Part shown: piece by piece, positions 1 to 6,621 of the stretch | Layout: each line of letters opens with the position of its first letter | Position numbering within the stretch: the stretch's first letter is position 1 | Source: a virus | Lineage: Duplodnaviria > Heunggongvirae > Uroviricota > Caudoviricetes | Direction: 5' to 3' (one strand) | Length of the DNA: 6,621 nucleotides | IMG/VR virus record: IMGVR_UViG_3300007747_000100 | Translations under genes and position numbers: made by a program | Notes under the pieces: generated by a model | What the model was told of the DNA's origin: nothing | The model's database searches: none | Seen by the model: the letters and a program-made list of their open reading frames with translations, nothing else

Positions 1-99
1 CGGAGAGTCAGGGACATTTATGTTCAGGCAGCCCAGCACATGAGGCCAGTTGTTTTCAGACGCACTGATAACCTGACGGATAAGATCAATGTTTCGCAT
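1..99 (-). CDS. hypothetical protein, N-terminal fragment (gene continues beyond window start)
   Basis: ATG at 99..97 with GGGGG about 7 nt upstream; frame open to position 1 (MRNIDLIRQVISASENNWPHVLGCLNINVPDSP...). Start is 12 nt downstream of the stop of the preceding same-strand gene. Too short for the ORF track. Confidence 0.3.
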   Translation of the reverse strand, partial: MRNIDLIRQVISASENNWPHVLGCLNINVPDSP

Positions 100-111
100 T
101 CTGGCCCCCGT

Positions 112-714
112 TTAGTGCGTCACTGGTGCTTCTGGGATGCCGTTTTCGTTTAGTTCGGCAATAAAGCTGTTGTGAAGATCGGCAAGCACTTCTCGCCCAA
201 ACGAAGTGAGTGTTCCCTGTTCGACATCGAACATGTTGCTGTAAAAAATGATGGCATTCTTTGTTCCGACATCAACACCATATTTCTCGATCATTGCGCC
301 CTCAATGTTGTTTGCCATAGCGAGGCGCTCTGCTACTGGATACAGCGGCATGGCGACGATGCCATTGGAATAAACAGAAACCACGGAATGATTGCCACTG
401 TCATCAATAATGCTGACGGTGCCGTTTTCCTTTCTCATTTCATTGATTAATGCTGTTGCTATCAGCCAGCGCCACATAATCACGTGATGCTGTGATGTGT
501 AATCGAAATATCCCTGGTTGCCGCCACTGGCAATAGCGAGATGTATAAACATGCCTTCATCTGGTTTATCGTCATAATCCCCGGCATCCAGACGATTTAC
601 GGCATCAATATATGAGACGGTCTCAACGCGTTCTGTCATGCCATTGTTGCTGCGGTGCATGATGTTTACGCCGTCAGGCGTTGCTTCTGCATGGAAGGTT
701 AAGAAATTATTCAT
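112..714 (-). CDS. hypothetical protein, about 200 aa (track ORF 112..771 trimmed)
   Basis: The track ORF begins at a TTG (771..769). The first ATG with a Shine-Dalgarno (GAGG, 6-nt spacer) is at 714..712, giving MNNFLTF.... This ATG overlaps the stop of the upstream 57-aa ORF as ATGAATAA. Stop TAA at 114..112. No family recognised. Confidence 0.6.
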   Translation of the reverse strand: MNNFLTFHAEATPDGVNIMHRSNNGMTERVETVSYIDAVNRLDAGDYDDKPDEGMFIHLAIASGGNQGYFDYTSQHHVIMWRWLIATALINEMRKENGTVSIIDDSGNHSVVSVYSNGIVAMPLYPVAERLAMANNIEGAMIEKYGVDVGTKNAIIFYSNMFDVEQGTLTSFGREVLADLHNSFIAELNENGIPEAPVTH

Positions 715-880
715 GTTTCGCCTCGCCTGAATGATTCTGTAACTCATAGAGCAGTGACATAACCGCGCCAATCATTAACTTGTCTCTGTTGCTTGGGCTG
801 GCCCCTTCAAGCCAGAACCCTAAAACAGTCTGAACCTGTTCGATGCGACATTGCGCTTCAATGAGCTGGATGTTGGTCAT
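707..880 (-). CDS. small hypothetical protein, 57 aa (not in ORF track)
   Basis: Manual translation of the minus strand: ATG 880..878 overlaps the TGA of the 87-aa gene (ATGA), with GGAG 8 nt upstream. Open frame MTNIQLIEAQCRIEQVQTVLGFWLEGASPSNRDKLMIGAVMSLLYELQNHSGEAKHE to TAA 709..707, which overlaps the next gene's ATG. Fills what would otherwise be a 105-nt gap in a tightly packed operon. Confidence 0.5.
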   Translation of the reverse strand: MTNIQLIEAQCRIEQVQTVLGFWLEGASPSNRDKLMIGAVMSLLYELQNHSGEAKHE

Positions 881-1140
881 TTCGCACTCTCCACATCGAT
901 TAAACTGATATCTATCAGGGAGGTAACTTTTTGTAGCCAGCTATTGATTACTGTCGCCTGTTCCCCTCCCACCGATGGAAGAATCTCATTCATCACATGA
1001 ACCAGACCTGTGCGCGCTCTGGTAAGCCGTTCAGTCGTGCGATCTGCAAGAGTGAATGTGTCTGGATATGGCTCTTCACGGCTCAGCAATGATTCAATTT
1101 CCAGCTCACACGGATGACGATAAATTAAGTTGATATTCAT
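877..1140 (-). CDS. small hypothetical protein, 87 aa
   Basis: Track ORF; ATG 1140..1138 overlaps the upstream stop (ATGA); GGGGGTG upstream; stop TGA 879..877. Confidence 0.6.
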   Translation of the reverse strand: MNINLIYRHPCELEIESLLSREEPYPDTFTLADRTTERLTRARTGLVHVMNEILPSVGGEQATVINSWLQKVTSLIDISLIDVESAK

Positions 1141-1331
1141 TTTTCACCCCCAAGAATTACCAGCTCTGCACGGGCATCGTTAACCAAAGATGAGCACGCT
1201 TTAATCGCATCCACGACATCAGTAGCGTCCATTTCTTCAGCCGAAAGACTGACAGCAACCAGGACAGCCGCTGCTTGCTCGATTAATTGAAGTGCGGACG
1301 TAAGGCGAGGGGTATTAATTGAGTTATTCAT
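1137..1331 (-). CDS. small hypothetical protein, 64 aa
   Basis: Track ORF; ATG 1331..1329 overlaps the stop of the 72-aa gene (ATGAATAA); G-rich tract about 8 nt upstream; stop TGA 1139..1137. Confidence 0.55.
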   Translation of the reverse strand: MNNSINTPRLTSALQLIEQAAAVLVAVSLSAEEMDATDVVDAIKACSSLVNDARAELVILGGEK

Positions 1332-1542
1332 TGGTTGCCCCCGTTTTTACTGGCATTTCGCCACCTTCCAGCAGGAAATGAACGTCACGAACGGCGAGAT
1401 CCAATATCGCGAGTAACGCCTTCAGTCTTTCGTCTCGTGAGGGAGAGTTGCTCACCAGAATGTCGTTAATCACTTCTGTCAGTGTGATGATCTGGCTTGT
1501 GCGTTCGAGGGGATCCATATGCACATCGTAGTTTTTAATCAT
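1324..1542 (-). CDS. small hypothetical protein, 72 aa (C-terminal segment of the 344-aa track ORF, with its own start)
   Basis: In-frame ATG at 1542..1540 preceded by GGAGG (6-nt spacer) and overlapping the TAA of the 1535..1729 ORF (ATGATTAA). Product MIKNYDVHMDPLERTSQ... has normal mixed composition. Stop TAA 1326..1324. Confidence 0.55.
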   Translation of the reverse strand: MIKNYDVHMDPLERTSQIITLTEVINDILVSNSPSRDERLKALLAILDLAVRDVHFLLEGGEMPVKTGATNE

Positions 1543-1729
1543 GTGCCACCTCCATGCGGATACGACCAGCAAAAAAGCAGATGTGATCGCGCACCAGAGA
1601 ACGGCGAGCATCGCGTTCAGACTCGGCAGCAATATGATGAATTTTGGCGGTAATTGTCGGGCAATCGCGGCGAACTGCGGCGATAATCCAGATAAATTGC
1701 GTTTTTTGGGTAGGGGTAGTAGCCAGCAT
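1535..1729 (-). CDS. small hypothetical protein, 64 aa
   Basis: ATG 1729..1727 preceded by a perfect AAGGAGG with 7-nt spacer. Balanced composition (MLATTPTQKTQFIWIIAAVRRDCPTITAKIHHIAAESERDARR...), whereas the alternative frame (the 344-aa track ORF) over the same bases is Leu/Pro/Ala-rich with no acidic residues. Stop TAA overlaps the next start. Confidence 0.55.
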   Translation of the reverse strand: MLATTPTQKTQFIWIIAAVRRDCPTITAKIHHIAAESERDARRSLVRDHICFFAGRIRMEVAHD

Positions 1730-2358
1730 GTGGCAGCCTCCTTCAGATAGCAGGTTACGCTACCACCGGAAACGCCAATTTCGCTGGTGGTAGCCCAGAC
1801 AGGGTTGGCGTAACCGGCTCTGAAGGATACCGGCGCTTCCGAAGAAGCCCCCGCCTGAGCCACCATTGATTGACAAAGGCGCTGGATTATACACCAACGC
1901 CCAAAAAATGGGTGAGTCAGACCTACGACATAAAAAAAGACGCTCGGCGCGTCATATGTCGCCTTCAGAATTTTCAGGACGCCAATCCCGGCACCCGTTT
2001 TATGAGGTGCCTTATAACCATAAACCGTGTTGCCGCATAACGGCAAGCTCTTTTTTATGGACTCCGAAAACTCACTATTGGAAGTAACGTCACGCGCGTG
2101 GACGAAGGTTTTTGTGGAGTCACTACACGAGCAGAGAAAGCCATCTACGACCAGAAATTCTCTGGCATAGCCGCTGACCTTCTCAACGCTAACACCATCG
2201 ACCGTAATTTCTGACATAGTTAAGGCATCCGCTCCTACCACCAGCAAATGATAAACTTTGCTTGTATCTGCTGTATTAATGTCTGACTTTGCTGTCATAT
2301 TGCTGGATTTTGGCGACATACCAGCCAGTGAAAATGTCTTCTTCTGGACGGGTATCAT
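1730..2358 (-). CDS. hypothetical protein, 5' portion of the 344-aa track ORF; 3' end unresolved (possible frameshift/pseudogene or genuine overlap)
   Basis: ATG 2358..2356 overlaps the stop of the 59-aa ORF (ATGA), GGAGG with 7-nt spacer upstream. The frame stays open to 1324, but downstream of about 1730 the evidence favours two separate small genes. The other two minus frames have stops at 1765..1763 and 1757..1755, just upstream of the next gene's RBS. Contains terminator-like hairpins on both strands. Confidence 0.35.
1932..1953 (-). terminator. terminator-like hairpin plus T-run on the minus strand, inside the long ORF
   Basis: On the minus strand: GACGC / GCGTC stem (1939-1953 in plus coordinates) with a 5-nt loop, followed by seven T (plus-strand A-run 1932-1938). 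The same bases encode ...[10 protein letters not shown] in the ORF frame. Confidence 0.3.
2030..2056 (+). terminator. terminator-like hairpin plus T-run on the plus strand, inside the long minus-strand ORF
   Basis: Stem TTGCCG (2030-2035) / CGGCAA (2041-2046), loop CATAA, then GCTC and TTTTTT (2051-2056). Confidence 0.35.
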
Positions 2359-2534
2359 TGGTTAACCTCCGCGAACTCCTTCATGAAACGCGCCAGCGGT
2401 TGTACGCATGGCGATTGATACCCGTCGCGATAAAACGTCACTCGGTTGTGAGACACGCTTTCGACAGTAACGAGTGCTCCGTGGGCATCTTTGTAGCGTT
2501 TTTGTGGTTGTGGTATTCCTGTTGGCTTAGACAT
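2355..2534 (-). CDS. small hypothetical protein, 59 aa (trimmed from track ORF 2355..2621)
   Basis: Internal ATG at 2534..2532 preceded by GGAGG (6-nt spacer) and overlapping the TAA of the AntA-like gene by 8 nt. The track's longer N-terminal extension would lie out of frame inside that gene. Stop TGA 2357..2355. Confidence 0.5.
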   Translation of the reverse strand: MSKPTGIPQPQKRYKDAHGALVTVESVSHNRVTFYRDGYQSPCVQPLARFMKEFAEVNQ

Positions 2535-3360
2535 TGAGCGCCTCCAGACGCTTGGCGAGCCAGCGTTGCGACAGGTGGGTGAGTTCTCCTTTGCGCTGCT
2601 CATATTCCATGCCCATATCAATTAACGTGATATTGGTGCTTTCGAGATATGAGAGGTGCTCAAGCTGTTCTGCGTTCATATGGTCGCGAGGTTCGCCAGA
2701 ATAGCCATTTATCCGCGCCCACTGCTTAGCAGTTAGCCCACCAAGAACGATACGAGAAATCATATTGCTCTCGTTTGTGTAGTGGTGTTGCTGCGTCGTT
2801 TTCCCCTGCTCGGCACGGGCCATGTTCAGCGCATCGCACATTGGCTTAAAGTTGTTTGCGGCACTGATACGGGCTTTTAGCTGGCGACGATAGCGGGCGG
2901 CGATTTCAGGCACGGTACGCTGTAATTCTTCCTCGCACTGGATGAAATAACGACGGATAGCGCGACCCTGATCATTGCGTTCGATCATTGCCAGTTCTTT
3001 CGCCATTCCGACACTTAACAGATAGTCTTTGCCGGGTCTGCCAGAGTGCTTAATCTTGCTGTAAGCCGCGCCATTCGGGCTTTTCCCCAAATTTGGGGAA
3101 ATTGTTTTATGGACTGAGTAATCGTGCCCAATGGTGAAGTCATATTCAGAGATGCGATCAGTGATCCATGTAGAGAAGTCTTTTCCCACGCCCAACGCTT
3201 TGTGTAACGCTTTTGCGCTAACAATATTGGTTTCACGCCCACCTATATGACCAGAAATAACCGGGACAATTGCGGCAAATTCATTACCGTTAATTGTGCC
3301 CAGAGAGGCGTTCAGATGAGGGGCGGCCTCAGAAATTAATCTGCTTTTTTCGATGTTCAT
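2527..3360 (-). CDS. putative phage antirepressor-like protein (AntA-type N-terminal domain), 277 aa
   Basis: Track ORF; ATG 3360 with GGAG (7-nt spacer). The N-terminal region (...NIVSAKALHKALGVGKDFSTWITDRISEYDFTIGHDY...) resembles the AntA/antirepressor domain as I recall it; this is a family-level call from memory, not a search result. Confidence 0.6.
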   Translation of the reverse strand: MNIEKSRLISEAAPHLNASLGTINGNEFAAIVPVISGHIGGRETNIVSAKALHKALGVGKDFSTWITDRISEYDFTIGHDYSVHKTISPNLGKSPNGAAYSKIKHSGRPGKDYLLSVGMAKELAMIERNDQGRAIRRYFIQCEEELQRTVPEIAARYRRQLKARISAANNFKPMCDALNMARAEQGKTTQQHHYTNESNMISRIVLGGLTAKQWARINGYSGEPRDHMNAEQLEHLSYLESTNITLIDMGMEYEQRKGELTHLSQRWLAKRLEALNV

Positions 3361-3372
3361 TTTTAGTCTCCG

Positions 3373-3678
3373 TTAGGCGGCGTTAAACGCGTCCGGGTAG
3401 AGTTTCAGAATGTCGGCAATTTCCTGCTGAGAAAGTCCGTTGTGATCATTTATGTTCGCAAGATGGTTAACATGAGTGATCACTTTCAGAACATCACCAC
3501 GGCAGGAGAAACGGTAGCGAAGGTGTGTTCCGATACCATCAGGATTCTTTTCGTCGATACGCTCCAGAGTGATTCCAAGCTGGCGTTCTAACTCTGTTGC
3601 ATAGTTACGACCAGAAGACAGACGGCAGTAGCGAAGAATGTCATTTTCTGTCCATCCCTCTATACCAGTACGCAGCAT
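3373..3678 (-). CDS. hypothetical protein, 101 aa
   Basis: Track ORF; ATG 3678, weak AAGAG upstream; 12-nt gap to the next gene; same strand and operon context as alpA. No family recognised. Confidence 0.6.
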   Translation of the reverse strand: MLRTGIEGWTENDILRYCRLSSGRNYATELERQLGITLERIDEKNPDGIGTHLRYRFSCRGDVLKVITHVNHLANINDHNGLSQQEIADILKLYPDAFNAA

Positions 3679-3690
3679 ATAGACTCTTAG

Positions 3691-3716
3691 CCGCCTGTAA
3701 TGGGCGGTTTTTCTTT
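3691..3716 (+). terminator. hairpin plus T-tract in the alpA-to-101-aa intergenic gap, terminator-like on the plus (antisense) strand
   Basis: CCGCC (3691-3695) / GGCGG (3702-3706) stem with a 7-nt loop, followed by TTTTTCTTTT (3707-3716). On the coding (minus) strand there is no U-run after the hairpin. Confidence 0.3.
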
Positions 3717-3720
3717 TCCA

Positions 3721-3939
3721 TCAGGCCACCTTCCCGCGGCGTTCTGCCAGCCAGTTATTAATTTCCACCGCATCAAACGCAGTCACGTTATCTGTTAGCT
3801 TCACTGGGCGTGGAAGAGTGCCATTTTTAACCCATCTATCAATAGTAGGCAGTGAAACACCTAGCAATTCCGGCATGCGAAAGCGACGGATGTATCCAGT
3901 TGTTGGGATAGCTGATGATGCTGGCTTGTGTGCTGTCAT
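3721..3939 (-). CDS. alpA: AlpA/Vis-family phage transcriptional regulator / excisionase-like HTH protein, 72 aa (start uncertain)
   Basis: Segment RMPELLGVSLPTIDRWVKNGTLPRPVKL matches the characteristic AlpA-family helix-turn-helix pattern (recalled family knowledge, so the symbol is family-level). The ATG at 3939 has only a weak SD and the 5' end carries TGATAGCT-type motifs, so the true start could be further downstream (e.g. Met22). Confidence 0.75.
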   Translation of the reverse strand: MTAHKPASSAIPTTGYIRRFRMPELLGVSLPTIDRWVKNGTLPRPVKLTDNVTAFDAVEINNWLAERRGKVA

Positions 3940-3956
3940 ATCTCTAGTAACCTCTC

Positions 3957-3969
3957 TGATAGCTCATGA
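3957..3969 (+). repeat. 13-mer TGATAGCTCATGA, copy 1 (alpA leader / 5' end)
   Basis: Exact 13-bp match to 6435-6447; contains the recurrent oriented 8-mer TGATAGCT. Confidence 0.5.
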
Positions 3970-4020
3970 AGTTACTTAAAGTTTAGTGGTTGCCCATACA
4001 GTATTTCTATTAAGACTAGA

Positions 4021-4052
4021 ATCTATTGAAAGAAATTATAAATCTATTGAAA
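4021..4052. promoter_or_regulatory. operator-like direct repeats ATCTATTGAAA (x2, 21 bp apart) flanking a minus-strand TATAAT; candidate promoter/operator of the alpA operon
   Basis: ATCTATTGAAA at 4021-4031 and 4042-4052. Between them the minus strand reads TATAAT (plus coordinates 4035-4040). No convincing -35 found; the A/T-rich upstream could act as an UP element. About 95 nt upstream of the alpA ATG. Confidence 0.3.
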
Positions 4053-4230
4053 AAATACCGATCCACTGAAAGATTGCAAATACAGGTGGGATAATTATTT
4101 TCTTTATTTTCAATTAGTTACCAGTTTAAAAAATCATTGTTTTATCAAAGAGTTATATCTTTCATCGTCATTCATCATGTTTTTACATTTCTTTTTATCT
4201 TTTATTATTCAATTGGTTGAGTCGGTTTAT

Positions 4231-4270
4231 AATGGCTCATGATGGCTTAAAATGGCTAATGATAGCTGGC
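4231..4270 (+). repeat. four tandem 10-bp repeats (aATGGCTcat / gATGGCTtaa / aATGGCTaat / gATAGCTggc), helically phased
   Basis: Direct reading: core (A/G)AT(G/A)GCT begins at 4231, 4241, 4251 and 4261, exactly 10 bp apart, in the AT-rich region between the 216-aa gene and alpA. Confidence 0.6.
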
Positions 4271-4410
4271 GTATCTTTTAGAGATGGGGTGATTACAGAT
4301 GAACTAAGCCGAACAGATATAGCAATGGCTAGGCATAGAATTATCTATGCTGGTGGAGATGGGTAAACAGGTAATGCCCCGCCATTGCTTTGGAGGGGCG
4401 TGAAAAGTGA

Positions 4411-5061
4411 TTAGTCGAGATCGTGGACAGCTAATAAAGCCCGTGAGATTTTTTCTAGGAATGTGGCTTTTGCTATTCCTTTATGGGATATCCCTTCATC
4501 CTTGATTAAGGTTTCTATGTCACGGTATATAGCTGTGCGATTAGGTTTCCCATTTTGGATGTAGGAAGATGAGCCTGATTTTTTTATCAGCAGATGTACT
4601 ATCAACCCCATCATTTTCATTGTCCCGTTTTCCTCATCCTGCTTTCTATGCTGCCCACGTCCGCTGCGGTTGGTTTCTTTGATGTAGTTTACTAACTGGA
4701 GTCCTCCAAGGTTTCGGGCTTTTTCTTCCCAGCCCTTGGTGCCACGCAAATCATCAATCGCTTCTGATATTTTCTGAACAATTATTTCTGGTGTATTTGT
4801 GTCAATAAATGGGTAAGAAGCTAAGAAAATATCAAGGGCATGGCAAGGCTCGTCTTTACTAGTTTTTTCACCTCTGTACACCTTGATAGCTCTGGCAAGA
4901 TGAGTTCTGACAAAATCGACATATTCGAAATTTTCCTCAGGCACATCGCTAATGCGCATAGATGGGTTTAGGCCAGCCAAGGCCACAGCCATTTCATGAG
5001 GGGTAATCGATACAGATGAACAAAGCCGTTCGATTGGCGATTTTCTCAAGATGTTGTTCAC
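4411..5061 (-). CDS. hypothetical protein, 216 aa, unknown function; integrase-coupled accessory gene
   Basis: GTG start 5061..5059 overlaps the integrase stop (GTGA) and is preceded by GGAGG with a 5-nt spacer. Long open frame, and visibly more AT-rich than the integrase gene by eye. No conserved motif recognised (no Walker A, no clear transmembrane segment). Confidence 0.7.
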   Translation of the reverse strand: MNNILRKSPIERLCSSVSITPHEMAVALAGLNPSMRISDVPEENFEYVDFVRTHLARAIKVYRGEKTSKDEPCHALDIFLASYPFIDTNTPEIIVQKISEAIDDLRGTKGWEEKARNLGGLQLVNYIKETNRSGRGQHRKQDEENGTMKMMGLIVHLLIKKSGSSSYIQNGKPNRTAIYRDIETLIKDEGISHKGIAKATFLEKISRALLAVHDLD

Positions 5062-6326
5062 ATTTGCCTCCGGGCTTTATCGAATGGCGTTACGTTGTAG
5101 TCTTTCCCGCTTTCCAGTGCCACCAGCAGATCAGCCCACTGTGCCAGCGCAGCTTTACGCTCATCAAAATACTGATGGCGGTTATAAATCCCCTCCACAC
5201 CCTTAATGCGATGATTGAGGCATCGTTCCGCTACGACAGGATCAACACCCAATGCTGCTAAATGAGTACGTGCGGTACGCCGGAAGTCGTGAATCGTGAA
5301 ATTAGGCACATCCGGCATTTCGGCGCGAACCTTAGCCAGTGCTACGGGTAAAGTGCTTTCCTGAATATGTGGGATCATTCTGTTTTGCATCTTCCTGGCT
5401 GGAAGCACCCATGCGCTATTACATGAAAAGGTGTGTAGCTCTCTCAACCATTCAACGGCTGGGGAAGGTAGAGGTATATCAATAGGGTCTCCGTTTTTGC
5501 TGCGTTCTTCCGGCAAATGCCATACCGCACCATCTAAATCAAACTCTTCCCATCGTGCGGCGCATAACTCCATCTTACGAACGCATAGTGCCAGCAATAG
5601 CTTAAATGTCAGTTCGTTCTGGCGGCTGAATCCTTTTGCGGTGCGCATAGCCTCGAATAGCCTGATAAGCTCATCGCGAGTTAGCCAACGGTCGCGGGAA
5701 ACCTCTTTACCACCAGCATCAGATACTTCAAACGCTGAACAAGGGTTTATCTCCAGAGCGTGGCGTTTTATCCCATAGTCAAAGATACGGCGTGCCCAGC
5801 GTAATACATCTGTTGCTATCGTTGGTGCTCCTCGGTCAACGATACCTTTCAACATGTCGTCAATGTGGCGTGGCTTAACGTCCTCTACCTTCATATGCCC
5901 AATGCAGGGGTTAATATCCTTATCAATTCTCCGGCGAAGGATATCGGGATGTTTCCATCTCGGAAGTATCTGGCGCTCGAAGTATTCGGAGGCCAGATCT
6001 GAAACACGCATGGCGTTTTTCTCAGCCTCCATTTTTGCCAGTGCTTCAGCTTTTCGTTCCTGTTTCTCTGCTGCTACGTCATAGCCAAGAGCAACTCTGG
6101 CTGACAGCTCTTTTGCTGTTTCTCTGGCTTTTGATAGTGACAGTTCGGAGTAAGAGCCTATAACCATAGCCCGCTGCTTTCCTGCGAGCTTATAGCGGAA
6201 TCGCCAGAACGGGACTGTGTAGTTTTTGGGGTAGCAAATATAAAGGCCGTTGCCGTCTGCCTTGCCATCAAATCTGTCTCCCGCCTTTATCCATGCGCGG
6301 ATCTGCATATCTGTGAGTTTTGGCAT
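5058..6326 (-). CDS. int: tyrosine site-specific integrase, P4-like family (about 422 aa)
   Basis: N-terminus MPKLTDMQIRAWIKAG...DGNGLYI matches the arm-binding N-terminal domain typical of P4-type integrases. The C-terminal region has the tyrosine-recombinase hallmarks (HDFRRTARTH; GIYNRHQY with the presumed catalytic Tyr). Start trimmed from the track's 6410 to the ATG at 6326..6324. Confidence 0.9.
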   Translation of the reverse strand: MPKLTDMQIRAWIKAGDRFDGKADGNGLYICYPKNYTVPFWRFRYKLAGKQRAMVIGSYSELSLSKARETAKELSARVALGYDVAAEKQERKAEALAKMEAEKNAMRVSDLASEYFERQILPRWKHPDILRRRIDKDINPCIGHMKVEDVKPRHIDDMLKGIVDRGAPTIATDVLRWARRIFDYGIKRHALEINPCSAFEVSDAGGKEVSRDRWLTRDELIRLFEAMRTAKGFSRQNELTFKLLLALCVRKMELCAARWEEFDLDGAVWHLPEERSKNGDPIDIPLPSPAVEWLRELHTFSCNSAWVLPARKMQNRMIPHIQESTLPVALAKVRAEMPDVPNFTIHDFRRTARTHLAALGVDPVVAERCLNHRIKGVEGIYNRHQYFDERKAALAQWADLLVALESGKDYNVTPFDKARRQM

Positions 6327-6355
6327 TGCGAATACCTGAATATCGAATATGGGGG

Positions 6356-6405
6356 TGTACATAAAGCAATGTACATGAAAGTCATTATGTACACCTCTAT
6401 GTACA
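6356..6405. promoter_or_regulatory. four TGTACA hexamers immediately upstream of the integrase start (candidate regulator or arm-type binding sites)
   Basis: TGTACA at 6356-6361, 6370-6375, 6388-6393 and 6400-6405, mostly in the context ATGTACA(C/T), within 80 bp upstream of the int ATG at 6326. Confidence 0.45.
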
Positions 6406-6434
6406 CGCATATTGTGCGCTTTGTTGCGTTGTTA

Positions 6435-6447
6435 TGATAGCTCATGA
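6435..6447 (+). repeat. 13-mer TGATAGCTCATGA, copy 2 (between the int upstream region and the junction terminator); candidate att or arm-type site
   Basis: Exact 13-bp direct repeat of 3957-3969. A further TGATAGCT lies at 6508-6515, overlapping the stop codon of the flanking gene. Confidence 0.45.
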
Positions 6448-6451
6448 TAAC

Positions 6452-6488
6452 AAAAAAGCCCGACATTTCGCGGGCTTTGTGGTTTTTT
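6452..6488. terminator. bidirectional rho-independent terminator
   Basis: GC-rich stem GCCCG (6458-6462) / CGGGC (6471-6475), extendable to AAAGCCCG/CGGGCTTT, with an 8-nt loop. It is flanked by an A-run (6452-6457) and a T-run (6483-6488), so it reads as hairpin plus U-tract on either strand. Confidence 0.6.
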
Positions 6489-6514
6489 GCTGCTTGGTGA
6501 TTTTTACTGATAGC

Positions 6515-6621
6515 TTATTCGATATTCTGAATCTGCTCGCGCATCTGCTCAATCAACACTTTCAGCTCGATGGCAGAATTCGTCACTTCGGCATTGATAG
6601 ATTTCGAAGCAAGAGTGTTCG
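6515..6621 (-). CDS. 3' end of an unidentified, presumably chromosomal gene (partial)
   Basis: Minus-strand frame open from the window edge to TAA at 6517..6515 (C-terminus ...INAEVTNSAIELKVLIEQMREQIQNIE), followed downstream by the hairpin terminator. Product not recognised. Confidence 0.5.
   Translation of the reverse strand, partial: NTLASKSINAEVTNSAIELKVLIEQMREQIQNIE

Follow-up and report, generated by a model that had tools for sequence, protein, structure and literature searches.

A minus-strand gene block as the probable left operon of an Escherichia coli P4-like satellite, with an antisense-RNA immunity region and a P22-like pac-site segment

The minus-strand gene block at positions 1 to 3939 of the 6,621-nucleotide stretch of viral DNA analysed here (IMG/VR record IMGVR_UViG_3300007747_000100, the window) is probably the early or "left" operon of an E. 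coli P4-like satellite (Gram-negative PICI), and most likely works as that of P4 does. An 18-kb island sited between yicC and dinD, which contains int, alpA, a primase gene and a few P22-type ejection genes, shares 99.9% identity with the window; its int has the same direction as alpA. The block runs from an AlpA/Vis-like regulator through a wHTH-like ORF, AntA/Bro, DUF4222, a P4-type immunity region and five or six small ORFs without known function to a P4 alpha-like primase (Table 1).

Table 1. Features of the block, with dN/dS against relatives where a value was obtained for the single gene
Feature	Position	Strand	Basis or remark	dN/dS
alpA, AlpA/Vis-family HTH, first gene of the operon	3721-3939	-	Pfam Phage_AlpA E 6e-6	0.09
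orf101, 5'-truncated copy of a conserved, family-specific 143-145 aa protein	3373-3678	-	Homologue lengths	0.12 (orf101/143)
AntA/Bro-network protein, 277 aa	2527-3360	-	Pfam AntA E 2e-21; PHROG anti-repressor Ant E 4e-38
DUF4222 protein, 59 aa	2355-2534	-	Pfam DUF4222 E 1e-24; ATGnnTAA overlap with antA
P22-like small-terminase gene fragment, antisense to the operon	2095-2210	+	Identity with P22 gene 3
Eta-like read-through frame, 344 codons, annotated "ash family protein"	1324-2358	-	Start at ATGA overlap with DUF4222
PLE-like internal promoter (predicted)	2017-2046	-	-35 TTGCCG 2046-2041, -10 TATGGT 2022-2017, start near 2010
isrK / P4 seqA-like leader RNA	1933-2010	-	Rfam RF01394, 67.8 bits (gathering score 50)
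C4 / P4 CI-type antisense immunity RNA	1783-1870	-	Rfam RF01695, 79.9 bits (gathering score 45)
Downstream C4 targets	1737-1780	-	b2 1780-1771, a2 1747-1739
icd/kil-like gene, 64 aa, first translated behind the immunity RNA	1535-1729	-	NCBIfam NF033153 E 1e-19	0.18
orf72	1324-1542	-	Nested in frame at the 3' end of the eta-like frame; coupled to icd stop (ATGATTAA)	0.29 (few relatives)
orf64, small protein	1137-1331	-	ATGnnTAA overlap and SD
orf87, small protein	877-1140	-	Homologues in 10 of 21 related loci	0.56 (two usable comparisons only)
orf57	707-880	-	73 aa in relatives; in-frame 48-bp deletion in the window
orf200, conserved protein directly 5' of primase	112-714	-	phrog_1515 E 2e-46
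Primase-helicase gene, 5' end	1-99	-	783 aa in strain PA45B

Results

Gene order and coding content

The first-pass annotation had described a long polycistron of small, translationally coupled genes, and its observations on strand, overlaps and SD sites held: all ORFs between the window edge and alpA, alpA included, lie on the minus strand, all seven start/stop overlaps are present, either of the ATGnnTAA type (2534/2527, 1542/1535, 1331/1324, 714/707) or of the ATGA type (2358/2355, 1140/1137, 880/877), and most starts have a strong SD sequence of GGAGG/GGGGG type 6-9 nt upstream. Intergenic gaps were +12 (3373 to 3360), +42 (3721 to 3678) and +12 (112 to 99). The +42 junction exists in the window but is specific to it, and in relatives the ATG of the second gene overlaps the alpA stop. 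Compared with its 99.9%-identical relatives, the window lacks 83, 33 and 48 bp directly following positions 3686, 2084 and 748, respectively, and the 83-bp deletion removed the 5' end of the second gene, which encodes 101 aa in the window and 143-145 aa in relatives. The passage from 2358 to 1730 cannot be read as one more small-gene junction: within these ~630 nt lie two genes for non-coding RNAs, together with an internal promoter and an intrinsic terminator, and a single frame of 344 codons runs through them, which shares its reading frame with orf72 but not with icd, although it overlaps both.

Most ORFs of the block evolve as real genes: dN/dS against relatives was 0.09-0.18 for alpA, orf101/143, antA, DUF4222, icd and orf200, while orf72 and orf57 had values near 0.3 (orf64, with no usable divergence, was left out). 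The earlier statement that no product apart from the AntA-like one was recognisable was too strong, as the Icd-like gene, DUF4222, Phage_ASH and the P4-alpha-like primase are all identifiable. The alpA product is 32% identical to P4 ORF88/Vis (E 5e-6), and the icd product shares 40% identity with the Kil portion of P4 Eta. The primase-helicase has Zn-ribbon primase, Toprim and DUF5906 domains and aligns with P4 alpha at 33% identity across 335 aa (E 3e-42).

Homology and structure searches gave a function for some products, and six (orf143, orf72, orf64, orf87, orf57/73 and orf200) received no assignment across Pfam, NCBIfam, PHROGs, PADLOC, PDB and structure searches. There was no family match for orf72 (NCBIfam and PHROGs among those searched), no significant one for orf64 (Pfam, NCBIfam, PHROGs, PADLOC) and no family or PDB match of value for orf87 (Pfam, NCBIfam, PHROGs, PDB); the 73-aa form of orf57 matched phrog_20558 (unknown function, E 3e-9). 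All 484 homologues of orf200 are "hypothetical", its AF2 model has a pLDDT of 47, and its C-terminus is faintly similar to P4 Cnr (phrog_5991 E 0.009, BLASTP E 0.1, hhalign probability 1%). The orf101/143 family possibly has a winged-helix fold, judging from an AF2 model (pLDDT 62) of topology H-H-H-strand-strand, for which a fold search gave no significant match.

The immunity RNAs and their targets

In related loci of eight other genera, C4 matched in 18 of 18 and isrK in 17 of 18. Of the 15 loci displayed, most keep the promoter block, with constant spacing to isrK position 1, and its P4 version reads TTGCCT at -35 and TATAGT at -10; its sequence suggests an active internal promoter. The leader carries the motifs b1 (1985-1979) and a1 (1969-1962), and the terminator scan placed its intrinsic terminator at 1953-1939 (stem), with a T-run to 1933. 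In the C4 RNA, positions 1827-1819 form the loop a' (UCCUUCAGA) and positions 1811-1805 form b' (ACGCCAA), and the fold is supported by 98.8% of cells paired and by compensatory changes in 17 of 27 pairs, values that none of 500 shuffles reached.

Downstream, a2 overlaps the icd SD GGAGG (1741-1737). Among 22 loci, P4 included, the cognate C4 loop has 8-11 nt of perfect complement to the icd-SD target in every one, with 15 distinct loop segments, against a mean of 3.3 nt for non-cognate pairs, and the loop and both targets (leader and icd) covary across the set. The C4/target duplex has -37.7 kcal/mol compared with -21.9 +/- 3.5 for shuffled targets, and in a 7x7 loop/target matrix the cognate duplex was the strongest in every row.

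The long frame across the RNAs

The eta-like frame spans the promoter, both RNAs and icd and terminates at the orf72 stop. Its Pfam Phage_ASH match (aa 113-221, nt 2022-1695) coincides with the RNA genes, and over this part it is 39% identical to P4 Eta. In each of the 22 loci this frame passes through the RNAs without a stop codon, as against 2.7% of shuffles, and in all loci its start has an SD and a stop/start overlap with the preceding gene. A 1-nt spacing difference puts the long frame and icd in different reading frames in 9 of 22 loci (the window and eight others), and therefore the "nested genes" detail of P4 is not exactly transferable.

The packaging-site segment

The terminase fragment is 85% identical to nt 268-374 of P22 gene 3, a segment that in P22 begins at the annotated pac site, and it has the pac-equivalent 22-mer at 2104-2125 (GAAGGTTTTTGTGGAGTCACTA). 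It is 91.4% identical to a mosaic terS allele of three IMG/VR phage contigs (L030, L035 and L037), in which the exact 23-mer containing this 22-mer (window 2104-2126) is present. By sequence comparison, 2095-2210 is a copy of the pac-site segment of a P22-like small-terminase allele; no copied pac-site segment in such an operon was found in the literature searched. Arrays of pac-segment units occur in some relatives.

Discussion

The block has the same order of parts as the P4 left operon (PLL-vis-PLE-seqA-cI-seqC-kil/eta-...-cnr-alpha), and its genes parallel the P4 series ORF88/vis, cI/eta/kil, small ORFs, cnr, alpha. Homology was detected for AlpA with Vis, for Eta, for Icd with Kil and for the primase with alpha, the same two Rfam families match the P4 leader and CI RNA, the promoter block is common to both, and in P4, too, an open frame traverses the RNAs and is coupled to the preceding gene. 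The RNA genes and their structure, the three-way loop/target covariation, the overlap of the target with the SD, the open frame, the coupling signals and the P4 homology were all computed here. Unlike in P4, the long frame of the block is nested with orf72 instead of in frame with icd, alpA is separated from the promoter by AntA, DUF4222, the orf143 family and the terminase/pac fragment (the AntA and DUF4222 genes and the fragment are without P4 counterpart), and the downstream small ORFs are unrelated to epsilon/orf151, with a likeness to cnr that is faint at best. The annotation of the island contains no sid, delta or psu gene, and the island is thus not strictly a P4.

The P1/P7 immI region (c4 antisense RNA - icd - ant) is similar in that a C4-family RNA comes from the transcript of its own target, and both the RNA family and the Icd family are shared (profile matches here). 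In immI, as proposed for the block, pairing at two sites (a, b) reportedly blocks the icd RBS, the a site being the variable specificity determinant. The block differs in that it would control replication genes, not an antirepressor, and its AntA-type gene is 5' of the RNA.

In the Gifsy-1 isrK-orf45-anrP locus of Salmonella, too, a leader of the isrK family has a terminator of its own, and behind it lie "orf45", which is conserved in nucleotides, not in protein, and yields a small processed RNA of ~80 nt, and a translationally coupled gene (PMC4825925); in contrast to the block, that coupled gene encodes an antirepressor, the leader is reported to activate in trans and the locus belongs to a full prophage, not a satellite. 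The terms "immI", "icd" and "phage P1" are absent from the text of PMC4825925, and hence that paper appears not to draw the parallel with P1 c4/immI.

Gram-negative PICIs of the EcCICFT073 type resemble the island in int, alpA, Bro-network genes, primase/DUF5906 and a short late zone that includes helper-derived genes. EcCICFT073 uses a cos site, whereas the island has a P22-type pac segment and P22 gp20/gp16-like ejection genes, and it differs from PICIs of that type in the co-orientation of int with alpA. The zones Integration-Bro-Replication-Late have been described for PICIs, and C4/isrK matches were reported in several islands (PMC10111431).

We propose that in the quiescent state the constitutive internal promoter would produce a short leader stopped at its own terminator, and read-through transcripts would be processed to a stable C4/CI-type RNA of ~88 nt. 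Its loop and linker would pair with the two nearby downstream sites, one covering the icd/kil-like SD, and also with both motifs where they recur in the upstream leader, so that icd would stay untranslated, the naked C-rich RNA would be terminated and the coupled small ORFs and primase would be off. Upon induction, transcription would begin 5' of alpA, and ribosomes would traverse the leader, the C4 gene and the targets without a break because alpA, orf143, antA, DUF4222 and the 344-codon frame overlap by 1-8 nt; their passage would block both pairing and termination, and the replication genes would thus be expressed regardless of the immunity state. RNA processing, Rho dependence, promoter activities and the assignment of states are modelled in this scheme on P4, P1 and Gifsy-1.

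A positive switch of the IsrK type overlaps this explanation, and the sole difference is the role of the leader: excess leader RNA would act in trans on the long transcript or on C4 and so open the icd RBS, as an activator or anti-antisense and not as a termination target. The leader does match the isrK family, has its own terminator and shares with the icd target the a and b motifs that covary with the C4 loop, and IsrK supplied in trans raised Gifsy-1 anrP translation more than 100-fold (PMC4825925), a reported trans activation that counts against the leader role proposed above. However, the homologous seqA of P4 is described as a target for CI-caused early termination (PMC10111431), several loci match less well at a1 than at a2 (4-5 nt in five of the 22), and we regard the positive switch as rather unlikely. 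It is very unlikely that the "ash family protein" is a true Bro-network DNA-binding regulator whose amino acids matter and to which the RNA matches are secondary. Pfam, PHROGs and PGAP do class this ORF as a protein family, Phage_ASH is counted within the Bro network by PMC10111431, and the open frame is always the same relative to the RNAs, but dN/dS over the RNA part is 0.74 against 0.09-0.18 in well-sampled flanking genes, RNA pairing with compensatory changes accounts for the conserved columns, the frame splits into two divergent classes 3' of C4, and the sequence 5' of the promoter has been replaced wholesale between relatives.

We give almost no credence to a single unregulated polycistron of about 11 small genes for undescribed host-takeover, anti-defence or toxin/antitoxin proteins, as first suggested for the block. 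Coupled overlaps, SDs and six products without assignable function speak for it, and the suggested translational coupling was borne out, as were the AlpA-family protein in the lead and the place of the genes in the regulatory part of a mobile element; host takeover fits one product, the Icd/Kil-like one, whose family is annotated as host cell-division inhibitors. Against it, the block contains an intrinsic terminator, a conserved internal promoter and two RNA genes, one of them for an antisense RNA directed at the RBS of the first downstream gene, PADLOC and TA-family searches of its products gave only weak HTH/Bro matches, and its genes are ordered as in a satellite replication operon, with the primase last.

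With an antisense-RNA immunity switch in its middle, a copied phage packaging site and the identity of a satellite operon, most of the block is therefore an ordinary member of a described kind and not a block of unknown functions. Its regulatory logic is already published for P4, as set out in passages on the left operon in PMC10111431 (which cites Forti et al. 1999), and has been noted for PICIs.

Organization of the operon and its small proteins

We found that all open reading frames from position 3939 to base 1 lie on the minus strand, as the first-pass annotation had described, and that its seven start/stop overlaps are present, four of the ATGnnTAA type (2534/2527, 1542/1535, 1331/1324 and 714/707) and three of the ATGA type (2358/2355, 1140/1137 and 880/877). 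Strong SD sequences precede most starts, with a GGAG, GGAGG or GGGGG motif 6-9 nt upstream in 10 of 12. The junctions had been given as -8 to +42 nt; the overlaps are correct, while the +42 gap was made by an 83-bp deletion of the window itself, which also cuts a 143-145-aa protein to 101 aa (in relatives the ATG of this second gene overlaps the alpA stop), and the interval from 2358 to 1730 is not a small-gene junction at all. Because dN/dS against relatives is low, at 0.09-0.18 for alpA, the second ORF, antA, the DUF4222 gene, icd and orf200 and about 0.3 for orf72 and orf57, most ORFs of the block evolve as real genes; the value for orf87 was 0.56, from two usable comparisons only.

The products had been described as a string of unrecognisable proteins apart from the AntA-like one. 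AlpA, AntA (a Bro-network protein), DUF4222, an Icd-like protein and a primase can in fact be recognised, and the description holds for the second ORF, orf72, orf64, orf87, orf57/73 and orf200. For the last five of these, searches of Pfam, NCBIfam, PHROGs, PADLOC and the PDB gave no function; PDB sequence searches with orf200, orf87, an orf143 profile and AntA returned nothing usable, and the match of orf87 to a designed protein in the PDB had no stretch above threshold. The second ORF (full-length form orf143) is family-specific, with 632 homologues all annotated as hypothetical. Its AF2 model (pLDDT 62, medium confidence) has a helix-helix-helix-strand-strand core, and since the best Foldseek-PDB match (TFIIE/MarR-type winged helices, E 0.07) was not significant, a winged helix, also hinted at by Pfam HTH_91 (E 0.018), stays a hint. 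An AlphaFold2 model of orf200 from a 20-sequence alignment reached pLDDT 47 and was not used for a fold search. This protein occupies the position of cnr in P4, and its C-terminal 60 aa weakly match Cnr (phrog_5991, E 0.009; BLASTP, E 0.1); profile-profile comparison gives this no support (hhalign probability 1%), so that a Cnr relationship is a weak lead from sequence similarity.

The block had further been proposed as a source of host-takeover, anti-defence or toxin/antitoxin functions. PADLOC gave weak HTH/Bro-type matches only, and Pfam, NCBIfam and PHROGs gave no match to known toxin/antitoxin, defence or anti-defence families; new families may of course be present. The six conserved small proteins without function are reasonable targets for further work, and nothing marks them as defence-related. 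The underlying observation was sound; the view of the block as a row of small effector genes still to be explored has for the most part been overtaken.

The island that carries the block

The window is 99.9% identical to E. coli chromosomes. Strain PA45B has an island of about 18 kb between yicC and dinD, and the window corresponds to the left end of this island. At least 80% of the window is present in 178 complete E. coli records, and at least 80% of the 901-bp central region in 481. The primase-helicase of the island has Zn-ribbon, Toprim and DUF5906 domains. The late zone (L001 10387-13832) contains a homologue of P22 gp20 (PF16928, E 2.5e-73) and one of gp16 (PHROG 'DNA transfer protein'), both of the P22 ejection type, and terminase, capsid and tail genes are absent from this zone; from the integrase to the PerC-family gene, only two to three P22-type ejection-protein genes are annotated as virion-related. 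ImmA/IrrE peptidase and PerC-family genes lie at the far end. The island has the traits of Gram-negative PICIs, a class of phage satellites (integrase, AlpA regulator, primase module, about 10-20 kb, without a full virion or lysis set). Close relatives of the operon (L005, L006 and L007) are joined to three different primase types (DUF5906, TOPRIM plus DUF927, and P4-family primase), hence the replication module is exchanged independently of the immunity module.

Compared with all close relatives, the window has three clean deletions, which remove 83 bp at 3686/3687, 33 bp at 2084/2085 and 48 bp at 748/749. None of these junctions is present in 5,426 complete E. coli genomes, and the deletions may be real variants, assembly errors or edits. 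A strong plus-strand terminator-like hairpin with a T-run (3689-3709) directly follows the alpA stop with no plus-strand gene before it, and in relatives it lies inside the 5' end of the 143-aa gene. The 470 bp upstream of alpA (3940-4410) are AT-rich (33-35% GC versus about 48% elsewhere); the Rfam int-alpA RNA motif (RF02996) has no match there, and lies between int and alpA in 10 of 18 related loci.

Features of the operon in the window and gene order of the PA45B island
Feature	Position	Strand	Evidence or remark
Predicted promoter	-35 TTGCCG 2046-2041, -10 TATGGT 2022-2017	-	block kept in most of 15 loci displayed; start at isrK position 1
isrK RNA	2010-1933	operon strand (-)	RF01394, 67.8 bits vs gathering score 50
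Intrinsic terminator at isrK end	stem 1953-1939 + T-run	-	terminator scan
C4 antisense RNA	1870-1783	operon strand (-)	RF01695, 79.9 bits vs gathering score 45
C4 loop UCCUUCAGA	1827-1819	-	pairs with UCUGAAGGA and UCUGAAGG
Loop target on icd side, UCUGAAGGA (a2)	1747-1739	-	overlaps SD of icd (1741-1737)
Loop target in leader, UCUGAAGG	1969-1962	-
Constant C4 linker ACGCCAA	1811-1805	-	pairs with UUGGCGU at 1778-1772 and 1985-1979
icd-like gene, 64 aa	1729-1535	-	behind C4, strong SD; NCBIfam 'host cell division inhibitor Icd-like', E 1e-19
Long eta-like frame, 344 codons	2358-1324	-	RefSeq 'ash family protein'
orf200	112-714	-	directly upstream of primase
Small-terminase fragment, 116 bp, inverted	2095-2210	+	piece of mosaic allele, antisense inside eta-like frame
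22-mer at the experimentally defined P22 pac position, GAAGGTTTTTGTGGAGTCACTA	2104-2125	+	exact to mosaic allele
PA45B island, order			tyrosine integrase, 216-aa ORF, AlpA-type HTH gene, block, 783-aa primase-helicase, few small ORFs, two P22 ejection-protein homologues, ImmA/IrrE peptidase gene, PerC-family gene

An antisense RNA switch at the centre of the operon

The central kilobase of the block is an RNA immunity switch of a kind already published. We compared 22 loci, 18 of them collected through the Icd-like protein (Escherichia, Klebsiella, Enterobacter, Leclercia, Raoultella, Pluralibacter, Shimwellia, Atlantibacter and others), together with three diverged E. coli islands and phage P4. 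C4, the CI-type antisense RNA, is matched by Rfam in all 18 Icd-derived loci and in P4, and isrK, the seqA-like leader RNA, in 17 of the 18 and in P4, in the order isrK-C4 upstream of icd; in the three diverged islands both were placed by alignment and conserved motifs rather than by Rfam. Across 21 sequences the Rfam fold of C4 is 98.8% paired, with compensatory changes in 17 of 27 pairs; none of 500 shuffles reached the observed value, and slid controls gave 33-52% pairing. The anatomy of the antisense switch is therefore real.

The variable part of C4 is its hairpin loop; across the 22 loci, a 16-nt loop segment exists in 15 versions, and no fewer than 13 different pairing cores can be distinguished. 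In all 22 loci a perfect loop complement of 8-11 nt overlaps the GGAGG of icd, 8-17 nt upstream of the ATG, and most loci have a second complement in the isrK leader, where the motifs a1 and b1 are complementary to the C4 loop and linker, respectively. Pairing of cognate loops averages 9.0 nt on the icd side and 7.2 nt in the leader, versus 3.3 and 3.6 nt for non-cognate combinations, and in a 7x7 cross-matrix the cognate partner was the best in every row. Loop and targets covary across the loci. The predicted duplex of C4 with the icd leader has -37.7 kcal/mol, versus -21.9 +/- 3.5 when the targets are shuffled. The target motifs in the isrK leader may serve as a termination site, a decoy, or both.

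A perfect TATAAT (1891-1886), 16 nt upstream of C4, was also considered as a second promoter. The window shares this hexamer with PA45B and 21EVA, and it is deleted or altered in the relatives 1296KP and HeN100, so we left it out of the mechanism; it may be an extra C4 promoter of the sub-lineage formed by the window, PA45B and 21EVA.

The long frame across the RNA genes

Both RNA genes sit inside the long eta-like frame, and the Pfam Phage_ASH match to its product (aa 113-221) covers exactly these two genes. Exactly one stop-free frame runs from 60 nt before isrK to the icd start in each of the 22 loci, versus 2.7% of shuffled sequences, and it always begins at an ATG with an SD sequence that overlaps or abuts the stop of the gene before it (in the window, GGAGGTTAACCAATGA). 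As dN/dS over the RNA part is 0.74, the frame is not constrained as a protein there, and its sequence upstream of the promoter is swapped wholesale between relatives. In 13 loci, P4 among them, icd is read in this frame and the two share a stop; in the other nine, including the window, a spacer shorter by 1 nt puts it in another frame. In the window the long frame continues across icd as far as the orf72 stop, so that orf72 is nested within it.

Database annotation of this region is inconsistent: 1324-2358 of the window, L005 3543-4178 and L007 3128-4039 (the latter two in relatives) appear as 'ash family protein' (344-355 aa), as a pseudogene or as a 303-aa 'Icd-like protein', and the 64-aa icd gene is often uncalled. 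Pfam Phage_ASH and several PHROG 'transcriptional repressor' families match translated RNA genes, and the 'ash family protein' with its Pfam and PHROG families is largely a translation of the two RNA genes and the promoter. Searches of the block for new proteins should therefore first exclude this stretch.

Comparison with P4, P1 and Gifsy-1

The left operon of P4 has the same layout (ORF88/vis, the old 'cI/ash' ORF, small ORFs, cnr and alpha), and homology extends to AlpA-Vis (E 5e-6), Eta (E 3e-17), Icd-Kil (E 1e-7) and primase-alpha (E 3e-42); moreover, the P4 leader matches the same isrK family as that of the window. The island differs from P4 in the strict sense: by annotation and BLASTP, sid, delta and psu are not found in the 18-kb PA45B island, and BLASTP gave no similarity of the small ORFs to P4 epsilon or orf151. 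The eta-like frame is open and coupled in 22 of 22 loci, P4 included, and lies outside the icd frame in the window and eight others. In P1 immI the order is c4-icd-ant with an antirepressor as output, whereas here the AntA-type gene lies upstream of the RNA and small ORFs and a primase lie downstream. The isrK-orf45-anrP region of Gifsy-1 fits the same module; previous work on it reported that the leader activates in trans, that the 'ORF' is conserved only at the nucleotide level and that a processed RNA of about 80 nt is formed (PMC4825925). We conclude that the block is an ordinary member of the P4-like/Gram-negative PICI family.

According to the account of P4 in PMC10111431 (2023), which cites Sabbattini 1995 and Forti 1999, a constitutive promoter lies inside eta, transcripts from it end early through interactions of the CI and seqA RNAs and are processed to stable CI RNA, and Kil is translated only on read-through. 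Full-length Eta, in the same account, is made solely when transcription starts at the late promoter upstream; its translation is coupled to that of the alpA homologue and prevents termination. The paper also notes that relatives of CI and seqA in Gram-negative PICIs are picked up by the Rfam models C4 and isrK. Given the shared layout and the mechanism described for P4, the window most probably contains a single operon with two expression states, one nested in the other, as in the P4 left operon; translational coupling would not be incidental and would be the device that carries ribosomes across the immunity region. A P4-type region would involve processing by RNase P/PNPase and Rho-dependent termination (timm) once the target is blocked, and for the window we infer RNA processing, Rho dependence and the behaviour of the promoter; the 5' end of icd is C-rich and G-poor (37 C versus 22 G in 120 nt), a composition that would suit a rut site.

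Fragments of P22-type pac sites

The inverted fragment within the eta-like frame is, over 2104-2210, 85% identical to nt 268-374 of P22 gene 3, the small-terminase gene terS, on the strand opposite the operon, with the 22-bp pac site, as annotated, at the start of the match. When IMG/VR was searched for exact copies of a 23-mer that includes the 22-mer at this position, 16 contigs were found. Of these, 13 are the same satellite, and three have a full-length terS that departs from P22 gene 3 only in a mosaic central segment and has the query sequence at nt 268. A decayed terS under protein selection does not explain the fragment, as by our reading of the alignments the copy in the gene 3 frame has many non-synonymous changes and a stop.

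Family relatives carry P22-pac-like units in the same zone in sense orientation (L007 3470; L012 4571/4599/4631; L013 4614; L015 1843), in some of them as one to three tandem units of about 30 nt (three in L012), whose first base is in each case that of the pac 22-mer. Several units agree exactly with the pac position (nt 268) of different phage terS alleles (L030, L043, L046 and L048); for two of them, the identity extends over 20-23 nt at start + 267 in two further alleles, one in L043 and the other in L046/L048. A scan with a pac pattern built only from two phage alleles gave 13 matches in the 9.9 kb of this zone versus 20 in 190 kb elsewhere, and all nine strong matches were in the zone. 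A search for co-occurrence of the island with P22-like prophages found 258 genomes with a full terS and 66 further unclassified places.

Together, the pac fragments and the P22-type ejection genes in the island hint indirectly that P22-like phages may be the helpers and that packaging may occur by pac mimicry. The interval from the Bro genes to the internal promoter might then be a landing pad for pac sites from P22-like helpers, by which satellites without their own terS would be packaged by several helper terminase specificities, all within a translated regulatory ORF; we regard this fuller proposal as evenly poised between right and wrong. In the literature searched we found no description of pac mimicry of this kind, which is not proof of novelty.

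Implications

The block is of modest interest overall; what adds to it somewhat is that the eta variant lies out of frame, that the switch comes as a series of alleles and that fragments of pac sites are present. The 15 loop forms among 22 loci, each with matching targets, are a ready set of orthogonal antisense switches, and the same C4 loop series is a map of satellite hetero-immunity. If pac mimicry is true, P22-like phages would be helpers of a widespread enterobacterial satellite family, and the stacking of pac alleles would be a way to broaden its helper range.

Follow-up and report, generated by a model that had tools for sequence, protein, structure and literature searches.

Two small genes with stop/start overlaps, one of them internally deleted, and P4-type immunity RNA genes in the integrase-proximal part of an EcCIMP1-like phage-inducible chromosomal island of Escherichia coli

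Introduction

Gram-negative phage-inducible chromosomal islands (PICIs) have an integrase/alpA layout as their defining feature (PMC6092414), AlpA being the PICI activator (PMC6092414, PMC11773190), and helper-phage-dependent induction, excision and packaging have been demonstrated for EcCIMP1 (PMC11773190) and EcCICFT073. EcCIMP1 of E. coli MP1 (ISME J 2025, PMC11773190; GenBank OR778291), for which induction and transfer by the helper phage Kapi1 and the role of AlpA as the master regulator were established experimentally (PMC11773190), encodes on one strand an integrase, an AlpA-type regulator, a 143-aa protein, AntA/B, a DUF4222 protein, an “Ash” protein, an Icd-like protein, 64-aa and 87-aa proteins, a 73-aa protein (WP_000181940.1), a 200-aa protein, a primase, a DNA-ejection protein and PerC.

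A comparable control region is found in the left operon of phage P4, which is composed of PLL/PLE, eta with the nested kil, seqA and the CI RNA, followed by epsilon, orf151, cnr and alpha. The P4 CI RNA causes early termination, which translation of eta prevents; eta is coupled to an alpA homologue, and the C4 and isrK profiles are known to match PICIs (PMC10111431). The kil gene of P4 is nested in frame within eta, and neither AntA/B nor DUF4222 genes are present between vis and eta. The immI operon of P1/P7 has the layout c4, icd, ant. In the isrK-orf45-anrP region of Gifsy-1, a small RNA lies upstream of a short ORF, the translation of which, through an AUGA overlap, is needed for the next gene (PLoS Genet 2016, PMC4825925). 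A studied DUF4222 protein relevant here is RgdR (ECs1581 / C1493; Mol Microbiol 2011, PMC3378721), a regulator of type III secretion and motility that is reportedly encoded in all analysed E. coli PICIs; it is 99 aa long, its RGD at residues 20-22 matters for type III secretion activation (PMC3378721), and a basic C-terminal tail extends beyond its core (residues 20-68).

Here, the window, i.e., the whole 6,621-nucleotide stretch of the IMG/VR record IMGVR_UViG_3300007747_000100, is compared with these systems, with an emphasis on two short ORFs (57 and 59 codons) and the start of a neighbouring gene that an initial annotation had singled out.

Results

Island identity and gene order

The window represents 6.6 kb from the integrase-proximal end of an EcCIMP1-like PICI of E. 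coli (Table 1). Its integrase is followed by alpA, the integrase-to-primase module is transcribed one way, and from alpA (3939) to the primase (99) all of the genes lie on the minus strand, with neighbours overlapping by up to 8 nt or lying up to 12 nt apart, the 12-nt gap separating the stop of the 200-aa gene from the primase start (ATG 99). The corresponding island of strain PA45B runs from yicC to dinD (~18 kb) and contains a DUF5906 primase, a DNA-ejection protein and PerC, so that the remaining hallmarks of Gram-negative PICIs (a primase/replication module, a size of ~15-20 kb, no full set of structural/lysis genes and a PerC-type accessory gene) are found as well.

The gene string is the same as in EcCIMP1, down to the identical 73-aa protein of which the window carries a shortened allele. 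The two islands differ, however, in their integrases and insertion sites (between yicC and dinD for the window island, tRNA-Thr for EcCIMP1), in two extra small genes that EcCIMP1 has ahead of its TOPRIM/DUF927-type primase, and in three deletions private to the window. Both small genes and the ATG start discussed below are already present in RefSeq for related E. coli, and the island type is published. Overall, it is highly probable that the window is accounted for by a PICI with a short-form DUF4222 gene, a deleted copy of the 73-aa gene, a 200-aa gene starting at ATG 714 and a P4-like mode of control.

Table 1. Features of the window, with coordinates, strand and supporting evidence
Feature	Position	Strand	Evidence or remark
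Primase gene, first 33 codons (DUF5906 / P4-alpha type)	1..99	-	RefSeq WP_001332287.1, PA45B, L001 3748-6099; sequence
200-aa gene (phrog_1515), start ATG 714	112..714	-	RefSeq; phrog_1515; SD; homologue N-termini
57-aa ORF, allele of the 73-aa gene (WP_000181940.1) without residues 45-60 (NGVPEAIQEADELLGK)	707..880	-	PA45B alignment, family alignments
Junction of clean 48-nt in-frame deletion	748..749		Alignment to PA45B; private to window
87-aa gene	877..1140	-	RefSeq CDS; ATGA overlap at each end
64-aa gene	1137..1331	-	RefSeq CDS
72-aa gene	1324..1542	-	RefSeq WP_001426173.1 in L003; diverged homologue in L054
344-aa open frame, annotated “Ash family protein”, P4 eta counterpart	1324..2358	-	Pfam Phage_ASH at aa 113-221
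Icd/Kil-like 64-aa gene	1535..1729	-	NCBIfam NF033153, E 1e-19; frame differs from that of the overlapping 344-aa ORF
Icd-like SD (AAGGAGG, 1737-1743) and overlapping 9-nt C4-loop-complementary site (1739-1747)	1737..1747	-	seqB / b' type target
C4/CI-type antisense immunity RNA	1783..1870	-	Rfam RF01695, 79.9 bits, full model
isrK/seqA-type leader RNA	1933..2010	-	Rfam RF01394, 67.8 bits, full model
Candidate promoter-like element	2017..2046	-	-35 TTGCCG 2041-2046, -10 TATGGT 2017-2022; conserved in 10-locus alignment
Junction of clean 33-nt in-frame deletion	2084..2085		Private to window
59-aa DUF4222 gene (RgdR family, short form)	2355..2534	-	Pfam PF13973; RefSeq WP_000042975.1
AntA/AntB-type antirepressor gene	2527..3360	-	Pfam PF08346, E 2.1e-21; RefSeq CDS; upstream neighbour of 59-aa gene

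Two short genes with overlaps at all four ends

The 59-aa ORF extends from ATG 2534 to the TGA at 2355-2357; its start overlaps the AntA/B TAA by 8 nt (ATGTCTAA, 2527-2534) and its stop overlaps ATG 2358 of the 344-aa frame (ATGA). Its product matches PF13973 with 87.7 bits (gathering cut-off, 27 bits; E 3.6e-25) at profile positions 2-53 of 53, residues 7-58 covering the DUF4222 profile in full, and the same domain is precomputed in all but one of its 56 homologues; full-length homologues, from seven genera, are mostly 57-60 aa long. The gene has a dN/dS of 0.11.

The 57-aa ORF, in turn, extends from ATG 880 to the TAA at 707-709, overlapping the TGA of the 87-aa gene with its start (ATGA, 877-880) and ATG 714 of the 200-aa gene with its stop (8 nt, ATGAATAA). 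What had been overlooked is that it represents an allele of a 73-aa gene with an internal deletion. For the 73-aa gene, comparison with a relative at 86% nucleotide identity, in which the same 4-nt and 8-nt overlaps are kept, gives a dN/dS of 0.12 (differences by codon position, 8/4/19). Of 63 related viral contigs, 60 have the ORF intact and 53 have it at a length of 66-74 aa; a 4-nt overlap of its start with the stop before it is seen in 43, and a 4-nt or 8-nt overlap of its stop with the start that follows in 47. The family comprises 46 clusters (50% identity), most of them 58-81 aa, that have a motif in common, and the string of an 87-aa, a 71-aa and a primase gene recurs in Raoultella, where the homologue of the 87-aa gene holds the same position. 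The match to phrog_20558 is better for the 73-aa form (E 2.9e-9) than for the window copy (E 1e-3).

As they consist of only 57 and 59 codons, and as no Pfam or NCBIfam family is matched by the 57-aa protein in the profile search, both frames might be taken for chance open frames in operon spacers; the probability of this is, however, negligible given the Pfam match of the one, dN/dS values of 0.11-0.12, the length, position and overlaps conserved across genera, and a confident predicted fold, and such a reading is refuted by the conservation data. The proposal of the initial annotation that both ORFs are real thus holds, RefSeq annotating both genes in relatives, and the check it suggested, conservation of the frames and their overlaps in related elements, comes out in its favour; the overlaps it described on both sides of each ORF are present at all four ends.

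ATG 714 rather than TTG 771 as the start of the 200-aa gene

When starts were scored by pairing to the 3' tail of 16S rRNA (10% of minus-strand positions reach -6 kcal/mol and 2.3% reach -9 kcal/mol), values of -9.3, -6.8 and -7.3 kcal/mol were obtained for ATG 2534, ATG 880 and ATG 714, respectively, whereas TTG 771 reached only -2.9 and TTG 2621 only -0.1 kcal/mol, which agrees with the good Shine-Dalgarno (SD) sequences previously attributed to both small ORFs. The suggestion that the 57-aa and 59-aa frames were missing from the ORF list needs a partial correction: the 57-aa ORF is indeed absent, solely because of the default cut-off of 60 aa, whereas the 59-aa frame is listed as an 88-aa ORF started at a TTG.

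The longer ORFs could, in principle, be the genuine ones, the 59-aa frame then beginning at TTG 2621 (88 aa) and the gene downstream of the 57-aa ORF at TTG 771 (219 aa). In both cases the TTG is the first start codon to follow an in-frame stop, hence the form given in the ORF list, and a few database gene calls do have longer N-termini (82 aa in P0028, 102 aa in P0030). We nevertheless regard this as very improbable, since neither TTG has the SD pairing of the ATGs, the DUF4222 homologues mostly have the length of the 59-aa form, within which the profile is complete, and a start at TTG 2621 would make the gene run 95 nt into AntA/B. The 200-aa protein matches phrog_1515 (E 2.4e-46) with its residue 22 aligned to profile position 22; 112 of its best 120 homologues are 196-210 aa long, the homologues begin with M-[S/N]-N, 3 to 17 residues ahead of a conserved HAEATP motif, and the 19-aa TTG extension is found in none of those best 120. 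The would-be extension, being the +1 frame of the 73-aa gene, also differs between relatives by non-conservative changes. Finally, RefSeq places the 59/60-aa, 73-aa and 200-aa genes at exactly these boundaries in six diverged E. coli loci and in EcCIMP1, and the earlier choice of ATG 714 is therefore upheld.

A short form of the DUF4222 regulator

The 59-aa protein has the same Pfam domain as RgdR and is 39% identical to C1493 of CFT073 (E 2.6e-12; window residues 14-57 against C1493 24-67), yet it has P10-Q11-K12 opposite R20-G21-D22 of C1493 and, instead of reaching ~99 aa with a C-terminal extension, ends where the core ends, resembling the 63-aa “truncates” described previously (PMC3378721). 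The position of the gene is different as well: ahead of the immunity module in the window, but directly ahead of the primase in EcCICFT073.

Three deletions private to the window

Besides the two in-frame deletions (Table 1), a third clean deletion private to the window (83 nt) frameshifts the upstream 143-aa gene. The 48-nt deletion removes the best-conserved motif of the 73-aa family (16 codons): from the family core, LIDAxCRVEQAQAVLSxWLE ... LIGAxxTLLxGVPExIxxA, the window copy keeps the first two-thirds, and the GVPE segment, retained in 34/34 aligned relatives, is deleted. The residues lost include P48 and G59, near-invariant in the family alignment, and, in an AlphaFold2 model of the 73-aa family protein (three helices, pLDDT 88.9), make up the turn between helices 2 and 3 and the first half of helix 3. 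Without its best-conserved segment, the 57-aa copy may be an inactive protein.

Given that the family is real, it is an evenly balanced question whether its copy in the window is dead or owes its shape to a sequence artefact, with the deletions resulting from an assembly/editing error or a private disabling mutation and the 57-aa protein lacking any function. The loss of a segment kept by all 34 aligned relatives and of part of the modelled fold points that way, as do the facts that, apart from the three gaps, the window and PA45B-type genomes are identical, that 5,426 complete E. coli genomes contain none of the three junctions (the 48-nt junction being absent from metagenome and viral contig collections, too), that the deletion flanks show no microhomology, that the 83-nt deletion breaks a gene, and that no public contig encodes exactly the 57-aa or the 344-aa protein, the only entry in the protein collection for the former being the window's own (P0010). 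On the other hand, two of the three deletions are in frame, so that the 57-aa ORF and both of its stop/start overlaps survive, and coupling to the 200-aa gene would require no more than this; the window itself gives no sign of whether the deletions are biological or technical.

An eta-like frame spanning two RNA genes

The 344-aa “Ash” ORF, which starts at the ATGA overlap with the DUF4222 gene, is not an ordinary gene. It spans the promoter-like element and both RNA genes and then reads through the Icd-like gene in a different frame and through the 72-aa gene, with which it shares frame and 3' end; the eta ORF of P4 matches the same Phage_ASH model. Its dN/dS is ~0.96 in the RNA part, with 854/807/779 differences by codon position, i.e., without protein-level constraint, and it is nevertheless stop-free across isrK, C4 and Icd in 10/10 loci; the relative L003 has a stop codon in its N-terminal part, and in several strains RefSeq has it as a pseudogene. 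The initial annotation had passed over both the nature of this downstream neighbour of the 59-aa ORF and the Icd-like and 72-aa genes within its span.

Both RNA genes score above their gathering thresholds (45 bits for RF01695 and 50 bits for RF01394), and paired C4 and isrK matches are also seen in nine other loci and in P4 (Rfam). The C4 RNA shows compensatory stem changes in the alignment. The leader RNA ends in an intrinsic terminator (stem 1939-1953 and a U-run; terminator scan) and contains a second C4-complementary site at 1962-1969, which co-varies with the loop in 7/10 loci; the site at the Icd SD is complementary to the C4 loop in 10/10 loci, co-varying through five loop sequences. 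Exact complementarity to the loop amounts to 8-9 nt at these two sites. The putative promoter just upstream of the leader RNA, in the position of PLE of P4, scores 8/12, below the promoter-scan threshold.

The Icd-like gene matches the same model as P4 kil (NF033153, E 1.6e-21 for the latter) and has an SD of -11.7 kcal/mol. Its stop overlaps the ATG of the 72-aa gene by 8 nt (ATGATTAA), which has an SD of its own (GGAGGTGG, -10.6 kcal/mol), and the stop of the 72-aa gene overlaps the start of the 64-aa gene by 8 nt (ATGAATAA); in the latter, five codons vary synonymously only and two with amino acid changes across six loci.

Shared with the left operon of P4 are an AlpA/Vis homologue upstream and a Phage_ASH-type frame that contains an isrK/seqA-type leader together with a C4/CI RNA; directly after the RNAs comes a Kil/Icd-like gene, then small genes and the primase last. 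The C4/CI RNA gene and its loop-complementary target sites are those of a P4/P1-type immunity module; the Icd-like gene, however, unlike P4 kil, is not in frame within the eta-type ORF (the frames differ in the window and 5/9 relatives and coincide in the other 4), and no kinship of P4 epsilon, orf151 or cnr to the 72-, 64-, 87-, 73- or 200-aa genes of the window is detectable. With P1/P7 immI and Gifsy-1, the window shares a small RNA just upstream of a short ORF and an antirepressor gene within the element, but in the window the antirepressor gene precedes the RNA module instead of being downstream of it, and the genes controlled are replication genes.

Discussion

In the preferred reading, a PICI with P4-like control, the tight packing of the genes would have a role of its own. 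From AntA/B through to the primase, annotated neighbours overlap by 4 nt or 8 nt or are 12 nt apart, with no exception other than the eta-like frame, which overlaps Icd out of frame; each stop overlaps or abuts the next start, each gene has its own SD, and the overlaps are conserved in relatives. The genes, their overlaps, the RNA genes and the co-varying complementarity are established by the sequence comparisons; translational coupling and anti-termination we infer by homology with P4, and the functions of the proteins are putative. The promoter inside the eta-like frame would produce the leader and the C4/CI RNA, the loop of which would pair with the leader and with the Icd/Kil SD, blocking Icd/Kil translation; because of this block, transcription would end before the 72-, 64-, 87-, 57- and 200-aa genes and the primase. 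On AlpA-driven transcripts from upstream, stop/start coupling would instead carry ribosomes from AntA/B over DUF4222 to the eta-like frame; by translating across the RNA genes and Icd, they would keep transcription running. Further downstream, the ATGA and ATGNNTAA overlaps would pass them from gene to gene up to the 200-aa gene, and, since ribosomes are handed on in this way, the message would never be left untranslated; the primase, after its 12-nt gap, would rely on its own SD.

The stop/start overlaps fit the P4 model, according to which continuous translation would prevent early termination of a long operon. Several observations speak against the preferred reading: Icd is out of frame with the eta-like frame, which means that the nested-gene model applies in a modified form only; the eta-like frame has the stop codon in L003 and the pseudogene calls mentioned above; the 57-aa allele may be inactive as a protein; and the 143-aa gene broken by the 83-nt deletion would interrupt any coupled chain from alpA in the window copy.

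The discovery value of the two genes is small, since RefSeq already has both of them and the ATG start, one falls into a Pfam family of which RgdR has been studied, and this type of island has been described before. More generally, however, tightly coupled satellite operons are rendered incorrectly when ORFs below 60 aa are dropped and each frame is begun at the first start that follows a stop, and a long ORF with a Pfam match (“Ash”) can consist mostly of RNA genes. Users should also know that the window does not reproduce any public sequence faithfully.

Rather unlikely, though worth stating, are two further readings, namely that the eta-like frame is selected for the act of being translated and that the ~70-aa protein acts as a replication or helper-interference factor. 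If the first is true, the eta-type frame of this PICI lineage would have shifted out of register with kil/icd and yet, with a dN/dS near 1, been kept stop-free by selection on anti-termination, not on its product, and the Pfam “Ash” domain would largely be a conceptual translation of conserved RNA genes. As judged from the genomes compared, the ~70-aa family holds a conserved position beside the replication genes of phage satellites, and this predicted three-helix protein, whose gene would always be stop/start-coupled and located a gene or so upstream of the primase in PICI-/P4-like elements, may be an uncharacterised replication/helper-interference factor.

Translation signals of the two small ORFs

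The initial annotation had added two small ORFs, of 57 and 59 aa, to the ORF track, each preceded by a good Shine-Dalgarno (SD) sequence and overlapping its neighbours at both ends. This observation is accurate, as the junctions and the predicted SD pairing are both found in place, all of the features discussed being on the minus strand. An ATGA at 877-880 contains the ATG of the 57-aa ORF and the stop of the 87-aa gene, ATGAATAA holds both the stop of the 57-aa ORF and ATG 714, ATGTCTAA (2527-2534) holds both the ATG of the 59-aa ORF and the stop of the 277-aa antirepressor (AntA/B) gene, and a further ATGA is common to the stop of the 59-aa ORF and ATG 2358, where the 344-aa “Ash” (eta-like) ORF starts. 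Predicted pairing of the 20 nt upstream of the start with the 16S rRNA tail reaches -9.3 kcal/mol for ATG 2534, -6.8 for ATG 880 and -7.3 for ATG 714, with -2.9 for TTG 771 and -0.1 for TTG 2621; among minus-strand positions, approximately 10% attain -6 kcal/mol and 2.3% attain -9.

The absence of both ORFs from the track is mechanical, stemming from the default 60-aa threshold, which omits the 57-aa ORF, and from the TTG starts with which the 59-aa frame is given as an 88-aa ORF and the gene downstream of the 57-aa ORF as a 219-aa one. The integrase (5058-6410, minus strand) is likewise listed as 450 aa from ATG 6410, where SD pairing is -0.1 kcal/mol, i.e., none, and its RefSeq start is the equivalent of 6326 (422 aa), so that here, again, the first start after a stop differs from the annotated one.

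Features of the window and their coordinates
Feature	Coordinates	Strand	Details
57-aa ORF	ATG 880 to TAA 707-709	-	57 codons
59-aa ORF	ATG 2534 to TGA 2355-2357	-	59 codons
72-aa gene	1324-1542	-	last 72 codons of the 344-aa ORF, same frame; own GGAGGTGG and ATG
Icd/Kil-like gene, 64 aa	1535-1729	-	NF033153, E 1e-19; frame differs from the 344-aa ORF
C4 antisense RNA	1783-1870	-	Rfam, full length, 79.9 bits, above gathering score
isrK-type leader RNA	1933-2010	-	Rfam, full length, 67.8 bits, above gathering score
C4-loop complementary sites	1739-1747 (Icd SD) and 1962-1969 (leader)	-	exact complementarity
Gaps relative to otherwise identical E. coli genomes	48 nt between 748 and 749; 33 nt between 2084 and 2085; 83 nt between 3686 and 3687		alignment; biological or technical origin

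The 59-aa ORF encodes a DUF4222 protein

The 59-aa ORF is a genuine gene, as it carries the DUF4222 domain in full (PF13973; 87.7 bits, cut-off 27; E 3.6e-25; profile positions 2-53 of 53) and is annotated with the same boundaries in RefSeq (WP_000042975.1), and its homologues, mostly 57-60 aa long, occur in Escherichia, Salmonella, Klebsiella, Cedecea, Pluralibacter, Enterobacter and Citrobacter. Differences from a Serratia copy fall 20/14/33 by codon position with a dN/dS of 0.11, and all of the annotated loci retain its 8-nt overlap with the stop of AntA/B, except L007, in which the gene is truncated by an IS3-family element. The studied member of the family is RgdR (ECs1581, C1493; 99 aa), which regulates type III secretion and motility and is reported in all analysed phage-inducible chromosomal islands (PICIs) of E. 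coli. Our 59-aa protein shares 39% identity with the core of RgdR (E 2.6e-12); having neither the RGD motif nor the C-terminal tail, it is likened to the 63-aa “truncates” named in the RgdR work; the RgdR function is not transferable to it.

The 57-aa ORF is a shortened member of a conserved family

In PA45B, among the best E. coli matches to the window, and at five further diverged E. coli loci, a 73-aa gene occupies the space between the same start and stop, and the window's 57-aa ORF differs from the PA45B gene by one clean 48-nt in-frame gap. Between the 73-aa gene and a relative at 86% nucleotide identity, codon changes are 14 synonymous and 12 non-synonymous (dN/dS 0.12), differences fall 8/4/19 by codon position, neither of the other frames is free of stops, and the 4-nt and 8-nt overlaps persist. 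An exhaustive search yielded 46 clusters at 50% identity, most of them 58-81 aa long, with the alignment consensus LIDAxCRVEQAQAVLSxWLE ... LIGAxxTLLxGVPExIxxA. Related loci were also sought using a 9-sequence subset of the 36-sequence family alignment; of the resulting 63 viral-contig loci, 53 have an ORF of 66-74 aa, seven one fused to 149 aa and three a truncated one; a 4-nt overlap of its start with the upstream stop is present in 43, and a 4- or 8-nt overlap of its stop with the following start in 47. The commonest next genes there are the primase (20 loci) and the 200/208-aa family (14 loci), and the Raoultella order of an 87-aa gene, a 71-aa gene and the primase has an ATGA at every join. 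Conservation of the frame and of its overlaps, proposed alongside the ORF as one way to check it, is thus seen in relatives, and the 73-aa family is real.

AlphaFold2 run on the family alignment predicts three helices (residues 6-26, 31-44 and 47-70; mean pLDDT 88.9). No function is transferable to the family, since there is no credible Pfam match (one of the 36 members has a weak DUF3531 match, E 0.0024), NCBIfam searches with the 57-aa and 73-aa forms matched no family, a PDB sequence search gave no relative below E 0.1, and comparison of the predicted fold gave nothing below E 1; the sole family matches are PHROG families of unknown function. The 48-nt deletion takes out residues 45-60, i.e., the turn and the first half of predicted helix 3, including the GVPE motif kept in 34 of 34 aligned relatives. 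The 57-aa ORF and its overlaps remain despite the deletion, although its product may be non-functional.

Start codon of the 200-aa gene

The proposal that the downstream 200-aa gene starts at ATG 714, not at TTG 771, holds on several grounds besides the difference in SD pairing: the RefSeq start is the ATG 714 equivalent in all loci, and residue 22 of the protein aligns with position 22 of the phrog_1515 profile. In two diverged relatives, the protein starts with MNN or MSN from an ATG coupled to the preceding gene, a conserved HAEATP.GVNIM block following a few residues later. Of the best 120 homologues, 90 have a length of 208 aa and 10 of 200 aa, in 102 the N-terminus is 7 or 15 residues away from the HAEATP motif, and none carries the 19-residue TTG extension, which would be the +1 frame of the 73-aa gene and shows non-conservative changes between relatives. 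A link of the 200-aa protein to P4 Cnr/DUF5375 (PF17345) is unsupported, as the window's protein gives no match at E up to 1 and only a few homologues have a precomputed one.

The host island and the three deletions

The best E. coli chromosome matches (PA45B and others) span 100% of the window in four pieces, and outside the three gaps there are zero mismatches to PA45B. The PA45B element lies between yicC and dinD and is approximately 18 kb long, with the integrase at one of its ends and a PerC regulator close to the opposite end, its gene string being integrase, AlpA-type regulator, 143-aa, AntA/B, DUF4222, “Ash”, Icd-like, 64-aa, 87-aa, 73-aa, 200-aa, primase, DNA-ejection protein and PerC. 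The published PICI EcCIMP1 has a matching gene string and an identical 73-aa protein (WP_000181940.1), and its induction and transfer by phage Kapi1 under AlpA control have been demonstrated experimentally (PMC11773190). A literature search on the RefSeq protein accessions and on the yicC-dinD island found no paper.

The three deletion junctions are absent from 5,426 complete E. coli genomes, the 48-nt one was also not found in metagenome and viral contig collections, a look-up of the exact 57-aa and 344-aa proteins found no public contig, and no microhomology is seen at the edges of the gaps. The window is a whole contig, the database entry of the 57-aa protein listing a contig of 6,621 nt. 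Through the 83-nt deletion, the 143-aa gene that follows alpA is thrown out of frame and reduced to an 11-codon stub plus a 101-aa remnant ORF (3373-3678), which would break the proposed upstream chain of coupled genes in this window.

Several repeats were seen nearby. The 13-nt motif TGATAGCTCATGA occurs in two exact copies, just upstream of alpA (3957-3969) and between the integrase gene and yicC (6435-6447; plus strand), and in less exact form at 3906 and 4230; when up to 2 mismatches are allowed there are 4 matches, where chance would give 0.19. The motif may serve as an arm-type site of the integrase or as a binding site for AlpA. Between the 216-aa gene and alpA, an AT-rich region (4021-4073, 4224-4338) holds three ATCTATTGAAAGA copies at approximately 20-nt spacing and three copies of AATGGCT(C/A)ATGAT(G/A)G, which look like operator or iteron-type repeats of the alpA promoter region. 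A related viral contig (L017, 231-298) has an Rfam “int-alpA RNA” match (RF02996, 44.9 bits), for which the window gives no match at E up to 0.1.

A P4-type RNA immunity module within the 344-aa frame

The initial annotation had missed four genes inside the span of the 344-aa ORF, namely those of the C4 and isrK-type RNAs, the Icd-like gene and the 72-aa gene. The Pfam Phage_ASH match of the ORF (aa 113-221, nt 1696-2022) takes in both RNA genes, and an intrinsic terminator forms the end of the isrK-type RNA. The Icd-like gene has the best SD of the window (AAGGAGG, -11.7 kcal/mol), and its stop is overlapped by the ATG of the 72-aa gene, which is annotated separately in one strain and has a diverged homologue elsewhere. 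RefSeq annotation here varies by strain, some having a 355-aa “ash family protein” and others an ash pseudogene together with a 64-aa Icd-like gene, or else just one Icd-like pseudogene with a frameshift.

Both Rfam models also match phage P4, C4 at 8420-8507, which is the CI immunity RNA, and isrK at 8615-8692, overlapping the a1b1 target model. The 197-aa P4 ORF spanning both matches is eta (Phage_ASH, E 3.8e-23), and its last 65 codons (Icd-like model, E 1.6e-21) are the nested kil, these being the counterparts of the window's “Ash” frame and Icd-like gene. A satellite-detection scheme uses PF10554 (Phage_ASH) as a marker of epsilon (PMC8628076), which is not borne out, as in the P4 genome (L081, 7888-8761) PF10554 matches the eta/“cI 137-aa” ORF covering the CI RNA, whereas epsilon matches PF25738. 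In P4, the transcript of a constitutive promoter within eta ends early via CI/seqA pairing, with Kil translated only upon read-through; full-length eta comes from an upstream promoter, its translation is coupled to that of the alpA homologue, and eta translation prevents termination (PMC10111431). Several Gram-negative PICIs are matched by the C4 and isrK profiles (PMC10111431).

The isrK-C4 pair was compared across ten loci (the window, L003, L004, L014, L033 and L052-L056). Could the “Ash” match be a protein domain over the RNA-covered part? Its frame is stop-free between isrK and C4 in all ten loci and open for 230-360 codons, but in nine gapless sequences (267 nt) its median dN/dS is 0.96, no better than in the other two frames (0.82 and 0.72), and substitutions are spread evenly over its codon positions (854/807/779), indicating no protein-level constraint there, and the reading as a domain was rejected for this part; the C4 stems show compensatory changes in the alignment. 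Ahead of the putative internal promoter, the first 115 codons of the frame are under only weak constraint (dN/dS approximately 0.45, variable columns 18/7/17), and one strain has a stop within them.

As in P4, the Icd-like gene is nested in frame with the long ORF in four of the ten loci; in the other six, the window included, the two frames differ, yet the long one passes through the entire Icd gene in all six. In five of these six loci, the long frame joins the next gene in frame. A -1 frameshift at a slippery A6 run (CCC AAA AAA CGC, approximately 1700-1711), joining “Ash” to Icd, was rejected, because the in-frame relatives put the frame difference in a few bases between GCTGCC and the Icd ATG and not in the A run.

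The second C4 hairpin loop (1818-1829) has an exact 8-9 nt complement in a site overlapping the Icd SD, 35 nt downstream of C4, and this complementarity is present in ten of ten loci via five different loop sequences, an additional complement in the leader being found in seven. Such co-variation of loop and target suggests distinct immunity specificities.

Proposed working of the operon

The sequences show the genes and how they overlap, both RNA genes, and the complementarity that co-varies; from P4 we infer how the operon as a whole works. A resting island would produce the leader and the C4 RNA from the putative internal promoter (approximately 2017-2046), and C4 would pair both with the leader and with the ribosome-binding site of Icd, so that Icd would not be translated and transcription would then stop ahead of the 72-, 64-, 87-, 57(73)- and 200-aa genes and the primase. 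Upon helper-phage induction, AlpA-driven transcripts would arrive from upstream, and ribosomes would pass from AntA/B to DUF4222 through the 8-nt overlap and on to the eta-like frame through the ATGA, crossing the terminator, C4 and Icd, with transcription going on. The downstream ATGA and ATGNNTAA junctions would hand ribosomes from gene to gene up to the 200-aa gene, the primase following after a 12-nt gap with its own SD. The 57-aa and 59-aa ORFs would thereby each belong to a chain of coupled genes, the two chains flanking the immunity module.

The small ORFs are confirmed, and the interpretation of them as real genes with stop/start overlaps at both ends is supported. Both genes are already annotated and the system is already known, the P4-type RNA immunity module having been described for PICIs in general terms; it is this module, within the “Ash” ORF, that is the more informative content of the interval.

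Follow-up and report, generated by a model that had tools for sequence, protein, structure and literature searches.

Does a 344-codon open frame on the minus strand of a viral DNA encode one long protein, several shorter ones, or chiefly something other than protein? The window, by which we mean the whole 6,621-nt stretch that was analysed, carries such a frame at 1324..2358, and the initial annotation, made from the letters alone, had described it as a composite, to be explained by a frameshift in an upstream gene (mutation or sequencing error), by a genuine nested overlapping gene or by programmed frameshifting. Here, we compare the locus with its relatives and with known immunity modules and conclude that this is probably the part of a P4-like satellite element that governs immunity and early control, the 344-codon ORF being its eta-type read-through frame.

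The long frame, its 5′ neighbour and the features of its 5′ part are as follows.

1324..2358, minus strand: long read-through ORF of 344 codons with an ATG start, counterpart of P4 eta (ORF list, open frame)
2355..2534, minus strand: DUF4222 gene, 5′ neighbour of the long ORF (profile match)
2047..2358, minus strand: segment U, the 5′ part of the long ORF, which differs from element to element and shows weak protein-level constraint at best
2084..2085 (2085/2084), no strand assigned: site of an in-frame deletion of 33 nt (ACGAAATGAGCGCGATGTACTGTGCTTCTGGTT), bases that all related E. coli genomes retain

The strong start that had been proposed at 2358 is present, with the Shine-Dalgarno sequence GGAGG (2370..2366) placed 7 nt 5′ of the ATG. 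This ATG is overlapped by the TGA of the DUF4222 gene (2357..2355) in an ATGA junction, indicating that the two genes are likely to be translationally coupled, and a coupled start of this kind is found in 82 of the 87 unique loci compared. The upstream operon consists of alpA, antA and DUF4222, with the AntA gene (2527..3360) lying upstream of the immunity module, and the setting of the island is P4-like, with an integrase and AlpA, as well as a DUF5906 primase-type gene in relatives; a search of the window for a tRNA or attachment-site gene found none. The same DNA has been treated by PGAP in two ways, either as a single ‘ash family protein’ (355 aa) or as an ash pseudogene followed by an Icd-like protein and a hypothetical protein.

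The suspicion that the ORF is composite is borne out, and its middle part holds elements missed in the initial annotation, namely a promoter-like element and two RNA genes, one IsrK/seqA-like and one C4/CI-like.

2017..2046, minus strand: promoter-like element inside the long ORF, with −35 TTGCCG (2046..2041), an 18-nt spacer and −10 TATGGT (2022..2017)
1933..2010, minus strand: IsrK/seqA-like leader RNA (Rfam RF01394, 67.8 bits; gathering score 50)
1985..1979 and 1969..1962, minus strand: C4 targets a1 and b1, respectively, within the leader (complementarity)
1953..1939, minus strand: intrinsic terminator hairpin of the leader, followed by a T run (terminator search)
1783..1870, minus strand: C4/CI-type antisense immunity RNA, matched over its full length (Rfam RF01695, 79.9 bits; gathering score 45)
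1827..1819 and 1811..1805, minus strand: C4 recognition segments, the loop b′ and the single-stranded a′, respectively
1737..1778, minus strand: downstream C4 targets, the equivalent of seqC (complementarity)

The promoter-like element falls below the threshold of a consensus promoter scan, but its pattern (TTGCCG-N18-TATGGT) is kept across 85 loci and aligns with the position of P_LE in P4; transcription from it would start near 2010. The a′ and b′ segments of the C4 RNA are complementary both to a1 and b1 in the leader and to a2 (TTGGCGT, 1778..1772) and b2 (TCTGAAGGA, 1747..1739) downstream, the last of which overlaps the Shine-Dalgarno sequence of the icd-like gene that follows (AAGGAGG, 1743..1737). 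Pairing of a′ is exact with a2 in 86/86 loci and with a1 in 84/84, while b′ pairs with b2 over at least 8 nt in 85/86. The recognition segments and their two sets of targets show three-way covariation among heteroimmune relatives, across 11 a-types and 24 loop types, as compared with a mean match of about 3.9 nt when segments are taken from different loci. The order isrK, C4, icd holds in 18 of 18 genome loci and likewise in P4. Sub-threshold Rfam matches to Trp_leader, DdR11, CRISPR-DR10 and petD were taken as chance.

Two protein-coding genes occupy the 3′ part of the region.

1535..1729, minus strand: icd/kil-like gene, 64 aa, in frame −1 relative to the long ORF (NCBIfam NF033153, 70.3 bits; cut-off 25)
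1324..1542, minus strand: gene D, 72 aa, in the same frame as the long ORF and forming its last 72 codons (own start signals)

The nested 64-aa ORF had been picked out earlier for its AAGGAGG ribosome-binding site, which lies 7 nt 5′ of the ATG, and both are confirmed. Its product shares 34% identity with P4 Kil (65 aa), including conserved AAVRR and ARR motifs, and its own frame has a pN/pS of 0.31, calculated over a motif-anchored core of 52 codons; we identify it as a predicted Icd/Kil-like cell-division inhibitor. Over the same bases, 1535-1729, the long frame reads CWLLPLPKKRNLSGLSPQFAAIARQLPPKFIILLPSLNAMLAVLWCAITSAFLLVVSAWRWH and, as stated in the initial annotation, contains no Asp or Glu at all. 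The separate start that had been assigned to the last 72 codons is equally present, with a GGAGG at 1553..1549 and an ATG (1542..1540) that overlaps the icd stop (CATGATTAA). Homologues of gene D occur in 31 loci by tblastn, with identity down to 37% and with the ATGNTTAA overlap in every case; the gene has no family match in profile searches, Pfam included, and it is the best-predicted part of the structure model discussed below (pLDDT 52-65). The 64-aa and 72-aa ORFs are real genes, each separately initiated. Of the three options first put forward, a genuine nested overlapping gene comes closest.

The arrangement can be read against the immunity region of P4, where the order of elements is the same and where seqA matches the isrK model at 60.8 bits and CI the C4 model at 74.9 bits. 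In P4, a 217-codon open frame crosses seqA and CI from an ATGA overlap with orf88, an overlap also given for the orf88-eta junction in PMC10111431, and kil is the Icd-like gene; P4 and the window have in common a long ORF whose start lies in an ATGA junction with the gene before it and which runs across the promoter, seqA, CI and seqC or their equivalents. The 5′ partner gene differs, being DUF4222 in the window and an AlpA/Vis homologue in P4, as does the isrK-to-C4 spacing (140 nt versus 185 nt), and the gene 3′ of icd in the window, which has no Pfam match, is unrelated to P4 epsilon. The main difference concerns frame: P4 eta and kil are nested in a common frame with a common stop, whereas the long ORF of the window lies +1 relative to icd and has its frame and stop in common with the 72-aa gene. 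What is new in the window’s lineage is this +1 position of the predicted read-through frame, which is not in frame with icd as it is in P4.

Whether this frame relation is a peculiarity of one sequence can be judged from the relatives. In all 87 unique loci, the long frame passes isrK and C4 without a stop, and its phase is fixed relative to C4. Relative to icd, it is in phase in 33 loci (P4 included) and +1 in 54, as in the window, where C4 lies at −141 as against −142 in the P4-type phase. At least 479 complete E. coli genomes share the +1 arrangement, and the 54 unique loci that have it come from several genera. Members of the two phase classes are mixed across the icd tree, for a minimum of 12 switches by a rough neighbour-joining estimate that recombination could inflate. 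On these comparisons the arrangement is, in our assessment, neither chance nor private to the window.

These counts bear directly on the proposal that a frameshift mutation or sequencing error removed the stop of an upstream gene. Two features of the window might be cited in its favour, a 1-nt difference from P4-type loci in the spacer between the icd Shine-Dalgarno sequence and ATG (GCCGCTATG versus GCCACATG) and the 33-nt deletion, which was found in 0/494 complete genomes carrying the region and is private to the window. The frame relation itself, however, is that of hundreds of other genomes, the deletion is in frame and lies elsewhere (2085/2084), and in none of the 87 unique loci does an upstream gene terminate 5′ of the icd ribosome-binding site. 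The stops at which such a gene had been expected to end also need correction: the TAA at 1757..1755 is there, but 1765..1763 reads TGG and the stop in the icd frame is instead a TAG at 1762..1760. Moreover, going upstream from these stops, the two other frames run for just 63 and 43 codons before they close, so that neither stop ends an upstream gene, and we regard a mutation or error as having a negligible chance of being the explanation.

A second proposal takes the long ORF at face value, as a functional regulatory protein of about 344 aa of the ‘Ash family’ (Bro-network) in which the RNA genes are merely embedded. It draws on a strong match to Pfam PF10554 (Phage_ASH; 117.2 bits, cut-off 26) at residues 113-221, on hundreds of full-length homologues of 320-355 aa annotated as ‘ash family proteins’ in databases, on PHROG families labelled as transcriptional regulators and on the in-frame fusion of real domains (Rha, AntA) in other elements. 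The residues matched by PF10554, however, are encoded by nt 2022..1696, that is by the −10 element, isrK, the spacer, C4, a2/b2 and the first icd codons, and in P4 the same model matches an obsolete ‘cI protein’ ORF over the CI RNA, while epsilon, which PMC8628076 equates with ‘Ash’, matches PF25738 instead. This suggests that Phage_ASH largely represents translated RNA genes, and the PHROG ‘repressor’ labels most likely trace to the 1990 annotation of the P4 ‘cI protein’, which overlies the CI RNA.

Measures of protein-level constraint point the same way as the mapping of the Pfam model. Over isrK, the spacer, C4 and a2/b2, the long frame has a pN/pS of 0.86-1.41, no lower than the other frames, such that values in the Ash stretch are about 1 and alike in all three; over icd it is 1.81, against 1.61 in an unused-frame control, with the proviso that pN/pS is a blunt test where the sequence is RNA-constrained. 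Segment U gives the proposal its remaining argument, with a pN/pS of 0.51 in the window’s own family (0.66 and 1.36 in the shifted frames), which may be a weak hint of constraint and of some N-terminal protein function; in a 52-member family, the corresponding values are 0.85 versus 0.89 and 0.94. When the promoter stretch is left out, the distant similarity of U falls to E ~0.006, and with pN/pS weak as well, the case for a protein domain in U is not made. AlphaFold, run with a 30-sequence alignment, yields no confident fold for the long ORF (mean pLDDT 35, pTM 0.20), with pLDDT at about 25 in U and 44-57 at best in the Ash stretch. The C-terminal continuation varies with the frame class and with the gene that follows, the end of the long ORF ranging from +196 to +1057. 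Contiguous ORFs of similar length do exist in relatives, hundreds of them within the size range given above, which on the face of it might speak against a composite; they do not refute it, because what is conserved in them is the open frame, not the protein sequence. We find a functional Ash protein of this length very unlikely.

The converse position is that the long ORF is a gene-calling artefact that is never translated, the real units being the two RNAs, icd and the 72-aa gene; the lack of stops in the frame would then follow from conserved RNA sequence and from common descent of the loci. The findings just described are compatible with it, in that no segment outside icd and gene D shows amino-acid constraint, no confident fold is predicted, Phage_ASH maps exactly onto the RNA stretch and PGAP splits the same DNA in some genomes. 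What argues against an artefact is the behaviour of the frame itself. Across icd, the +1 frame is stop-free in 54/54 loci in which it continues the long ORF but in only 7/33 in which it does not (Fisher p = 4e-16, the 87 loci being related and the counts not fully independent), or in 37/37 versus 7/32 by unique proteins, while the +2 frame, taken as a control, is stop-free in 2/54 and 2/33. Synonymous recoding of icd gives P = 0.04-0.15 for a stop-free +1 frame, and an example of how stops are avoided is seen at icd codons 15-16, which are often TTA-ATC (a +1 TAA) in the class that is in phase with icd and CTT-ATC in a relative of the +1 class. Between isrK and C4, the spacing equals 2 mod 3 in 84 of 85 loci, all six spacing classes preserving the frame and the sole exception having a broken ORF. 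Ten unrelated U families are each fused in the C4 frame, the starts are coupled to the preceding gene as described above, and, according to the summary of Forti 1999 in PMC10111431, the eta frame of P4 is translated and has a function. An early version of this position, in which the Ash frame was no more than RNA genes read as if they coded for protein, was dropped in view of a frame open at every locus and of the phase-preserving spacings, and a frame that is never translated now seems to us unlikely.

Taken together, the comparisons indicate that the long frame is probably held free of stops by selection, while its peptide is not conserved. As the frame is always open while its amino-acid sequence is unconstrained, it looks to be kept for the passage of ribosomes and not for protein, which suggests that its function would be that passage and not a product.

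There is one further means by which ribosomes on the long frame could be linked to icd, namely programmed −1 frameshifting, which would join the upstream frame to icd in a P4-Eta-like fusion ending at the icd stop. A −1 shift from the long frame does reach the icd frame, in which the long ORF of P4 and 32 other loci already lies, and the window offers candidate sites in an A6 run (icd codons 8-10) and, at +153, a T TTT TTG heptamer. Yet slippery heptamers are present in 19/54 loci and absent from 35/54, the recurrent one lies 12 codons 5′ of the icd stop and is dictated by Phe-Phe in Icd, and the A6 run is found in 6/54 loci only. With no slippery site conserved, this option of the initial annotation is unsupported; nor would the +1 frame need to be kept through all of icd if ribosomes shifted out of it, and we hold programmed frameshifting to be highly improbable.

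Returning to the eta-type read-through frame, a model for its operation can be drawn from P4, as described by Forti 1999 in the summary given by PMC10111431 and by PMC3632133 and PMC4825925. Under repression, the internal promoter would give rise to untranslated transcripts as the source of C4 RNA. This RNA would pair with its targets, thereby blocking icd translation and causing premature termination; for P4, the summary in PMC10111431 describes premature termination that depends on CI, takes place at the Rho-dependent t_imm and is lifted once eta is translated. Transcription of the upstream operon (alpA, antA, DUF4222) would instead let ribosomes enter the long ORF through ATGA coupling at 2358 and cross the promoter, leader, C4 and targets, preventing RNA pairing and termination and so making expression insensitive to immunity. 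For the window’s element, we infer by analogy with P4 both that the long ORF is translated and that this counteracts termination. Because the read-through frame is +1 relative to icd, it crosses that gene out of frame and merges with the 72-aa gene.

Other immunity systems share parts of this design. The immI modules of P1 and P7 (RF01695, RF03163) have, like the window, a C4-type RNA with a′ and b′ segments and the target sets a1/b1 and a2/b2, with b2 lying over the ribosome-binding site of icd and a small Icd-like protein encoded first. In P1 immI, ant is coupled to icd and lies downstream of it, whereas in the window AntA is upstream of the module and it is the 72-aa gene that follows icd. 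The isrK-orf45-anrP locus of Gifsy-1 (PMC4825925) has an IsrK-family leader with its own terminator, as in the window, and IsrK has been called a structural homologue of P4 seqA in the same work. Two further properties reported there can be likened to the window, namely the origin of a processed downstream RNA from read-through transcripts and the requirement for translation of a short ORF in the expression of the next gene. Unlike the window, Gifsy-1 is described as using IsrK as a trans activator of orf45/anrP translation, its orf45 is conserved in nucleotides and not in amino acids, and no icd-like gene is described for that locus (PMC4825925).

We lean, on balance, towards a more general statement for C4/CI modules, in which the selected frame would be purely a track for ribosomes, could lie in one of two phases with respect to the gene regulated first and would have changed phase at least a dozen times. 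The +1 phase would overlap the whole of icd, force the avoidance of stops on icd codons and feed ribosomes to the next gene, whereas the ‘Ash family protein’ (PF10554) would be a by-product over two RNA genes and its use as a marker of P4 epsilon/Ash a misassignment.

The composite reading explains why PGAP annotations of the same DNA conflict, and it indicates that PF10554 and several PHROG ‘repressor’ families mostly capture translated IsrK/C4 RNA genes, which has a bearing on satellite-detection pipelines that employ PF10554 as a P4 epsilon/Ash marker. For the biology of these elements, the 87 loci lend comparative support to the P4 model, according to which it is the act of translating across the immunity RNAs that counts, and they add a variant whose conduit frame runs over icd in a different phase and shapes the codons that icd uses. 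Translation as an anti-immunity switch thereby becomes directly testable, by means of long-frame stops that leave the Icd sequence unchanged.

On its minus strand the window reads as a P4-like island, in which a DUF4222 gene on that strand accompanies three others:

5058..6410, minus strand, integrase
3721..3939, minus strand, AlpA
2527..3360, minus strand, AntA

No tRNA gene was found in the window. A GC-rich hairpin with a T run, immediately upstream of the integrase gene, accounts for a sub-threshold Trp_leader-like match at 6450..6561 (minus strand; 22.9 bits, gathering score 41); an ordinary terminator is the probable explanation. An AT-rich gap (3900..4350; GC about 0.30) separates the alpA-side operon from a divergent 216-aa ORF and is the likely position of an upstream, P_LL-like promoter that would drive the 344-codon ORF (hereafter the long ORF).

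The long ORF exists as initially annotated, at 1324..2358 on the minus strand, and is well initiated, with GGAGG in front of its ATG at 2358, which overlaps the TGA of the DUF4222 gene (ATGA). The nested 64-aa ORF at 1535..1729 (icd) likewise has its AAGGAGG (1743..1737) 7 nt ahead of the ATG, and the 72-aa ORF at 1324..1542 (D) its own start, an ATG at 1542..1540 overlapping the 64-aa stop (CATGATTAA); the long-frame peptide over 1535..1729 indeed contains no acidic residue. As to the two stops described ahead of the 64-aa ribosome-binding site, the TAA at 1757..1755 is present, but the icd-frame stop is a TAG at 1762..1760 and not at 1765..1763. The 64-aa ORF matches the Icd-like family NCBIfam NF033153 (70.3 bits). 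D is a real gene, with homologues reaching down to 37% identity across 31 loci, in which the ATGNTTAA overlap is always present.

Two matches in the Rfam scan of the window exceeded their gathering scores, and both lie inside the long ORF on its own strand. They and their associated elements are:

2010..1933, minus strand, isrK (Rfam RF01394), 67.8 bits against a gathering score of 50
1870..1783, minus strand, C4 antisense RNA (Rfam RF01695), 79.9 bits against a gathering score of 45
1811..1805, minus strand, a', single-stranded C4 segment, ACGCCAA, complementary to a1 and a2
1985..1979, minus strand, a1, target within isrK, TTGGCGT
1778..1772, minus strand, a2, downstream target, TTGGCGT
1827..1819, minus strand, b', C4 loop, UCCUUCAGA, complementary to b1 and b2
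1969..1962, minus strand, b1, TCTGAAGG
1747..1739, minus strand, b2, TCTGAAGGA, overlapping the Shine-Dalgarno of the 64-aa ORF
1953..1939, minus strand, isrK intrinsic terminator, hairpin then T run
2046..2017, minus strand, promoter-like element just upstream of isrK, TTGCCG, 18-nt spacer, TATGGT

The promoter-like element is conserved and aligns with the corresponding position in P4. Its -35 hexamer is overlapped by an imperfect palindrome at 2030..2046 (TTGCCGTTATGCGGCAA), listed in the scan as a terminator-like hairpin on the plus strand, which could be an operator and is not kept as a palindrome in other loci. A stretch of 33 bases (ACGAAATGAGCGCGATGTACTGTGCTTCTGGTT; 11 codons, in frame), found in each of the three aligned RefSeq loci, is missing from the window at 2084|2085, 38 nt upstream of this -35; for the best-listed of the 494 complete E. 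coli genomes with the region, the match is always split into two parts over a span of 134 nt. The loss is either natural and private to this DNA or a product of assembly.

For comparison, 18 loci were taken from species-representative genomes and 80 from viral contigs, to which 3 E. coli loci and phage P4 were added; isrK, C4 and icd were mapped in the 87 unique loci that resulted. The order isrK, C4, icd holds in all 18 genome loci, and the recognition segments co-vary with their targets over 11 a-types and 24 loop types. Within its own locus, a' is an exact 7-nt complement of a2 (86/86) and of a1 (84/84), while b' is complementary to b2 over 8 nt or more in 85/86 loci and to b1 over 7 nt or more in 60/84. 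Set against a cross-locus control averaging about 3.9 nt, these pairings give the predicted RNA system of isrK, C4 and targets solid support from covariation. In 24/84 loci the C4 loop matches no more than 5 nt of b1; since b1 pairing is so often lost while a1 and b2 are kept, the a-site alone seems, by sequence, to suffice for the upstream target in many elements.

The arrangement has a known counterpart in phage P4, where IsrK-like and C4-like RNAs equate to seqA and CI RNA, respectively (PMC3632133, PMC4825925). The isrK model matches P4 at 8692..8615 (seqA of the literature) and the C4 model at 8507..8420 (CI RNA), and P4 kil (ATG 8365, 65 aa) aligns with the Icd-like protein. One P4 frame is open for 217 codons (8821..8168) across seqA and CI, ending at the kil stop, with an ATG at 8767 that overlaps the orf88 stop; this frame corresponds to eta. 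According to Forti et al. (1999), as summarised in PMC10111431, a constitutive promoter lies inside eta, and its transcript is terminated via CI/seqA interactions and processed to CI; Kil represents a shortened Eta; only an upstream late promoter yields full-length Eta, which is coupled to the upstream alpA homologue, and translation of Eta prevents termination. The P4 long frame is in frame with kil, whereas that of the window is +1 relative to icd, and because of this shift it covers all of icd out of frame and ends at the same stop as D.

The initial annotation had offered a sequencing error or frameshift mutation as one explanation of the overlap; the same arrangement recurs in no fewer than 479 complete genomes and among 54 unique loci, which argues against it. 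Nor did any relative among the 87 unique loci have an upstream gene cleanly ended before the icd ribosome-binding site, and programmed frameshifting, also proposed, finds no conserved slippery site. Instead, in 87/87 loci one frame, fixed relative to C4, is stop-free through isrK and C4, and it continues upstream into ten unrelated families of the upstream segment (U; 2047..2358, minus strand, in the window), a start codon in this frame overlapping the stop of an upstream ORF in 82/87. The isrK-to-C4 spacing takes six values (98, 101, 125, 128, 140 and 185 nt) and is congruent to 2 mod 3 in 84/85 loci. The sole exception (L086; spacing 139, 1 mod 3) is also the only locus with a broken long ORF, interrupted upstream and open only from -222, and looks like a decayed copy.

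Downstream, the loci fall into two classes. In class 0 (33 loci, including P4) the long frame is in frame with icd, C4 starting at -139, -142 or -145 relative to the icd ATG; in class 1 (54 loci, including the window) it is +1 to icd, C4 starting at -138, -141 or -144. The 1-nt differences sit in the spacer between the icd Shine-Dalgarno and ATG, and the icd tree shows the two classes intermingled, parsimony giving 12 switches or more. Over icd the +1 frame is stop-free in 54/54 class 1 loci, which use it, versus 7/33 class 0 loci, which do not (Fisher's exact p = 4e-16; 37/37 versus 7/32 by unique Icd proteins), the +2 control frame being stop-free in 2/54 and 2/33. Under synonymous recoding of Icd, an open +1 frame has P = 0.04-0.15. 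Class 0 loci often carry TTA-ATC at icd codons 15-16, giving a +1 TAA; the class 1 locus with Leu-Ile there has CTT-ATC. In 51/54 class 1 loci the gene that follows icd lies in frame +1, and the long ORF merges into it, ending at +361 to +1057; in the remaining three it stops just after icd.

Whether selection acts on the encoded peptide was gauged by pN/pS and structure prediction. The pN/pS of icd in its own frame is 0.31 (class 1) and 0.27 (class 0), against 1.81 for the long frame over icd and 1.61 where that frame is unused; over isrK, spacer, C4 and a2/b2 the long frame gives 0.86-1.41, no lower than the other two frames. U gives 0.51 in the window's own family (shifted frames 0.66 and 1.36) and 0.85 in a 52-member family (0.89 and 0.94), its distant similarity being marginal (E about 0.006). 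AlphaFold on the long ORF (30-sequence alignment) returned a mean pLDDT of 35 and pTM of 0.20, with pLDDT about 25 for U, 44-57 for the part matching Pfam PF10554 (Phage_ASH; the Ash stretch), about 30 for the out-of-frame icd stretch and 52-65 for the D-encoded tail. Over icd (1535..1729) the window's long frame encodes a strongly hydrophobic stretch, FIILLPSLNAMLAVLWCAITSAFLLVVSAW, resembling a membrane helix; its sequence is not conserved, and it probably arises from the T-/C-rich third codon positions of icd becoming second positions in the +1 frame.

A functional Ash protein is thus unsupported by pN/pS and structure prediction, U being the part where it could still hold. Phage_ASH is the sole Pfam hit of the long ORF (aa 113-221), and its residues are encoded by nt 2022..1696, exactly the stretch with isrK and C4. 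RefSeq annotation of this DNA is inconsistent between strains: PA45B has a single 355-aa "ash family protein", while in ET120 and G749 the ash gene is given as a truncated pseudogene and a separate 64-aa "host cell division inhibitor Icd-like protein" is annotated, with a 72-aa hypothetical protein in G749 as well. Gene callers report "ash family proteins" of 320-355 aa in their hundreds, PF10554 being the sole domain, and PHROG "repressor" families match the long frame, then icd, consecutively. PF10554 has been taken as a marker of epsilon/"Ash" for P4-like satellites (PMC8628076); in the P4 record it hits the old "cI protein" CDS (8168..8584), over CI RNA, and epsilon (7888..8175) hits PF25738 instead. 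On our evidence, PF10554 marks the CI-RNA immunity region, not epsilon, and works as a marker all the same.

Related designs occur in other elements. A lambdoid (YmfL-type) E. coli prophage (L103) carries two tandem isrK–C4 modules (1666..1854 and 2532..2717), each within an annotated 'Rha family' gene; in the first of these genes an Ash stretch (aa 117-212) precedes a genuine Phage_pRha domain in the same frame, so read-through appears to be a general design of such modules. In a few database proteins (P0006, P0012; 461-538 aa) AntA (PF08346) and Phage_ASH are joined in one ORF, an indication that some elements use the antirepressor gene itself as the upstream portion of the read-through frame.

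The immunity system itself is known; as far as we found, the literature holds no description of the out-of-frame variant or of the stop-avoidance signal. Four units are expressed separately, namely the IsrK/seqA-like leader, the C4/CI RNA, Icd (64 aa) and D (72 aa), and the long ORF is an eta-type read-through frame, which selection, judged from sequence comparison, appears to keep open and in phase, though not for its peptide. By analogy with P4, ribosomes from the upstream operon would translate across leader, C4 and its targets, blocking RNA pairing and premature termination, and this ribosome passage is most likely the role of the long frame.

Follow-up and report, generated by a model that had tools for sequence, protein, structure and literature searches.

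The DNA analyzed here is a 6,621-nt stretch of viral DNA (Caudoviricetes; IMG/VR record IMGVR_UViG_3300007747_000100), which we call the window. It is an integrase-bearing island, near-identical copies of which adjoin yicC in 177 complete Escherichia coli genomes, and it carries alpA-like, antA-like, and DUF4222 genes followed by a long minus-strand open reading frame (ORF) of 344 aa, which RefSeq labels as "ash family protein." In the 177 complete genomes the locus is present solely as this coding sequence, and no RNA genes are annotated across the ORF in the one RefSeq locus that we inspected. A previous sequence-only reading had described two terminator-like hairpins and a promoter-like pair as lying inside annotated coding sequence, which is correct, the coding sequence being the "ash family protein." Downstream of icd there are small ORFs and a P4-alpha-like DUF5906 primase gene, which in the matching RefSeq locus has about the size of P4 alpha, whereas the ant gene is absent there.

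According to our analysis, the interval holds two structured RNA genes, both identified by Rfam scan, and a short Icd-like gene identified by the NCBIfam model NF033153 in a frame other than that of the long ORF (frame 0 for icd and frame 1 for the long ORF). Neither the RNA genes nor the Icd-like gene had been recognized in the sequence-only reading. Table 1 reports the coordinates of all the features. The ATG of icd has a strong Shine-Dalgarno sequence and lies 53 nt after C4. The long ORF remains open across icd and ends with a 72-aa ORF, for which no family match was found.

Table 1. Minus-strand genes, RNAs, and signals identified in the window, in the order of transcription
Feature	Position	Strand	Details
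DUF4222 gene, upstream	2355..2621	-	Its stop overlaps the start codon of the eta-like ORF (ATGA)
Eta-like ORF, 344 aa	2358-1324	-	Pfam Phage_ASH PF10554; RefSeq "ash family protein"
Predicted PLE-like promoter of the IsrK transcript	2058-2017	-	A-tract 2056-2051; -35 TTGCCG 2046-2041; -10 TATGGT 2022-2017
IsrK/seqA-type small RNA, three hairpins	2010-1933	-	Rfam isrK RF01394, full-length match (model 1-77), 67.8 bits vs gathering score 50
Candidate intrinsic terminator of IsrK	1953-1932	-	Stem GACGC/GCGTC 1953-1939; U7 1938-1932
Spacer hairpin directly 5' of C4	1902-1877	-	Arms GGGCGUUGG / CCAGCGCCU
C4/CI-type antisense RNA	1870-1783	-	Rfam C4 RF01695, match to model 1-87, 79.9 bits vs gathering score 45
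Leader, seqC equivalent	1782-1730	-	b2 UUGGCGU 1778-1772; a2 UCUGAAGGA 1747-1739
Icd/Kil-like gene, 64 aa	1729-1535	-	NCBIfam NF033153, 70.3 bits vs cut-off 25
72-aa ORF	1542-1324	-	Start codon overlaps the stop of icd (ATGATTAA); terminal part of the long ORF, in frame with it

Loci for comparison were chosen by the Icd-like protein alone, in order to avoid bias toward any RNA or reading frame. The sample consists of 18 loci from different enterobacterial species, alongside which P4 was compared. C4 was found in all 18 of these loci, 50 to 54 nt upstream of icd, and isrK scored above threshold in 17 of them. The seqA and CI regions of P4 likewise give scores with the two Rfam models, which are reported to detect relatives of CI and seqA (PMC10111431). 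Further Rfam matches to Trp_leader, DdR11, petD, and CRISPR-DR10 were dismissed, all of them being far under the respective gathering scores.

The Rfam isrK model was built for the IsrK family of Gifsy-1, and IsrK has been called a structural homologue of P4 seqA (PMC4825925). Typical of the family are also a stable small RNA of about 77 nt and Hfq binding. In our alignment, hairpin 1 of IsrK is 97.7% paired, with both partners changed in five pairs, and hairpin 2 is 95.8% paired, with both partners changed in two. The hairpin and U-run at the 3' end of the isrK match coincide exactly with the minus-strand hairpin and T7 to which the sequence-only reading had drawn attention; the element is present at 1953 to 1932 as described and corresponds to the IsrK/seqA terminator. 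Hairpin and U-run are found in all 19 aligned sequences, and the terminator is conserved in 17 related loci and in P4. The five core pairs are 95 to 100% paired across these 19 sequences and include three G-C to C-G double changes, while the outermost of the six specified pairs is formed in 5 of 18 sequences. With a z score of -2.7 against shuffled sequences, this hairpin is the sole clearly nonrandom element among the three that had been pointed out, and of the two hairpins it alone would act as a functional terminator, by analogy with the known systems discussed below.

The second RNA, C4, starts 62 nt downstream of IsrK and folds at -46.4 kcal/mol (z = -4.8) into a long closing stem with two internal hairpins, a shape supported by covariation; the consensus of C4 plus the spacer hairpin contains 16 pairs with compensatory changes, mostly in C4. 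Two recognition boxes are exposed on it, a' in a loop (UCCUUCAGA, 1827 to 1819) and b' in a single strand (ACGCCAA, 1811 to 1805). Each has two exact complements in the window: a1 (1969 to 1962) and b1 (1985 to 1979, in the loop of hairpin 2) within IsrK, and a2 and b2 in the leader, where a2 overlaps the Shine-Dalgarno sequence of icd (GAAGGAGG). A further leader segment (1767 to 1759) is complementary to the 3' strand of C4. Across 20 loci the box sites in C4, IsrK, and the leader covary three ways: a' takes at least 11 different sequences and b' takes 6, and in every locus both target pairs change along with them, a few a1 boxes pairing with C4 through G.U.

The spacer hairpin immediately 5' of C4 folds at -17.9 kcal/mol (z = -2.4) and shows covariation in the 11 loci whose isrK and C4 are 62 nt apart. 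Its loop (UGUAUAAU) contains a perfect TATAAT on the operon strand (1891 to 1886), which we considered as a candidate promoter specific for C4. However, a -35 hexamer is lacking, 4 of these 11 loci do not have the TATAAT, and the spacers of 21 to 25 nt are too short to fit such a promoter.

Upstream of the isrK start we found, in this order, an A-tract (ATAAAAAAG), GGCTTGCCG, an 18-nt variable stretch, the hexamer TATGGT, 6 nt, and isrK. In 17 loci the elements of this predicted promoter keep their positions, which align with TTGCCT-18-TATAGT of P4, although in the window it matches the consensus at only 8 of 12 positions. The place taken by this conserved layout is that of the constitutive promoter within P4 eta (PMC10111431).

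The same segment, read on the opposite strand, is what the sequence-only reading had taken for a second terminator. The plus-strand stem TTGCCG/CGGCAA (2030 to 2046), followed by GCTC and by six T residues ending at 2056, is indeed present, with 6 bp of which 4 are G-C pairs. Nevertheless, this element is the predicted IsrK promoter seen from the other strand: its T6 is the conserved A-tract, the -35 hexamer supplies one arm, and the second arm (2030 to 2035) falls in the variable spacer. The two hairpins are hence not a convergent pair of terminators, one being the terminator of IsrK and the other its promoter in reverse. Outside the window, all 6 bp of the hairpin are formed in just one locus, a close relative, and we did not find a hairpin with a T-run at the corresponding site in P4. 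At -8.2 kcal/mol (z = -1.5), its stability is equaled in 19 of 200 shuffled sequences, and with 9 terminator-like sites the window as a whole shows no enrichment over shuffles (6.6 ± 2.3). The earlier caution that terminator-like elements could be coincidental therefore holds for the plus-strand hairpin, whose stability is at chance level and which is confined to one lineage. The suggestion of an internal attenuation point of the operon is right for the minus-strand hairpin, which is the IsrK/seqA terminator and whose counterpart in Gifsy-1 is read through by a subset of transcripts (PMC4825925).

Two other explanations of this segment have to be weighed. The sequence-only reading had proposed a roughly 150-nt antisense RNA, which would lie opposite IsrK, start from a plus-strand promoter at 1866 to 1893, and end at 2030 to 2056, converging with the minus-strand terminator. 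We find this very unlikely, even though its hexamers (TTGATT at 1866 to 1871 and, after 16 nt, TATACA at 1888 to 1893) do exist in the sequence, as does the hairpin with T6, whose 6-bp stem is perfect in the lineage of the window. As a promoter, the pair is a chance match, agreeing with the consensus at 8 of 12 positions: the window has 78 matches with at least 4 of 6 positions in each hexamer, about 1 per 170 nt of strand, where shuffles give 73.5 ± 8.8, and a stricter promoter scan of the window did not return the pair. The -35 is the 5' end of C4 (AUCAAUGG) in complement; that end reads AAUUAUGG in most loci, so that the hexamer is not conserved. The -10 mirrors the loop of the operon-strand spacer hairpin, and neither of the two is conserved as part of a promoter. 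The proposed terminator, as described above, has a stability within reach of shuffled sequences and is absent from P4 and from most loci. Moreover, the three plus-strand ORFs overlapping 1324 to 2537 are short (69 to 82 aa) and all nested within minus-strand genes, which leaves no credible plus-strand gene reading into the site; the one of them that was scanned (1866 to 2087) has no family match. No antisense partner of IsrK is reported in the literature that we searched. The antisense RNA is not supported by these observations.

Alternatively, the dyad TTGCCG-N5-CGGCAA over the -35 hexamer could be functional in some other way, either as an operator for the internal promoter or as an RNA hairpin in eta mRNA made from an upstream promoter. 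In its favor, the dyad columns pair above slid controls (3.7 of 6 against 1.4 to 2.7), and the dyad recurs with 5 bp and other bases (TGATG/CGTCA) in locus L016 and with 4 bp in P4. Still, four or more contiguous pairs are formed in only 3 of 14 distinct variants, and the fixed TTG of the -35 hexamer, along with a conserved AAC codon in the eta frame, accounts for part of the signal. Pairing is slightly better on the operon strand than on the plus strand (means of 3.7 and 3.1 of 6 pairs, respectively), which speaks against the antisense RNA. A role as conserved terminator or operator was rejected for the plus-strand hairpin, its conservation being partial and no better on the plus strand. We deem a function of the dyad improbable, and to our knowledge there is no regulator acting at it.

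In the reading that we favor, and hold with considerable confidence, this interval represents the RNA immunity region of a satellite or island of the P4 kind that is integrated in E. coli, with IsrK/seqA, C4/CI, and Icd/Kil inside an Eta-like ORF. It is supported by the RNA family memberships, the covarying structures, the complementarity of the target boxes, the promoter layout, and the conserved reading frame. The P4 immunity region aligns with the window position for position, and the two share the order of elements: a promoter, the isrK/seqA hairpins with a terminator, C4/CI, a leader with the second target pair, and an Icd-like Kil 50 to 54 nt past CI. In both, a long Eta-type Phage_ASH ORF begins upstream of the internal promoter and spans seqA and CI. 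P4 Eta itself combines Phage_ASH with an Icd-like part, i.e., the same pieces of architecture as in the window, and P4 Kil scores 76.1 bits on NF033153.

In P4, the ORF in the eta frame starts with three consecutive Met codons (MMM) and has 197 to 199 aa, of which the last 65 aa are Icd-like; this ORF and its end, with matching sizes, are the Eta and Kil proteins described by Forti et al. 1999. The evidence for Eta translation in that work reportedly consists of nonsense mutations and their suppression. Several differences accompany these likenesses. In P4, kil is the in-frame terminal part of eta, whereas in the window icd lies out of frame (141 versus 142 nt, counted from the C4 start), and it is not Kil but a different gene, the 72-aa ORF, that closes the long ORF. 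This mismatch, a minor variation on the nesting of kil in eta, is shared by 7 of the other 18 loci, while icd and the eta-like ORF have a common frame in 11 related loci and P4. The spacer from isrK to C4 measures 62 nt in the window and 107 nt in P4. The upstream gene coupled to the long ORF is the DUF4222 gene in the window, where antA and DUF4222 genes lie between alpA and eta, and an alpA homologue in P4 (PMC10111431). The a' and b' boxes also differ from those of P4, which implies a different immunity specificity. The features that we counted against a P4-type reading are the 8 of 12 promoter match, the icd/eta frame mismatch, DUF4222 as the coupled gene, and the -35 dyad.

The window also resembles the immI region of P1/P7, in which C4 carries a' and b' and has targets a1/b1 upstream and a2/b2 downstream, the latter over the icd ribosome-binding site. 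This likeness is drawn from the Rfam C4 and the NCBIfam Icd-like models, both of which match the window. In immI, ant follows icd, whereas the window has no ant. The P1/P7 mechanism is said to be translational repression with polarity (Biere et al. 1992).

A third counterpart is the isrK-STnc1160/orf45-anrP region of Gifsy-1, where, as in the window, IsrK has its own terminator and a CI-like RNA complementary to IsrK lies downstream. There, a subset of transcripts reads through the IsrK terminator, and the CI-like STnc1160 is processed from the read-through (PMC4825925); IsrK and STnc1160 are both highly transcribed in Gifsy-1 lysogens (PMC7067206). By position arithmetic, the pairing of IsrK G28 and G31 with orf45 C162 and C159 would be equivalent to the b1-b' pairing. 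However, the cistrons downstream are orf45 and an antirepressor in Gifsy-1 but an Icd-like gene and a satellite replication operon in the window, and Gifsy-1 IsrK has been shown to activate translation in trans. Gifsy-1 is not among the phage matches listed.

The long ORF calls for a separate account. Its ATG overlaps the stop codon of the DUF4222 gene (ATGA, 2358 to 2355), which suggests translational coupling. It matches Phage_ASH with 117 bits over aa 113 to 221, corresponding to 2022 to 1696 of the window, so that the match is coextensive with the -10 hexamer, IsrK, C4, and the leader. This coextension, together with the genuine Icd-like gene sitting in a different frame, led us to the initial hypothesis that the ORF is spurious, "Ash" being no more than what one obtains by translating conserved RNA genes in silico, with no protein ever made from it. 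In all 19 loci, however, the eta frame is free of stops for 189 to 656 codons, while the other two frames contain 1 to 9 stops each. Since the length of isrK varies between loci, the frame was followed from the isrK start to the C4 start: the six distances observed (98, 101, 125, 128, 140, and 185 nt) all leave a remainder of 2 on division by 3, i.e., the insertions and deletions between isrK and C4 are multiples of three. The stop-free frame and the frame-preserving indels led us to reject this hypothesis, against which the coupled start codon also speaks, as does full-length P4 Eta, described as translated from the late promoter in PMC10111431. That the ORF is never translated is, in our view, highly improbable.

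According to PMC10111431, transcripts from the constitutive promoter internal to eta are quickly terminated and processed to give CI, Kil is translated solely on occasional read-through, and full-length Eta is translated only from the upstream late promoter, which prevents termination (Forti et al. 1999, via PMC10111431). The P4 eta/kil arrangement further comprises a Rho-dependent terminator within kil, which is suppressed by translation, and the late promoter upstream.

Carried over to the window, a constitutive promoter internal to the eta-like ORF, formed by the A-tract, the -35 at 2046 to 2041, and the -10 at 2022 to 2017, would give rise to an untranslated minus-strand transcript from about 2010. 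Most of these transcripts would stop at the IsrK/seqA terminator (1953 to 1932), giving a small RNA of 78 nt. Those that read through would bear the spacer hairpin and the C4/CI RNA, and C4 may then be processed out, as in Gifsy-1; for the C4/CI family, the enzyme that acts on the longer precursor is RNase P. Through a' and b', C4 is predicted to pair with two targets, a1/b1 of IsrK and the a2/b2 pair that covers the icd Shine-Dalgarno sequence, which would block translation of icd and, by polarity, silence the replication genes downstream. Transcription arriving from upstream through the alpA, antA, and DUF4222 genes would instead bring along the eta-like start codon, and ribosomes on such transcripts may translate through IsrK, C4, and icd, so that neither hairpins nor termination would ensue. 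In this scheme the activity of the promoter, termination and read-through at 1932 to 1953, C4 processing, Rho polarity, and Eta translation are all presumed by homology with P4, P1, and Gifsy-1. The locus holds a complete RNA immunity switch of the P4/P1 type, which probably decides the expression of the replication genes of the island. The module is a further case of a well-described family, and nothing in it challenges the current understanding.

The main value of the analysis lies in the correction of annotation, as RNA genes go unannotated under "ash family protein" coding sequences. In P4, the "Ash" stretch comprises the old "cI" coding sequence plus the sequence upstream of it, and epsilon is the next gene downstream. 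PF10554 has been used as a marker of epsilon (PMC8628076); because "Ash" maps to the eta/cI region and epsilon lies downstream of it, PF10554 is not an epsilon marker but a marker of the P4 eta/cI immunity region, which affects the scoring of P4-like satellites. We would go further only tentatively: it is conceivable, though we lean slightly against it, that Pfam "Ash" is no ordinary protein domain, its conservation being imposed by the overlapped promoter, RNAs, and leader, and the ORF being selected only for a translatability that overrides termination, even where, as in the window and seven other loci, icd is read in a second frame. If this is true, the many "Ash family protein" annotations and PF10554 "epsilon" matches actually mark RNA immunity modules. 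The recognition boxes covarying across the loci, for their part, constitute a ready catalogue of immunity specificities.

According to our analysis, the 3′ strand of the C4 antisense RNA stem (window ~1794-1786) is complementary to a leader segment (1767-1759, minus strand), which lies about 15 to 24 nt past C4 in all loci, and the two strands covary in the examined loci, P4 included. Judging from these sequences, their pairing would form an alternative helix that places b2, one of the second target boxes before icd, in its loop, resembling the way in which hairpin 2 of IsrK presents b1. As a separate observation, the eta-like ORF contains a Chi sequence, GCTGGTGG, and the 11-nt stretch GCTGGTGGTAG at this site (window 2245-2235, minus strand) also exactly complements the 3′ end of C4.

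Directly 5′ of C4, we found a further hairpin (window 1902-1877, minus strand), which covaries in the loci with a 62-nt spacer. On the operon strand its loop reads as a perfect TATAAT (1891-1886), for which no −35 hexamer is recognisable. This hairpin may be a signal for processing, or it may serve as a weak promoter specific to C4.

The recognition boxes of C4 are diverse, with at least 11 variants of a′ (C4 positions 44-52) and six of b′ (positions 60-66) in 20 loci, among them satellite phage P4 and the loci L003 to L020, chosen by their Icd-like protein. The different variants presumably represent distinct immunity specificities. In the Raoultella locus L013, the pair of boxes is identical to that of the window (CCUUCAGA / ACGCCAA). 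In a phage collection (307 records), the isrK-C4 module was also found in numerous lambdoid phages, both Stx-converting and others, mostly without annotation or under coding sequences named "hypothetical protein," "Ash family protein," "Icd protein," or antirepressor.

When the window, P4, and L003 to L020 were compared, icd shared the frame of eta in 11 loci and in P4, and was out of this frame in the window, L003, L004, L009, L012, L015, L017, and L019. In the out-of-frame loci the eta frame is still free of stops over all of icd, which gives an overlap of 64 codons in two frames.

Positions of icd and of the PF10554 match in the window
Feature	Coordinates	Remark
icd	1729-1535	inside eta-like ORF 2358-1324
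PF10554 (Phage_ASH)	2022-1696	profile match

The epsilon profile for detecting P4-like satellites in the work of Moura de Sousa and Rocha 2021 (PMC8628076) is PF10554. The region of P4 matching this profile is the eta/"cI" immunity region together with sequence upstream of it (2501-2836), and PF10554 does not map to P4 epsilon (3030-3317), which is the next gene.

The matching RefSeq locus, L001, comprises 6785 bases versus 6621 in the window, and their 99.9%-identical match falls into four pieces. The gene following alpA encodes 143 aa in L001 (9454-9885) versus a 101-aa ORF in the window (3373-3678). The alpA-like gene and the one after it are minus-strand genes, and between them lies a second plus-strand terminator-like hairpin (3689-3709). 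It has a stem of 9 bp with a T-rich tail and is stronger than its plus-strand counterpart at 2030-2056, which the sequence-only reading had described as terminator-like. A hairpin at 6455-6478, just past the integrase gene on the yicC side, at the island boundary, is scored as a terminator on either strand.

What the first reader, a model, noticed from the sequence alone, without database searches (positions are those of the whole stretch)
2527..3360. AntA-like antirepressor encoded directly downstream of the AlpA regulator
An antirepressor-type protein in an island that lacks visible structural genes in this window raises the possibility that the element manipulates the repressor of a co-resident (helper) prophage, a strategy used by some satellites to trigger or sense helper induction. 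This is a functional inference from a family-level resemblance.
Basis: inference. Interest (0 to 1): 0.4.

Follow-up and report, generated by a model that had tools for sequence, protein, structure and literature searches.

The report
Satellite "antirepressor" gene of unproven function
The gene is real and carries an AntA domain, but it is an already annotated, untested gene of a known type of E. coli phage satellite, and its predicted fold looks more like a DNA-binding protein than a proven antirepressor.

Summary
The ORF at 2527-3360 (minus strand, 277 aa) is intact, has a GGAG ribosome-binding site and matches Pfam AntA (PF08346, E 2e-21). It has no KilAC domain. It is not directly next to alpA: a frameshifted ORF (3373-3678) lies between them.

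The window is an E. coli island beside yicC. Its core (114-3731) is about 92% identical to EcCIMP1, a proven phage-inducible chromosomal island (PICI) mobilised by phage Kapi1. The EcCIMP1 "antirepressor" is 96% identical to this protein and was never tested. Deleting all of EcCIMP1 changed neither helper titre nor CI expression.

The antirepressor label is weak. P1 Ant1, a proven antirepressor, has only KilAC and no AntA domain. P4 epsilon is unrelated.

In a survey of one genome per species, full-length relatives lie between an integrase and a primase in 31 of 37 loci. Relatives sharing only the N-terminal domain do so in 0 of 16.

My best reading is a satellite regulator that binds DNA and is made together with AlpA. 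A true antirepressor role is not excluded. This is a new member of a known kind, of modest interest.

The parts
2527..3360 (-). antA-family ORF, 277 aa (the finding)
   Evidence: ORF list; PF08346 at E 2e-21; 96% identical to the annotated antirepressor of EcCIMP1; at least 80% of the gene is present in 610 of 5426 complete E. coli genomes.
2974..3222 (-). AntA domain, residues 47-129. In the model it is a beta-hairpin plus winged helix, with a basic disordered wing insert at residues 87-109.
2530..2971 (-). Long helix (residues 130-184) plus C-terminal helical bundle (185-277). No Pfam family covers it.
   Evidence: pLDDT mostly 90 or above across the C-terminal bundle; no Pfam hit in 26 relatives; PADLOC PDC-S22 at E 1e-10 and phrog_2657; the same module follows a pRha domain in Salmonella phage Oslo gp76.
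3368..3371 (-). GGAG ribosome-binding site, 7 nt upstream of the antA ATG
   Evidence: Sequence read directly.
3373..3678 (-). 5'-truncated remnant (101 aa) of a conserved 143-aa gene lying between alpA and antA
   Evidence: An 83-bp deletion relative to L001 and L012. The full-length protein models as a basic tail plus a winged helix (fold matches are weak, E 0.06 or higher). It lies just upstream of antA (12 nt stop-to-start here) in 15 of 37 surveyed loci.
3721..3939 (-). alpA (AlpA/HTH_17 regulator), first gene of the operon
   Evidence: PF05930 at E 6e-6. In EcCIMP1 alpA is the helper-induced master regulator.
4340..4367 (-). Sigma-70-like promoter match upstream of alpA (a weak consensus match only)
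   Evidence: the number of matches is no higher than in shuffled sequence.
2355..2534 (-). DUF4222 gene, whose start overlaps the antA stop (suggests translational coupling)
   Evidence: PF13973 at E 1e-24; overlap seen in the sequence; RefSeq gene start.
1324..2358 (-). 'Ash' ORF that contains the RNA immunity locus
   Evidence: PF10554 at E 6e-34. The P4 'cI ORF' scores as the same family.
1933..2010 (-). isrK / seqA-like RNA with its own terminator
   Evidence: Rfam RF01394, 67.8 bits, E 2.5e-13; terminator at 1939-1953.
1783..1870 (-). C4 / P4 CI-type antisense immunity RNA
   Evidence: Rfam RF01695, 79.9 bits, E 4.9e-15.
1535..1729 (-). Icd-like ORF
   Evidence: NCBIfam NF033153 at E 1e-19.
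5058..6410 (-). P4-type tyrosine integrase (RefSeq places the start at 6326)
   Evidence: Arm-DNA-bind_3, Phage_int_M and Phage_integrase domains; annotation.

Best explanation
The gene encodes the conserved 'Bro-zone' protein of an EcCIMP1-like Gram-negative PICI, a phage satellite inserted beside yicC.

Shown here. The protein has an AntA-type N-terminal domain, a long helix and a C-terminal helical bundle. It has no KilAC domain. It lies in one same-strand gene string, alpA - winged-helix ORF - antA - DUF4222, with overlapping or closely spaced stops and starts and no terminator-like site on that strand between alpA and antA. It sits upstream of the P4-type C4/isrK RNA immunity site. The full two-domain form is largely restricted to integrase-alpA-primase islands.

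Inferred. It is made together with AlpA only once a helper phage has switched on the alpA promoter. It then acts as a dimeric DNA-binding regulator or architectural protein on satellite or helper DNA, as other Bro-network satellite proteins such as PLE CapR do. It would not act by sequestering the helper's repressor.
For: Identity and context:
- 96% identical to the EcCIMP1 protein; the core DNA is about 92% identical.
- EcCIMP1 is a proven PICI, and the antirepressor, Ash and primase genes are its most conserved genes across EcCIMP1-like elements.
- Gram-negative PICIs have a described Bro zone, containing AntA and ASH among others, between the integration and replication zones.

Survey of 80 genome loci, one genome per species:
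- Full-length homologues have an integrase upstream and a primase downstream on the same strand in 31 of 37 loci with enough flanking sequence.
- N-domain-only homologues do so in 0 of 16.
- Only 3 of 50,697 phage records carry the full-length form.

Fold:
- AF2 model with mean pLDDT 77.5, mostly 90 or above across the C-terminal bundle.
- The top six Foldseek PDB hits are all DdrC, best E 2e-6, probability 1.0, about 250 aligned columns.
- DdrC has a beta-hairpin plus winged HTH, a linker helix and a four-helix bundle. It forms a domain-swapped dimer that binds DNA.
- The protein has pI 9.2, with a basic wing insert and a basic long helix.

Operon: RBS and overlapping stop/start; no minus-strand terminator between alpA and antA.

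Evidence against antirepression.
Against: - No experiment on this gene exists.
- The match to DdrC is structural only, at 13-16% identity. A profile of the family finds no solved structure by sequence.
- The model is a prediction. Helical bundles and winged helices are common folds, and the TM-scores are low (0.34-0.42) because the domains are oriented differently.
- No DNA target was identified. The alpA promoter region is not conserved between this element and EcCIMP1 although the proteins are 96% identical.
- Winged-helix domains can also mediate protein-protein contacts.
- The DdrC winged HTH is itself atypical, being negatively charged.
- The promoter and terminator scans are no better than chance.
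Confidence: 0.4

Rival explanations
1. It is a true antirepressor. The protein would bind the CI/C2-type repressor of a P22-like or Kapi1-like helper, or of another resident prophage, and derepress it. This would be analogous in outcome to P4 epsilon acting on P2 C, or RS1 RstC acting on CTX RstR.
For: - Family label and PHROG annotations.
- The N-terminal domain is shared with many genes annotated as antirepressors in temperate phages.
- The element is a satellite whose late region encodes P22-type ejection proteins.
- From my own knowledge, not tested here: P22-like phages are naturally controlled by antirepressors, and P22 Ant acts on several lambdoid repressors.
- There is satellite precedent for derepressing a helper: P4 epsilon is annotated 'helper derepression protein' in the same early-left operon position.
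- A role on entry into a helper lysogen was not examined in the EcCIMP1 paper.
Against: - No KilAC domain.
- P1 Ant1 lacks the AntA domain and is not related to this family. P4 epsilon is not related either.
- In the papers and records I examined, I found no AntA-domain protein shown by experiment to bind a repressor.
- Deleting EcCIMP1 left Kapi1 titre and CI-lux unchanged, and the island raised superinfection immunity rather than lowering it.
- Expression depends on the alpA promoter, which fires only after helper induction.
- The protein is highly conserved across elements, although only 2 of 21 EcCIMP1-carrying strains have a Kapi1-like prophage.
- The fold matches a DNA-binding protein.
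Confidence: 0.25
2. It is a superinfection-immunity or anti-phage effector. The protein would contribute to the protection against Kapi1 superinfection that EcCIMP1 gives to lysogens, for example by binding incoming phage DNA.
For: - EcCIMP1 adds to superinfection immunity by an unidentified gene, and no known defence system was found in it.
- The C-terminal domain matches PADLOC candidate defence family PDC-S22 at E 1.2e-10.
- Satellites often carry defence genes.
Against: - PDC-S22 is only a candidate family, and only the C-terminal 100 residues match.
- The gene sits in the conserved regulatory and replication core, not in the variable cargo slots such as the low-GC ORF between int and alpA.
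- It is conserved with the same neighbours across four orders of Gammaproteobacteria, which is unlike typical defence cargo.
- Immunity in uninduced lysogens would need expression while the alpA operon is off.
Confidence: 0.1
3. It is an accessory factor for satellite DNA replication or processing, acting like DdrC. The protein would bind DNA ends or nicks, or compact or circularise satellite DNA, in support of primase-driven replication or packaging.
For: - DdrC is the only strong structural match. DdrC compacts and circularises DNA.
- The gene always lies upstream of the primase, on the same strand.
Against: - The similarity is structural only.
- None of the DdrC residues involved in activity were compared.
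- The P4 alpha-type primase/helicase is known to suffice for origin recognition in P4 (my own knowledge).
- The N-terminal domain is widespread in phage regulatory regions.
Confidence: 0.1

Closest known systems
EcCIMP1 'antirepressor' (E. coli MP1 PICI; Pick, Stadel & Raivio, ISME J 2025, PMC11773190)
   Same: The proteins are 96% identical. Both lie in the same gene string: alpA, a 143-aa ORF, antA, DUF4222, ash/icd, small ORFs, then primase. The DNA is about 92% identical over window 114-3731. The island outside the window also carries PerC and ejection-protein genes.
   Different: The integrase, alpA, the int-alpA spacer and the insertion site differ (yicC here, tRNA-Thr in MP1). The primase is of a different type (DUF5906 here, Toprim/DUF927 in EcCIMP1). 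This window has three short deletions, one of which disrupts the ORF between alpA and antA. The EcCIMP1 gene is annotated only; its function was never tested.
Bro-zone / Bro-network proteins of Gram-negative PICIs (PMC10111431), including PLE CapR
   Same: The gene lies between the integration and replication zones. It has a modular N-domain plus C-domain build. Its C-terminal module also occurs behind a pRha domain in phage Oslo gp76.
   Different: This particular pairing of AntA with this C-terminal module has no assigned function. CapR has a different DNA-binding domain.
Phage P1 Ant1/Ant2 and the P1 immI module (c4 RNA - icd - ant)
   Same: The window also has a C4-type RNA and an icd-like gene on the same strand as a gene called ant.
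   Different: P1 Ant1 has only the KilAC domain and no AntA domain, and it is unrelated by profile comparison. Here antA lies upstream of the C4 RNA, so it is not under C4 control in the way P1 ant is.
Satellite P4 epsilon (derepressor of the helper P2)
   Same: Both are satellite-encoded and lie in the leftward early operon between the alpA/vis homologue and the primase.
   Different: Epsilon is a 95-aa protein of Pfam family Derepression (PF25738) with no sequence similarity to this protein. Epsilon lies downstream of the CI RNA; antA lies upstream of the C4 RNA.
DdrC of Deinococcus radiodurans (PDB 7qvb, 7udi, 8u0g)
   Different: Identity is only 13-16% and there is no match by sequence. 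The organisms and biology are unrelated. Dimerisation and DNA binding are not shown for the satellite protein.

Membership tests
Pfam AntA/AntB (PF08346) | Domain match above the Pfam gathering score | tested here: met
   76.7 bits against a cut-off of 27, E 2.1e-21, residues 47-129, full profile 1-68. All 26 diverse relatives also match.
KilAC-type antirepressors (P1 Ant1/Ant2, KilA; Pfam ANT PF03374) | C-terminal KilAC (ANT) domain | tested here: not met
   No PF03374 hit at E<=0.01, nor at E<=1 in 26 relatives. P1 Ant1 and KilA both hit it at about 1e-30.
KilAC-type antirepressors (P1 Ant1/Ant2) | Sequence or profile similarity to P1 Ant1 | tested here: not met
   hhalign of the family profile against P1 Ant1 gives probability 0.6%.
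Any antirepressor | Binds a phage repressor and relieves repression | not testable with these tools
   Needs an experiment. The only related data are at whole-island level: deleting EcCIMP1 had no effect on Kapi1 titre or CI-lux.
P22 Ant type (Pfam P22_AR_N / P22_AR_C) | Match to the P22 antirepressor domains | tested here: not met
   Neither family appears in the Pfam scans.
P4 epsilon (Pfam Derepression PF25738) | Homology to epsilon | tested here: not met
   BLASTP E 8.9. Epsilon hits PF25738 at 9e-51; the window protein does not hit it.
Gram-negative PICI (EcCIMP1-like) | Integrase, alpA and primase on one strand | tested here: met
   int at 5058-6410 and alpA at 3721-3939. A DUF5906 primase lies just beyond the window end in the matching record.
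Gram-negative PICI (EcCIMP1-like) | Small island without capsid, terminase or lysis genes | tested here: met
   The island in SF-166 spans roughly 18 kb between dinD and yicC (my estimate from the gene table). It has no capsid, terminase or lysis annotation, only a P22-type ejection protein.
Gram-negative PICI (EcCIMP1-like) | Excision and transfer that depend on a helper phage | not testable with these tools
   Shown for EcCIMP1 with Kapi1, not for this yicC element.
Bro network / Bro zone | Lies between the integration and replication zones, with swappable domains | tested here: met
   Position confirmed. The C-terminal module is found behind pRha in phage Oslo gp76.
DdrC family | Same fold and domain order | tested here: met
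DdrC family | Detectable sequence homology | tested here: not met
   Neither the single sequence nor the family profile finds DdrC among PDB sequences. A profile-profile comparison with a DdrC alignment could not be run.
P1 immI-type module | ant lies downstream of c4 and icd and is controlled by C4 RNA | tested here: not met
   The C4 RNA (1783-1870) and icd (1535-1729) lie downstream of antA (2527-3360) on the minus strand.

The most novel reading that the evidence does not exclude
The two-domain protein (AntA domain plus the unnamed C-terminal bundle) could be a satellite-specific relative of DdrC. In that case it would be a dimeric protein that senses or bridges DNA ends or nicks, or compacts DNA. 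PICIs of Enterobacterales, Orbales, Aeromonadales and Pasteurellales would use it to handle their own DNA or the helper's during induction, for example for circularisation, protection, or interference with packaging. The 'antirepressor' label on PF08346 proteins of this build would then be wrong. It would also suggest that the Deinococcus repair factor DdrC, reported to have no structural homologues, descends from a mobile-element protein.
Probability: 0.12. Interest if true: 0.6.

Novelty: new member of a known kind. Interest (0 to 1): 0.3.

Why it matters
At least 80% of this gene is present in about 11% of complete E. coli genomes (610 of 5426). Together with Ash and the primase, it is one of the three most conserved genes of a PICI lineage that has been shown to be functional, yet nobody has tested it. 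If it were an antirepressor, these satellites could wake prophages, which would affect phage-mediated gene transfer in gut and pathogenic E. coli. If it binds DNA, it is a new regulatory or DNA-handling component of satellite biology, and thousands of 'antirepressor' annotations would be misleading. Either way, one clean deletion in the existing EcCIMP1/Kapi1 system would decide the question.

Tried and rejected
- KilAC or any other Pfam domain in the C-terminal half: none found in 26 relatives.
- NCBIfam: no match for the AntA protein.
- Sequence search of solved structures, with the single sequence and with the family profile: nothing meaningful.
- Homology to P4 epsilon or P1 Ant1: rejected.
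- Control by C4 RNA in the P1 manner: rejected, because antA lies upstream of the C4 RNA.
- A separate promoter for antA: the consensus scan found none between alpA and antA, but that scan is no better than chance.
- dN/dS against EcCIMP1 and L012: only 18 and 11 substitutions, giving a ratio of about 0.35. This is too few to use.
- A search for a conserved DNA target: the repeats found lie in the alpA and int upstream regions. Those regions are not shared with EcCIMP1, so they are more likely AlpA or Int sites than AntA sites.
- Literature searches linking DdrC to AntA, and for PF08346, gave nothing relevant. No follow-up on the EcCIMP1 antirepressor exists.
- The search for related loci with the most diverse alignment failed. 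The closer alignment worked.
- The fold search for the 143-aa neighbouring protein gave only weak winged-helix matches, E 0.06 or higher.

Full report
**Observation.** The window carries one minus-strand gene string:
- integrase, 5058-6410
- an unknown ORF, 4411-5061
- alpA, 3721-3939
- a 101-aa ORF, 3373-3678
- the reported ORF, 2527-3360 (277 aa)
- DUF4222, 2355-2534
- a long 'Ash' ORF, 1324-2358
- several small ORFs

The reported ORF matches Pfam AntA (PF08346) over residues 47-129 at E 2.1e-21, well above the curated cut-off. It also matches PHROG anti-repressor families. It has a GGAG site 7 nt before its ATG, and its stop overlaps the DUF4222 start. So the ORF and the domain are real and lie at the stated coordinates.

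Two details of the finding do not hold. First, there is no KilAC/ANT domain in this protein or in 26 diverse full-length relatives, even at E<=1. Second, the gene is not directly next to alpA, because an ORF lies between them.

**What the locus is.** The window is E. coli DNA. It is 99.9-100% identical to an island between yicC and dinD in ExPEC strains such as SF-166. Outside the window, that island continues with a DUF5906 primase, a P22-type DNA ejection protein, an ImmA/IrrE peptidase and a PerC-family regulator. It has no capsid, terminase or lysis genes.

Window 114-3731 is about 92% identical in DNA to EcCIMP1 of E. coli MP1. The AntA protein is 96% identical to the gene annotated 'antirepressor' there.

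EcCIMP1 is an experimentally proven PICI (PMC11773190):
- It excises only when phage Kapi1 is present, and more so when Kapi1 is induced.
- Kapi1 transduces it.
- Its alpA promoter fires only on helper induction.
- alpA is required for excision and transfer.

The authors note that the antirepressor, Ash and primase genes are the most conserved genes across EcCIMP1-like elements, whereas int, alpA and perC vary. This window fits that pattern: the core is the same, but the integrase, alpA and insertion site are different. An earlier survey (PMC10111431) had already defined a 'Bro zone' between the integration and replication zones of Gram-negative PICIs. That zone is populated by domain-swapping AntA, Bro-N, ASH, pRha and related proteins. 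The gene and its position are therefore already described. Its function is not.

**The gene family.**
- The library of 50%-identity cluster representatives holds thousands of AntA-domain relatives, including many of about 240-280 aa that align over both domains.
- The C-terminal half (residues about 150-277) has conserved positions, including R164, G186, E197, R225, R256 and L260. No Pfam family covers it.
- It matches phrog_2657 and the PADLOC candidate family PDC-S22.
- It also occurs behind a pRha domain in Salmonella phage Oslo gp76, so it is a swappable module.
- Only 3 of 50,697 phage records hold the full-length form.

I surveyed 80 loci from a collection with one genome per species. 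Among loci with at least 6 kb of flank on each side:
- Full-length homologues had a P4-type integrase upstream and a primase downstream on the same strand in 31 of 37 loci. These came from Enterobacterales, Orbales, Aeromonadales and Pasteurellales.
- N-domain-only homologues had that arrangement in 0 of 16 loci.

Individual contexts in Aeromonas, Gilliamella and Salmonella show the same layout. The two-domain form is thus largely restricted to such islands. In E. coli, at least 80% of the gene is present in 610 of 5426 complete genomes.

**How solid is 'antirepressor'?**
- P1 Ant1, which is annotated as antagonising C1 through an Ant1/Ant2/C1 complex, carries only the KilAC domain and no AntA domain.
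- A profile of the present family shows no similarity to P1 Ant1.
- P4 epsilon, the classic satellite derepressor of a helper, belongs to a different family and is unrelated.
- In the papers and records I examined, I found no AntA-domain protein with demonstrated repressor binding.
- For the 96%-identical EcCIMP1 protein, the only relevant data are at whole-island level. Deleting EcCIMP1 changed neither Kapi1 titre after mitomycin C nor CI-lux expression. The island increased immunity of lysogens to Kapi1 superinfection rather than decreasing it.

**Structure.** An AlphaFold2 model built from 34 homologues has mean pLDDT 77.5, mostly 90 or above across the C-terminal bundle. It shows, in order:
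- a beta-hairpin
- a helix-turn-helix with a two-strand wing; the wing carries a disordered basic insert (residues 87-109, net charge +4)
- a 55-residue helix
- a helical bundle

DdrC has the same order of elements. It forms a domain-swapped dimer and binds, compacts and circularises DNA. Identity is only 13-16%, and sequence methods do not connect the two proteins. This is therefore a fold resemblance, not demonstrated homology. The protein is basic, with pI 9.2.

**Operon logic.**
- The alpA stop overlaps the start of the next gene. That gene ends 12 nt before antA, and the antA stop overlaps the DUF4222 start.
- No minus-strand terminator-like site lies between alpA and antA.
- Downstream, inside the 'Ash' ORF, Rfam finds an isrK/seqA-like RNA (1933-2010) with a terminator and a C4/P4-CI-type RNA (1783-1870). 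An Icd-like ORF follows.
- This is the P4/P1 type of RNA immunity, which blocks transcription into the replication genes.

antA lies upstream of that block, in the part of the operon that depends on the alpA promoter. By analogy with EcCIMP1, it would be made only after a helper has been activated. That timing fits a role during the induced cycle. It does not fit sensing or triggering induction of a resident helper.

**Best explanation and rivals.**
- Most likely (0.4): a DNA-binding regulator or architectural protein of the satellite, produced together with AlpA and acting on satellite or helper DNA.
- A genuine antirepressor (0.25) remains possible, especially on entry into a lysogen, because no one has tested the gene and helpers of the P22 type are naturally sensitive to antirepressors (my own knowledge).
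- A superinfection-immunity effector (0.1). This is suggested by the PDC-S22 match and by the unexplained immunity phenotype of EcCIMP1.
- A DdrC-like DNA-handling factor (0.1).

**Novelty.** The gene, its annotation, its conservation and its zone in PICIs are all published. New here are:
- this particular yicC-site element
- the absence of KilAC
- the finding that P1 Ant1 lacks the AntA domain
- the restriction of the two-domain form to integrase-alpA-primase islands
- the DdrC-like predicted fold

I rate it a new member of a known kind, with modest interest (0.3).

**Caveats.**
- The structure is a prediction.
- The promoter and terminator scans are no better than chance.
- The context survey used tblastn with a handful of query proteins, so some integrases, AlpA proteins or primases may have been missed.
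- Counts of prophage versus satellite loci rest on those markers only.

Noticed in passing
window 1783-1870 (-) and 1933-2010 (-), inside ORF 1324-2358: A P4/P1-type RNA immunity locus lies inside the annotated 'Ash' protein ORF. It comprises a C4/CI-type antisense RNA (79.9 bits) and an isrK/seqA-like RNA with its own terminator (67.8 bits). The Pfam ASH domain (residues 113-221) spans both RNA genes, and the P4 'cI ORF' scores as ASH too. Part of the conservation of the 'Ash protein' may therefore reflect the RNAs.
   Followed up: partly
window 1535-1729 (-): An Icd-like ORF (NF033153, E 1e-19) lies in a different frame inside the 344-aa Ash ORF. In EcCIMP1 the same region is annotated as a partial ash pseudogene plus a separate icd gene.
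   Followed up: partly
window 748/749, about 2085-2088, and 3686/3687: The window lacks three short segments (about 46, 31-33 and 83 bp) that are present in the close relatives examined base by base (L001 from SF-166, and L012). The best complete-genome matches also align in four pieces. The rest of the window is 99.4-100% identical to SF-166. There is no microhomology at the junctions. It is unclear whether this is a natural variant, an assembly artefact or an edit.
   Followed up: partly
window 3373-3722 (-): The gene between alpA and antA is a conserved 143-aa protein with no known family. It models as a basic disordered tail plus a winged helix, but the fold matches are weak (E 0.06 or higher). 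In Enterobacterales it lies just upstream of antA (12 nt from its stop to the antA start in this window). In this window the 83-bp deletion frameshifts it after codon 11, leaving a 101-aa ORF that starts at 3678.
   Followed up: yes
window 4227-4272, 3957-3969, 3906-3918, 6432-6457: A repeated motif, TGATAGCTCATGA / ATGGCTnATGAT, occurs in several places. Three copies lie at 10-bp spacing in the AT-rich region upstream of alpA, and one lies just before the alpA start. An exact copy lies upstream of int near the island end. These are candidate AlpA (excisionase/activator) or integrase arm sites.
   Followed up: no
window 3940-5061: A low-GC stretch (33-41%) and an unknown 216-aa ORF (4411-5061; phrog_30524 only) lie between int and alpA. 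This segment has no counterpart in EcCIMP1 and may be a variable cargo slot.
   Followed up: no
L003 7349-14623 (Aeromonas rivuli): A distant relative of the island (AntA 42% identical) is also inserted right next to yicC in Aeromonas. Its integrase is related. The same insertion site is therefore used across two orders of bacteria.
   Followed up: no
L092 4689-5732 (phage P1 ant1): P1 Ant1 matches only the KilAC/ANT Pfam family and not the family named AntA/AntB. The Pfam name is therefore not anchored in the P1 antirepressor.
   Followed up: yes
L025, L028 (Edwardsiella piscicida) and L009 (Edwardsiella phage EPP-1): These are exceptions to the satellite context. Full-length homologues occur with no integrase or primase nearby, and one lies at the right end of a 38.6-kb phage genome, where it is annotated as hypothetical.
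   Followed up: partly

What the first reader, a model, noticed from the sequence alone, without database searches (positions are those of the whole stretch)
3940..4410. About 470-bp AT-rich non-coding region between the cargo gene and alpA, dense in repeats
Besides the phased 10-bp array, this region has ATCTATTGAAA twice, 21 bp apart, flanking a minus-strand TATAAT, plus long A/T runs. It is the likely control region for the alpA-led operon and, being AT-rich, a plausible target for nucleoid-protein silencing (inference). It contains no ORF of convincing quality.
Basis: partly seen in the sequence, partly recalled or inferred. Interest (0 to 1): 0.4.

Follow-up and report, generated by a model that had tools for sequence, protein, structure and literature searches.

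The report
Conserved switch region upstream of alpA
The AT-rich spacer is a conserved, repeat-built control region that supplies the promoter of alpA, the master activator of a phage-satellite island, and it always travels with the small unknown gene in front of it, which hints at an undescribed on/off switch for such islands.

Summary
Positions 3940-4410 are 471 bp at 34% GC (24% in the core) with no conserved ORF. The 11-mer pair and the 10-bp array both exceed local chance.

The window is the left end of a P4-like/PICI-type satellite at yicC, with the order int, orf216, spacer, alpA.

In 40 loci that carry an orf216 homologue (protein identity down to about 30%), the spacer keeps one architecture:
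- a hairpin after the orf216 stop;
- a strictly 10-bp-phased array whose unit sequence and copy number vary;
- about 150 bp of A/T-rich DNA;
- four direct "R boxes" (TTYMAWWRGAW) spaced 19-20/20-21/16, with the fourth over the -35 position;
- a TAnnnT -10 (window TAAACT, 3985-3980, minus strand);
- the alpA leader.

Eight related loci without orf216 lack all of this. Sister islands with the identical AlpA have a 105-bp spacer with a different promoter, and their homology to the window breaks at the predicted start site.

The region is therefore a modular, regulated alpA promoter. A replication-origin reading fails because iterons that co-vary with primase type lie downstream of the primase gene.

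What binds the repeats is unknown. Orf216 is an orphan fold and is the leading candidate, by inference only.

The parts
4411..5061 (-). orf216. A 216-aa protein of an orphan family, with its GTG start overlapping the int stop codon (GTGA). It is always inherited with the spacer.
4377..4399 (-). Hairpin just after the orf216 stop (GCCCC.CCA...TGG.GGGGC), with no U tract. Probably a transcript end, attenuator or 3' stabiliser for the int-orf216 message.
   Evidence: RNA fold -15.1 kcal/mol, z = -2.6. Relatives carry a hairpin of different sequence at the same place, for example L011 at -21.4 kcal/mol, z = -6.8. The terminator scan finds no canonical terminator.
4291..4306 (-). Two degenerate GTTC(A/G) units 10 bp apart (TGTTCGGC, AGTTCATC). 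Relatives have 1-5 clearer units here (L010 AGTTCACC x4, L020 GTTCACC x3, L043 TGTTCATC x5).
   Evidence: Read from the sequence. Alignments and repeat calls in relatives.
4228..4267 (-). 10-bp-phased direct array of four units (AGCTATCAT-T, AGCCATTTT-A, AGCCATCAT-G, AGCCATTAT-A).
   Evidence: TRF period 10. Period-10 self-match reached in 0 of 1000 shuffles. Period-10 arrays detected in 26 of 28 non-redundant related spacers, never period 9 or 11. Unit sequence differs by lineage and copy number ranges from 1.9 to 9.8.
4076..4224 (.). A/T-rich tract (24.8% GC, A-rich on the alpA-sense strand). Holds a partly conserved block, GATGAAAGAT..TTTGATAAAA.
   Evidence: Composition. The block AAAGATGTAAAA..TTGATAAAT is seen in the closer relatives only. 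A-tract phasing is not significant.
4005..4071 (-). Four direct R boxes, consensus TTYMAWWRGAW (core TTC-N4-GA). R1 is at 4071-4061, R2 at 4052-4042, R3 at 4031-4021 and R4 at 4015-4005. Start-to-start spacing is 19/21/16. Centres lie at about -93, -74, -53 and -37 from the predicted start. R4 overlies the -35 position (AGAAAT here, TGGAAT in most relatives).
   Evidence: Repeat calls. Spacing of 19-20/20-21/16 is kept in all loci read in detail. 30 of the 44 invariant alignment columns fall in 3980-4073. The R3-R4 pattern occurs exactly once in each of the 40 loci with orf216 and in none of the 8 loci without it.
4035..4040 (-). Present in the window but not conserved, so probably not the alpA -10.
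   Evidence: Sequence. Relatives have other hexamers at this position. It was not picked up by the promoter scan because no -35 partner exists.
3980..3985 (-). Predicted -10 hexamer of P_alpA, TAAACT. The -35 position is 4003-4008, with a 17-bp spacer that holds a conserved CTGTAT. The predicted start site is near 3973-3976.
   Evidence: T, A and final T are invariant columns. A TAnnnT hexamer lies 45-46 nt after the start of R3 in 28 of 28 non-redundant loci. Sister islands place a different promoter-like pair (ATGACA-17-CATGAT) at the same distance from the leader hairpin. The start site itself is an inference.
3946..3976 (-). alpA leader hairpin (AGUAACUUC...GAGGUUACU). Its 3' arm contains the Shine-Dalgarno sequence (3951-3956) and its loop holds the invariant box AGCTATCA (3964-3957). 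It belongs to the alpA module, not the spacer module.
   Evidence: RNA fold -12.2 kcal/mol, z = -3.2. The hairpin is kept in sister islands with changed stem bases (CCCGUAAC/GUUACGGG in L005). Homology with sister islands starts here, at about 3975. AGCYATYA occurs 7 times in the window, all on the minus strand, reached in 0 of 200 shuffles.
3721..3939 (-). alpA. A 72-aa AlpA/excisionase-family winged-helix protein, first gene of the operon that continues into antA, DUF4222, the isrK and C4 RNAs and the primase.
   Evidence: Pfam PF05930 and PF12728. RefSeq annotation.

Best explanation
The 471-bp spacer is a modular, regulated promoter region for alpA, the master activator and excision-family gene of a P4-like/PICI-type phage satellite integrated at yicC.

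Layout, read on the minus strand:
- The int-orf216 message ends at or is attenuated by a hairpin.
- Next comes a 10-bp-phased array, then about 150 bp of 24% GC DNA.
- Then come four direct R boxes. The last one sits on the -35 position of a sigma-70-type promoter whose -10 is TAAACT (3985-3980).
- Transcription should start near 3973-3976, at the foot of a leader hairpin that hides the alpA ribosome-binding site.

How I think it works:
- The -35 is poor and is replaced by a repeat box, and three more boxes extend to about -95. I therefore infer that promoter output is set by a protein bound to the R boxes. Activation is more likely than repression.
- I infer that the upstream array and the A/T-rich tract act as an accessory nucleoprotein, silencing or looping element.
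- By analogy with tested relatives, the promoter is silent in the resident island, is switched on when a helper phage develops, and is then reinforced by AlpA.
- The whole spacer is inherited only with orf216, which is translationally coupled to int and so should be made in the resident state. That makes Orf216 the most economical candidate for the protein that reads one or both repeat sets.

Shown here: the anatomy, its conservation, its strict linkage to orf216, and the module boundary at the predicted start site.

Inferred: the start site, any binding, the direction of regulation, and the identity of the binder.
For: Conservation is concentrated where a promoter should be.
- Of 44 invariant columns in a 10-locus alignment, 30 lie in 3980-4073 (R1-R4 plus -10) and only 4 lie in the distal 340 bp.
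- TAnnnT lies at a fixed offset from R3 in 28 of 28 non-redundant loci.
- R-box spacing of 19-20/20-21/16 is kept from E. coli to relatives whose orf216 protein is about 30-36% identical and whose AlpA is of another type.

The spacer behaves as a module.
- Sister islands at yicC with the identical AlpA protein (WP_001363069.1), and one with a 99%-identical primase, carry a different gene after int and only a 105-bp spacer.
- That short spacer has a different promoter-like pair at the same distance from the leader hairpin, and homology to the window stops at about 3975.

Linkage to orf216 is strict.
- The R3-R4 pattern occurs once in each of 40 loci with orf216 and in none of 8 related loci without it, which include P4 and EcCIMP1.
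- A DNA-only scan of IMG/VR with the R2-R4 pattern returned 23 satellite-sized contigs. 21 of them have an orf216 homologue just upstream, and the other two are cut by the contig end.
- All protein-based look-ups returned the order int, orf216, long spacer, alpA.

Experimental precedent in relatives.
- In EcCICFT073, alpA is activated by helper phages and by AlpA itself. The paper states that the existence of a repressor is unclear and that the inducer has not been identified (PMC6092414).
- In EcCIMP1, which shares many genes with this island, the region from -449 to +50 of alpA drives a helper-inducible, AlpA-boosted reporter (PMC11773190).
Against: - No transcription start data exist for this island.
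- The consensus promoter scan did not call the TAAACT promoter, because its -35 is too weak.
- Orf216 has no recognisable DNA-binding domain and no fold match. Its link to the repeats could be plain physical linkage.
- The R boxes are better conserved than Orf216 itself. That fits a conserved host or phage factor at least as well as it fits Orf216.
- The EcCIMP1 alpA upstream region is not homologous to this one, so that precedent is by analogy only.
- The function of the distal half (array, GTTC units) is not explained by a simple promoter model.
Confidence: 0.7

Rival explanations
1. The spacer is a replication origin of the P4 type. Iterons and an A/T-rich melting region lie upstream of the vis/alpA gene and are bound by the island's primase-helicase.
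For: - In P4 the annotated ori (9086-9809) lies directly upstream of vis, the AlpA homologue. It contains three tandem 10-bp 'type 2' repeats (GCCACTTAAA/GTCATTTAAA, read on the + strand) and TGTTCACC 'type 1' iterons.
- The arrays here resemble the type 2 units (L016 GGTCATTAAA, window AGCCATTTTA).
- Several relatives have GTTCA(C/T)C units at 10-bp spacing.
- The tract is 24% GC.
Against: - The same spacer (99.8% identical) sits in islands whose primases differ completely beyond residue 351 (L001 and L009).
- A 99%-identical primase works in a sister island that lacks the spacer.
- Dense iteron clusters lie immediately 3' of the primase genes and co-vary with primase type: TGGTAYAGGT for the DUF5906 type and TGTTGGTTCA for the DUF927 type. 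This is the tested ori position in Gram-negative PICIs (PMC6092414).
- Neither iteron recurs as a cluster in the spacer.
- L043 shows no obvious iteron cluster after its helicase gene, so a role as a second cis site in some lineages is not excluded.
Confidence: 0.1
2. The 10-bp array is a binding array for AlpA itself, which is a recombination-directionality-factor type winged-helix protein. It would give the positive autoregulation known for PICI AlpA. The leader box and the att-side boxes would be further AlpA sites. This can coexist with the main explanation.
For: - RDF sites are direct repeats one helical turn apart (PMC7498355, on Apl).
- AlpA activates its own promoter in EcCICFT073 and EcCIMP1 (PMC6092414; PMC11773190).
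- In the window the array unit AGCTATCA/AGCCATCA equals the invariant leader box AGCTATCA (3964-3957). It also recurs at 6442-6435 and 6515-6508 next to the attachment side of int. All 7 copies are on one strand, a count reached in 0 of 200 shuffles.
- In L023, which has another AlpA type, the array unit GTCACACC also recurs in the leader.
Against: - Loci with almost identical AlpA helix-turn-helix sequences have different array units: AGCCAT, AGTCGT, GTCAT, GTTCAC.
- Sister islands with the identical AlpA have no array upstream of alpA.
- The leader box, not the array, tracks AlpA type.
Confidence: 0.25
3. The region is ordinary horizontally acquired A/T-rich DNA silenced by H-NS/StpA. The repeats would be incidental, alpA would be read through from int-orf216 or from a weak promoter, and control would amount to H-NS relief.
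For: - 24% GC over about 225 bp.
- H-NS binds and represses an alpA promoter in the P4-like prophage CP4So (PMC5148205).
- A partly conserved TTGATAAA(T/A)C block resembles the high-affinity H-NS motif TCGATAAATT. That motif is recalled from the literature and was not tested here.
Against: - Base composition cannot explain exact box spacing and a fixed -10 across 28 non-redundant loci, nor a repeat period that is always 10.
- Relatives with the same architecture have spacers of up to 41-43% GC.
- H-NS may well add a layer, but it is not a sufficient account.
Confidence: 0.12
4. orf216 plus the spacer is a self-contained accessory module unrelated to alpA control. Possibilities include a packaging (pac/cos-like) site, a centromere-like site or a defence system, in which Orf216 coats the tandem arrays. 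The alpA promoter would merely abut the module.
For: - The site between int and the regulator is a known accessory position in PICIs (PMC6092414).
- Tandem helical-turn arrays with variable copy number are typical of centromere-like and terminase-binding sites. This rests on my own knowledge.
- The arrays behave as a variable-number repeat between near-identical islands.
Against: - The best conserved part is the promoter-proximal block that ends in the -10.
- The module boundary coincides with the predicted alpA start.
- orf216 has no PADLOC hit, no terminase or ParB/ParR-like domain, and no fold match.
Confidence: 0.1
5. The spacer encodes a small protein or a non-coding RNA.
For: - A 49-aa ORF at 4217-4366 (+).
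- Weak promoter-like sites on the + strand.
Against: - The ORF is not conserved. Relatives differ by many indels, and the only tblastn match is E = 0.046 in the closest relative.
- No Rfam family approaches its threshold in 3940-4410. The best is 21 bits against a cutoff of 39, at E = 0.33.
- No family hits for the peptide.
Confidence: 0.04

Closest known systems
alpA promoter regions of Gram-negative PICIs (EcCICFT073, PMC6092414; EcCIMP1, PMC11773190)
   Same: - Same position: downstream of int, upstream of alpA, same transcription direction.
- Same kind of element. EcCIMP1 shares the antA, 143-aa, DUF4222, small-ORF and primase genes with this island.
- Those regions drive helper-phage-induced, AlpA-reinforced transcription.
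   Different: - There is no sequence homology.
- In EcCIMP1, alpA follows int directly with no orf216.
- No cis elements or repeats have been described for those promoters, and their inducer is unknown.
- Here a dedicated gene co-segregates with the promoter.
Satellite phage P4 ori / P_LL region upstream of vis (NC_001609, 9030-9583)
   Same: - A long non-coding stretch directly upstream of the AlpA homologue, carrying the promoter for that gene.
- Three tandem 10-bp repeats with units similar to those here (GYCAYTTAAA).
- GTTCAC-type octamers appear in some relatives of the window.
   Different: - In P4 the octamers are the cognate sites of the alpha primase and recur in crr. Here the arrays do not co-vary with the primase, and the primase-cognate iterons lie 3' of the primase gene.
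- P4 has no R boxes and no orf216.
- P_LL is activated through a TGT-N12-ACA dyad, a point from my own knowledge, and that dyad is absent here.
Binding arrays of recombination directionality factors that double as regulators (186 Apl, P2 Cox, lambda Xis)
   Same: - Direct repeats exactly one helical turn apart, several copies, next to a promoter.
- An RDF-family protein (AlpA) is encoded right there (PMC7498355).
   Different: - Array units change between loci whose AlpA is nearly the same.
- The arrays lie about 250 bp upstream of the promoter rather than over it.
H-NS-silenced alpA promoter of prophage CP4So (Shewanella, PMC5148205)
   Same: - A P4-family integrase element in which alpA expression is the excision switch and its promoter is bound by H-NS.
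- The tract here is A/T-rich enough to be a target.
   Different: - No binding data exist for this island.
- The conserved repeat architecture points to specific factors in addition to H-NS.
SaPI Stl master-repressor switch (Gram-positive PICIs)
   Same: - A gene next to int, expressed in the resident state, lies beside the control region of the operon that starts the satellite cycle. This is the role I tentatively assign to orf216.
   Different: - Stl is a recognisable HTH repressor transcribed divergently, and its operators lie between stl and str.
- Orf216 is co-directional, has no known DNA-binding domain, and its effect, if any, is untested.

Membership tests
Gram-negative PICI / P4-like satellite (the element that holds the region) | P4-family tyrosine integrase at one end, followed in the same direction by alpA and a primase-helicase gene | tested here: met
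   Int carries Arm-DNA-bind_3, Phage_int_M and Phage_integrase. alpA matches PF05930. DUF5906 or TOPRIM-DUF927 primase lies downstream.
Gram-negative PICI / P4-like satellite (the element that holds the region) | Replication origin immediately 3' of the initiator gene, with two iteron sets around an A/T-rich stretch | tested here: met
   Iteron clusters lie after the primase genes in L001, L009 and L025. The criterion comes from PMC6092414.
Gram-negative PICI / P4-like satellite (the element that holds the region) | Helper-phage-dependent induction, packaging and transfer | not testable with these tools
   Indirect hints only: a 12,152-bp circular record of the same island and experimental data for the relative EcCIMP1 (PMC11773190).
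Sigma-70 promoter | -10 hexamer with conserved T1, A2 and T6 at a fixed position | tested here: met
   TAAACT at 3985-3980. TAnnnT is present in 28 of 28 non-redundant loci.
Sigma-70 promoter | -35 hexamer close to TTGACA, 16-18 bp upstream | tested here: not met
   AGAAAT in the window and TGGAAT in relatives (3 of 6 matches). The position is occupied by R4, and the consensus scan does not call the site. This is compatible with an activator-dependent promoter.
Sigma-70 promoter | Mapped transcription start | not testable with these tools
   No 5' end data are available.
P4-type replication origin | Iterons that match the specificity of the element's own primase-helicase and recur in a second cluster (crr) | tested here: not met
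   The spacer is unchanged when the primase C-terminal half changes. It is absent from an island with the same primase. The primase-linked iterons are not clustered in the spacer.
P4-type replication origin | Tandem 10-bp repeats and A/T-rich DNA upstream of vis/alpA | tested here: met
   This is a resemblance in layout only.
RDF (Xis/Cox/Apl-type) binding array | Three or more direct repeats spaced one helical turn apart | tested here: met
   Four units at exactly 10 bp. Period 10 in 26 of 28 relatives.
RDF (Xis/Cox/Apl-type) binding array | Repeat sequence tracks the cognate RDF | tested here: not met
   Different units occur with near-identical AlpA. The leader box AGCTATCA does track AlpA type.
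H-NS silenced region | Extended A/T-rich tract | tested here: met
   24% GC over 4000-4224.
H-NS silenced region | H-NS occupancy and de-repression in an hns mutant | not testable with these tools
   Precedent in CP4So only (PMC5148205).
Intrinsic terminator (after orf216) | G+C-rich hairpin followed by a U tract | tested here: not met
   The hairpin is present but has no U run, and the scan does not call it.
Known transcription-factor fold for Orf216 | Recognisable DNA-binding domain by sequence or fold | tested here: not met

The most novel reading that the evidence does not exclude
orf216 and its spacer together form a previously undescribed master switch of Gram-negative phage satellites. 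Orf216 would be an orphan-fold protein made with the integrase in the resident state. It would read the R boxes and/or the variable 10-bp array and gate the alpA promoter, either as the long-sought repressor or as the sensor that couples alpA to a helper-phage signal. Array copy number would tune the induction threshold.
Probability: 0.3. Interest if true: 0.75.

Novelty: new variant of a known kind. Interest (0 to 1): 0.5.

Why it matters
In Gram-negative phage-inducible islands, everything downstream (excision, replication, transfer) hangs on switching alpA on. Published work states that the helper-phage inducer has not been identified and that it is unclear whether a repressor exists (PMC6092414).

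This family of islands offers a concrete anatomy to test:
- a defined weak-(-35) promoter;
- four conserved boxes at fixed spacing;
- a helical-turn array whose copy number varies between near-identical islands;
- one orphan gene that is always co-inherited.

Sister islands with the identical AlpA but a different promoter module provide natural swap controls.

If Orf216 or a phage protein reads the boxes, the induction question becomes directly testable. If not, the region is still a well-mapped example of modular promoter exchange at a satellite hotspot.

Tried and rejected
- **Rfam on the whole window.** Nothing credible in 3940-4410. The C4 and isrK hits lie elsewhere.
- **Small ORFs in the spacer.** Not conserved.
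- **Spacer plus orf216 against phages and plasmids.** No phage match. The only plasmid matches are mis-binned islands.
- **Distant BLAST in E. coli.** No diverged copies. The spacer is either at least 95% identical (111 of 5426 genomes) or absent.
- **P4-like ori.** Pursued seriously because P4's ori sits upstream of vis. Rejected for this island on the primase and iteron evidence.
- **Homology with the tested EcCIMP1 alpA promoter.** None.
- **Correction of my own error.** I first took 'PM1773 family protein' to be a name for orf216. It belongs to the gene downstream of alpA that overlapped my query.
- **A-tract phasing or curvature.** Not significant.
- **Integrase arm sites as an explanation for the R boxes.** Rejected. 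The arm-like repeats next to int are TGTACA.
- **LexA box in the promoter spacer (CTGTAT...).** Only a half-site, so not pursued.
- **Co-variation of array units with Orf216 or AlpA residues.** Too few independent lineages to test.
Full report
**What the window is.** All genes run on the minus strand.
- The order is: a P4-family tyrosine integrase (5058-6320 or 6410), a 216-aa ORF (4411-5061) whose GTG start overlaps the int stop codon, the 471-bp spacer, alpA (3721-3939), a truncated small gene, antA, DUF4222, then the isrK and C4 RNAs.
- In RefSeq genomes the same DNA is the left end of an island inserted after yicC. The island continues into a primase-helicase gene and P22-like ejection-protein genes.
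- It is a close relative of the experimentally studied island EcCIMP1 (PMC11773190). It shares the layout of Gram-negative phage-inducible chromosomal islands and P4-like satellites.

**The observation.**
- The spacer is 33.8% GC against 46.9% for the window, and 24% between 4000 and 4224.
- ATCTATTGAAA is exact at 4021 and 4042, with a third copy at 4061.
- The hexamer between the first two copies reads TATAAT on the minus strand.
- A 10-bp array lies at 4228-4267.
- Against dinucleotide shuffles of the spacer itself, a 12-nt close repeat is reached in 6 of 2000 shuffles and the period-10 signal in 0 of 1000.
- No ORF in the spacer is conserved, and no Rfam family matches there.

**The spacer goes with the upstream gene, not with alpA.**
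- In E. coli the spacer is all-or-none. It is present in 111 of 5426 genomes at 95% identity or more, with no diverged copies.
- Other islands at yicC encode the very same AlpA protein, and one has a 99%-identical primase. They carry an unrelated 293-316-aa gene after int and only about 105 bp before alpA.
- Their homology to the window stops at about 3975, which is 36 bp upstream of the alpA ATG.
- Conversely, every homologue of the 216-aa protein that I could place sits in the same context: int, overlapping start, orf216, a 386-592-bp spacer, alpA. These came from Klebsiella, Raoultella, Buttiauxella, other E. coli lineages and metagenomes, at identities down to about 30%. The alpA genes are of several different types.

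**The conserved architecture.** Alignments and motif tables show one plan throughout.
- After the orf216 stop comes a hairpin whose sequence differs between lineages.
- Next come GTTC(A/G) units and a tandem array whose period is always 10 bp.
  - The array unit differs by lineage: AGCCAT, GTCATTAA, GTCAC, AAGCAC, CATTCAACAG.
  - Copy number ranges from about 2 to about 10, even between near-identical islands.
- Then comes roughly 150 bp of A/T-rich DNA.
- Then come four direct boxes, TTYMAWWRGAW, spaced 19-20, 20-21 and 16 bp.
- A TAnnnT hexamer follows 45-46 nt after the third box, in 28 of 28 non-redundant loci.
- In the 10-locus alignment, 30 of 44 invariant columns fall in window 3980-4073 and only four fall in the distal 340 bp.
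- A degenerate R3-R4 pattern occurs exactly once in each of the 40 fetched loci that have orf216. It occurs in none of the eight that lack it: the sister islands, EcCIMP1 and P4.
- A DNA-only scan of IMG/VR with the R2-R4 pattern returned 23 satellite-sized contigs. 21 of them have an orf216 homologue upstream, and the other two are cut at the contig end.

**Reading the promoter.**
- The invariant hexamer in the window is TAAACT (3985-3980, minus strand).
- Seventeen bases upstream, the -35 position reads AGAAAT (TGGAAT in most relatives) and lies inside the fourth box.
- The other boxes are centred near -53, -74 and -93.
- The predicted start (about 3973-3976) is the first base of a leader hairpin (3976-3946; -12.2 kcal/mol, z = -3.2). 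The 3' arm of that hairpin contains the Shine-Dalgarno sequence.
- The hairpin and its loop box AGCTATCA belong to the alpA module. They are present in sister islands with compensating stem changes.
- In those sisters a different promoter-like pair (ATGACA-17-CATGAT in L002) occupies the same distance from the hairpin.
- The exchangeable unit is therefore 'gene after int plus alpA promoter', and the joint is at the transcription start.

**What the mechanism most likely is.**
- Published experiments on relatives show that alpA is the activator of the island cycle. It is off in the resident state, is induced by helper phages through an unidentified factor, and activates itself (PMC6092414; PMC11773190).
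- A promoter with a good -10, a poor -35 replaced by a repeat box, and three more boxes reaching to -95 is the classic layout of a factor-dependent promoter. This is an inference.
- I therefore read R1-R4 as the site where the on/off decision is made.
- I read the distal array and A/T tract as an accessory element, for silencing, looping or an autoregulatory array.
- Orf216 is the most economical candidate reader. It is strictly co-inherited with the spacer and is probably made together with integrase.
- That link is inference only. The protein is an orphan family (34 representatives in 1.84 billion proteins). It gives a confident two-domain helical model but has no sequence or fold relative.
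- The boxes are better conserved than the protein. A conserved host or phage factor is therefore equally possible.

**Rivals.**
- *P4-type origin.* This was attractive because P4's ori lies directly upstream of vis and has three tandem 10-bp repeats of similar sequence.
  - It fails for this island. The same spacer accompanies primases with unrelated C-terminal halves, and the same primase occurs without the spacer.
  - Iteron clusters that change with primase type lie just 3' of the primase genes, which is the tested origin position in such islands (PMC6092414).
- *AlpA-binding array.* The array could be an AlpA site, since RDF sites are one-turn direct repeats (PMC7498355).
  - In the window its unit equals the leader box, and that box recurs near the attachment side of int.
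  - However, the units differ between loci with near-identical AlpA.
- *H-NS.* Silencing is plausible and has a precedent at an alpA promoter (PMC5148205). It cannot account for the fixed spacing.
- *ncRNA or small ORF.* Not supported.

**Verdict.**
- The upstream gene is part of the same unit rather than free cargo.
- The architecture is conserved across a whole family of satellites.
- I found no description of these elements in the papers searched.
- It is a new variant of a known kind of control region. Its mechanism is unproven, but it bears on an open question in satellite biology.

Noticed in passing
window 1783-1870 (-) and 1933-2010 (-): C4 antisense RNA (79.9 bits, cutoff 45) and isrK (67.8 bits, cutoff 50) lie inside the long ORF that RefSeq annotates as 'ash family protein'. 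A weak c4-a1b1 target match overlaps at 1971-2023. The alpA operon therefore seems to carry a P4/P1-type RNA immunity element, and the ORF annotation is doubtful.
   Followed up: no
window 3686/3687, about 2086, about 730-748: The window is otherwise 99.4-100% identical to strain PA45B but lacks three short segments (83 bp, about 30 bp, and about 24-46 bp). The 83-bp loss truncates the 143-aa gene that follows alpA to a 101-aa ORF.
   Followed up: partly
L009 (NZ_CP148430.1, 12,152 bp, circular): A record deposited as a plasmid is the complete island in circular form (int, orf216, the same spacer, alpA, a DUF927-type primase, PerC). It comes from an assembly whose chromosome also matches the spacer. 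It may be the excised or replicating form, which would suggest the island is active.
   Followed up: partly
L001 6615-6721 and 5505-5608; L009 6538-6652; L025 18265-18525: Dense iteron clusters lie immediately 3' of the primase genes and change with primase type: TGGTAYAGGT for DUF5906 and TGTTGGTTCA for DUF927. They are very probably the island replication origins.
   Followed up: partly
window 6352-6410: Four copies of (A/G)TGTACA(T/C) lie between the attachment side and the int start. One is preceded by GGGGG, as in the P4 arm repeats (TTGGGGGCAT). They are likely integrase arm-type sites.
   Followed up: no
window 3957-3964, 4230-4267, 4884-4891, 6435-6442, 6508-6515: AGCYATYA occurs 7 times, always on the minus strand (expected about 1; reached in 0 of 200 shuffles). 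The 12-mer GATAGCTCATGA is exact in the alpA leader and again 6436-6447, next to the yicC terminator. This may be an AlpA/RDF box shared by the leader and the attachment region.
   Followed up: partly
L028, L029, L035, L038, L041, L043, L044 (IMG/VR contigs), spacer region: In a distant branch of the family the 10-bp array behaves as a variable-number repeat. There are 2.8 to 9.8 copies of CATTCAACAG, plus runs of CACGTAACGA or TACCCAACAG, between otherwise near-identical islands. A second array of TGTTCATC units follows.
   Followed up: partly
window 4411-5061 (Orf216 residues 131-145): A nearly invariant loop, K.GRG.HRK.DE, joins the two helical domains of Orf216, and the C-terminus has a conserved S..G...STFY.K pattern. 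The loop is reminiscent of minor-groove arginine motifs and the C-terminal pattern of small HTH units. Neither is supported by any database match.
   Followed up: partly
L033 184-2606: In one IMG/VR contig the orf216 homologue and the R boxes are about 1.75 kb apart instead of about 0.5 kb, which suggests an insertion into the spacer.
   Followed up: no

What the first reader, a model, noticed from the sequence alone, without database searches (positions are those of the whole stretch)
3957..6515. Oriented 8-mer TGATAGCT recurs five times, always on the plus strand, at structurally meaningful positions
Exact TGATAGCT occurs at 3957, 4260, 4884, 6435 and 6508, with close variants at 3907 (GATAGCT) and 4240 (TGATGGCT). 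I did not find the reverse complement AGCTATCA. A given 8-mer is expected well under once per strand in 6.6 kb, so five same-orientation copies are unlikely by chance. The copies sit in the alpA leader, in the phased array, inside the cargo gene, between int and the junction terminator, and overlapping the stop codon of the flanking gene. Two copies extend to an identical 13-mer (3957-3969 and 6435-6447). This fits binding sites for an element-encoded protein (integrase arm-type or AlpA/Vis-type sites) or att-related repeats.
Basis: seen in the sequence. Interest (0 to 1): 0.6.

Follow-up and report, generated by a model that had tools for sequence, protein, structure and literature searches.

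The report
Predicted AlpA binding words near island end
The repeated word TGATAGCT is real: four of its five copies belong to regularly spaced arrays, at the integrase end of a phage-satellite island and in front of its regulator gene alpA, that most likely bind the island's AlpA excision/activator protein, a known kind of control site not yet described for this element.

Summary
TGATAGCT occurs five times on the + strand and never on the - strand. It is about 70 times rarer in the host chromosome.

The window is the int end of a roughly 18-kb PICI-like satellite inserted at the 3' end of yicC. The copies at 6435 and 6508 are the strongest words of two blocks of 10-bp-phased "TG words". Block A is at 6415-6451 and block B at 6488-6514. 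They lie 63 bp apart, with B abutting the crossover core. This geometry holds in 57 non-redundant islands from gamma- and beta-proteobacteria, each lineage with its own word. It matches the mapped TorI (excisionase) sites of prophage KplE1. The integrase arm-type sites are a different word, TATGTACAC.

The copy at 3957 lies in the alpA leader and is conserved in at least 10 genera; other lineages carry their own att word there. The copy at 4260 ends a four-unit phased array. The copy at 4884 is probably a coding coincidence.

Islands at another target (der), whose integrase is only 64% identical but whose AlpA is of the same type, keep TGATAGC.

Best reading, at confidence about 0.6: these are AlpA binding sites that serve excision and autoregulation. 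That makes this a new member of a known kind.

The parts
3721..3939 (-). alpA: a 72-aa AlpA-family winged-helix regulator, the proposed reader of the word
   Evidence: Pfam Phage_AlpA at 6e-6 and PHROG 'excisionase and transcriptional regulator'. The closest solved structure is 8c3t, an 'AlpA family phage regulatory protein'.
3942..3982 (-). alpA 5' leader hairpin. The stem is AGTAAC 3946-3951 paired with GTTACT 3971-3976. The Shine-Dalgarno complement CCTCTC is at 3951-3956. The loop carries the word.
   Evidence: Folds at -14.6 kcal/mol. An equivalent hairpin with different, complementary stem sequences occurs in more than 20 leaders from other lineages.
3957..3973 (+). Leader words TGATAGC (3957) and TGAAGTT (3967), 10 bp apart
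   Evidence: TGATAG(C/T/G) lies 17-20 nt upstream of the alpA start in at least 10 genera. Other lineages carry their own att word at this spot. Permutation test P=0.007.
4230..4269 (+). Four-unit, exactly 10-bp-phased array: TAATGGC, TGATGGC, AAATGGC, TGATAGC
   Evidence: Best match in the window outside att to a profile built from other genera's att blocks: score 15.5, reached in 12 of 500 shuffles, with the minus-strand best at 0.9. A drifted but phased equivalent exists in L018.
4884..4891 (+). Copy inside the cargo gene; probably a coincidence
   Evidence: It encodes Ala-Ile of ARAIK. Homologous cargo genes keep the peptide but not the DNA word. There is no phased partner.
5058..6326 (-). 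int: a P4/IntS-type tyrosine integrase
   Evidence: Pfam Arm-DNA-bind_3, Phage_int_M and Phage_integrase. It is 27% identical to KplE1 IntS, E=3e-19.
6355..6409 (.). Four GTACA-type words (GTGTACATAA, ATGTACATGA, TTATGTACACC, CTATGTACACG): two inverted plus two direct. These are the probable integrase arm-type sites.
   Evidence: The same doubled word lies at the far end of the island (L001 782-805). The doubled words sit 130 bp and 82 bp from the core, as for the doubled motif of HE-PICIs. The layout matches the IntS P' sites of KplE1.
6415..6451 (+). Block A: TGCGCTT, TGCGTTG, TGATAGC, TGATAAC, with TG at 6415, 6425, 6435 and 6445
   Evidence: TG occupancy of 0.62-0.86 at d=70/71, 80/81, 90/91 and 100/101 in 57 non-redundant arms, against a background of 0.11.
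6455..6478 (.). Bidirectional intrinsic terminator between the blocks. It replaces the displaced yicC terminator.
   Evidence: Terminator scan. The native K-12 terminator stays at the dinD side of the island.
6488..6514 (+). Block B: TGCTGCT, TGATTTT, TGATAGC, with TG at 6488, 6498 and 6508, abutting the core
   Evidence: TG occupancy of 0.89, 0.82 and 0.79 at d=27, 17 and 7. The terminal TGATAGC is kept in 7 of 7 diverged E. coli variants at the yicC site (L003-L009) despite different neighbouring sequence; in L008 it sits one phase step (10 bp) further from the yicC stop.
6515..6535 (.). att core: the last 7 codons of yicC, TTATTCGATATTCTGAATCTG. The crossover falls in the first ~6 bp.
   Evidence: The same 21 bp (2 differences between attL and attR) is repeated at the attL and attR of the LR-06 island, and its polymorphisms place the exchange at TTAYTC. 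Empty site in K-12.

Best explanation
The window is the integrase end (attR) of a PICI-like phage satellite inserted at the 3' end of yicC. TGATAGC(T) is the strongest version of a 7-bp "TG word" that is repeated head-to-tail once per helical turn.

I propose that the island's AlpA protein binds these words cooperatively. AlpA is a small winged-helix protein of the excisionase/activator class.
- It would bind two blocks on the int-proximal arm (6415-6451 and 6488-6514), which are 63 bp, or six turns, apart, with the second touching the crossover core.
- There it would bend the arm so that integrase held at the TATGTACAC arm sites can reach the core and excise the island.
- It would also bind the same word in its own leader (3957) and in the array at 4230-4269, feeding back on alpA expression.

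Shown here: the sites, their geometry, their conservation and their co-variation. Inferred: that AlpA is the binding protein, and what binding does.

The copy at 4884 is taken as chance.
For: 1. Geometry. In 57 non-redundant arms from Enterobacterales, Aeromonas, Tolumonas and Chromobacterium/Vogesella/Dechloromonas, TG sits at 7, 17 and 27 nt and at 70-71, 80-81, 90-91 and 100-101 nt from the yicC stop in 62-89% of arms. The background is 11%.

2. Blocks A and B share a lineage-specific word: TGATAGC, TGAGAC/T, TGCGACA/TGCAAT, GGAGT, TGACACG or TGATAT.

3. The experimentally mapped TorI sites of KplE1 attL have the same plan: two 10-bp-phased triplets 63 bp apart, the first 5 nt from the core, followed by four integrase P' sites and then intS. 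IntS and this Int share their domain architecture.

4. The words are on one arm only. The best 3-unit score is 25.0 on the right arm and 2.0 on the left.

5. The alpA leader carries the att word of its own lineage. TGATAGC appears there in at least 10 genera, TGACACG in L070, TGATACG in L074 and TGGGGTG in L087. Thirteen of 45 representatives match, against a permuted mean of 6.9 (P=0.007), with 4 antisense matches.

6. A profile built from other genera's att blocks finds 4240/4230 and 3957 as the best hits in the window outside att.

7. Natural experiment. Islands at the der site (L108, L119) have integrases only 63-65% identical (arm domain 69%). Their AlpA is identical or near-identical to that of yicC islands, and they keep TGATAGC in both blocks. 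yicC integrases at 67-77% identity that are paired with other AlpAs have other words.

8. Literature.
- Recombination directionality factors bind direct repeats one helical turn apart, and some double as regulators (PMC7498355).
Against: - There is no binding data.
- The AlpA recognition-helix type does not map one-to-one onto the word. TGATAGC goes with TIDRW, TVDRW, TIDRK, TIWRK and TIWRY helices, while a helix close to TIWRY goes with TGCGACA.
- Several lineages with well-formed blocks show no AlpA gene within 4 kb of int.
- TorI and this AlpA are not detectably similar in sequence, so the KplE1 parallel is architectural only.
- The der-site arms are nearly identical to class-1 yicC arms. 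The natural experiment could therefore reflect recent module transfer rather than long-term selection.
- The array at 4230-4269 is only moderately significant (12 of 500 shuffles), and the leader is not significant as a block (77 of 500).
- The leader word lies in the loop of a conserved RNA hairpin and could act as RNA.
- In EcCICFT073, AlpA did not change int promoter activity. That argues against one expected side effect, though not against binding.
Confidence: 0.6

Rival explanations
1. The TG words are integrase sites: extra arm-type or accessory sites read by the Int N-terminal domain, or extended core-type sites. The GTACA words would then be read by something else.
For: - Block B touches the crossover, and its last word is in a fixed register 7 nt from the stop codon.
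- Lambda P'1-P'3 are also phased direct repeats (general knowledge).
- The TGATAGC class largely coincides with integrases at least 83% identical to the window's.
- PMC10111431 leaves open which protein binds the att motifs of PICIs.
Against: - The words are on one arm only, whereas the GTACA doubled word is on both arms at 130 and 82 bp.
- der-site integrases whose arm domain is 69% identical keep TGATAGC, while yicC integrases with 69-77% arm-domain identity have other words.
- L029 (Int 90%) and L013 (Int 86%) have changed words.
- An integrase site in the alpA leader would have no obvious purpose.
- In KplE1 the equivalent positions were footprinted by TorI, not IntS.
Confidence: 0.12
2. 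The phased TG steps are a structural feature. They would act as bendable DNA or as sites for a host nucleoid protein or another island protein, not AlpA. The exact 8-mer identity among copies would then come from gene conversion between neighbouring blocks.
For: - Only T1, G2 and partly A3 are strongly conserved in the profile.
- Blocks A and B share up to 17-31 bp in some lineages (L008, L011), which looks like conversion or duplication.
- Other lineages carry unrelated 10-bp tandem arrays upstream of alpA.
- The AlpA helix-to-word mapping is imperfect.
Against: - Positions 3-7 are lineage-specific yet shared between att blocks and the alpA leader 2.5 kb away. Local conversion cannot explain this, and a host factor would not need it.
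- The cargo and PM1773-family genes vary among islands that use the same word.
Confidence: 0.13
3. The leader copy at 3957 acts at the RNA level, as the loop AGCUAUCA of a hairpin that hides the ribosome-binding site of alpA. Its identity with the att word would be incidental. This can coexist with the main explanation for the att copies.
For: A hairpin with co-varying stems, the Shine-Dalgarno sequence at the base of its 3' arm and the word in its loop is found in more than 20 leaders.
Against: Different lineages place their own att word in this loop. That is expected for a shared DNA-binding protein, not for an independent RNA motif.
Confidence: 0.1
4. Chance, or a coding artefact: the five copies have no common function.
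For: - About 6% of shuffles give some 8-mer with at least 5 same-strand copies, and CGGGCTTT also occurs 5 times.
- The 4884 copy and the 3906 variant are explained by Ala-Ile codons.
- All genes are on one strand, so strand bias inside genes is expected.
Against: - Four copies are non-coding and sit at conserved, phased positions in dozens of genera.
- Host background is 0.07 per 6.6 kb per strand.
Confidence: 0.04

Closest known systems
TorI (RDF) sites I1-I5 in attL of the E. coli K-12 prophage KplE1/CPS-53 (Panis et al. 2010, PMC2951348)
   Same: - The integrase is of the P4/IntS type, next to the junction.
- There are two blocks of short direct repeats at 10-bp phase, 63 bp apart, the first within a few bp of the core.
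- Four integrase arm-type sites (two direct, two inverted) follow, just before the int start.
   Different: - The word differs: CAGTTCG there, TGATAGC here.
- The target differs: argW tRNA there, the yicC 3' end here.
- TorI is not detectably similar in sequence to this AlpA, and torI lies at the far end of the prophage.
- KplE1 has no terminator between its blocks.
- Binding was footprinted there and is only predicted here.
Dual-function excisionase/regulators that bind phased direct repeats: phage 186 Apl, P2 Cox, P4 Vis, lambda Xis (PMC7498355, PMC11963761)
   Same: Small (winged-)helix-turn-helix proteins that bind direct repeats one helical turn apart. Apl, Cox and Vis bind both at att and at a promoter region. 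P4 Vis is the AlpA homologue of satellite P4.
   Different: Those sites form single clusters with different words. Here there are two in-phase clusters plus a leader site embedded in a hairpin loop. Whether regulation is positive or negative is unknown.
Gram-negative PICIs and their AlpA master regulator (EcCICFT073, EcCIMP1; PMC6092414, PMC11773190)
   Same: The gene order is the same: int, accessory gene, alpA, AntA/Bro, C4/isrK RNAs with icd/ash, then primase, all in one direction. In those elements AlpA is needed for excision and activates its own promoter.
   Different: No AlpA binding site was found described in the papers searched and read here. This island sits at yicC. Helper dependence was not tested.
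Doubled att motif tgTGTATTGCantgTGTATTGCa of helper-embedded PICIs (PMC10111431)
   Same: A tandem pair of about 11-bp words, co-oriented, lies about 81 bp from the attP centre on one side and about 132 bp on the other. Here TTATGTACACC-TCTATGTACACG lies at 82 and 130 bp.
   Different: This corresponds to the GTACA words, not to TGATAGCT. The sequence differs. That paper reported the motif only for the HE-PICI clade.

Membership tests
RDF (Xis/TorI/Vis/AlpA-type) binding-site arrays | Short direct repeats in one orientation, about one helical turn apart | tested here: met
   TG at 6415/25/35/45 and 6488/98/6508, and at 4230/40/50/60, all on the + strand. Phased peaks in 57 arms.
RDF (Xis/TorI/Vis/AlpA-type) binding-site arrays | Located on one att arm only, between the core and the integrase arm-type sites | tested here: met
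   Right arm scores 25.0 and left arm 2.0 in SF-166. No phased TG pattern in the three left arms available. The order arm sites, block A, block B, core is seen.
RDF (Xis/TorI/Vis/AlpA-type) binding-site arrays | The element encodes a small winged-helix RDF-class protein | tested here: met
   alpA 3721-3939: Pfam Phage_AlpA, and HTH_17 below its cut-off. PHROG 'excisionase and transcriptional regulator'.
RDF (Xis/TorI/Vis/AlpA-type) binding-site arrays | The site sequence follows the RDF rather than the integrase | tested here: inconclusive
   For: der-site islands and leader/att co-variation (P=0.007). Against: the helix type does not map one-to-one onto the word.
RDF (Xis/TorI/Vis/AlpA-type) binding-site arrays | Physical binding by the RDF, and a requirement for excision | not testable with these tools
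   Needs EMSA or footprinting and excision assays.
Integrase arm-type sites | Present on both arms of attP | tested here: not met
   TGATAGC is absent from the left end of the island. The GTACA word meets this feature.
Integrase arm-type sites | Co-variation with the integrase arm-binding domain | tested here: not met
   L108 Int residues 1-90 are 69% identical to L105 yet the word is unchanged. L011 and L012, also at 69%, have different words.
att core / flanking direct repeat | The same sequence at both junctions and in the empty site | tested here: not met
   The identity block is TTAYTCRATRTTCTGAATCTG, the yicC 3' end. TGATAGCT only abuts it and shares its last T.
Gram-negative PICI (phage-inducible chromosomal island) | int and alpA zone, Bro/AntA plus immunity-RNA zone, primase zone, unidirectional genes, own att site | tested here: met
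   Annotation of SF-166, Pfam and Rfam C4 and isrK, compared with the scheme in PMC10111431.
Gram-negative PICI (phage-inducible chromosomal island) | Induction and packaging by a helper phage | not testable with these tools
Generic over-represented host word (Chi/KOPS-like) | Comparable frequency across the host chromosome | tested here: not met
   Three copies in 2 x 138 kb of the SF-166/K-12/E2348 chromosome. Eight copies in 2 x 293 kb of flanks from other genera.

The most novel reading that the evidence does not exclude
P4/IntS-type integrases may share a fixed excision scaffold from KplE1 (argW) to satellites at yicC and der in gamma- and beta-proteobacteria. It would consist of two in-phase triplets or quartets of RDF words exactly six helical turns apart and abutting the core. 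In the satellites, the same AlpA word is additionally built into the loop of a ribosome-binding-site hairpin of alpA. One protein-DNA code would then couple excision, transcription and translation of the master regulator. This would give the first operator model for Gram-negative PICI AlpA.
Probability: 0.25. Interest if true: 0.65.

Novelty: new member of a known kind. Interest (0 to 1): 0.5.

Why it matters
AlpA is the master switch of Gram-negative phage satellites (PICIs). I found no description of its DNA target in the papers I could search. A 2023 survey left open which protein binds the att motifs of these elements.

A concrete, conserved site model makes several questions directly testable with a few gel shifts and point mutants:
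- how helper-phage induction is converted into excision;
- how AlpA feeds back on itself;
- whether satellites with the same AlpA type cross-talk.

The model consists of the word, a 10-bp phase, two blocks 63 bp apart and a leader site. It also gives annotators a way to delimit the int-proximal end of such islands to the base pair. The yicC and der 3' ends emerge as widely used satellite targets.

Tried and rejected
1. Count statistics alone. After correction for choosing the best 8-mer, the count is only borderline (about 6%), so I relied on comparative data instead.

2. TGATAGCT as the att direct repeat. Rejected: the identity block is the yicC 3' end. The apparent 2-bp overlap in SF-166 comes from a 12-bp deletion in attL.

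3. IHF, DnaA-box and lambda-operator resemblance. I compared these from memory with the sequence and found no convincing match. The lineage-specific words argue against a host factor.

4. A sigma-70 promoter overlapping the 6435 copy for int. No convincing hexamers (and inspection).

5. Mapping AlpA recognition-helix types onto words. No clean one-to-one rule emerged.

6. Looking for the att word near alpA in the distant E. coli lineages L010-L014. No exact hits. The signal appeared only with the wider genus sample.

7. Other AlpA homologues as natural experiments (P0053, P0065, P0106). All sit at yicC and are uninformative. Only P0099 gave a second target site.

8. Locating the model PICI EcCICFT073 in CFT073 by guessed coordinates. 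This failed twice.

9. L029 (Int 90%, different words). It has no alpA within 4 kb and looks like a different or degraded element.
Full report
**Observation**

TGATAGCT occurs at 3957, 4260, 4884, 6435 and 6508 on the + strand, and its reverse complement never occurs. The one-mismatch variants at 3906 and 4240 and the shared 13-mer at 3957 and 6435 are also present.

For this word, shuffles give 0.28 copies on average. After allowing for the free choice of word, about 6% of dinucleotide shuffles contain some 8-mer with five same-strand copies. A second word, CGGGCTTT, also reaches five. The count is therefore suggestive, not decisive.

In 138 kb of the same host's chromosome the word occurs three times on both strands together, or 0.07 per 6.6 kb per strand. 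In 293 kb of flanking DNA from other genera it occurs eight times. It is absent from the other 24 kb of locus L001.

**What the window is**

The window is nearly identical to E. coli chromosomes such as SF-166. There it forms the right-hand 6.6 kb of a roughly 18-kb island between dinD and yicC.

All genes in the window run on the minus strand:
- a P4/IntS-type integrase (5058-6326; Arm-DNA-bind_3, Phage_int_M, Phage_integrase);
- an accessory gene (4411-5061);
- alpA (3721-3939);
- AntA, DUF4222 and an Ash/Icd-like gene, the last containing C4 antisense RNA and isrK.

A DUF5906 primase follows further on. This is the layout described for Gram-negative phage-inducible chromosomal islands.

**The junction**

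Comparison with the empty K-12 site shows that the island begins directly after the yicC stop codon. The native yicC terminator is left on the dinD side, and the island supplies a new bidirectional terminator at 6455-6478.

In strain LR-06 both junctions carry the 21-bp yicC 3' end, TTAYTCRATRTTCTGAATCTG. The polymorphisms place strand exchange in its first six bases. SF-166 and E2348/69 have lost 12 bp of the displaced copy. Such damage of the displaced target-gene fragment has been described for PICIs, at tRNA targets.

The core is thus 6515-6535, and the 6508 copy ends on its first base.

**Two kinds of word in the arm**

Between int and the core there are two different repeated words.

The first is TATGTACAC. 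It occurs four times at 6355-6409 (two inverted, two direct) and twice more at the far end of the island. These doubled words lie 130 bp and 82 bp from the core. That matches the 132/81-bp doubled motif reported for helper-embedded PICIs. It is also arranged like the IntS P' sites of KplE1. These are the likely integrase arm-type sites.

The second is the TG word. TG starts at 6415, 6425, 6435 and 6445 (block A) and at 6488, 6498 and 6508 (block B). The spacing is always exactly 10 bp, and the two blocks are 63 bp apart.

**Comparative evidence**

Seven diverged E. coli variants at yicC keep TGATAGC in block B even though the neighbouring bases differ; six have it at the very terminus and one (L008) one phase step (10 bp) in. 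They also keep ATGATAGC(C/T)nATGATAAC just before the terminator.

More distant E. coli islands at the same site (Int 67-86% identical) keep the plan but use other words in both blocks. These are GTGAGAT/C, ATGCGACAG with TGCAAT, and TGATAT.

A scan of one genome per species returned 80 loci, 75 of them with yicC next to int. They range from Enterobacterales to Aeromonas, Tolumonas, Chromobacterium, Vogesella and Dechloromonas.

In 57 non-redundant arms, TG occupies positions 7, 17 and 27 before the stop codon in 79-89% of arms. It occupies 70/71, 80/81, 90/91 and 100/101 in 62-86%, against an 11% background. The distance from the terminator A-run to the stop codon is 63-64 bp in most arms. 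This excludes chance and neutral duplication for the 6435 and 6508 copies.

**Who reads the word?**

Four lines of evidence point to AlpA rather than the integrase.

(i) The experimentally mapped sites of the excisionase TorI in KplE1 attL have the same plan (PMC2951348). They form two 10-bp-phased triplets: I1, a degenerate middle unit and I2, then I3, I4 and I5. The triplets are 63 bp apart, and the first starts 5 nt from the core. Four IntS arm sites and intS follow. IntS is a homologue of the window's integrase.

(ii) The TG blocks are on one arm only. The 3-unit profile score is 25.0 on the right arm and 2.0 on the left.

(iii) The word recurs where AlpA is expected to act on itself. [quoted passage not shown]
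- TGATAG(C/T/G) lies 17-20 nt upstream of the alpA start in at least ten genera.
- Lineages with other att words carry those words there instead: TGACACG, TGATACG, TGGGGTG and TGAGAT.
- In a permutation test, 13 of 45 representatives share an exact TG 7-mer between att blocks and leader, against 6.9 expected (P=0.007) and four in antisense.
- A profile built only from other genera's att blocks picks 4240/4230 and 3957 as the best sites in the window outside att. Nothing comparable appears on the minus strand.

(iv) A natural experiment. Two islands at a different target, the der 3' end, have integrases only 63-65% identical throughout (69% in the arm-binding domain). One has an AlpA identical to that of a yicC island, and the other an AlpA of the same type. 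Both keep TGATAGC at the same places in both blocks. yicC integrases that are equally or less diverged, but paired with other AlpAs, have other words.

**Caveats**

- There is no binding evidence.
- The AlpA recognition-helix type does not predict the word cleanly.
- Some lineages show no alpA within 4 kb.
- TorI and AlpA are not similar in sequence.
- The der-site arms are so like yicC arms that recent module exchange is possible.
- As an att-like block, the 4230-4269 array is only moderately significant (12 of 500 shuffles) and the leader is not (77 of 500).
- The leader word sits in the loop of a hairpin that covers the ribosome-binding site. The hairpin's stem co-varies across lineages, so an RNA-level role cannot be excluded.

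**The fifth copy**

The 4884 copy encodes Ala-Ile within ARAIK. Homologous cargo genes keep the peptide but not the DNA word, and there is no phased partner. I treat it as coincidence. The variant at 3906 is likewise explained by the conserved Ala-Ile-Pro codons of AlpA.

**Mechanism proposed (inferred)**

After helper-phage induction of alpA, AlpA would polymerise head-to-tail on blocks A and B, which face the same side of the helix. This would bend the int-proximal arm so that integrase bound at the GTACA sites bridges to the core and forms the excisive complex. Binding at the leader, and perhaps at the upstream array, would feed back on alpA.

**Comparison with what is known**

This is the architecture known for KplE1 TorI. 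More loosely, it resembles Apl, Cox, Vis and Xis, which bind phased direct repeats at att and in some cases also at promoters.

What is new is the site model for the AlpA of yicC- and der-targeting satellites, its wide conservation, and the leader-loop placement. I found no published AlpA site for Gram-negative PICIs in the library.

**Verdict**

This is a new member of a known kind, of moderate interest.

Noticed in passing
window 1783-1870 (-) and 1933-2010 (-): Rfam finds C4 antisense RNA (79.9 bits) and isrK (67.8 bits) inside the long Ash/Icd-like ORF 1324-2358. This is a P1/P4-type immunity RNA module in the island's Bro/AntA zone.
   Followed up: no
window about 748, about 2088 and 3686/3687: Relative to SF-166 and other near-identical genomes, the window lacks three stretches of about 23, 30 and 83 nt. 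The 83-nt gap truncates the PM1773-family gene that overlaps the alpA stop; that gene is 432 nt in SF-166.
   Followed up: partly
window 4021-4071: There are three direct repeats: ATCTATTGAAA at 4021 and 4042, and ATCCACTGAAA at 4061, spaced 21 and 19 bp. They flank a perfect minus-strand TATAAT (complement of 4035-4040) upstream of alpA. The same word is conserved upstream of alpA in many lineages, and appears as GGAATTCCAT in others. It is a candidate operator of the helper-inducible alpA promoter.
   Followed up: partly
window 3942-3982 (-): The alpA leader forms a hairpin whose 3' arm follows the Shine-Dalgarno sequence. More than 20 leaders from other lineages form the same hairpin with different, compensating stem sequences. 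This suggests translational control of alpA.
   Followed up: partly
L031, L044, L030, L012/L014, between the cargo gene and alpA or int: Other lineages carry 10-bp tandem arrays of unrelated words at the position of the window's 4230-4269 array. Examples are CAATGAAGCG x3, TTGCCTTTGG x9, TTGGGAAC-type units, and GGGACAAAC x3 with inverted copies.
   Followed up: no
L001 709-720; L015; L016 19560-19580: The attL of SF-166 and E2348/69 has lost 12 bp of the displaced yicC fragment (GAGTT|GAATCTG), whereas LR-06 keeps all 21 bp. This resembles the 'damage' of target-gene fragments reported for PICIs.
   Followed up: partly
L017-L096; L108, L119: This integrase family lies next to the yicC 3' end in 75 of 80 species-level loci across gamma- and beta-proteobacteria. 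A relative that is 64% identical targets the der (engA) 3' end with the same arm architecture.
   Followed up: partly
window 2871, 3077, 4716, 5072, 6472 (+): CGGGCTTT also occurs five times on the + strand, and seven times counting both strands. Some copies lie in terminator-like stems.
   Followed up: no
window 6411-6430 and homologous arms: The stretch AATCATGCGCTTTGTTGCG between the arm-type sites and block A is conserved across most lineages, more than its surroundings. It contributes the two outer TG units of block A.
   Followed up: no

What the first reader, a model, noticed from the sequence alone, without database searches (positions are those of the whole stretch)
4231..4270. Helically phased array of four 10-bp direct repeats in the AT-rich region upstream of alpA
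Units aATGGCTcat, gATGGCTtaa, aATGGCTaat and gATAGCTggc start at 4231, 4241, 4251 and 4261, exactly one helical turn apart, so all four cores face the same side of the DNA. A fifth ATGGCT lies at 4325-4330. Such phasing is typical of cooperative binding sites (iterons, arm-type sites, activator arrays). The last unit is the TGATAGCT 8-mer.
Basis: seen in the sequence. Interest (0 to 1): 0.55.

Follow-up and report, generated by a model that had tools for sequence, protein, structure and literature searches.

The report
Phased excisionase-type binding array upstream of alpA
Four short DNA repeats spaced exactly one helical turn apart in a phage-satellite island of E. coli are real and most likely form a cooperative docking site for the island's small excisionase/regulator AlpA (or a related phage protein), a known kind of control element that has not been described for this class of islands.

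Summary
ATGGCT starts at 4232, 4242 and 4252 and ATAGCT at 4262; no shuffle reproduced this. The array is the clearest part of a ~135-bp domain (4148-4283) with 10-bp periodicity.

The window is a Gram-negative PICI/P4-like satellite inserted at the 3' end of yicC: int, orf216, a 470-bp spacer, alpA, an antirepressor, then a C4/isrK-like RNA.

All 11 intergenic sequences read from orf216-carrying relatives keep a 10-bp register (z 5-9). The repeated words drift; only the two closest relatives keep this word, in phase.

It is not an origin iteron set. The PICI-type ori lies 3' of the primase, with unrelated iterons. It is not an arm-type site either; those are TGTACA.

The unit (TRAGCYATYA) recurs, same strand only, at the att junction (6508-6515, 6435-6442) and in the alpA leader (3957-3964). 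That is the site layout of excisionase-regulators such as Apl, Cox, TorI and P4 Vis.

Best reading (about 0.45): an AlpA-family operator array. Rivals are a helper-phage excisionase sensor, an ORF216 operator, or bent DNA. Binding is untested. One island with the identical AlpA lacks the array.

The parts
4231..4270 (-). Four 10-bp units. Read in the alpA sense they are CCAGCTATCA TTAGCCATTT TAAGCCATCA TGAGCCATTA, that is, 8-bp boxes AGCYATYW separated by 2 nt.
4148..4283 (.). Whole helically phased domain: at least 50% self-match at lag 10 in 40-nt windows.
4154..4203 (-). Second phased sub-array, A-rich: AAAGATAAAA AGAAATGTAA AAACATGATG AATGACGATG AAAGATATAA. A similar AAAGAT/AAACAT run is seen in most of the relatives read (L002, L003, L004, L009, L010, L015).
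4287..4316 (-). Degenerate GTTC-type phased words: CTGTTCGGCT TAGTTCATCT GTAATCACCC. These are clearer in relatives, for example L002 CAGTTCACCC AAGTTCATAC CAATTCACCC CGGTTCACTT.
3957..3964 (-). Single copy of the box (AGCTATCA in the alpA sense) in the alpA leader, just 5' of the Shine-Dalgarno sequence. It is invariant in 9 of 9 islands of AlpA group 1.
6508..6515 (-). Copy of the box that abuts the yicC stop codon and the island junction. It is island DNA and is absent from empty sites.
6435..6442 (-). Second att-proximal copy of the box, inside GTTATCATGAGCTATCATAAC, between the core and the arm-type sites.
6356..6405 (-). Four TGTACA words upstream of int. The same word occurs twice on the far arm of the island, so these are the likely integrase arm-type sites.
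3721..3939 (-). alpA: a 72-aa AlpA-family excisionase/regulator and the candidate reader of the boxes.
4411..5061 (-). orf216, of unknown function, overlapping the end of int. In the islands examined the phased spacer occurs only together with this gene.
4020..4052 (-). Two conserved boxes TTTCAATAGATT (+ strand 4020-4031 and 4041-4052, 21 bp apart). Next to them lies a -10-like TAGAAA(T) at 4003-4009. This is the putative alpA promoter region.
   Evidence: reading of the sequence; no promoter mapping
4376..4399 (-). Hairpin directly after the orf216 stop codon. Every relative has a hairpin at this place, each with a different sequence.

Best explanation
The four units are an operator array of the type used by recombination-directionality factors that double as transcription regulators (lambda Xis, P2 Cox, 186 Apl, KplE1 TorI, P4 Vis). 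One small winged-helix monomer would bind each 8-bp box. The boxes sit as direct repeats one helical turn apart. Binding would be cooperative and would bend the DNA. The most likely reader is the island's own AlpA, encoded about 290 bp downstream. AlpA would use the same box next to the recombination core, where it directs excision, and in its own leader and upstream region, where it autoregulates. What is shown: the repeat, its phasing, the family-wide 10-bp register, the recurrence of the box at the att junction and in the alpA leader, and the exclusion of ori iterons and arm-type sites. What is inferred: that AlpA is the binder, and the sign of the effect. Positive autoregulation is favoured only because it was reported for other Gram-negative PICIs.
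For: (1) Geometry. The array is four direct repeats at exactly 10 bp, that is, 8-bp boxes separated by 2 nt. TorI sites I3-I5 have the same layout. It also matches the rule stated for Apl and other RDFs: direct repeats one turn apart, at least three adjacent sites, weak single-site specificity, and cox-boxes spaced 10-11 bp. (2) The adjacent gene encodes an AlpA/excisionase-family protein. (3) A weight matrix built only from the four units scores at least 11 bits at just three other places in the 6.6-kb window: 6508-6517, 6435-6444 and 3957-3966. All are on the same strand; 3 were observed against 0.42 expected, P about 0.01. TGATAGCT occurs exactly five times, all on one strand. (4) These positions fit an RDF. 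The first lies at the junction, next to the crossover inferred near GAATAA at the yicC stop. The second lies between the core and the TGTACA arm-type sites. The third lies in the alpA leader and is invariant in 9 of 9 group-1 islands. In relative L020 the junction box is TAAGCCATCA, identical to array unit 3. (5) The same word in the same phase is kept in the two closest relatives: L015 has 4 units in phase and L002 has 3. (6) In P4 the spacer upstream of the AlpA homologue vis also holds three contiguous 10-bp repeats, and it was the only control region with 10-bp periodicity, z=3.1. [quoted passage not shown]
Against: No binding data exist. The DNA-binding core of AlpA is almost invariant in window, L002, L003, L004, L019 and L018, yet L004, L006, L007 and L009 carry other words at this place. 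L049 encodes the identical AlpA protein (WP_001363069.1) but has no array at all. The junction box sits where an integrase core-type site (C') would be, so its link to AlpA is not exclusive. The array lies about 220-260 bp upstream of the -10-like element of the putative alpA promoter, which is far for a simple activator. The single lineage with a diverged AlpA (L010/L012/L014/L021) lacks the leader box and this word, but it gives only one independent contrast, and its own array words do not recur at its att site.
Confidence: 0.45

Rival explanations
1. The array is a helper-phage sensor. It, and the other phased word sets beside it, would be docking sites for an excisionase or Cox-like protein made by an induced helper prophage. 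That protein would switch on alpA, just as P2 Cox binds the cox-boxes upstream of P4 P_LL.
For: P4 has three contiguous 10-bp 'type 2' repeats upstream of vis, and P2 Cox binds upstream of P_LL to derepress P4. The inducer of Gram-negative PICIs is stated to be unidentified, and the EcCIMP1 alpA upstream region responds to the helper. Words differ between relatives that share the same AlpA, as expected if they track different helpers. TorI-box-like words (CAGTTCGC, TAGTTCGT, TGGTTCGT) occur in relatives with 9 sense hits against 1 antisense hit.
Against: The window has no TorI-matrix hit. The array was not found in 50,697 phage records or in viral contigs other than copies of the island itself. 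EcCIMP1, the one experimentally helper-induced relative examined, has no phased array in its int-alpA spacer. The word equals the island's own att and leader box.
Confidence: 0.17
2. The array is an operator for ORF216. The unknown protein encoded just upstream would bind the phased repeats and repress alpA, acting as a master-repressor-like module.
For: The phased spacer was found in 11 of 11 intergenic sequences read from orf216-carrying loci. It was absent from 5 of 5 islands without orf216, including one with the identical AlpA. orf216 overlaps the end of int and sits where Gram-positive PICIs place their repressor.
Confidence: 0.13
3. There is no sequence-specific reader. The region would be anisotropically bendable or curved DNA, with AT-rich and GC-rich half-turns alternating. 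It could be kept for nucleoid-protein silencing or promoter architecture, or produced by repeated 10- or 20-bp slippage duplications.
For: Neighbouring units are alike while distant ones differ, and the words drift along a continuous 130-250 bp register in every relative. TRF finds a 20-bp super-repeat. The region is AT-rich, 24-29% GC, and carries phased A-tracts at 4154-4203.
Against: The word recurs on the same strand at the att junction and in the alpA leader. The core is conserved across Salmonella and E. coli copies while the 4-nt spacers vary.
Confidence: 0.15
4. The array is a set of replication-origin iterons bound by the island primase/initiator, like P4 type I iterons or the PICI ori.
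For: The P4 ori lies upstream of vis and has 10-bp phased iterons. GTTCAC(C) words resembling the P4 TGTTCACC iteron occur in the same spacer of relatives.
Against: A canonical ori, with two iteron sets around an AT-rich spacer, lies 3' of the primase in all five relatives examined, and its words are unrelated: CCTGTACCA, GTTGGTTCA, CCCTAC, GGGATAAGT and GTTGCCTCA. L001 and L018 share the AGCCAT array but have DUF5906 versus DUF927 primases and different ori iterons. No second ATGGCT cluster exists in the island.
Confidence: 0.03
5. The repeat belongs to a small + strand gene (4217/4232-4366, 44-49 aa), in which ATGGCT would be Met-Ala codons.
For: An open frame starts inside the array, and a promoter-like site lies at 4226-4253.
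Against: A period of 10 is not a multiple of 3. The frame has no family hit. No homologous antisense ORF exists in any relative. The promoter scan found no more sites than the shuffles did.
Confidence: 0.02

Closest known systems
P4 'ori type 2 repeats' (the cox-boxes upstream of P_LL and vis)
   Same: Three contiguous 10-bp direct repeats lie in the spacer upstream of the AlpA-family gene of a satellite, in the same gene order: AlpA homologue, then a C4/CI-type RNA region, then the primase. That region also shows 10-bp periodicity. The repeats serve activation of the satellite by a phased-repeat-binding excisionase.
   Different: The word differs: TTAAAG/CNCA against AGCYATYA. The P4 repeats lie inside the annotated ori, whereas here the ori is 3' of the primase. 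The P4 binder is the helper's Cox; here the binder is unknown.
Coliphage 186 Apl operators (7 at pR-pL, 5 at attP)
   Same: Short boxes arranged as direct repeats 10-11 bp apart, used both at att and at the regulator's own operon, with the regulator as the first gene of that operon. At least 3 adjacent sites are needed, and specificity is low.
   Different: Apl is an outlier in sequence and not of the AlpA family. Its operators lie between two face-to-face promoters. Here the array lies about 290 bp upstream of the gene.
KplE1/HK620 TorI sites I3-I5 in attL
   Same: TorI and the window's AlpA are both small excisionase-type DNA-binding proteins; their relatedness was not tested here (in the EcCIMP1 paper, excisionases resembling the TorI-identical Kapi1 Xis are annotated as AlpA family). 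The TorI sites are 8-bp sites separated by 2 nt, lying between the core and the arm-type sites and overlapping int regulation.
   Different: The box is YRGWTCGY, not AGCYATYA, and a TorI matrix gives no hit in the window. The TorI array is at att, not upstream of the RDF gene.
Gram-negative PICI alpA control region (EcCICFT073, EcCIMP1)
   Same: The element type and gene order are the same. AlpA autoactivates and is needed for excision, and the upstream region is helper-inducible.
   Different: No binding sites have been described. The EcCIMP1 int-alpA spacer has no 10-bp periodicity and no orf216.

Membership tests
RDF/excisionase-regulator operator array (Xis, Cox, Apl, TorI, Vis type) | At least three direct repeats spaced about one helical turn (10-11 bp) apart | tested here: met
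   Four units lie at exactly 10 bp spacing, and 0 of 200 shuffles reproduced the pattern.
RDF/excisionase-regulator operator array (Xis, Cox, Apl, TorI, Vis type) | A small winged-helix or HTH RDF gene in the same element, typically the first gene of the regulated operon | tested here: met
   The alpA product matches Pfam Phage_AlpA, TIGR01764 excisionase, PHROG 66 and PDB 8c3t 'AlpA family'.
RDF/excisionase-regulator operator array (Xis, Cox, Apl, TorI, Vis type) | Boxes of similar sequence next to the recombination core in att | tested here: inconclusive
   The box is present at 6508-6515 and 6435-6442, on the same strand, between the core and the TGTACA arm sites. The junction copy could instead be an integrase core-type site.
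RDF/excisionase-regulator operator array (Xis, Cox, Apl, TorI, Vis type) | The box is kept wherever the same RDF is kept | tested here: inconclusive
   The leader and junction boxes are kept in all group-1 islands. The phased array keeps this word only in L015 and L002, and it is absent from L049, which has the identical AlpA.
RDF/excisionase-regulator operator array (Xis, Cox, Apl, TorI, Vis type) | Cooperative binding and DNA bending by the protein | not testable with these tools
   This needs EMSA or footprinting.
Replication-origin iterons (P4 type I, PICI ori) | Two iteron sets flanking an AT-rich spacer next to the initiator gene, with the word specific to the initiator | tested here: not met
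   Such an ori lies 3' of the primase and uses other words. L001 and L018 share the array but differ in primase family and ori iterons.
Integrase arm-type sites | The same word on both arms of attP, read by the Arm-DNA-binding domain | tested here: not met
   The word found on both arms is TGTACA. The ATGGCT array is more than 2 kb from the core.
P2 Cox boxes | Consensus TTAAA(G/C)NC(A/C) | tested here: not met
   The units read AGCYATYA.
TorI boxes | Match to KplE1 sites I1-I5 (YRGWTCGY) | tested here: not met
   No hit of at least 6.5 bits in the window spacer on either strand.

The most novel reading that the evidence does not exclude
The whole 130-250 bp helically phased spacer, in which successive sets of 2-6 units carry different words, could be a composite landing pad. 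Several excisionase-type proteins, the island's AlpA and those of different helper prophages, would each find their own phased boxes there. A helper excisionase made at prophage induction would then be the long-sought inducer of this class of Gram-negative PICIs, and word turnover between relatives would record helper switching.
Probability: 0.12. Interest if true: 0.75.

Novelty: new member of a known kind. Interest (0 to 1): 0.4.

Why it matters
In Gram-negative phage-inducible islands AlpA is the master switch. Neither its DNA sites nor the helper signal that turns it on has been described in the papers I could search. This locus offers a concrete candidate AlpA box, TRAGCYATYA. The box occurs in three functionally sensible places: the att junction, a four-unit phased array, and the alpA leader. 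The locus also offers a compact fragment (4140-4330) on which binding, cooperativity and helper induction can be tested directly. If the array turns out to bind a helper protein instead, it would identify the induction route of these satellites.

Tried and rejected
**Origin iterons.** Rejected after the canonical ori was found 3' of the primase in five relatives and no second ATGGCT cluster was found in the island.

**Integrase arm-type sites.** Rejected because TGTACA is the word on both arms.

**Coding repeat or small ORF.** Rejected.

**Known RNA family.** Rfam gave nothing at 4100-4330. Its only confident hits are the C4 and isrK models at 1783-2010.

**Promoter and terminator scan.** Not informative: 3 sites found against 3.5 expected.

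**Search for the array in phages.**
- The exact phased pattern in IMG/VR returned only two copies of this island, plus unrelated tandem 10-mers.
- blastn against 50,697 phage records gave only chance AT-rich hits.

**ORF216 function.**
- No family hit or PDB relative was found.
- The afdb50 fold library was unavailable.

**SD-sequestering hairpin around the leader box.** RNAalifold predicts 7 pairs with no covariation and -1.7 kcal/mol, so it is unsupported.

**TorI-box hypothesis for the window.** No hit.

**Covariation test using the diverged-AlpA lineage.** It gives only one independent contrast, and its array words do not recur at its att site.

**Search caps.** A large covariation set could therefore not be built.

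Full report
**1. The observation**

The sequence at 4231-4270 reads aATGGCTcat gATGGCTtaa aATGGCTaat gATAGCTggc. ATGGCT starts at 4232, 4242 and 4252, and again at 4325. The phased pattern occurs once, and none of 200 dinucleotide-preserving shuffles gave a match even with two mismatches allowed.

Tandem Repeats Finder reports period 10. It also reports a better period 20 (85% matches), so the array is two 20-bp units of two sub-units each. The fifth ATGGCT lies 93 bp from the first and is out of register. The last unit contains TGATAGCT, one of five exact copies in the window, all on the + strand.

**2. Context**

All genes in the window run on the minus strand:
- int, 5058-6326, with Arm-DNA-bind_3 and Phage_integrase domains;
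- orf216, 4411-5061, with no family hit;
- a 470-bp spacer;
- alpA, 3721-3939, matching Phage_AlpA and the excisionase family;
- a small ORF;
- an AntA/AntB antirepressor;
- a DUF4222 protein;
- a region matching the Rfam C4 antisense RNA and isrK models, 1783-2010.

Identical spacers occur in about 110 complete E. coli genomes. There the island sits at the 3' end of yicC and continues with a primase and P22-type ejection-protein genes. This is the Integration / Bro-immunity-RNA / Replication / Late layout described for Gram-negative PICIs, and it resembles EcCIMP1.

**3. The array is part of a larger, family-wide phased domain**

In the window, lags 10, 20 and 30 are the three best self-match lags of the spacer. 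The domain with at least 50% lag-10 identity spans 4148-4283. Read in the alpA sense it holds three word sets in turn:
- degenerate GTTC words (4287-4316);
- the AGCYAT array;
- an A-rich AAAGAT/AAACAT run (4154-4203).

I collected the orf216-alpA spacer from 10 further loci. They come from Salmonella, Klebsiella, Buttiauxella, other E. coli and metagenomes, with ORF216 63-89% identical. Every one shows the same property, with z of 5.0 to 9.2 against dinucleotide shuffles. Stacked in rows of 10, each shows a continuous register over 130-250 bp. Neighbouring rows share 5-9 of 10 bases, while the word changes along the run and between relatives.

Twelve control regions have |z| below 2.1. These are other spacers of the same islands, coding DNA, the EcCIMP1 int-alpA spacer, the PICI ori and the P4 crr. 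The only other positive region is the P4 spacer upstream of vis, with z=3.1 and top lag 10.

**4. What it is not**

*Not ori iterons.* In all five relatives examined, the region 3' of the primase holds two sets of iterons around an AT-rich spacer, as published for Gram-negative PICIs. Their words are unrelated to the array. L001 has a spacer identical to the window and L018 (Salmonella) has the same AGCCAT word. Yet they carry DUF5906 and DUF927 primases respectively, with different ori iterons.

*Not arm-type sites.* Comparison with empty sites puts the crossover at about GAATAA at the yicC stop codon. The word found on both arms of the reconstructed attP is TGTACA: four copies at 6356-6405 and two on the far arm.

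*Not coding.* The + strand ORF that begins in the array has no homologue in any relative.

**5. What the word is related to**

A weight matrix made only from the four units scores at least 11 bits at just three other places in the window, all in the alpA sense:
- TAAGCTATCA at the island junction (6508-6517);
- TGAGCTATCA at 6435-6444, between the core and the arm-type sites;
- TGAGCTATCA in the alpA leader (3957-3966).

That is 3 observed against 0.42 expected. In relatives the junction box is present whether the island sits at yicC or at der. In L020 it reads TAAGCCATCA, identical to array unit 3. The leader box AGCTATCA is invariant in nine islands while its flanks vary.

The matrix also recovers phased arrays in the two closest relatives: L015 has four units in one phase and L002 has three.

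**6. Comparison with known systems**

Excisionase-regulators bind direct repeats one helical turn apart. They need about three adjacent sites, discriminate weakly between specific and non-specific DNA, bend the DNA, and use similar boxes at att and at their own operon (on Apl). Cox-boxes are spaced 10-11 bp, and P2 Cox activates P4 by binding upstream of P_LL. TorI sites I3-I5 are 8-bp boxes separated by 2 nt, lying between the core and the arm-type sites.

The present array has the TorI geometry. It also has the P4 position: the P4 record annotates three contiguous 10-bp 'type 2' repeats upstream of vis. Its word, however, is its own. It matches neither the cox-box consensus nor a TorI matrix.

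**7. Who reads it**

*AlpA* is the simplest candidate. It belongs to the right protein family and is encoded next to the array. It is needed for excision and autoactivates in related PICIs. The box also occurs at att and in the alpA leader.

Three facts count against AlpA. Its DNA-binding core is nearly invariant among relatives whose arrays carry other words. L049 encodes the identical AlpA protein but has a different gene in place of orf216 and no phased spacer, although it keeps the junction and leader boxes. The junction box lies where an integrase core-type site would be.

*ORF216* is favoured by the presence/absence pattern: 11 of 11 spacers with it, 0 of 5 without. That pattern could equally reflect linkage of adjacent DNA. 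Nothing in its sequence or its mediocre model marks it as DNA-binding.

*A helper-phage excisionase*, by analogy with P2 Cox, would explain the word turnover and the TorI-like words in some relatives. Against it, the array is absent from known phage genomes, and EcCIMP1, the experimentally induced relative, lacks such a spacer.

I put AlpA-family operator array at about 0.45, helper sensor at 0.17, ORF216 operator at 0.13, structural or slippage DNA at 0.15, and the remainder small.

**8. Verdict**

Its kind, a helically phased operator array for a small cooperative DNA-binding protein, is well known. Its occurrence in this class of satellites, the candidate AlpA box and the family-wide drifting-word register are new details. 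They are of moderate interest and directly testable.

Noticed in passing
window 1783-1870 (-) and 1933-2010 (-): Confident Rfam hits to C4 antisense RNA (79.9 bits) and isrK (67.8 bits), plus a weak a1/b1 target hit. They lie inside what PGAP calls an 'ash family protein' ORF. This suggests a P1/P4-type RNA immunity module next to the antirepressor gene.
   Followed up: partly
L001 5709-5884 (-); L018 18295-18520; L019 17885-18240; L020 18815-19130; L021 18056-18450: A canonical PICI-type ori lies 3' of each primase: two sets of iterons around an AT-rich spacer. Each primase variant has its own word (CCTGTACCA/CCTATACCA, GTTGGTTCA, CCCTAC, GGGATAAGT, GTTGCCTCA).
   Followed up: yes
window 6356-6405 (-) and L056 about 3633-3655: TGTACA words lie on both arms of the reconstructed attP: four copies upstream of int and two on the far arm. 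They are likely integrase arm-type sites and overlap the presumed int promoter.
   Followed up: partly
window 4020-4031 and 4041-4052: Two copies of AATCTATTGAAA lie 21 bp apart (TTTCAATAGATT in the alpA sense). They are conserved in every orf216-type relative, 2-3 copies each, and are followed by a conserved TTTAATAGATTC-N10-T(A/G)GAAT-NN-CTGTA block. This is probably the alpA promoter with its proximal regulator sites.
   Followed up: partly
window 3950-3978 (-): An inverted repeat GTAACTTCA...AGGAGTTAC brackets the invariant AGCTATCA and includes the alpA Shine-Dalgarno sequence. RNAalifold predicts 7 pairs but finds no covariation, so an SD-sequestering hairpin is neither supported nor excluded.
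   Followed up: yes
window 4376-4399: A GC-rich hairpin lies directly after the orf216 stop codon. Every relative has a hairpin at this spot, each with a different sequence. None is followed by a clear U-tract.
   Followed up: no
window 4333-4350: A perfect 7-bp-arm palindrome, GCATAGA-ATTA-TCTATGC, overlaps the -10 of a promoter-like site on the minus strand (TTTACC-16-GATAAT, 4367-4340). It was not seen in the relatives.
   Followed up: no
L049 2741-2845 (-), L050-L052, L055 18858-19284: The slot between int and alpA is variable. It holds orf216 plus the phased spacer, or unrelated 282-321-aa ORFs with about 105-115-bp spacers, or no gene at all (EcCIMP1). L049 carries the identical AlpA protein next to a different module.
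   Followed up: partly
L002 (CACSKA010000004.1): The record title names Chryseobacterium sp., yet the locus encodes close relatives of the window's proteins (ORF216 83% identical, a near-identical AlpA) and the same int-orf216-alpA layout. This may be a mislabelled or contaminated assembly.
   Followed up: no
antisense of the alpA leader/promoter, e.g. L015 358-471, L004 472-576, L007 455-565 of the spacer: An antisense frame that starts at the rc of the AGCTATCA box (VIAGEV...IESIK...) stays open for 27-37 codons in most relatives. In the window it is broken by an in-frame TAA. It probably just reflects conserved DNA.
   Followed up: partly

What the first reader, a model, noticed from the sequence alone, without database searches (positions are those of the whole stretch)
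4411..5061. AT-rich 216-aa gene of unknown function, translationally coupled to the integrase, in the int-alpA slot: candidate novel accessory/defence cargo
The gene starts with GTG overlapping the integrase stop (GTGA) behind a GGAGG Shine-Dalgarno, so it is almost certainly co-expressed with int. Its composition is visibly more AT-rich than the integrase and the downstream operon, suggesting separate acquisition. It sits between the integrase and the AlpA regulator, a position where satellites and islands tend to carry variable accessory genes, including anti-phage systems (general knowledge of such hotspots, applied here by analogy). I recognise no domain; the tract RSGRGQH fits the minimal HEPN-like R-x(4-6)-H pattern, but that short pattern is weak evidence. 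It also contains a copy of the TGATAGCT and CCTCT-TGTACAC motif pair otherwise found upstream of int.
Basis: partly seen in the sequence, partly recalled or inferred. Interest (0 to 1): 0.7.

Follow-up and report, generated by a model that had tools for sequence, protein, structure and literature searches.

The report
Integrase-overlapping gene of a phage satellite
The 216-codon gene is real and is read together with the integrase of an E. coli phage satellite, but it looks like an old partner of that integrase that probably helps control cutting-out of the island, not a recently acquired anti-phage weapon.

Summary
A 216-aa gene lies on the minus strand at 4411-5061. Its GTG start overlaps the integrase stop (GTGA) and a GGAGG sits 5 nt upstream. 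Its GC is 42.5% against 48.9% for int, and it lies between int and alpA of an EcCIMP1-like satellite inserted right after yicC.

The slot is swappable: islands whose int is 96-98% identical (a fourth, 87%) carry four other genes there. But ORF216 is not recent cargo. In 9 of 9 loci across Enterobacterales, homologs overlap or abut int, and a 357-590-nt gap follows before alpA. Identities compared in six loci show the ORF diverging in step with int (both about 27% between the two clades). It is under purifying selection and is AT-richer than int in all six loci measured.

The HEPN idea fails: R132 is not conserved and H138 is sometimes Y. No defence, Pfam or structural match exists.

The closest precedent is iolg, the integrase-overlapping gene of Vibrio PICMI satellites, reported as needed for excision. 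ORF216 fits that class by position, not by sequence. Every gap behind a family member carries ~10-nt phased repeat arrays, and six inspected also carry three conserved sites near alpA. Islands with the other genes lack both, which suggests a DNA-binding accessory factor.

The parts
4411..5061 (-). ORF216 (WP_001059729.1): an integrase-overlapping gene of the iolg class. It encodes a 216-aa all-helical protein with an N-terminal domain, a 52-residue central helix carrying the invariant R135-G136-x-(H/Y)-R-K140-x-D-E143 motif, and a C-terminal helix-turn-helix-like end.
5058..5072 (-). Translational-coupling junction: GGAGG (5072-5068), a 5-nt spacer, then GTG (5061-5059) overlapping the int stop TGA (5060-5058).
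   Evidence: Homologs show ATGA, GTGA or TAATG overlaps, or a 4-nt gap, in all 9 loci.
5058..6326 (-). P4-type tyrosine integrase (Arm-DNA-bind_3 + Phage_int_M + Phage_integrase). Homology with alternate-carrying islands resumes at 5086 (5082 in L008), about 25 nt before the int stop.
3940..4410 (-). A 471-nt gap of 34% GC that travels with ORF216 and is replaced together with it. It contains the two repeat sets listed below and the alpA leader.
4224..4268 (-). Helically phased direct repeats: AGCCAT every 10 nt in gene direction, about 4 units. Period-9/10 arrays occur in all 9 gaps behind family members, and their sequences differ between loci.
4003..4073 (-). Three sites spaced 20-21 nt apart (4021-4033, 4042-4054, 4061-4073), with a possible fourth at 4003-4015. 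The consensus TTTCAAWRGAWT is conserved in both clades of the family. It is absent from islands carrying alternates, including the one with the same AlpA protein.
3721..3939 (-). alpA (AlpA/HTH_17), the master activator and excisionase-like gene of Gram-negative satellites.
   Evidence: literature
3957..3964 (-). AGCTATCA (TGATAGCT on the + strand) in the alpA leader, 18 nt before the ATG. It is retained in L006, which encodes the same AlpA protein.
4873..4891 (-). Copy inside the ORF of AGCTATCA next to GTGTACAGAGG, the motif pair also found upstream of int. It is specific to this island type and its function is unknown.
6327..6514 (-). Left end of the island and the int upstream region. The island begins immediately after the yicC stop (6515-6517). 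AGCTATCA at 6508-6515 and 6435-6442 flanks a terminator hairpin (6455-6478), and four TGTACA(T/C) repeats (6355-6406) precede the int start.

Best explanation
ORF216 is an enterobacterial member of the positional class called iolg (integrase-overlapping gene), described in Vibrio PICMI satellites. It is a long-standing partner gene of the P4-type integrase in the integration module of an EcCIMP1-like phage satellite at yicC. Shown: it is translated from a start that overlaps the int stop. It has kept this arrangement and diverged in step with int across Enterobacterales. It is under purifying selection. It is always followed by a long AT-rich region with 10-nt phased repeats, and the six gaps inspected also carry three conserved sites upstream of alpA. 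Inferred: it is made constitutively with Int in the integrated state. It oligomerises through its long central helix and binds DNA through its C-terminal helix-turn-helix-like end and its basic RG-HRK patch. It acts with Int and the phage-induced AlpA to permit excision or induction of the island, as reported for PICMI115 iolg. The adjacent repeats are its likely binding platform.
For: Position and coupling. Same arrangement in 9 of 9 loci with different attachment sites and downstream modules. Divergence in step with int in six loci, in two clades (int 24-28% and ORF 27-32% between clades; int 54-89% and ORF 51-71% within). Purifying selection like int. Satellite identity: int, alpA, antA, ash with C4/isrK RNAs, DUF5906 primase, ejection-protein genes, resembling EcCIMP1. 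Published precedent: an iolg deletion abolishes PICMI115 excision, packaging and transfer, and 21 of 35 PICMI subfamilies have an iolg overlapping int by 1, 4 or 13 nt, in 13 unrelated families. Relatives sharing only the C-terminal ~70 aa also sit between int and an AlpA/HTH_17 gene (P0104, P0101, P0091). Phased arrays in all 9 gaps (p<=0.01 each), about 15-fold denser than outside. Arrays and triple sites are absent when ORF216 is replaced, even with the same AlpA protein. Weak, recurrent AlpA/HTH-like signal at the C-terminus.
Against: No experiment on this family exists. It has no sequence homology to the two Vibrio PICMI-type iolg genes I could retrieve (E>0.3). The PICMI iolg deletion was complemented only with int and iolg together, so that evidence is itself incomplete. 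Nearly identical integrases (96-98%) work beside unrelated genes in the same slot, so Int cannot need ORF216 specifically unless the alternates substitute for it. The repeats lie about 2 kb from the attachment site, which is far for an excision complex. The HTH assignment is below threshold and no fold neighbour supports it. PICMI iolg genes and the remote relatives have only 75-115-nt gaps before alpA, without long arrays.
Confidence: 0.45

Rival explanations
1. Anti-phage or other accessory cargo in the 5' hotspot of the satellite. The gene would be expressed with int in the quiescent island and protect the host or the island from competing phages by an unknown, non-enzymatic mechanism.
For: The slot is swapped among islands with 96-98% identical int (a fourth, 87%): four alternates, all low GC. 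They are frequent in E. coli (77, 38 and 24 genomes for three of them, against 203 for ORF216). PICIs are reported to carry immune systems at their 5' or 3' ends. EcCIMP1 has an accessory ORF in the same slot and gives superinfection immunity. CP4-57 has an unrelated gene, yfjH, there. Co-expression with int would suit a gene active in the integrated state.
Against: There are no PADLOC, Pfam or NCBIfam hits. The HEPN motif is not conserved. There is no effector-like domain or fold neighbour. The strict int-coupled synteny and divergence in step with int over the whole family are not how hotspot cargo behaves. In PICMI115 the defence gene was up2 at the other end, while the int-overlapping gene was needed for excision.
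Confidence: 0.2
2. Gatekeeper of induction. ORF216 would be a DNA-binding regulator, functionally Stl-like, that occupies the repeats upstream of alpA and keeps the master activator silent until a helper-phage signal arrives. The swappable slot proteins would set helper specificity.
For: The arrays and the three conserved sites lie between ORF216 and alpA in the family loci examined, and vanish with ORF216 even when AlpA is the same protein. The conserved sites parallel the conserved C-terminal HTH-like segment, whereas AlpA is unrecognisably different between the clades. No clear terminator follows ORF216, so something must stop int read-through from reaching alpA. In EcCIMP1 the 449 bp upstream of alpA confer helper-specific induction. 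The alternates have a conserved N-terminal segment that I read by eye as Xis/HTH_17-like.
Against: DNA binding is unproven. Published work describes activation of alpA by the helper, with no repressor known in Gram-negative PICIs. Islands with alternates or with no slot gene still have to control alpA. The island also carries P4-type C4/isrK immunity RNAs, which may already provide repression.
Confidence: 0.2
3. The repeats in the gap are a second replication element (crr-like) bound by the primase, and ORF216 is merely a linked passenger with no role in it.
For: In L005 the gap repeat TGTTCATC resembles the TGTTCAC(C) iterons clustered downstream of the primase. Iterons next to an AT-rich stretch are typical of origins.
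Against: In the window's own island the iterons downstream of the primase are GTGGTACAG-type and unrelated to the AGCCAT array. Islands with alternates lack the arrays, although the antA-to-ash segment that could be compared is 94-99% identical; their primases were not fetched.
Confidence: 0.05

Closest known systems
iolg (integrase overlapping gene) of PICMI satellites, Vibrio chagasii PICMI115 (Nat Commun 2024, PMC10803314)
   Same: It lies between int and alpA on the same strand, its start overlaps the int stop by 4 nt, the integrase is P4-type with an arm-binding domain, the element has an int-alpA-primase core, and the function was unknown from sequence. The class is explicitly made of many unrelated families, with contiguous (icg) and empty variants, which matches what I see at the E. 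coli yicC site.
   Different: There is no detectable sequence similarity to the two Vibrio iolg genes retrieved (195 and 160 aa). The host satellites here are larger PICI and cf-PICI elements of Enterobacterales. ORF216 is followed by a 357-590-nt repeat-rich region, whereas the Vibrio loci have 75-109 nt before alpA. The excision requirement is shown only for PICMI115.
5' accessory/immune region of PICIs (cited in PMC11364771) and EcCIMP1_002 in EcCIMP1 (PMC11773190)
   Same: It occupies the same slot next to int in the same kind of satellite. The slot content differs between closely related islands.
   Different: ORF216 is not sporadic. It is int-coupled and has diverged in step with int across an order of bacteria, and it has no defence-type domain. 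EcCIMP1_002 is described as a much smaller protein (about 10% the size of UvrB) of a different kind.
SaPI Stl master repressors
   Same: They are encoded next to int, expressed in the quiescent island, and highly diverse between islands. This is a functional analogy only.
   Different: Stl is divergently transcribed from the genes it represses and has recognisable DNA-binding domains. There is no homology, and no repression has been shown here.
Cox/Xis/Vis/AlpA-type directionality factors that bind helically phased direct repeats (my recollection of P2 Cox and P4 Vis, not checked here)
   Same: Phased ~10-nt direct repeats lie upstream of an alpA/vis-like gene, and the C-terminus shows a weak AlpA-like HTH signal.
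   Different: ORF216 is 216 aa with a long coiled helix, not a roughly 70-90-aa winged helix. Its Pfam matches are far below threshold.
YfjH of prophage CP4-57 (E. coli K-12), the gene between intA and alpA
   Same: It occupies the int-alpA slot of the element that gave AlpA its name, and its function is unknown.
   Different: It is on the opposite strand and unrelated in sequence to ORF216 and to the alternates.

Membership tests
iolg class (integrase-overlapping gene of phage satellites) | Gene between int and alpA, same orientation | tested here: met
   The same holds in 9 of 9 loci of the family.
iolg class (integrase-overlapping gene of phage satellites) | Start codon overlaps the int stop (1, 4 or 13 nt; ATGA most common) | tested here: met
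   GTGA in the window. Homologs show ATGA, GTGA or TAATG, and two have a 4-nt gap.
iolg class (integrase-overlapping gene of phage satellites) | The host element is a satellite with an int-alpA-primase core | tested here: met
   L001 has int, alpA, antA, ash, a DUF5906 primase and ejection-protein genes, plus C4/isrK RNAs. vB_KppS-Ant carries its own capsid and packaging genes.
iolg class (integrase-overlapping gene of phage satellites) | Required for helper-induced excision | not testable with these tools
   Shown only for PICMI115. It needs a deletion and complementation experiment.
iolg class (integrase-overlapping gene of phage satellites) | Sequence homology to a Vibrio IOLG family (not a defining feature, since the class holds 13 unrelated families) | tested here: not met
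   hmmsearch of the A1, A2 and A4 profiles against the iolg genes of L027 and L028 gave E>0.3 and scores near 0.
phrog_30524 (unknown function) | Full-length profile match | tested here: met
   E=3e-34, residues 11-209 against profile positions 14-213 of 220.
HEPN nucleases | Conserved R-x(4-6)-H catalytic motif | tested here: not met
   R132 is S/K/R and H138 is Y in some members. The invariant residues are R135, G136, K140 and E143.
HEPN nucleases | HEPN helical fold | tested here: not met
Known anti-phage defence systems (PADLOC-DB 2.0) | Match to any defence-protein model | tested here: not met
   0 families at E<=1 for ORF216 and for its distant homolog.
Variable hotspot cargo of PICIs | Slot content differs between closely related islands | tested here: met
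   Four alternates sit beside int that is 96-98% identical in three islands and 87% in the fourth.
Variable hotspot cargo of PICIs | Gene is sporadic and unlinked to the phylogeny of the core genes | tested here: not met
   The ORF identity matrix mirrors the int matrix in both clades.
AlpA / HTH_17 / excisionase-type DNA-binding proteins | Domain match above the Pfam threshold | tested here: not met
   Only sub-threshold hits, in 3 of 38 members (best E 0.012), at the C-terminal GLSKSTIYKKI segment.

The most novel reading that the evidence does not exclude
The int-alpA slot of Gram-negative satellites would hold a swappable specificity module. It would consist of a fast-evolving protein (ORF216 or one of its alternates) plus, in the ORF216 type, its own array of phased DNA sites. 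This module would gate alpA and excision, and so decide which helper phage can wake the island. That would be the missing Stl-like sensor of Gram-negative PICIs.
Probability: 0.15. Interest if true: 0.8.

Novelty: new variant of a known kind. Interest (0 to 1): 0.5.

Why it matters
How Gram-negative satellites sense a helper phage, and how Int, AlpA and the int-overlapping protein cooperate in excision, are stated open questions. This family puts that question into E. coli. The gene is in 203 of 5,426 complete genomes, including EHEC strains, and sits in PICIs and capsid-forming PICIs across Enterobacterales. It comes with a defined, testable DNA element next to it, and with natural swap variants in which int is nearly identical. 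It also warns against reading every variable gene next to a satellite integrase as a defence candidate.

Tried and rejected
HEPN: rejected by alignment and fold searches.
Pfam, NCBIfam and PADLOC, plus PDB sequence searches with the single sequence and with a profile: nothing.
The afdb50 fold library was unavailable.
Homology between ORF216 and the E. coli alternates: the same register is found every time (RG-HRK-DEE helix against ERHA-NRE helix), but it is not significant, with P about 0.11.
P0104 as a chimera of the alternate-type N-terminus and the ORF216-type C-terminus: only suggestive, P about 0.005.
YfjH of CP4-57: unrelated.
Gap repeats as extra primase iterons: rejected for the window's island, where the iterons downstream of the primase are GTGGTACAG.
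The dispersed AGCTATCA motif as a general family feature: not found in the other loci.
Rfam: nothing in the gap.
The promoter and terminator scan was no better than shuffles.
The search for related loci with the whole-family alignment failed for lack of a conserved stretch.
The Fillol-Salom 2022 Cell paper is not held.
The PICMI supplements contain no IOLG sequences, so I fetched PICMI-type loci through the PICMI115 AlpA sequence instead.

Full report
**Observation.** The ORF at 4411..5061 lies on the minus strand and encodes 216 aa from a GTG start. In gene direction the junction reads GGAGGCAAATGTGAAC. The GTG (5061-5059) overlaps the integrase stop TGA (5060-5058), and GGAGG lies 5 nt upstream. 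GC is 42.5%, against 48.9% for int and 49-50% for alpA, antA and ash. RSGRGQH is at residues 132-138. The motif copy inside the ORF is real: TGATAGCT occurs five times in the window, always on the + strand, and TGTACAC occurs four times. The gene is genuine. It matches phrog_30524 over its full length (3e-34). It has homologs of about 216 aa across Enterobacterales. Its AlphaFold model is confident (pLDDT 87.4). Its non-synonymous to synonymous ratio is 0.25-0.34 with saturated synonymous sites, much like int.

**Context.** The window matches E. coli PA45B at 100% over 3700-6450. There the element reads yicC | int | ORF216 | alpA | PM1773-family | antA/B | DUF4222 | ash | small ORFs | DUF5906 primase | ... 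ejection-protein genes. P4-type C4 and isrK RNAs lie inside the ash gene. This is the architecture of EcCIMP1, a PICI that a P22-like helper has been shown to mobilise. Comparison with the empty site in K-12 shows that the island begins immediately after the yicC stop codon.

**Is the slot variable?** Yes. Three islands at the same site carry int that is 96-98% identical but hold different genes of 321, 281 and 293 aa, and a fourth with 87%-identical int holds a 316-aa gene. All four genes have 35-41% GC. Homology resumes at window 5086 (5082 in the 87% island), about 25 nt before the int stop. On the alpA side it ends at about 3909-3911 in three islands and at 3975 in L006. So ORF216 and the 471-nt gap behind it are exchanged as one unit. 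In 5,426 complete E. coli genomes, ORF216 is the commonest occupant. It is in 203 genomes, in two discrete alleles: at least 99% identical in 114 records and about 69% in 91 records, including EHEC strains. The alternates are in 77, 38 and 24 genomes. CP4-57 carries an unrelated gene, yfjH, on the opposite strand in its int-alpA slot.

**Is ORF216 recent cargo?** No. I examined nine loci: E. coli (two alleles), Buttiauxella, Yersinia, Proteus, Rahnella, Pectobacterium, Providencia and the capsid-forming element vB_KppS-Ant. In all nine, the homolog overlaps the int stop (ATGA, GTGA or TAATG) or starts 4 nt after it. A 357-590-nt gap follows, and then alpA. This holds although attachment sites and downstream modules differ. 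I compared identities in six of these loci. The ORF matrix mirrors the int matrix. Between the two clades, int is 24-28% identical and the ORF 27-32%. Within clades, int is 54-89% and the ORF 51-71%. AlpA is unrecognisable between the clades. In each of the six loci the ORF is AT-richer than its int and the gap is low in GC (28-40%), so low GC is a family trait.

**What the protein looks like.**
- The model is all-helical. It has an N-terminal domain, a 52-residue helix (111-162), a short hairpin and two C-terminal helices.
- The invariant residues include R135, G136, K140 and E143. They sit in the only low-confidence stretch of the model.
- R132 and H138, which an R-x5-H motif would need, are not conserved.
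- The only recurring domain signal is a sub-threshold AlpA/HTH-like match at the C-terminal GLSKSTIYKKI segment.
- The family is small, with 64 representatives among 1.84 billion proteins.
- The weakest hits share only the C-terminal ~70 residues, joined to other N-termini. Where context could be read, three of them (P0104, P0101, P0091) again lie between an integrase and an AlpA/HTH_17 gene, and a fourth (P0097) lies about 1.7 kb downstream of an integrase.
- The E. coli alternates form a separate family. The resemblance of their C-terminal helix to that of ORF216 is not significant.

**The DNA that travels with the gene.**
- All nine gaps contain direct repeats with a period of 9-10 nt, and the repeat sequences differ between loci. 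Lag 10 (lag 9 in one gap) is the strongest self-similarity lag in 8 of the 9 gaps and second to lag 20 in the window's own gap. Each is significant against shuffles (p<=0.01). TRF finds about 20 such arrays in 4.5 kb of gaps, against about 25 in 88 kb outside.
- In the six gaps I inspected by eye, three sites spaced 20-21 nt apart lie closer to alpA (TTTCAAWRGAWT; window 4021-4073). They are conserved in both clades.
- Neither element is present in islands carrying the alternates, even in L006, which encodes the same AlpA protein. There each alternate has its own terminator hairpin and a short leader.
- The arrays are not primase iterons in this island. The iterons downstream of its primase are GTGGTACAG.

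**Precedent.** In Vibrio PICMI satellites, a gene overlapping int by ATGA, lying between int and alpA, was named iolg. Its deletion abolished helper-induced excision, packaging and transduction. The authors propose that Int and IOLG are made constitutively, that AlpA is phage-induced, and that the three form the excision complex. In that study 21 of 35 subfamilies have an iolg, four have a contiguous gene and three have none, and these genes fall into 13 unrelated families. No later work on it is held in the library. I used the PICMI115 AlpA sequence from the supplement to fetch two PICMI-type Vibrio loci. Their int-overlapping genes (195 and 160 aa) show no similarity to ORF216 or to the alternates. 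ORF216 therefore belongs to the class by position and coupling, not by homology. It differs in its long, repeat-rich downstream region.

**Conclusion.** The most likely reading is an int-coupled accessory factor of the integration and induction module. It probably binds DNA and acts with Int and AlpA, and the adjacent repeats are its candidate platform (0.45). Two rivals remain open at about 0.2 each. One is a gatekeeper that silences alpA until a helper signal arrives. All mechanistic steps are inferred. What is shown is the anatomy, the conservation, the divergence in step with int, the module-wise replacement and the absence of any known domain.

Noticed in passing
window 1783-1870 and 1933-2010, minus strand: C4 antisense RNA (79.9 bits, E 5e-15) and isrK (67.8 bits, E 2.5e-13) lie inside the ash-family gene. 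This is a P4-type immunity RNA and its target region, so the satellite probably uses P4-like RNA immunity.
   Followed up: partly
window 3957, 4260, 4884, 6435, 6508 (+ strand): TGATAGCT occurs five times, always on the same strand: in the alpA leader, in the gap, inside ORF216, and twice at the island's left end flanking a terminator hairpin. It is retained in the alpA leader of L006, which has the same AlpA protein. No analogous dispersed 8-mer is seen in other family loci. It is a candidate AlpA or Int arm-type site.
   Followed up: partly
window 6355-6406: Four TGTACA(T/C) repeats lie within about 50 nt just upstream of the annotated int start (6326). A related GTGTACAGAGG sits next to the in-ORF AGCTATCA copy at 4873-4891.
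   Followed up: partly
window 3686/3687: The window is 100% identical to E. coli PA45B on both sides of this point but lacks 83 nt present there (L001 11905-11987). The missing stretch is inside the 'PM1773 family' gene that starts at the alpA stop, so that gene is frameshifted here. The 101-aa ORF at 3373-3678 is its remnant.
   Followed up: partly
L003 3306-3400, L004 3184-3278, L006 2728-2820 (between int and the alternate genes): The ~95-nt spacer after int in alternate-carrying islands holds a hairpin whose arms differ between islands by compensatory changes (GATTGAGCC/GGCTCAATC against GACCGGAAC/GTTCCGGTC) around a conserved loop. This suggests a structured RNA or DNA element.
   Followed up: no
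L001 4642-4660 and 5752-5855; L005 11721-11943: Putative origins lie downstream of the primases. The window's island type has GTGGTACAG/CTGTACCAC iterons. vB_KppS-Ant has about 10 copies of TGTTCAC(C), the P4 alpha-protein iteron as I recall it.
   Followed up: partly
window 5058-6410: The mechanical int ORF extends 84 nt upstream of the annotated start (6326). The extension overlaps the TGTACA repeats and is probably not translated.
   Followed up: no
L007 (E. coli MDR_56): This is a degraded copy of the island. ORF216 is cut after about 70 codons by an IS1203 insertion, and the alpA-to-primase region is missing.
   Followed up: no

What the first reader, a model, noticed from the sequence alone, without database searches (positions are those of the whole stretch)
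6349..6410. Four TGTACA hexamers upstream of int, with a CCTCT-TGTACAC plus TGATAGCT module duplicated inside the cargo gene
TGTACA occurs four times within 50 bp just upstream of the integrase ATG. The track's longer int ORF (start 6410) reads through these repeats, which is why I place the start at 6326. The fourth copy, in context CACCTCTaTGTACAC with TGATAGCT 30 bp further on (6435), has a near-duplicate at 4869-4891 (CACCTCTGTACACC followed by TGATAGCT at 4884) within the 216-aa coding sequence. This could be a duplicated recombination or regulatory site, or a scar of how the cargo gene was inserted.
Basis: seen in the sequence. Interest (0 to 1): 0.45.

Follow-up and report, generated by a model that had tools for sequence, protein, structure and literature searches.

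The report
Integrase arm-binding repeats of a satellite island
The four TGTACA hexamers are the cores of the repeated DNA sites that a phage-P4-type integrase most likely grips to insert and cut out its mobile island next to the E. coli yicC gene, an ordinary and already known kind of feature, and the look-alike inside the neighbouring gene is most likely a coincidence.

Summary
TGTACA occurs at 6356, 6370, 6388 and 6400, and the look-alike sits at 4869-4891.

The window is the int-proximal end (attR) of an ~18 kb PICI/P4-like satellite island inserted at the 3' end of E. coli yicC. The real repeat unit is a 12-mer, GTGTACATARAG, not the palindromic hexamer. Two abutting direct copies lie at 6383-6406 and two inverted copies at 6355-6380.

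- The same doublet sits at the other end of the island.
- The GTAC cores are invariant in 28 relatives.
- The motif changes as the integrase diverges.
- The layout matches the "attP arm sequence repeat" features annotated in phage P4.
- The integrase has an Arm-DNA-binding domain.

I read the repeats as arm-type Int sites. They fill the only space available for the int promoter, so autoregulation is likely, but that step is inferred.

TGATAGC belongs to two arrays of heptamers phased 10 bp apart between the arm sites and the core. The motif recurs in the alpA leader and tracks the AlpA class, so these are probably excisionase (AlpA/Vis-like) sites.

The composite inside the 216-aa gene is absent from all 13 homologues, so it is most likely coincidence. 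That gene is a conserved gene whose start overlaps the int stop, not a fresh insertion. The int start at 6326 is supported.

This is a new member of a known kind, of low interest.

The parts
6395..6406 (-). Arm-type site P-4. It reads GTGTACATAGAG in the int direction and holds the fourth TGTACA.
   Evidence: It abuts the next 12-mer, like the P4 doublet 3942-3965. The TGTAC core is invariant in 28 relatives.
6383..6394 (-). Arm-type site P-3. It reads GTGTACATAATG in the int direction and holds the third TGTACA.
   Evidence: It is a direct repeat of P-4 at 12-bp spacing. Five of the six GTGTAC core columns are invariant in 28 relatives and the sixth is nearly invariant.
6369..6380 (+). Arm-type site P-2, inverted and degenerate. 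It reads ATGTACATGAAA and holds the second TGTACA.
   Evidence: It is the least conserved site. It is lost in 4 of 28 relatives and degenerate in E. coli E2855.
6355..6366 (+). Arm-type site P-1, inverted. It reads GTGTACATAAAG and holds the first TGTACA.
   Evidence: It is an inverted repeat of P-3 (I10). The GTACA core is invariant in 28 relatives. Its flank changes in step with that of P-4: ACCTRG, CCAAAG or ATARAG.
6415..6451 (+). Four heptamers phased 10 bp apart: TGCGCTT, TGCGTTG, TGATAGC and TGATAAC.
   Evidence: They are conserved in relatives, where they read GTTATCAtggGCTATCAtaaAGACGCAacaAAGCGCA in the int direction. They are replaced by phased CACTCC in islands with another AlpA class.
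6455..6478 (-). Intrinsic terminator carried by the island, which ends yicC transcription.
   Evidence: The hairpin plus T-run is conserved in all yicC-attached relatives.
6488..6514 (+). Three heptamers phased 10 bp apart next to the core: TGCTGCT, TGATTTT and TGATAGC.
   Evidence: Read directly from the sequence. GCTATCA or ACTATCA lies in the first or second heptamer position after the yicC stop in relatives.
6516..6527 (.). att core identity block TTATTCGATATT. It covers the last three codons and part of the stop codon of yicC, re-supplied by the island with synonymous changes.
   Evidence: Homology to empty sites starts at 6513-6515. The core was reconstructed from attB, attR and intact attL copies.
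6338..6349 (.). Inverted copy of the core 12-mer (GAATATCGAATA), lying between site P-1 and the int ATG.
   Evidence: It is 100% complementary to 6516-6527 (I17). A core-like element with 9-11 of 15 matches sits about 27 nt before the ATG in roughly 15 of 25 relatives. Its role was not tested.
5058..6326 (-). int, a P4-family tyrosine integrase of 422 aa.
   Evidence: Pfam domains: Arm-DNA-bind_3 at aa 4-90 (E = 8.9e-20), Phage_int_M and Phage_integrase. It is 25% identical to P4 Int over about 400 aa. RefSeq places the start at 6326.
4411..5061 (-). 216-aa gene whose start codon overlaps the int stop (phrog_30524, function unknown).
   Evidence: It has no Pfam, NCBIfam or PADLOC match.
4869..4891 (.). 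Internal look-alike: CACCTCTGTACACC followed by TGATAGCT. It encodes A-I-K-V-Y-R-G and I judge it coincidental.
   Evidence: It is not conserved in 13 homologues. Nominal p is about 0.005.
3721..3939 (-). alpA, an AlpA/Vis-family helix-turn-helix protein and the probable recombination directionality factor and activator.
   Evidence: Pfam Phage_AlpA. PHROG 'excisionase and transcriptional regulator'. It is 32% identical to P4 Vis.
3957..3969 (+). TGATAGCTCATGA in the alpA 5' leader, an exact copy of 6435-6447.
   Evidence: D2. AGCTATCA lies directly upstream of the alpA Shine-Dalgarno sequence in most class-1 AlpA islands (12 of 15). Islands of other AlpA classes carry their own attR motif there.
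4230..4266 (+). Four more heptamers phased 10 bp apart (TAATGGC, TGATGGC, AAATGGC, TGATAGC) in the intergenic region upstream of alpA.
   Evidence: D1. Phased counterparts with other sequences occur in L007 and L038. The binding protein is unknown.

Best explanation
The window is the attR end of a satellite island (PICI/P4-like) that a P4-family tyrosine integrase has inserted at the last codons of E. coli yicC. The four TGTACA hexamers are the centres of four 12-bp arm-type sites with consensus GTGTACATARAG. Two are abutting direct copies and two are inverted copies. I propose that the N-terminal arm-binding domain of Int binds them. Together with a matching doublet on the other arm, now at the far end of the island, they would let Int bridge the arms and the core and build the intasome for integration and excision. 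Between the arm sites and the core lie two arrays of TGATAGC-type heptamers phased 10 bp apart. These are most likely where the AlpA/Vis-like excisionase polymerises and bends the DNA. The same motif sits in the alpA leader, which fits AlpA also acting on its own gene. The arm and RDF sites fill the whole 130 bp between the island-borne yicC terminator and the int ATG, so the int promoter must overlap them. Int, and probably AlpA, should therefore repress int, as shown for P4 and KplE1. The similar sequence inside the 216-aa gene is a coincidence of Val-Tyr-Arg-Gly and Ala-Ile codons. What is shown: sequence anatomy, conservation, covariation, and equivalence of layout to P4. What is inferred: which protein binds which site, and the autoregulation.
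For: (1) The cluster is real: 5 TGTACA against 1.1 expected.
(2) The locus is attR of a dinD-yicC island. Homology to empty sites starts at the yicC stop.
(3) The far island end carries ATGTACACCCTTATGTACAC about 70 nt from the junction. This doublet is conserved in five divergent E. coli islands.
(4) In 28 relatives aligned, the GTAC cores of three sites are invariant, while the flanks vary in a concerted way between the direct and inverted copies.
(5) The motif changes as Int diverges. It is GTGTACMC in nearly all relatives at 61-92% identity, TGTACCAA in a 67-74% clade, GTGCAC in Azonexus and one MAG (64-66%), GTAGCT at about 42%, GGGGGTAT or GTTGGTAT at about 30%, and GGGGGCAT in P4. The arrangement of two direct copies at 12 bp plus inverted copies is kept throughout.
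(6) In 71 of 75 relatives a 6-mer occurs at least 3 times within 130 nt upstream of int, against 22% of control windows.
(7) Int has Pfam Arm-DNA-bind_3.
(8) The P4 GenBank record annotates the same layout as 'attP arm sequence repeat': an abutting 12-bp doublet, an inverted copy at the int ATG, the core about 115 bp away, and a doublet on the other arm.
(9) RDF sites are typically direct repeats one helix turn apart, and an RDF can also act at promoters (PMC7498355).
(10) The phased motif switches to CACTCC in islands with a different AlpA class but the same GTGTAC arms. That variant motif then also appears in their alpA leaders.
(11) Int and the RDF repress int where the promoter overlaps att, in KplE1 and P4 (PMC2951348). 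PAI I536 Int represses its own promoter (PMC7286903).
Against: No binding or genetic data exist for this element. No sigma-70-like int promoter was found by the consensus scan, so overlap with the promoter is inferred from lack of space. In EcCICFT073, a PICI with a different integrase, AlpA did not change Pint activity (PMC6092414). AlpA classes 1-3 are only about 38% identical to each other yet share the CTATCA/CTAGCA motif, so the AlpA-motif link is not one-to-one. The phased array at 4230-4266 has different sequences in close relatives with 85-92% identical AlpA, so a second protein may be involved there. In the window's own strain the attL core appears partly deleted, so the sites may no longer be used for excision here.
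Confidence: 0.85

Rival explanations
1. The composite inside the 216-aa gene (GTGTACA next to GCTATCA, 4869-4891) is a functional third Int/AlpA binding locus or a relic att site. It could be used for looping, for silencing the int-orf216 operon, or as a secondary recombination site.
For: Such a pair within 40 nt arose in only 0.5% of shuffles and 0.25% of synonymous resamplings. It has the same orientation as sites P-3 and P-4 and shares the flank GAGGTG. P4 also has an annotated arm repeat inside a coding sequence, int, at 3621-3632.
Against: It is absent from all 13 homologues, including those at 83%, 72% and 69% identity whose islands use the same arm and RDF motifs. Where GTAC recurs (L038, L007) it is shifted by 2 nt and comes from Val-His codons. 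The amino acids encoded here vary (Y/H, R/S, G/D). E. coli has only two alleles of the gene, at 99% or more and at about 70% identity, and the second lacks the site. The pairing was found post hoc among many possible coincidences.
Confidence: 0.08
2. The TGTACA repeats are operator sites for a transcription regulator, such as AlpA, the 216-aa protein or a host factor. They would control int expression only and would not be integrase arm sites.
For: They lie directly upstream of int, where a promoter must be. Inverted and direct repeats are also typical of operators.
Against: The same doublet sits at the other end of the island, about 18 kb away and next to no gene start. The motif stays GTGTAC when the AlpA class changes (L057, L063) and in islands without the 216-aa gene. 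It co-varies with Int across 28-92% identity. The layout equals the P4 arm repeats. There is no IHF consensus in the region.
Confidence: 0.05
3. The repeats are coding sequence of a longer integrase that starts at 6410, or they are a chance cluster.
For: An open frame runs from 6410. P4 Int may use two starts (recalled abstract of Piazzolla et al. 2006).
Against: The extension is closed by stops within 6 codons in 11 of 27 relatives, and the region has indels. The conserved Arm-binding domain starts at residue 4 of the short form. RefSeq uses 6326. Cluster statistics exclude chance.
Confidence: 0.02

Closest known systems
Phage P4 attP arm sequence repeats (Pierson & Kahn 1987; annotated in NC_001609)
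   Same: The geometry is the same. There is an abutting 12-bp direct doublet upstream of int and an inverted copy next to the int ATG. The core lies about 110-130 bp from the doublet, and a second doublet lies 55-95 bp beyond the core. Phased RTCC-type repeats sit between the arm sites and the core. Int has an arm-binding N-domain, and a Vis/AlpA-family RDF is present.
   Different: The motif is GTGTACA instead of GGGGGCA. Int is only 25% identical. The target is the 3' end of the protein gene yicC rather than tRNA-Leu, so the P arm carries its own terminator and re-supplies the yicC stop. There are two inverted copies rather than one. The element is a PICI-like island without the P4 sid/psu/delta genes in the part seen.
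KplE1 (CPS-53) attL / intS promoter with IntS arm-type (P') and TorI sites (Panis et al. 2010, PMC2951348)
   Same: The int promoter is forced to overlap the att arm. Arm-type and RDF sites lie between the core and the int start. Int and the RDF both repress int.
   Different: It uses a different integrase lineage and target (argW tRNA). The sites there were mapped experimentally, whereas here they are only inferred.
Lambda attP arm-type sites P1, P2, P'1-3 with Xis sites X1, X1.5, X2
   Same: A heterobivalent Int bridges the arm and core sites. RDF sites are phased direct repeats on one arm, between the arm sites and the core.
   Different: In lambda the int gene does not start in the att arm, and int is transcribed from pI/pL. 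The proteins and motifs are unrelated.
186 Apl / P2 Cox dual-purpose RDFs (PMC7498355)
   Same: They use direct repeats at 10-11 bp spacing both at att and at a promoter region. Binding is cooperative and bends the DNA. This matches the two phased arrays at attR and the motif in the alpA leader.
   Different: Apl and Cox are a different protein family. The promoter-side function in PICIs is activation of alpA (PMC6092414), not repression of a lytic switch.
Gram-negative PICIs such as EcCICFT073, including reference PICIs integrated in yicC
   Same: The int ... alpA ... primase organisation matches. AlpA is needed for induction and activates its own gene. yicC is a known PICI target with drifting att identity blocks (bioRxiv 10.1101/2022.07.18.500453).
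   Different: The passages I checked in these papers do not describe arm-type sites or AlpA sites, and the island here also carries phage-like genes further left.

Membership tests
P4-type attP arm-type integrase sites | An adjacent tyrosine integrase of the P4 family with an N-terminal arm-binding domain | tested here: met
   Pfam Arm-DNA-bind_3 E = 8.9e-20, plus Phage_int_M and Phage_integrase. BLASTP to P4 Int gives 25% identity over 411 aligned positions, E = 2e-20.
P4-type attP arm-type integrase sites | Repeats lie between the int start and the att core, on the element side of the junction | tested here: met
   The core is at 6516-6527, found by comparison with empty sites. The repeats lie at 6355-6406.
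P4-type attP arm-type integrase sites | Copies of the same motif occur on both arms of attP | tested here: met
   The far end of the island carries RTGTACACCCTTRTGTACACGG about 70 nt from the junction in five island variants.
P4-type attP arm-type integrase sites | An abutting 12-bp direct doublet plus inverted copy or copies near the int ATG, as annotated in P4 | tested here: met
   In the window these are 6383-6394/6395-6406 (direct) and 6355-6366/6369-6380 (inverted). In P4 they are 3942-3953/3954-3965 and 3915-3926.
P4-type attP arm-type integrase sites | The site sequence co-varies with the cognate integrase across relatives | tested here: met
   At least six motif classes follow Int divergence while the architecture is kept. 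The cores are invariant within the close clade. Enrichment is 71/75 against 22% of controls.
P4-type attP arm-type integrase sites | Int binds the sites, and the sites are required for recombination | not testable with these tools
   This needs a footprint or EMSA and mutant att recombination assays.
RDF (Xis/Vis/AlpA-type) binding arrays | Direct repeats spaced about one helix turn apart | tested here: met
   Heptamers start at 6415, 6425, 6435 and 6445, and at 6488, 6498 and 6508. The criterion comes from PMC7498355.
RDF (Xis/Vis/AlpA-type) binding arrays | The array lies on one arm, between the arm-type sites and the core | tested here: met
   Both arrays lie between 6406 and 6516. No such array was seen on the far arm.
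RDF (Xis/Vis/AlpA-type) binding arrays | The motif tracks the cognate RDF protein | tested here: inconclusive
   Class-4 AlpA (L057, L063) goes with CACTCC, and class 5 with ATCTCA/ATATCA. In both cases the motif is also present in the island's own alpA leader. However, classes 1-3 are about 38% identical to each other and share CTATCA/CTAGCA. Islands with the same AlpA and a different Int could not be isolated.
RDF (Xis/Vis/AlpA-type) binding arrays | The RDF binds and bends the DNA, and is required for excision | not testable with these tools
   This needs AlpA EMSA or footprinting and excision assays.
Autoregulated int promoter overlapping att (KplE1/P4 paradigm) | The int promoter lies within the region occupied by the Int and RDF sites | tested here: inconclusive
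   A terminator at 6455-6478 isolates int from yicC, so the promoter must lie in 6327-6454. No consensus promoter was detected there.
Phage-inducible chromosomal island (Gram-negative PICI) | An int, alpA and primase-replicase module, no phage structural genes, and a size of 12-15 kb | tested here: inconclusive
   int, alpA, AntA, Ash and a DUF5906 primase are present. The dinD-yicC interval is about 18 kb and also holds a 'phage DNA ejection protein' and an ImmA/IrrE gene, so it may be composite.

The most novel reading that the evidence does not exclude
The arm-like plus RDF-like composite inside the 216-aa gene (4869-4891) is a genuine, lineage-specific third binding locus, comparable to the arm repeat annotated inside the P4 int coding sequence. 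Int and AlpA bound there and at attR would loop the int-orf216 operon and couple its silencing to intasome assembly.
Probability: 0.07. Interest if true: 0.4.

Novelty: new member of a known kind. Interest (0 to 1): 0.2.

Why it matters
The result gives a concrete, testable arm-site consensus (GTGTACMYRRAG) and a candidate AlpA/RDF heptamer array for the widespread yicC-targeting integrase clade of Enterobacterales satellites. It also gives a natural covariation series, from GTGTAC to TGTACC, GTGCAC, GTAGCT and GGGGGYAT. That series could be used to study, or to reprogramme, the arm-site specificity of P4-family integrases. It does not reveal a new mechanism.

Tried and rejected
- **Local-alignment control.** I compared 6340-6450 with the rest of the window under lenient scoring. 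The scoring favoured long weak alignments, so I replaced it with the motif-pair shuffle test.
- **Promoter scan.** No int promoter was found. My hand inspection gave only weak candidates (CTATCA-18-CATGAT type), so the promoter is left unmapped.
- **IHF consensus.** There is no hit in attR.
- **PADLOC, Pfam and NCBIfam for the 216-aa protein.** No match. Only an unannotated PHROG matched.
- **E. coli population test of the internal copy.** Only two alleles exist, at 99% or more and at about 70% identity, so there are no intermediate alleles to test.
- **Search with alpA DNA.** I wanted islands with the same AlpA but another integrase. Loci could not be told apart from the table, so I dropped the test.
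- **RNAalifold on alpA leaders.** MAFFT could not align the variable 5' stem halves and no pairs were predicted. Single-sequence folds were used instead.
- **Rejected readings.** TGTACA as a palindromic operator or a restriction/methylation site is rejected because the unit is asymmetric and oriented. "Cargo insertion scar" is rejected because the gene is a conserved gene that overlaps the int stop codon.

Full report
**Observation.** TGTACA occurs at 6356, 6370, 6388 and 6400, and once more at 4875. That is 5 copies against 1.11 expected, and only 1 of 200 shuffles reached 5. TGATAGCT occurs at 3957, 4260, 4884, 6435 and 6508, which is 5 copies against 0.28 expected, and no shuffle reached 5.

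**Where the window comes from.** Bases 3900-6621 are 100% identical to many E. coli chromosomes, for example SF-166 and PA45B. All genes lie on the minus strand:
- the 3' end of yicC, with its stop at 6515-6517
- a tyrosine integrase that RefSeq starts at window 6326 (422 aa)
- a 216-aa hypothetical gene
- an AlpA-family helix-turn-helix gene
- AntA/B, DUF4222 and Ash genes, and further left a DUF5906 primase

In genomes without the element, homology to the window begins at 6513-6515, which is the yicC stop. In such genomes dinD lies about 220 bp from yicC. In SF-166 the dinD-yicC interval holds about 18 kb of foreign DNA. The window is therefore the int-proximal junction (attR) of an island integrated at the end of yicC. 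yicC is a documented target of PICI-type satellites and of genomic islands (bioRxiv 10.1101/2022.07.18.500453, PMC8978831).

**What the repeats are.** The palindromic hexamer is not the unit. Read in the int direction, the region is GTGTACATAGAG|GTGTACATAATG ... cTTTcATGTACAT ... CTTTATGTACAC. This gives two abutting direct 12-mers (6395-6406 and 6383-6394) and two inverted ones (6369-6380 and 6355-6366). Six lines of evidence identify them as arm-type integrase sites.

1. The other end of the island, next to dinD, carries ATGTACACCCTTATGTACAC about 70 nt inside the junction. This doublet is conserved in five divergent E. coli islands.
2. I fetched 80 loci encoding relatives of the integrase. 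All but one of those with 60-92% identity whose upstream flank was recovered sit directly after a yicC 3' end. Each shows the same order: about 50 nt, a terminator hairpin, phased heptamers, two direct 12-bp-spaced sites, then usually two inverted sites, then the int ATG. In a 28-sequence alignment the GTAC cores of three sites are invariant. The second site is the weakest. The flanks of the direct and inverted copies change together: ACCTRG, CCAAAG or ATARAG.
3. The motif changes with integrase divergence while the architecture stays. It is TGTACCAA in Rahnella, Yersinia and Pantoea, GTGCAC in Azonexus, GTAGCT in Steroidobacteraceae, and GGGGGTAT or GTTGGTAT in Hydrogenophaga.
4. In 71 of 75 relatives some 6-mer occurs at least 3 times within 130 nt upstream of int, against 22% of control windows.
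5. The integrase carries Pfam Arm-DNA-bind_3 at residues 4-90.
6. The GenBank record of phage P4 annotates "attP arm sequence repeat" features with the same geometry. It has an abutting 12-bp doublet (3942-3965, TGGGGGCATAAT TGGGGGCATCTT), an inverted copy at the int ATG (3915-3926), the core at 4078-4097 and a doublet on the other arm (4151-4174). The window's Int is 25% identical to P4 Int and its AlpA is 32% identical to P4 Vis.

**The int start.** RefSeq uses it. The conserved MPKLTD/MAKLTD start is preceded by an in-frame stop within 6 codons in 11 of 27 relatives. The upstream region also has indels.

**The TGATAGCT motif.** On the plus strand, heptamers start at 6415, 6425, 6435 and 6445 (TGCGCTT, TGCGTTG, TGATAGC, TGATAAC). 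After the terminator hairpin (6455-6478) more start at 6488, 6498 and 6508 (TGCTGCT, TGATTTT, TGATAGC). The last one abuts the core. These are two arrays phased at 10 bp, lying between the arm sites and the core. Direct repeats one helix turn apart, at att and also at a promoter, are the hallmark of recombination directionality factors (PMC7498355). As I recall Cali et al. 2004, which is cited but which I did not read here, P4 Vis binds two boxes between int and the core.

The exact 13-mer TGATAGCTCATGA recurs at 3957, directly upstream of the alpA Shine-Dalgarno sequence. AGCTATCA occupies that position in most islands with the same AlpA class, 12 of 15. In Aeromonas rivuli and Pantoea stewartii islands the arm sites are still GTGTAC, but AlpA belongs to another class. 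There the phased motif is CACTCC, and it reappears in their alpA leaders. A third AlpA class uses ATCTCA/ATATCA in both places. This favours AlpA as the binder, and AlpA is known to activate its own gene in E. coli PICIs (PMC6092414).

The link is not perfect. AlpA classes 1-3 share the motif at only about 38% identity. A further phased array at 4230-4266 has different sequences in close relatives.

**The att core.** attB reads GAGTTACTCAATATTCTGAATCTG. attR reads GATAGC-TTATTCGATATT-CTGAATCTG. Intact attL copies read GAGTTACTCAATATT-GAATCTG.... The identity block is therefore about TTAYTCRATATT. The island re-supplies the last yicC codons with synonymous changes, together with its own terminator.

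**The internal copy.** The 216-aa gene starts with a GTG that overlaps the int stop. It has homologues in the same position in 13 related islands at 23-83% identity (phrog_30524). It is a conserved gene overlapping the int stop codon, not a recent cargo insertion.

The look-alike encodes A-I-K-V-Y-R-G. The closest homologues read GCAATCAAAGTACATCGAGG (83%), GCACTAAAGGTACACAGGGA (72%) and GCTATCAGGCTGCATAGTGG (69%). None keeps the composite. Where GTAC appears it comes from Val-His codons and is shifted by 2 nt.

A single extra GTGTACA in 6.3 kb is expected, with P(at least 1) = 0.32. The pairing with TGATAGC within 40 nt is nominally rare, at 0.5% of shuffles and 0.25% of synonymous resamplings, but it was selected post hoc. 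I conclude it is a coincidence and keep a residual of about 8% for a lineage-specific site. P4 does carry an annotated arm repeat inside its int coding sequence.

**Mechanism.**
- Shown: the anatomy, the conservation, the covariation and the equivalence to P4.
- Inferred: the Int N-domains bind the 12-mers on both arms while the catalytic domains bind the core. AlpA polymerises on the phased heptamers and bends the P arm to favour excision.
- Also inferred: the terminator at 6455-6478 isolates int from yicC, and the remaining 130 bp are filled with these sites. The int promoter must therefore overlap them and be repressed by Int, and perhaps by AlpA. This has been shown experimentally for KplE1 IntS/TorI and reported for P4 Int/Vis (PMC2951348) and for PAI I536 Int (PMC7286903).
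- Caveats: no consensus promoter was found. AlpA did not affect Pint in EcCICFT073.

**Novelty.** This is the P4/KplE1 paradigm in a yicC-targeting clade. The papers I could search did not describe the specific consensus or the covariation series, but the kind of feature is textbook. Interest is low (0.2), and I class it as a new member of a known kind.

Noticed in passing
L003 14225-14250 (far end of the same island in strain SF-166); also L086, L087, L088 and L089: In the window's own island type, attL reads GAGTT|GGATCTGTTTGTAGAG and lacks the 10-bp ACTCAATATT core that intact copies keep (E2855, 30821_1#330). Two other island variants lack the core in different ways. The island may be locked in. 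Alternatively this may be the 'attB drift' reported for yicC PICIs.
   Followed up: partly
window 1783-1870 (-) and 1933-2010 (-): Rfam finds C4 antisense RNA (79.9 bits) and isrK (67.8 bits) inside the 5' half of the ORF annotated as a 344-aa 'ash family protein'. The Ash domain covers only aa 113-221. The long ORF start is therefore probably wrong, and a P1/P7-like c4-type RNA module is present.
   Followed up: no
window 3945-3975 (-), alpA 5' leader: A hairpin encloses AGCUAUCA and the Shine-Dalgarno sequence. Relatives keep a hairpin at this place with different but complementary stems (AGUAAC/GUUACU, CCCCAUAAC/GUUAUGGGG, CCCCGUUAC/GUAACGGGG, CUGCCA/UGGCAG). This suggests a conserved RNA or cruciform element controlling alpA. 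RNAalifold failed because the alignment was poor.
   Followed up: partly
window 6338-6349 versus 6516-6527: A perfect 12-nt inverted copy of the att core (GAATATCGAATA / TATTCGATATTC) lies between the last arm site and the int ATG. A core-like element with 9-11 of 15 matches sits about 27 nt before the ATG in roughly 15 of 25 relatives. It could be a core-type Int site over the int ribosome-binding region.
   Followed up: partly
window 4411-5061 (-): The 216-aa 'cargo' gene overlaps the int stop (GTGA). It is conserved directly after int in 13 related islands from several genera (23-83% identity). It matches only phrog_30524 of unknown function, so it is an uncharacterised conserved partner of this integrase clade.
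   Followed up: partly
window 4021-4073: Three direct repeats, ATCTATTGAAAGA, lie at about 21-bp spacing, 80-135 nt upstream of alpA. They are conserved in L007 and L038 (TTTCAATAGATT x3). They probably form an operator at the alpA promoter for an unknown regulator.
   Followed up: no
window 4230-4266: A third array phased at 10 bp (TAATGGC, TGATGGC, AAATGGC, TGATAGC) lies just downstream of the 216-aa gene. Relatives that have that gene carry phased arrays at the same place with other sequences (GTCGTT-type). The binder may therefore not be AlpA.
   Followed up: no
window 6515-6621 versus empty-site genomes: The last 107 nt of yicC in the window are only 91.6-97.2% identical to yicC in genomes without the island. 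This is more divergent than expected for a core gene. It is consistent with part of the yicC 3' end being supplied by, or exchanged with, the island.
   Followed up: no
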